A program made the position numbers and the translations under genes. Source: Candidatus Heimdallarchaeota archaeon (lineage in GTDB: Archaea; Asgardarchaeota; Wukongarchaeia; Wukongarchaeales; JBHIFL01). Taken from it: a stretch of DNA of 12,239 nucleotides. The stretch spans positions 1 to 12,239 of the forward strand of contig JBHIFL010000103.1 of NCBI GenBank assembly GCA_046761065.1, written 5' to 3'. The notes under the pieces were generated by a model. The model was not told the origin of the DNA. It worked only from the letters and a program-made list of their open reading frames with translations, and did not search any database. Position 1 is the stretch's first letter; every line of letters begins with the position of its first letter. Shown in pieces: positions 1 to 12,239 of this stretch.

Positions 1-160
1 CGTTGGTCTATATAGCTCGTTTTTACATAATCCTTATGGATGGCAATAAGTACCGCAAATCTGTTCAAAAAATTCTTGATTTTCACTTAGAGCGTTCAAA
101 AGGGGACCAAAAAGAATTAATAATAAAAAGATAAAGAACCAAAAAATTGGAGCCGTTCAA

Positions 161-610
161 ATGTCCAAGGAGAAAATTAGTGAAGAATTCCTGTTACACA
201 TGTATGATGCAACTTGGGAAGATATTCGTCATTCTCGACTGCAGGAGTGGAAAGTGCTCGAAGTCACGGCACTTGCATTTATCGCTATGGCTGGTTTAGG
301 ATTTCAAGATGAATTTAAAGGCGTTTCTGTAATATTAGGGATCTTCATTATGATCTTTGCGATGTTGGGATTACTGGTTACCTTAAGACATCGAGCCCTC
401 TTCTCAGAAAAAATGGAATTAATCCGGAACATTGAGACCGCGCTGGGACTGGATAAGGCAGATATTTTACCTAGAGCTTGGAAAGAAAAGAACGGCATCA
501 AATTATTTAGGGTTGGCAGTACATCTTTTTTTTTAATGACCATTTATGTTGCTCTTGCCGGAGCTTCCCTTATTTATGTTGTATTTGCCATTCGAGGAGG
601 CGTATTTTAA
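161..610 (+). CDS. Small hypothetical integral membrane protein (149 aa, about 3 TM helices)
   Basis: ATG..TAA ORF. Hydrophobic segments VLEVTALAFIAMAGLGF, GVSVILGIFIMIFAMLGLLVTL and FFLMTIYVALAGASLIYVVFAI, with a charged helical linker (RHRALFSEKMELIRNIETALGL) between the second and third. No family recognised with certainty. Confidence 0.8.
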   Translation: MSKEKISEEFLLHMYDATWEDIRHSRLQEWKVLEVTALAFIAMAGLGFQDEFKGVSVILGIFIMIFAMLGLLVTLRHRALFSEKMELIRNIETALGLDKADILPRAWKEKNGIKLFRVGSTSFFLMTIYVALAGASLIYVVFAIRGGVF

Positions 611-827
611 GAATATCTTCTTTAAGATCTCCCCCCGTTTACTAAGACATAGTATTTCCTATATTTAAGTTCTTTATACTTTGGTTTTTCGTATCCAATT
701 TTTAAAAGTTCCTAGTTCCGGATAATTTACAGAAAAAAGTGATTTTAAGCTCACTTCCATAGACATTAAAAATAAACGGATTCTAAACAAGGATTATGTG
801 TTTTATCGATTATTGAAGTTGTTTCAA

Positions 828-1781
828 ATGTCAAGAAAGGAGAACGCCCAGTTTACCATTTTTGGTGCAGGTAGCATTGGATCACTTTTTGCAGCAAAAT
901 TGGCGCTTGCGGGGAATAGAGTGACGATCATTGCCAGAGAAGCGCATGTTCGACAGATAATAACGAAAGGACTAGAGCTACAAACATTCCAAGGGGAAAA
1001 CTTTTGCATTCCCTTAGGAGCAAAAACTCACCTAAATAAGAGTACACCTTTAGATCAGGTTATAATCTCTACAAAAGCCTATGACAATAAAACAGCTTGT
1101 TCCGCGATTAAAGACATCCTCGATGCGAAAAACTCCCAACGAATAAAACTCATTTTGCTTCAGAATGGTGTTGGAAATGAAAAGCCGTACGAGCAATTTT
1201 TTCCCCACCAGAACATATATCGATTGTTAACAACAGAGGCTGCCTTGTTAGAGAGCCCAGGTCGAGTGATTCACACTGGAGAAGGGCAAACGATCCTTGT
1301 TAGAAGGGACAATGGAGGTGGTAGTTATGAGAAGCGGTTAGCAAAGATATTTACTTCCTCTGGATTGCCATGTGAAGTGTCTACAAACTTTGAGAAGAGT
1401 ATTTGGACTAAACTTTTAATTAATATCCCAATTAACCCATTGGGGGCAATTTATCAAGTAAAAAACGGGCAACTCTTACAACAAAGAGAAATACGTTGTC
1501 GATTTGAAAAACTGGTCAATGAAGCAATAAACGTTCTTAAGGCAAAATCGATTAAAACAACCTTTAAAGATCCACTTGAAGAAATCAAGGAAGTTGTTAG
1601 AAAAACAGCAAATAACAAATGTAGTATGTTGCGAGATTTAGAGCAAGGTAAACTGACAGAGATCGATTACATCAATGGAGCCATTATCGCGCTTGCAAGG
1701 GAGTTAGGAATACAAGTGGAGGAAAACATCCGAGTTGTAAGGCAAGTAAAAGCACTTGAACATCTGAAAATTTCTAGATAA
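828..1781 (+). CDS. panE: 2-dehydropantoate 2-reductase (ketopantoate reductase, PanE/ApbA family)
   Basis: Rossmann motif FGAGSIG, STKAYD, LLQNGVG, catalytic Lys in IWTKLLIN, SMLRD and TEIDYING. Adjacent to panB. The ORF track starts at GTG 798; ATG 828 is preferred because it is just before the Rossmann strand and 27 nt after TATA-like TTTTATCG at 801-808. Confidence 0.93.
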   Translation: MSRKENAQFTIFGAGSIGSLFAAKLALAGNRVTIIAREAHVRQIITKGLELQTFQGENFCIPLGAKTHLNKSTPLDQVIISTKAYDNKTACSAIKDILDAKNSQRIKLILLQNGVGNEKPYEQFFPHQNIYRLLTTEAALLESPGRVIHTGEGQTILVRRDNGGGSYEKRLAKIFTSSGLPCEVSTNFEKSIWTKLLINIPINPLGAIYQVKNGQLLQQREIRCRFEKLVNEAINVLKAKSIKTTFKDPLEEIKEVVRKTANNKCSMLRDLEQGKLTEIDYINGAIIALARELGIQVEENIRVVRQVKALEHLKISR

Positions 1782-1935
1782 ATCTAAATATATTCTTACC
1801 ATGTTTCTTTAATAATGTAAGAAAAATAAAATGGTAGGCAGCATAAAAAAAAGTAAAATTAACGGGTCTATCACTCATAATTAGGAAAAGGCTTTACATT
1901 CTATTAATTAATTGCAAAGATCGATTAAACTCCTT

Positions 1936-1952
1936 CGAAAAACCTTTATAAG
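1936..1952 (+). promoter_or_regulatory. Putative archaeal BRE/TATA promoter of panB
   Basis: CGAAAAACC followed by TTTATAA (1945-1951). Spacing would place the transcription start near the in-frame TTG at 1972, suggesting a leaderless mRNA. Confidence 0.5.
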
Positions 1953-1962
1953 ATGAAAAGAG

Positions 1963-2835
1963 TTGAAAAAATTGCCTAAACTAACGGCACGAGACATTTT
2001 AAATATGAAAGGGGGGGAAAGAAAAATAACTATGCTAACTGCTTATAATTTCCCATTTGCGAAAATTCTAGACGAAGCAGAAATTGATATCATCCTTGTA
2101 GGGGATACCCTAGGGATGGTAGAGCACGGATATCCAACCACCTTGCCTGTCACCCTTGAAGAGAGCATTAGTGCGACCAAAGCCGTCGCACGTGGAGCCC
2201 AATCTCATTCATTAGTTGTTGGTGATCTACCCTTTCTCACATTTGGCGTTTCCGTTGAACAAACGGTGGAACACGCTGGGAAATTAGTTAAAGAGGGTAA
2301 TGCTGAAGCAATCAAACTAGAAGGCGGGCGTGAACGAGCAACAGAAATAACCGCGATCATGGAAATCGGGTTGCCAGTCATGGCTCATATTGGGCTAACA
2401 CCGCAGTCGATATATAAATTCGGTGGGTTTAAAGTGCAGGGGATGACTGAAATCGCAGCAAAACGACTGATTGAAGATGCCAAGATTGTGGAAAAAGCTG
2501 GGGCTTTCTCGTTAGTACTCGAAGCAATACCTTGGCAATTGGGGAAATACATCACCGAATCCCTAACCATTCCAACGATTGGGATTGGAGCTGGGCCATA
2601 TTGTGATGGGCAAGTATTGGTGACATATGATATGCTTGGCTTTTTTGAGGAATTTAAACCAAAGTTTGTCAAACGATATGCGAATCTGAAAGCCACTGTG
2701 CTTGAAGCAGTACTACAATATCGTGAAGAAGTCAGAAAAGGCAAATTCCCGACGACCGAGGAATTTAGCTATCATGGACCAGCATCGGAGCAGAAATTTT
2801 TTGAAAAGTTAGCGACGAGAAAAAAGCCAACATGA
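1963..2835 (+). CDS. panB: 3-methyl-2-oxobutanoate hydroxymethyltransferase (ketopantoate hydroxymethyltransferase)
   Basis: Signature motifs KITMLTAY, ILVGDTLGMV, VGDLPF, AIKLEGG, HIGLTPQS, GGFKVQG, PTIGIGAG, DGQVLV and PKFVKRYA. Start is a TTG at 1963 or 1972. Confidence 0.97.
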   Translation: MKKLPKLTARDILNMKGGERKITMLTAYNFPFAKILDEAEIDIILVGDTLGMVEHGYPTTLPVTLEESISATKAVARGAQSHSLVVGDLPFLTFGVSVEQTVEHAGKLVKEGNAEAIKLEGGRERATEITAIMEIGLPVMAHIGLTPQSIYKFGGFKVQGMTEIAAKRLIEDAKIVEKAGAFSLVLEAIPWQLGKYITESLTIPTIGIGAGPYCDGQVLVTYDMLGFFEEFKPKFVKRYANLKATVLEAVLQYREEVRKGKFPTTEEFSYHGPASEQKFFEKLATRKKPT

Positions 2836-2842
2836 TAATTGT

Positions 2843-2860
2843 ATTATTTTATGTTTTTTT
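2843..2860 (+). terminator. Oligo-T tract, possible archaeal-type terminator between convergent panB and MFS genes
   Basis: TATTATTTTATGTTTTTT starts 8 nt after the panB stop codon. Confidence 0.35.
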
Positions 2861-2862
2861 GC

Positions 2863-4149
2863 TTAATTATCACTAAGGTGCACAGATGGTCCCTTTGGGT
2901 TGATGAATGATTCTCGGAGGGTAAAAGACACAATAGAGGCTAATATCAGACAAAACAGACAGAATTGAAATGCTCGGGTATAACCAAGGGCTATCAAACT
3001 GTTGTTGGAACCAAAACTATTGAGTAAACTCATAGAATCCAATATCCAACCAATTAGAGGCTGGAAAATAGCAATTCCAGCTATGGGATAGATATTCATA
3101 TACCCTACTGCTAAGCCGACAGTTTCTTCATCAATTGTTTCTTTAATCATAGTAATACAAATAGGGAGGGGTCCATGGAAGAATCCTAGACCAAAACAAA
3201 GGGTAGAAAGTAATACTTTTGACAAATTAGTAGTTTTAAAGGCAAGAAAGAGCCACATCAGTGTATAGAGTAATACTCCTGCACAAACAATAGGTTTTCG
3301 AGCATGAAAGACTTTATCTGAAAGATAACCAAAGAAAGGAGCGCCTACGCAAAATCCTACGGCGATAATAGTAATAAATTGGCTTGCATCGCTCTTAGTC
3401 AGCTGATAAACTTGCATAAGATATAGTACACCCCATAGGCCTTGAAATGCAATAAGGGTTCCATAGGTAACAAAAATCATAGCTGCGATTTTCGTAATCA
3501 GTCGATCTTTGATGATTGTTTTAAACTGAATCCTTTGCCGTATTAGATGATGTGACTCTTCATGATTTGTCCCATTTTTCTGTTTTTTATGATTTCTTAT
3601 TTGAGAAAGCACTACTTCCTGCTTCGGTGCATCTTGGATAAGTTTCCACGCAAATCCTGCTTGAATAGCTGCAATGATCGCCAGAATATAAAAAGTAGAC
3701 CTCCATCCAAGTTTTAAGGTCATAAAACTATGAGGAGCGGCTGCTCCAATGGCTCCGAGATTCCCAACTAACACAAAAATTCCAAAATGACTAGAAACCT
3801 CATCAGGAAACCATCTTGCAATGATCTTTACAGTGGCAACAAAGATCACAGATACTCCGATTCCTATGATGAGCCGAGCCACACTAGCCATGAGAAGGGT
3901 TTGTGAAATACCGAAGAGTAGTGCACCAACCCCAGTAAGGGCCGTAAAGAACGTAGTTGTCTTTCTAGGACCGATTGAGTCGATTAAAAGCCCTGTAGGG
4001 ATCTGCATGAGGGCATAAGCATAGAAATACATGGAGGAAAGGATACCTAATTCAGTCGCAGTCGTAGAAAAATCATGCATTAGATCAGGTGCCAAAACGG
4101 CCGTCGAAACGCGATGAAGATAAACAAAGAAAAAAATGAAACTTAACAC
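2863..4149 (-). CDS. Major facilitator superfamily transporter (about 12 TM; UhpC/GlpT/ACS-like group)
   Basis: MFS motif A in both halves (GLLIDSIGPR; GYLSDKVFHARK), LGILSSMYFYAYALMQIP, ARLIIGIG, ARWFP and LGWRSTF, with a long hydrophilic central loop. The GTG start lies inside TM1; the true start may be ATG 4219 in another frame (see findings). Confidence 0.92.
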   Translation of the reverse strand: MLSFIFFFVYLHRVSTAVLAPDLMHDFSTTATELGILSSMYFYAYALMQIPTGLLIDSIGPRKTTTFFTALTGVGALLFGISQTLLMASVARLIIGIGVSVIFVATVKIIARWFPDEVSSHFGIFVLVGNLGAIGAAAPHSFMTLKLGWRSTFYILAIIAAIQAGFAWKLIQDAPKQEVVLSQIRNHKKQKNGTNHEESHHLIRQRIQFKTIIKDRLITKIAAMIFVTYGTLIAFQGLWGVLYLMQVYQLTKSDASQFITIIAVGFCVGAPFFGYLSDKVFHARKPIVCAGVLLYTLMWLFLAFKTTNLSKVLLSTLCFGLGFFHGPLPICITMIKETIDEETVGLAVGYMNIYPIAGIAIFQPLIGWILDSMSLLNSFGSNNSLIALGYTRAFQFCLFCLILASIVSFTLRESFINPKGPSVHLSDN

Positions 4150-4266
4150 TGCTAGTCCATATAAACCACTTTTTTAGTGAGGTATACGTTGTAGTTCCCC
4201 CTCTATATTCAAAAAGCATTTCAGTACAAACGCATCATAAGATCGGTGTTATATCTGCAAAGTCAG

Positions 4267-5499
4267 TTATTTCTTCATGAAATATTGTATAGTGAGATCC
4301 GGATAAACTGCAATTTTTGGTTCTTTGTTCTTACGATCAAGATTCTTTAACACATCATTCCAGGTCCTTGCCCAAGTAATCTTCTCTGGAGGGCCGTACC
4401 AGCTCCCACTAGCTATTTCAATATTTTGAGTATAGATAATCATATTGTTTATTCGGGGTAAATGAGAATTCTTTTTGACAGCAAGTCTACCTAAAGATTT
4501 GGTCCCAAATGGACCATATATATAATGTGTTGCCTGGCCATCTGGCGCGTTTGTAATAATAACCATGTCCCCCCCTTCTTCTTTTAACGACTGTACGCCA
4601 TTTGACATGGCTATAGACCCTTCGTTAGCTTTGGCGTAGGCATTAGCAATAACGATATCTGCATCTTTGACCATCTCTGTAGCATAAACTTCTTTTGCGA
4701 CCTTCACTCCCGTATAATATTCAGCAATTGGATCACCTACAAAAAGATGAGTGCTTTCCCCCCTTGAATTTATAAGTACGTCAATTTTAATGTCTAATCT
4801 GGCAAGTTTAGCAGCTTCTTCCATATCTGCCATCATAGGATTATCTTTGGGTTCTGTGCCCATAATGCTAAGTAATTGATCACCTCGAGCAGCTTGTCTG
4901 TGATTAGCAACAATGGTATCAATACTGGAAACACCTGGGAGAATTATCTTGCTTCCACCTCCAAAACCCGTAAACACATGAGGTACAATGGATCCAATCG
5001 CTATCTTAAGATCACAACCCATGACTTCTTTGTTGATTGCAACGGGTGTTCCCTGAGAAGTTGTCCCAACAGATACACAATTGTCATATACATTATGGTT
5101 GTATACCGGGAAGCGAGCGGGGATGTTCGGACCTAATTTCTTCTGAAATGCTTTCAGAGTAACAGCTCCATGAGCTCCTAGGGCGCATATAAAACGTATT
5201 TGACTATCCTGAATACCTGCAATTTGAAGCTCCTCAAGAACATAGGGCACAATTTCCGAAACTCGTGTAGGACGTGTCATGTCATCAAAGATAATCACTA
5301 CATTCTTTTTACCTCTCGCTAGCTCATAAATTGGAGCGGACCCAATGGGATTTGAAAGCACTTTCCTTATTTCATCAGGGGAGATTTTAGGGTTATCGTG
5401 ACCTTTCATCTGGCGAAATTCAACATGCCAAGAATCGGGAAAGGTCAGTTCTAAGTCAGAGTATTCATACCAGCAGAGTTGGGGTACTTTAAGTCTCAT
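4267..5499 (-). CDS. LarA-family (lactate racemase domain) nickel-pincer-nucleotide-dependent alpha-hydroxy-acid racemase/epimerase; substrate unknown
   Basis: DDMTRP (D73/R76), ALGAH (H110), GTTSQGTPVAIN, VPHVFTGFGGGSKIILPGV (H174, K184) and ANH (H200) match the catalytic and cofactor-binding residues of Lactobacillus plantarum LarA (D72, R75, H108, H174, K184, H200). Confidence 0.92.
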   Translation of the reverse strand: MRLKVPQLCWYEYSDLELTFPDSWHVEFRQMKGHDNPKISPDEIRKVLSNPIGSAPIYELARGKKNVVIIFDDMTRPTRVSEIVPYVLEELQIAGIQDSQIRFICALGAHGAVTLKAFQKKLGPNIPARFPVYNHNVYDNCVSVGTTSQGTPVAINKEVMGCDLKIAIGSIVPHVFTGFGGGSKIILPGVSSIDTIVANHRQAARGDQLLSIMGTEPKDNPMMADMEEAAKLARLDIKIDVLINSRGESTHLFVGDPIAEYYTGVKVAKEVYATEMVKDADIVIANAYAKANEGSIAMSNGVQSLKEEGGDMVIITNAPDGQATHYIYGPFGTKSLGRLAVKKNSHLPRINNMIIYTQNIEIASGSWYGPPEKITWARTWNDVLKNLDRKNKEPKIAVYPDLTIQYFMKK

Positions 5500-5822
5500 G
5501 GAATCACATTCTTACGTAAAGGCACTCAAGGGAACATAAATTTGTCTGTTGAAACTCTACAAATCCATCACATTATAACATAACACTCAGGTGACAAAAA
5601 GGAACAGACTTCTTTTTTGAGAATCTAGTAGCAGTTTTTATGGTTTCAGAAATATAATCAATGTTTCTGGATGCGATTTAAAATTCCTATTCAATCATTA
5701 CGTATATATTTGTTAAAAGGAGTAGCAAACATTTAGAGTCGCATTTCTTCTCAAATGATCAAATTTGTTTTGATAATGGAGCTACCTTTTCTATTGAGTG
5801 GAAAAGACACTTTAATTATCGC

Positions 5823-6926
5823 TTAGACCTCTTGGGTAGGAGGGGATTTTATCGTACGATTAATAGCAACCTCAGCAATATCTGCTGCATAATCTGCTAC
5901 TCTTTCGACTTTGTCTGCAAGAGTTCGTAACATACAATAGACTTCATACGTTTCTGCAAGCATTTTTAAGCCCTTTTCACTTTTTTTCGGATCTCCAATT
6001 GTATTTTTAGCTTCTCCGATTCTCTTCTGGGAGTCTCTGCCTATTTCACGTAGAAGATCTCGAGTTAATTCCTTGCGAATTCGATATCTATTGTTTATCG
6101 TATCATTTACCATATTGATTTTCTTATATGATAAGCCTTCAACCGCTCGGCAATAGATTTCATAGACTTGCTTAAGATAAGAAGTGATGAGTTGGATGAG
6201 GTCGTTAGGCGCTTTATAATAATGAAGGGCCGCAATGGATTCTGCAATCGTTTTTGCATGATCCGCAATATGTTCTATTCGTCTTAGAACAGAATGGTAG
6301 CTAAGAACATCGACCAAATCGATTCCTAGCTCCTTCATGGTAATTGGATTTTGAAGGGCAAATTGAAGTTGTTTTAAAATTAAAAAATAGAACTGATTAA
6401 CATCATCATCCATCTTTACGATGGATTTTGCAAGATCTATATCGAAGGTTTCTAATGCTCGGATTGCATCTCCAAGCATGGAAGCGGTTATCGAGTGTGC
6501 CCTGTTCAGACTTTTTTCCAGATTCAGATCAGAGATATTAACAATACTTTGAATTCGAACCATTTTTGAGCTTGTTTCAATAATTTGCAAGCCAACTAGT
6601 TCTTTTAAGCGGGCGCGTAACTCTTCTTGTTGGTCTGATGTAAAATCCTCGGTCGAACAGATTTCGATTTCCGGGAAATTGCTTAAATAGGCAGCTATAA
6701 GCTGGCGTTCGACCAAACCTTTATCTGCGGTAGGAGGGACTGTGATAGTAATCTTAGAAGCCTTATCACGTTTGGTATCGTGGGGATAGATTCCAAGAGA
6801 GCCATCTCCACGAGTTTCAAATACGAGTTCATCCCCTTTGGTGAGTTCGTATTGATCTGCCCATCCTTTGGGCAGAGAAACTACTAAGGAACTTCGTCCA
6901 AGCTGCATAACTTTACGGACTTTCAT
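5823..6926 (-). CDS. phoU: Archaeal-type phosphate uptake regulator: N-terminal AbrB/MazE-like DNA-binding domain fused to tandem PhoU domains
   Basis: N-terminal RKVMQLGRSSLVVSLPKGW...LTKGDEL; IAAYL; LVGLQIIE; MDDDVNQFYFL; PhoU repeat motifs IEHIADHA and VERVADYAADIAE. Confidence 0.9.
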   Translation of the reverse strand: MKVRKVMQLGRSSLVVSLPKGWADQYELTKGDELVFETRGDGSLGIYPHDTKRDKASKITITVPPTADKGLVERQLIAAYLSNFPEIEICSTEDFTSDQQEELRARLKELVGLQIIETSSKMVRIQSIVNISDLNLEKSLNRAHSITASMLGDAIRALETFDIDLAKSIVKMDDDVNQFYFLILKQLQFALQNPITMKELGIDLVDVLSYHSVLRRIEHIADHAKTIAESIAALHYYKAPNDLIQLITSYLKQVYEIYCRAVEGLSYKKINMVNDTINNRYRIRKELTRDLLREIGRDSQKRIGEAKNTIGDPKKSEKGLKMLAETYEVYCMLRTLADKVERVADYAADIAEVAINRTIKSPPTQEV

Positions 6927-6968
6927 ATTTTATCAACACGTATATATGTCAGTGTTATTTCATTGAAA

Positions 6969-6986
6969 GTATATAAAAGTTCAGGG
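6969..6986 (-). promoter_or_regulatory. Putative BRE/TATA promoter of the phoU-like gene
   Basis: The minus strand reads CCCTGAAC-TTTTATATAC, about 45-50 nt upstream of the ATG at 6926. Confidence 0.5.
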
Positions 6987-7213
6987 CAATGTTATGTAAT
7001 ATGTATGATATATGTATATATTTTTATCGAATGTCCTTTTTTACTAGTAGAAGCGAGTTTAAACCATCAAGATGCTTCATTAATTTAAAAGCAATTCAAG
7101 AGCTAATCACATTTAATTGCCTAAAAACACGCGAAATTAAAACGTGTAAAGAGAAAAAGAGAAAGAAGACAGGTTAAATAAGAGAATTATAAAATGAGGA
7201 GATAGGGGGGCCA

Positions 7214-7387
7214 ATGAAAGTTCAGCAAATTAAAGTTGATCTATCCGGTGCAAATCTTCAAATGTTTAAAGAACTGAAGGCGCTCTATAGGATTGAAATA
7301 GATGCGGAGGCCATTAAACTACTGATTAACAATGAATATTGGTCGATACGTAAAGAATTGGGTAGAATTCCACTGAAAATGGGATAA
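7214..7387 (+). CDS. Small putative ribbon-helix-helix (CopG/Arc-like) DNA-binding protein, 57 aa (below the ORF-track size range)
   Basis: Hand translation: MKVQQIKVDLSGANLQMFKELKALYRIEIDAEAIKLLINNEYWSIRKELGRIPLKMG*. An alternating beta-strand (IKVDL) is followed by two amphipathic helices (LQMFKELKALY; DAEAIKLLINNEY). Purine-rich GAGGAGATAGGGGGG lies just upstream. Confidence 0.65.
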   Translation: MKVQQIKVDLSGANLQMFKELKALYRIEIDAEAIKLLINNEYWSIRKELGRIPLKMG

Positions 7388-7560
7388 GAAGAATACGAAG
7401 TAGAGGAGATTGGAACAGGATGACGAATCATACTTGATGAATATAATGATAGCTGTACTTTATGAATGGAAGGAGGTGAAAGATGACCAGAATATTCTTA
7501 AATTCTTGTTTAATGTATTAACAACACCAATTTGAAAATACTAACTCCCGGGTAATTGAA

Positions 7561-8916
7561 ATGAATAAAATAGATGCATTTATTGAAAATAGCAAAGAAC
7601 GATTTATCACCGAGTTGTTTGGCTTTTTACGACAACCGAGTATTAGTACCCAACAGATTGGAGTCCCAAATTGTGCTCAACTTCTCAAAAACGAAATGAT
7701 GAGAGTAGGAATCACTACCACGATCTTTGAAACCGTCCAGAATCCAATAATTTTTGGTGAGATGATTAGTACATTATCTAAAAAGACCTTACTTTTGTAT
7801 GGACACTATGATGTTCAACCTCCTGAGCCCTTAGAACTCTGGAAGTCCCCTCCCTTTGATCCAGTAATCCGAGAAGGCCGAATTTACGCGCGTGGAAGTT
7901 CAGATGATAAAGGACAACTTTTTACGGCTGTAAAAGCGATTGAAGCCCTCCTGAAGACATTAGGTGAACTCCCATGTAATGTTAAGTTGTTATTTGAGGG
8001 GGAAGAAGAAATTGGCAGCCCAAACCTCGAACCATTCATCATCGAGCACAAGGACCTCCTGAAAGCAGATGCGAATATAGGGCTTGATGGCAGCATACAT
8101 GAGACAGGACGACCTCAACTCATCTTAGGCCTTAAAGGGATGGCAGAGGCAACAATCCGGGTGAGAACTGCCAATCGAGATCTCCACTCGGGACGTGCAG
8201 CTGCGGTGCCCAGCGCGTCTTGGAAACTCGTGTGGCTACTCAATAAATTAAAGGGAGACGATAATCGAGTGCAAGTTGAAGGCTTCTACGACGATATCCG
8301 GGAGCCACTTCAGGAGGAACTTGAGGCCTTAAACAAGATTCCCGTGGATACAAAGGATCTTTTGGAGTTTTTAAACCTACACGAATTCATTGATGGAGTA
8401 GTCGATCTCAAATTCCTTCGAAAGCTGTTGTTTGATCCCACATTCAACATCCAAGGCATCCAAAGTGGTTATACTCTTGAGGGTTATAAGACAGTCCTTC
8501 CAGCAGAAGCTTTTGTCAAACTAGACATTCGGCTTGTGCCCGATCAGGACCCTGATGATATCCTTAACAAACTCGCAGCGTTTATCAAAAACATAAATGA
8601 TCCGGATATTACCCTTGAAGAGAATAGAGGAGCGAATTTGTATCCCTCAAGAACACCAATCACGGATCCCTTTGTAAAAATTGTCCGGAATTCAACGGAA
8701 GCTGTCTACCAAACATCACCAATCATTTTACCGAGCATTGCAGGTTCCGGTCCGGATTATGTGTTTACACGAATTCTTGGCCTCCCAAGTATTTGGGTCC
8801 CATGCGCACCTTTCGATTCAAACAACCATGCTCCAAACGAGAACATAACCATCCAAGGATTTATCACTGGAATAAGAACCGTTGCAAGAATTATGCAAGA
8901 TTTTGCCCAATCCTAA
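7561..8916 (+). CDS. M20/M25/M40 family metallo-hydrolase, dipeptidase-like (CNDP/Dug1-like), canonical di-metal site
   Basis: YGHYDVQP (H82), ARGSSDDKG (D115), EGEEEIGS (E149/E150), GLDGS (D176), DLHSG, DIRLVPDQDP and NHAPNE (H423). All five metal ligands and the catalytic Glu are present. Confidence 0.95.
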   Translation: MNKIDAFIENSKERFITELFGFLRQPSISTQQIGVPNCAQLLKNEMMRVGITTTIFETVQNPIIFGEMISTLSKKTLLLYGHYDVQPPEPLELWKSPPFDPVIREGRIYARGSSDDKGQLFTAVKAIEALLKTLGELPCNVKLLFEGEEEIGSPNLEPFIIEHKDLLKADANIGLDGSIHETGRPQLILGLKGMAEATIRVRTANRDLHSGRAAAVPSASWKLVWLLNKLKGDDNRVQVEGFYDDIREPLQEELEALNKIPVDTKDLLEFLNLHEFIDGVVDLKFLRKLLFDPTFNIQGIQSGYTLEGYKTVLPAEAFVKLDIRLVPDQDPDDILNKLAAFIKNINDPDITLEENRGANLYPSRTPITDPFVKIVRNSTEAVYQTSPIILPSIAGSGPDYVFTRILGLPSIWVPCAPFDSNNHAPNENITIQGFITGIRTVARIMQDFAQS

Positions 8917-9292
8917 CCACAATAATCGATTAAATTCGTTTATTGCTCAATCTTAATAGCCAATATTGCTTACAATACTAATGGGATTGTAAAAGCAATC
9001 ATAACCGAAGTTGGCAATAACCCTTTCTGAAAAGAAATCCATGATTTTTTGGTAAACACGGTTGATAAAGTCATTTTGAATTATAGTCTAAATAAAGACT
9101 GAAATAAAACTCGTTAACACAGTGGAACATATGTGCCTTGTAGTTTGATTATAAATAGGGTGAAGCATTCTTCTAAGACAATATACTTGTTGCAAATGAT
9201 CGTAATGGGATCAATAGCGTGCTGGTTTCTCAATATTCTCCACCATTTGGTCTAACATGGTCGAATCCATCCTTGCACTTCCGAGGGATAGA

Positions 9293-9342
9293 TTGGTAAA
9301 GAGGGTCTTAGAGTTTCTTGGCAAAGAGGGTCTTAGAGTTTT
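9293..9342 (+). repeat. Tandem direct repeat, 2 x 25 bp
   Basis: TTGGTAAAGAGGGTCTTAGAGTTTC (9293-9317) and TTGGCAAAGAGGGTCTTAGAGTTTT (9318-9342); 23/25 identical, no spacer. Confidence 0.95.
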
Positions 9343-9510
9343 TGATATCAGTTTTAACCCTTGTACCATAAGACAAATTCCTCTTTTTTGAGGTTATTTT
9401 GAAAAACTTTTCATGAATCATCTCTGACTGCGCCGCGTCACGGTGATGAAAGACTATAAAGAATAATGAGAGTTATTCAAGAGGTCTTGCGTTCTTCACA
9501 TGGTAAGTCA

Positions 9511-9557
9511 AAAGGTTTATCTGTTTACTCCTACCACCCTTCAGAATGAAGGAAGTG
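9511..9557 (+). promoter_or_regulatory. Putative BRE/TATA promoter and ribosome-binding site of the second M20 gene
   Basis: AAAAGG-TTTATCTG at 9511-9524; SD-like AGGAAGTG at 9550-9557, 7 nt before ATG 9565. Confidence 0.5.
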
Positions 9558-9564
9558 TTACCCC

Positions 9565-10977
9565 ATGGATCTTGCCAAAATCCATGCAAAGATCGATGAA
9601 CAGTTTATAACACACCTGGAAAAGATTCAGAATTATTTACGTATTAAATCCATCAGCGCGACGGGTGAAGGGATGGAGGAAACGGCAACAGCCACAGTAA
9701 AAGTTCTTGAGGAATTAGATGCCACAGAAGTTCATTTAGCAGAGACAACAGGTTACCCTGTTGTTTATGGTGAACGGATCATAGACCTCAGCAAAAAAAC
9801 ACTCCTTTTATATTCAATGTATGATGTACAACCAGTGGAAGCGGAGAAGTGGATGGTTGATCCTTTCGCAGGAGCCATCGTGGAGGAGTTTGAGGATCTC
9901 GGTCAGTGTCTTGTCAGTCGTGGAGTAATCAACACAAAAGGCCCCACCATGGCATTTTTTAATGCGCTAAAAATGATAATTGAAGTAGAAGGTGACCTTC
10001 CCTGCAATCTAATCTTTGCGATTGAAGGGGAGGAAGAGCTCGGATCCCTCCATTTTCCGGAATTTGTTAGCAAGTATTCTGAACAATTGAAACGTGCTGA
10101 TGGGGTTTATTTTCCGTTTTTTGCAGAAAATAAAATTGGAAAAGTGGAGATGTGGCTGGGAGTCCGGGGGATCATCTATTTAAAGTTGCGAGTACAAGGT
10201 GGAGGCTGGGGAGGGCCGAAAACTCGTCATATCCATTCCAGTAGTCACTCTTGGGTGGATTCCCCTGTATGGAAGCTAGTCCATTGTCTCGCAGACATGA
10301 AAGCCCCTGACGGCGTGATAAAGATCCCAGGGTTCTATGAGGATGTGATGCCACCGTCTACAGAGGATGAAGAGTTGCTGACAGAGTTAGCGGAAACTGT
10401 GGATTTTGAAATCATAAAGGACTCGTTAGACATCACTCGATTTCGCGATGATCTGGAAGGCAAAGACCTCCTCCGTCAGTACCTCTTCTCAACCACATTG
10501 AATATTGATGGGTTGGATGCTGGATATACTGGACCGGGAACCAAAACAATTCTTCCTTGTGAGGCAAGAGCGTATGTTGATATCCGTCTTGTACCGAATC
10601 AAGACCCAGAGAAACAGATAGCCCTTGTGAAAGAATTTCTCGCGAAATACCATCCCCTAGTTGAAATGGAGTCATATGATTCTTATCCTTGGGCGAAAGT
10701 AAGCATTCGGGAACCATTATGTCAAGCCTTACTTCGAACATATCAGGCGTTTGGAAAAGAGGTAGAGATATGGCCTCATCTGGGTGGATCGGCTCCTTTT
10801 TATTTGTTTAGTCGTAATTTAGGACTTCCCTTTATTGGAGGGGGTTTAGGTCATGGAGATCGAGCCCACTCGCCTAACGAATACGCAGTTGTAGCCGGAG
10901 ATAAAATTGGTGGAATAAAAGAGTTTGAAAAGTCTGTGGTGACCTTCTTACAGGAATTCAGTCAAACAGAATATTAA
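9565..10977 (+). CDS. M20/M25/M40 family metallo-hydrolase paralog with non-canonical metal site
   Basis: Colinear with the upstream M20 protein (KKTLLLY-SM-YDVQP, EGEEELGS, IHSS, TLNIDG...GYTGPGTKTILP, DIRLVPNQDP, AHSPNE), but with H->M85, D->N123 and D->P184/F185. Confidence 0.93.
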   Translation: MDLAKIHAKIDEQFITHLEKIQNYLRIKSISATGEGMEETATATVKVLEELDATEVHLAETTGYPVVYGERIIDLSKKTLLLYSMYDVQPVEAEKWMVDPFAGAIVEEFEDLGQCLVSRGVINTKGPTMAFFNALKMIIEVEGDLPCNLIFAIEGEEELGSLHFPEFVSKYSEQLKRADGVYFPFFAENKIGKVEMWLGVRGIIYLKLRVQGGGWGGPKTRHIHSSSHSWVDSPVWKLVHCLADMKAPDGVIKIPGFYEDVMPPSTEDEELLTELAETVDFEIIKDSLDITRFRDDLEGKDLLRQYLFSTTLNIDGLDAGYTGPGTKTILPCEARAYVDIRLVPNQDPEKQIALVKEFLAKYHPLVEMESYDSYPWAKVSIREPLCQALLRTYQAFGKEVEIWPHLGGSAPFYLFSRNLGLPFIGGGLGHGDRAHSPNEYAVVAGDKIGGIKEFEKSVVTFLQEFSQTEY

Positions 10978-11031
10978 TAAAATATCCTTTTCACGTTCTA
11001 GCTCTTTTTTATTTTTATTACCCATTGAATA

Positions 11032-11175
11032 AGGGGGAGAAGCAAGTTCAGTTGCTTACGGGCGAGGAGCAGGAGCCAGTTATATGATGACAACCTCTGC
11101 GATTTAGGGATGCGAATCCGGACCCAATTCGGAGCAAAACCTTCACACTAAGCAGAGTTAGATCTTTCTTTCTCT
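11032..11175 (+). ncRNA. Candidate structured non-coding RNA, family unknown
   Basis: GC island (59/120 G+C in 11041-11160 versus 13/50 in 10981-11030). Ends pair with G-U wobbles on the + strand. Contains nested stems, an upstream TATA-like T/A tract and a 3' pyrimidine tract. Folded by eye only. Confidence 0.45.
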
Positions 11176-11372
11176 AAAAAATATTTTTCCTCGCGTAAAT
11201 AGGCAACAGCCGATTATACGTCTTCTTTGAACAAATTAAGACCTAAAAAATGGATCAATTAATAACCTTGGTAGAATAACACGATTTGAAAGAGAATCCA
11301 GAATTTGGAAACCTTAAAAGTACTCAAAGATTAAATGTTAATTATTTAGGAGTGCATTATGGCGGATATATA

Positions 11373-12140
11373 ATGATCCCAAAACGTACGATCGGTTCCG
11401 AAGGTCTTGATGAGTTACTTGGGGGAGGCATCCCCGAAGACAGATGCCTTCTTGTAGTTGGCGGCCCAGGAACTGGAAAAACTACTATTGGGGTCCAATT
11501 TCTGCTTGAAGGAGCAGTGATTGGAGAAAATGGACTTCACATCCTTACAGAAGAAAGCCCAGCCGCCATTAATGCCCGCTTTGATTTTTTGCATCAGAGA
11601 GGGAAGGTAGATGCAACGTACAATAATGCATTGAAAACAGGTAAAATAACGATTATAGACCTTCTTTCCGCACGAATCGGCTATCGGGAAAAGTATAACC
11701 TCCCAAACATCATCTGCCCTCCTATTGTTCGTTTGGGGGATATATTGGGAATTATTTATGATGCTGTCCGCGACAACGATATCAAGCGGGTTGTGATTGA
11801 CAGTTTCCAGTCCTTTATAACGATAGCTGAACGAGAGGTAGTGCAACTCCGCGAAGTATTGCTTGCAATCATCGAACCTTATCGTAGGGTGCGAGTCGGA
11901 CTTTTGGTCACTTCTGAACGGCATACAACTAGTCATCTAGTTCCTATATCTATTGAACACGATAGTTATTTGTTTTTAGTACATGTATTTGATGGTGTAA
12001 TTTCGCTAGCCAAAGGGTTAGCCCAAAATCAAAGTATCCGTTCATTGAAAGTTGAAAAGGCGATATGGACAAAGCACGATCTTAGACCATACCGTTTTCG
12101 GATCTCAGAATCTGGAATCGAAGTTTTGGATCCCTTATAA
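11373..12140 (+). CDS. Single-domain KaiC/RAD55/GvpD-family RecA-fold ATPase
   Basis: GSEGLDELLGGGIP, Walker A GGPGTGKT, QFLLEG, TEES, Walker B RVVIDS, LVTSE, FDGVISL and C-terminal H..RPYRFRISESGIEV. ATG 11373 is preferred over the TTG at 11286 because family similarity begins there. Confidence 0.92.
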   Translation: MIPKRTIGSEGLDELLGGGIPEDRCLLVVGGPGTGKTTIGVQFLLEGAVIGENGLHILTEESPAAINARFDFLHQRGKVDATYNNALKTGKITIIDLLSARIGYREKYNLPNIICPPIVRLGDILGIIYDAVRDNDIKRVVIDSFQSFITIAEREVVQLREVLLAIIEPYRRVRVGLLVTSERHTTSHLVPISIEHDSYLFLVHVFDGVISLAKGLAQNQSIRSLKVEKAIWTKHDLRPYRFRISESGIEVLDPL

Positions 12141-12208
12141 TCAATCTATTATATCAATAGCAACCAATATTATCATTCTGAATAAAGGGAGTATAAAGTT
12201 TCTTGTGG

Positions 12209-12239
12209 GAGTGAGGGTCTCATAGCCGCGGTATGACAT
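12209..12239 (+). rRNA. Probable 5S rRNA, 5' end only (truncated by the window edge)
   Basis: CATAGC-CGCGGT-ATGACAT (12221-12239) fits the conserved 5S 5' pattern CAUAGC-N6-RYRACAY (loop A/helix II/loop B) as recalled from archaeal 5S rRNAs. There is an abrupt GC rise after an AT-rich promoter-like stretch. Only about 30 nt are visible and the start is approximate. Confidence 0.55.

Follow-up and report, generated by a model that had tools for sequence, protein, structure and literature searches.

We found that the second of two neighboring M20A metallohydrolase genes in an archaeal contig lacks the ligands of one of the two metal sites that typify its family, and we predict, with about even confidence and from the residues that it conserves, that it encodes a self-sufficient, probably homodimeric, one-metal amidohydrolase of the CNDP/Sso-CP2-like M20A branch. 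The M20 family is a textbook example of two-metal hydrolases, and its genes are automatically annotated as 'M20/M25/M40 family metallo-hydrolase' or 'ArgE/DapE-like'. Canonical members position two co-catalytic metal ions by means of five ligands, namely a His, a bridging Asp, a Glu, an Asp or Glu and a second His (PMC11511702, PMC13058870), and a table of residue roles in M20A enzymes lists, in addition to these ligands, an Asp orienting the first His, a Glu serving as acid/base, a His of the oxyanion hole and an Arg that binds the carboxylate (PMC13058870).

The window (i.e., the whole stretch of 12,239 nucleotides analyzed here; G+C about 39%) carries panE- and panB-like genes, an MFS transporter, a LarA-like gene, a PhoU/AbrB regulator, the two M20 genes and a KaiC-like ATPase, and belongs to a genome bin of 4.4 Mb in 234 contigs (91% complete), in which these two are the only M20A genes. 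The stretch is present in four DNA runs, possibly its source, that belong to a single hydrothermal-vent metagenome study, and the same run listing includes no RNA runs containing it. The variant gene (9565..10977, + strand) has an uninterrupted translation of 470 aa. Upstream of it lies a canonical M20A gene (7561..8916, + strand; 451 aa) with all five ligands, whose product exceeds the cut-off of the NCBIfam model PRK06446 (391 versus 369 bits) and shares 90% identity with a protein whose name comes from a Candidatus Hodarchaeota MAG; beyond its own lineage, the relatives of this copy are bacterial, at about 50% identity. The spacer between the two genes (8917..9564; 648 bp) has a 25-bp tandem repeat in two copies (9293-9341) and no ORF longer than 52 aa, and an Rfam scan gave zero matches in the window, the spacer included. 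Aligned from end to end, the two proteins share 33% identity (BLASTP E 5e-67), and both have the Peptidase_M20 and M20_dimer Pfam domains, which the variant matches at 52 bits (PF01546; cut-off 24.6) and 39.5 bits (PF07687; cut-off 21). These are the only Pfam domains in its 470 residues, with no DNA-binding or signaling domain fused to them, and in NCBIfam it falls below the cut-off of every model, including the subfamily model PRK06446 (267 versus 369 bits) and the dipeptidase equivalog PRK08201 (217 versus 441 bits).

The canonical neighbor has, as checked by script, the residues H82, D84, D115, E149/E150, D176 and H423. The variant has M85-Y86-D87 (9817..9825; + strand, as for all the following features) at the former HxD motif, with a Met (ATG, 9817-9819) for the His ligand and the His-orienting Asp, D87, still invariant. 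N123 of the RGVINTKG motif (AAC, 9931..9933) takes the place of the metal-bridging Asp, and F183-P184 (10111..10116) form the strand end where canonical enzymes have the Asp/Glu ligand, leaving only E158 and H435 of the five. In Sso-CP2 (4mmo), 2pok and mouse CN2 (2zof), the residues aligned with M85, N123 and P184 are, in turn, the His, the bridging Asp and the Glu/Asp ligand, and the CN1 and Dug1p alignments give the same correspondence; the exact column of the fourth ligand depends on the aligner (P184, F185 or A187), and residues 181-187 (VYFPFFA) include no acidic residue. The initial annotation, made from the sequence alone, had read the residues of both proteins in this way and concluded that exactly the three ligands of one metal site had changed, which the script and the structure alignments bear out.

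The remainder of the active site appears to be in place. By alignment to solved structures, E157 is the general acid/base and E158 a ligand of the retained metal site (10033..10038), the other ligand of which is the C-terminal His, H435 (10867-10869). The latter stands at the end of a segment (10789..10869) that also holds S409, the counterpart of CNDP2 Ser417, and H430, which is invariant across the clade and is Phe in the canonical neighbor. T328 and R341 (10546..10587) are the counterparts of CNDP2 Thr330, a residue acting in trans, and of Arg343, which binds the substrate carboxylate. A W215-G-G-P218 insertion in the lid/dimerization domain, followed by H224 (10207..10236), is specific to the clade. 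Taken together, the retained residues align with CNDP2 Glu166/167, His228, Thr330, Arg343, Ser417 and His445, and H224 and R341, as the counterparts of His228 and Arg343, are the predicted trans His and carboxylate Arg of an M20A enzyme. In M20A dimers, the oxyanion-hole His acts in trans (PMC13058870, PMC12655758); in CNDP2, both His228 and Thr330 act from the other subunit, and Ser417 and Arg343 hold the ligand (PMC12655758). From an alignment of 30 sequences, AF2 gave a confident model of the variant (pLDDT 93.4, pTM 0.91) that matches M20A structures with TM scores of 0.83-0.87 (Sso-CP2, 0.83; mouse CN2, 0.87; Dug1p, 0.87; also human CN1/CN2), with further fold matches in the PDB to DapE, ArgE, CPG2, PahZ2 and 5-nitroanthranilate aminohydrolase.

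Rather than private decay, the three substitutions are a fixed property of a large clade. In a set of 120 sequences, comprising the query and its 119 nearest clusters (47-87% identity) from a 5.8-billion-protein database, Asn123, Glu158, His435, His224, Thr328 and Ser409 are each found in all 120 members, and Met85, Glu157, Phe183 and Arg341 each in 119. Position 184 is occupied by Pro, Ala, Gly, Ser or His, and 118 members have no acidic residue at 184/185, the other two having one. The positions of the W-G-G-P insertion, which canonical relatives lack, are kept in 118-120 of the 120. Such a residue pattern far exceeds what chance would produce, and comparison with an 83%-identical ortholog in genome G002 indicates strong purifying selection on the gene (dN/dS = 0.09, at a dS of about 1.2 that is near saturation). 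The substitutions had been suspected from the outset to be selected rather than decayed, and their fixation across the clade, together with the dN/dS, agrees with this; nor do close homologs retain the His, Asp and Asp of canonical enzymes, all 119 nearest clusters sharing the changes. The clusters derive from Asgard archaea, Bathyarchaeia, Chloroflexota and Armatimonadota, and the named relatives of the variant from Promethearchaeota, Hodarchaeota and Bathyarchaeales; together with the Hodarchaeota match of the canonical neighbor, these relatives make an Asgard archaeon the most likely host. The protein names in the source databases and the protein atlas are generic (M20 only). We found no solved structure with the variant signature in the PDB, no paper on a Met/Asn M20 clade in the literature searched and no characterized member of the clade in the PDB, NCBIfam, the source names or that literature, which thus lend no support to its being an already known group of ordinary di-zinc dipeptidases.

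A HMMER scan of 1.84 billion cluster representatives recovered 612 matches at E<=1e-30. Among the best 150 of these, 52 are full-length representatives with the pattern x-N-E-E-H, in which the first residue is Met or Leu, 44 have the canonical H-D-E-E-H, and 38 are mixed or further degenerated, 28 of the latter also being without Glu158 and/or His435. The variant branch amounts to dozens of 50%-identity clusters, with more than 500 metagenome matches to two motifs, and is found in Asgard archaea, Bathyarchaeia, Chloroflexota, Armatimonadota and others; a genome-contig scan with one protein returned four bacterial loci, all of them canonical. Several subclades have Leu for Met85, which indicates that this position is a hydrophobic filler rather than a thioether ligand. 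In an IQ-TREE phylogeny (LG+C20) of 60 representatives, 20 canonical rows, the window neighbor among them, group on one side of the deepest well-supported split (support 99), and all variant, intermediate and degenerate rows on the opposite side (99); a FastTree phylogeny of 134 rows is concordant, with a canonical clade supported at 100. Placed across this split, the two M20 genes of the window are ancient paralogs rather than the outcome of a recent duplication. Their initial description as a tandem pair needs qualifying, in that the two are co-oriented and have the 648-bp spacer between them. Within the variant side, the WGGP insertion is missing from one group of Met-Asn rows, and rows with the canonical His and Asp (P0196, P0206) nest among Met/Leu-Asn rows.

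Gene neighborhoods were compared over about 94 loci (80 metagenome loci retrieved with the clade motifs, 13 genome contexts and the window itself). Across these there is no conserved neighbor gene, the commonest being components of Opp/Dpp-type ABC peptide transporters and M24 peptidases, at about six loci each. The 20 tightly linked neighbors that were annotated (including DNA glycosylases, CbiQ, URO-D, FeoB, PHO4 and DUFs) are unrelated to each other, and hence no pathway or substrate can be inferred from context. The window and the locus of the 83%-identical ortholog have no flanking genes in common.

In the mechanism that we propose, one of the two co-catalytic metal sites would have been removed through replacement of the His by Met (Leu in some subclades), of the bridging Asp by Asn and of the Asp/Glu ligand by a Phe-Pro strand end, with hydrophobic side chains filling the former site. 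The other metal would still be held by Glu158, His435 and probably the carbonyl oxygen of Asn123. The catalytic set would otherwise be kept, with Glu157 as the base, His224 and Thr328 acting in trans, and Arg341 and Ser409 holding the substrate carboxylate, in a homodimer that works alone with one metal per active site. A mononuclear amidohydrolase was one of the options offered by the initial annotation, and we favor it because the general base, the Glu/His pair, the trans His, Thr328, Ser409 and the carboxylate Arg are all conserved, as judged from the alignments. The predicted substrate is a small peptide or an N-acyl/N-blocked amino acid, in which the enzyme would hydrolyze an amide bond beside a free carboxylate. 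In complexes of aminopeptidases and dipeptidases, the metal of the lost site binds the free amino group of the substrate; its loss would point to N-blocked substrates or to a carboxypeptidase-type reaction.

One of the substitutions counts against this one-metal amidohydrolase: the exchange of the bridging Asp for Asn, which one-zinc M28 enzymes did not undergo, would be expected to weaken the remaining metal site. It speaks for a metal-independent pseudoenzyme that binds or senses a carboxylate-bearing small molecule or peptide, with the Glu and His contacting the ligand. Such a role might also account for D87, whose invariance despite the loss of the His that it orients suggests reuse of the residue, and for the subclades nested in the variant lineage that have lost both E158 and H435 and nonetheless keep E157 (93%), R341 (100%) and D87 (96%). 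These subclades imply that the lineage can persist without any metal site, which fits binding as well as catalysis. We nevertheless regard a pseudoenzyme as unlikely for the gene in the window, since its own clade preserves E158 and H435 without exception and E157 with a single one, as expected of a metal/base triad that has been kept; moreover, the recurring neighbors are peptide transporters and peptidases rather than regulators, and the Pfam analysis reveals no fused DNA-binding or signaling domain. A review of pseudopeptidases does not treat the M20 family (PMC11266112).

We put forward tentatively, at low probability, a bolder version of the one-metal reading. Under it, the combination of Met, Asn and no downstream Asp would be a distinct one-metal M20 design, reached more than once from di-metal ancestors and serving a chemistry or substrate class not known for M20, some descendants of which would have become metal-free proteins in which the 'general base' Glu and the Arg that binds the carboxylate remain in use. 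The basis for a repeated origin is the position of the canonical-signature rows P0206 and P0196 among the Met/Leu-Asn rows, reversion from Met to His needing two to three base changes.

A one-metal enzyme could alternatively have left hydrolysis behind and catalyze acyl transfer, cyclization or ligation, in the manner of the M28 glutaminyl cyclase and the peptide synthetase GPAA1, and we consider this rather improbable. The site that it retains is the same as in the one-zinc M28 branch (PMC7522609), and the new conserved WGGP loop beside the trans His, along with the hydrophobic plug in the lost site, would make for a reshaped pocket. The fold matches also include 5-nitroanthranilate aminohydrolase. 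The latter is a mononuclear M20 enzyme with unusual chemistry. Set against these points, the carboxylate-binding Arg, the Ser and the trans His/Thr pair form a set of the ordinary dipeptidase type, and the gene context indicates no particular non-hydrolytic pathway.

The initial annotation had also entertained a non-catalytic partner of the upstream enzyme, i.e., a subunit that pairs with the canonical M20A through the lid domains and lends it His224 and Thr328 in trans, as in a Dug1/Dug2-like heterodimer. The co-oriented, neighboring genes of the window speak for it, as does a second pair in genome G012, in which the two genes are divergent, 123 bp apart and adjoin an Opp/Dpp operon; furthermore, M20A sites are completed by the His of the partner in trans (PMC13058870), and the variant keeps that His. 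Its distribution, however, makes this partnership very improbable. A canonical M20A lies within 8 kb at only four of the approximately 94 loci (the window, G012, L044 and L048), and even in the window the pair is separated by the 648-bp gap. Of the 41 genomes compared from the same phylum, a variant-type gene is present in 12, and seven of these 12 have no canonical M20A (G002, G009, G019, G023, G029, G033 and G039), including the genome of the closest ortholog and a closed single-contig genome that is 97% complete (G023). In five of these seven, the top match in a search with the canonical protein is the variant gene itself, followed only by distant M20 families. Where the canonical enzyme is lacking, as in the seven genomes, the conserved trans residues can serve only the active site of the variant itself. 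Moreover, the cis residues E157, E158, H435, R341 and S409 show little or no variation, and a protein that only donated residues in trans would have no need of them; the two genes also lie across the deepest supported split, and the relatives of the canonical copy outside its lineage are bacterial. The neighboring pair thus does not fit an obligate active/inactive M20 couple, which would be expected to show conserved co-occurrence and adjacency; of the two properties by which the initial annotation proposed to judge homologs, conservation of the motif residues holds across the clade, but co-occurrence with a canonical M20 does not. Finally, a variant that is still binuclear, with the second metal on the Met85 sulfur, Asn123, Asp87 or His430, has in its favor the clade-wide invariance of D87 and H430 and the ability of Met to ligate soft metals, but is highly unlikely given that many subclades have Leu for Met85, that Phe183-Pro184 offer no ligand and that Asn is unable to bridge two cations as a carboxylate does.

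The variant thus stands for a large M20 branch with a conserved one-site signature. Characterization of a single member would test whether M20 catalysis can proceed with only one metal, held at the Glu/His site, and might bring to light a chemistry or class of substrates new to the family. Metabolic inferences that take these genes for ordinary dipeptidases, such as those on the peptide degradation capacity of Asgard archaea, would also be corrected. The fully ligand-less nested subclades, in turn, offer a natural series from an enzyme to a possible pseudoenzyme.

Among known systems, Sso-CP2 (4mmo) is the best sequence match of the variant (E 3.7e-61) and a top fold match (TM 0.83). The two have in common the two-domain M20A architecture and the EGEEE, trans His, KT..P, Arg, GGS and HxPNE motifs; they differ in that Sso-CP2 has all five metal ligands and only the variant has the WGGP insertion. 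The highest structural similarity (TM 0.87) is to the CNDP2/CN2 and Dug1p group (2zof, 4ruh, 3dlj, 4g1p). The CNDP2 substrate contacts Glu166, His228(B), Thr330(B), Arg343 and Ser417 all have conserved counterparts in the variant; unlike it, the CNDP2-type enzymes hold two Mn/Zn ions, both of which are bound by bestatin (PMC12655758), and their His101/Asp132/Asp195 site is absent from the variant. Dug1p and Dug2p further resemble the window in that a single organism has two M20 proteins, of which one departs from the standard role. Dug2p is extended by a WD40 domain and functions together with Dug3p. No such N-terminal WD40 fusion is present in the variant, which is a plain M20A protein of 470 aa that mostly occurs without a canonical partner.

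DapE (3isz, 4o23) and the variant have the same general base, trans His and Arg roles (PMC13058870), with the difference that DapE keeps all five ligands. DapE is active in both a mono- and a di-zinc form and thereby shows that an M20A site can turn over with one metal. Its single zinc occupies the His/Asp/Glu site, i.e., the one that is lost in the variant, and this tells against the mechanism proposed above. The closest parallel for the retained site comes from the sister family M28 of clan MH, in which the branch of glutaminyl cyclase and GPAA1 has a single zinc at ligand sites 2, 3 and 5 and no metal at sites 1, 2 and 4, where the M28 aminopeptidases add a second zinc (PMC7522609). The likeness is one of working alike and not of membership, the variant being without a match to PF04389. 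Glutaminyl cyclase, unlike the variant, lacks a lid/dimerization domain and keeps an Asp at both sites 2 and 4; in the variant, site 2 is Asn, site 4 is gone and sites 3 and 5 are retained. By analogy with the one-zinc M28 enzymes, the variant would have kept the same site in a parallel move (PMC7522609), and were its one-metal design indeed multiply derived, it would constitute the M20 analog of the transition from aminopeptidase to glutaminyl cyclase.

Within the lineage of the variant M20A gene (9565-10977, +), which itself retains Glu158 and His435, there are nested subclades (database representatives P0166, P0177, P0183, P0211, P0233, P0248, P0250 and others) in which these remaining metal ligands are also gone, Glu158 being replaced by I, N, F or W and His435 by G or A. 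The same subclades retain the "general base" Glu in 93%, the carboxylate-binding Arg in 100% and Asp87 in 96% of cases, together with the GP of the clade-specific WGGP insertion, and from their sequences are candidate metal-free descendants of M20 enzymes. The WGGP insertion is absent from a second set of M20A representatives with the Met-Asn state (P0150, P0171, P0181, P0185, P0192 and P0218), and representatives with the canonical His/Asp (P0196 and P0206) nest among the Met/Leu-Asn sequences; hence, the same ligand replacements may have arisen more than once.

The closest relatives of the canonical M20A of the window (7561-8916) share 74-90% identity with it, the sole named source being a Hodarchaeota MAG. 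Beyond this group, identity falls to ~50%, and the relatives with a name at this level come from bacteria (Desulfobacteraceae, Microvirga, Firmicutes and Chloroflexota), which suggests that this gene was acquired from bacteria. The 648-bp spacer separating the two M20 genes has no ORFs longer than 52 aa and no Rfam matches; it contains a perfect-looking tandem repeat of two 25-bp units (9293-9341, TTGGCAAAGAGGGTCTTAGAGTTTC; 95% match).

The M20 pair is flanked by a fusion of a PhoU domain with a DNA-binding domain of the AbrB/MazE type (5823-6926, -) and a single-domain KaiC-like ATPase (11286-12140, +), neither of which is seen again beside variant genes elsewhere. A 149-aa ORF of the window (161-610, +) has no Pfam matches. 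The orthologue with 83% identity, from the sole genome that belongs to the same order (L026, G002:C205), has no flanking genes in common with the window; thus, the variant locus lacks synteny even between close relatives. At a further locus of the same phylum (L028, G012:C2:172000-191999), a divergent variant/canonical M20A pair is directly adjoined by an operon of five genes for an ABC peptide transporter of the Opp/Dpp type, coding for two ATPases, two permeases and one SBP_bac_5 protein (pair and operon together, 9693-19203), which is the clearest peptide-uptake context among the loci seen.
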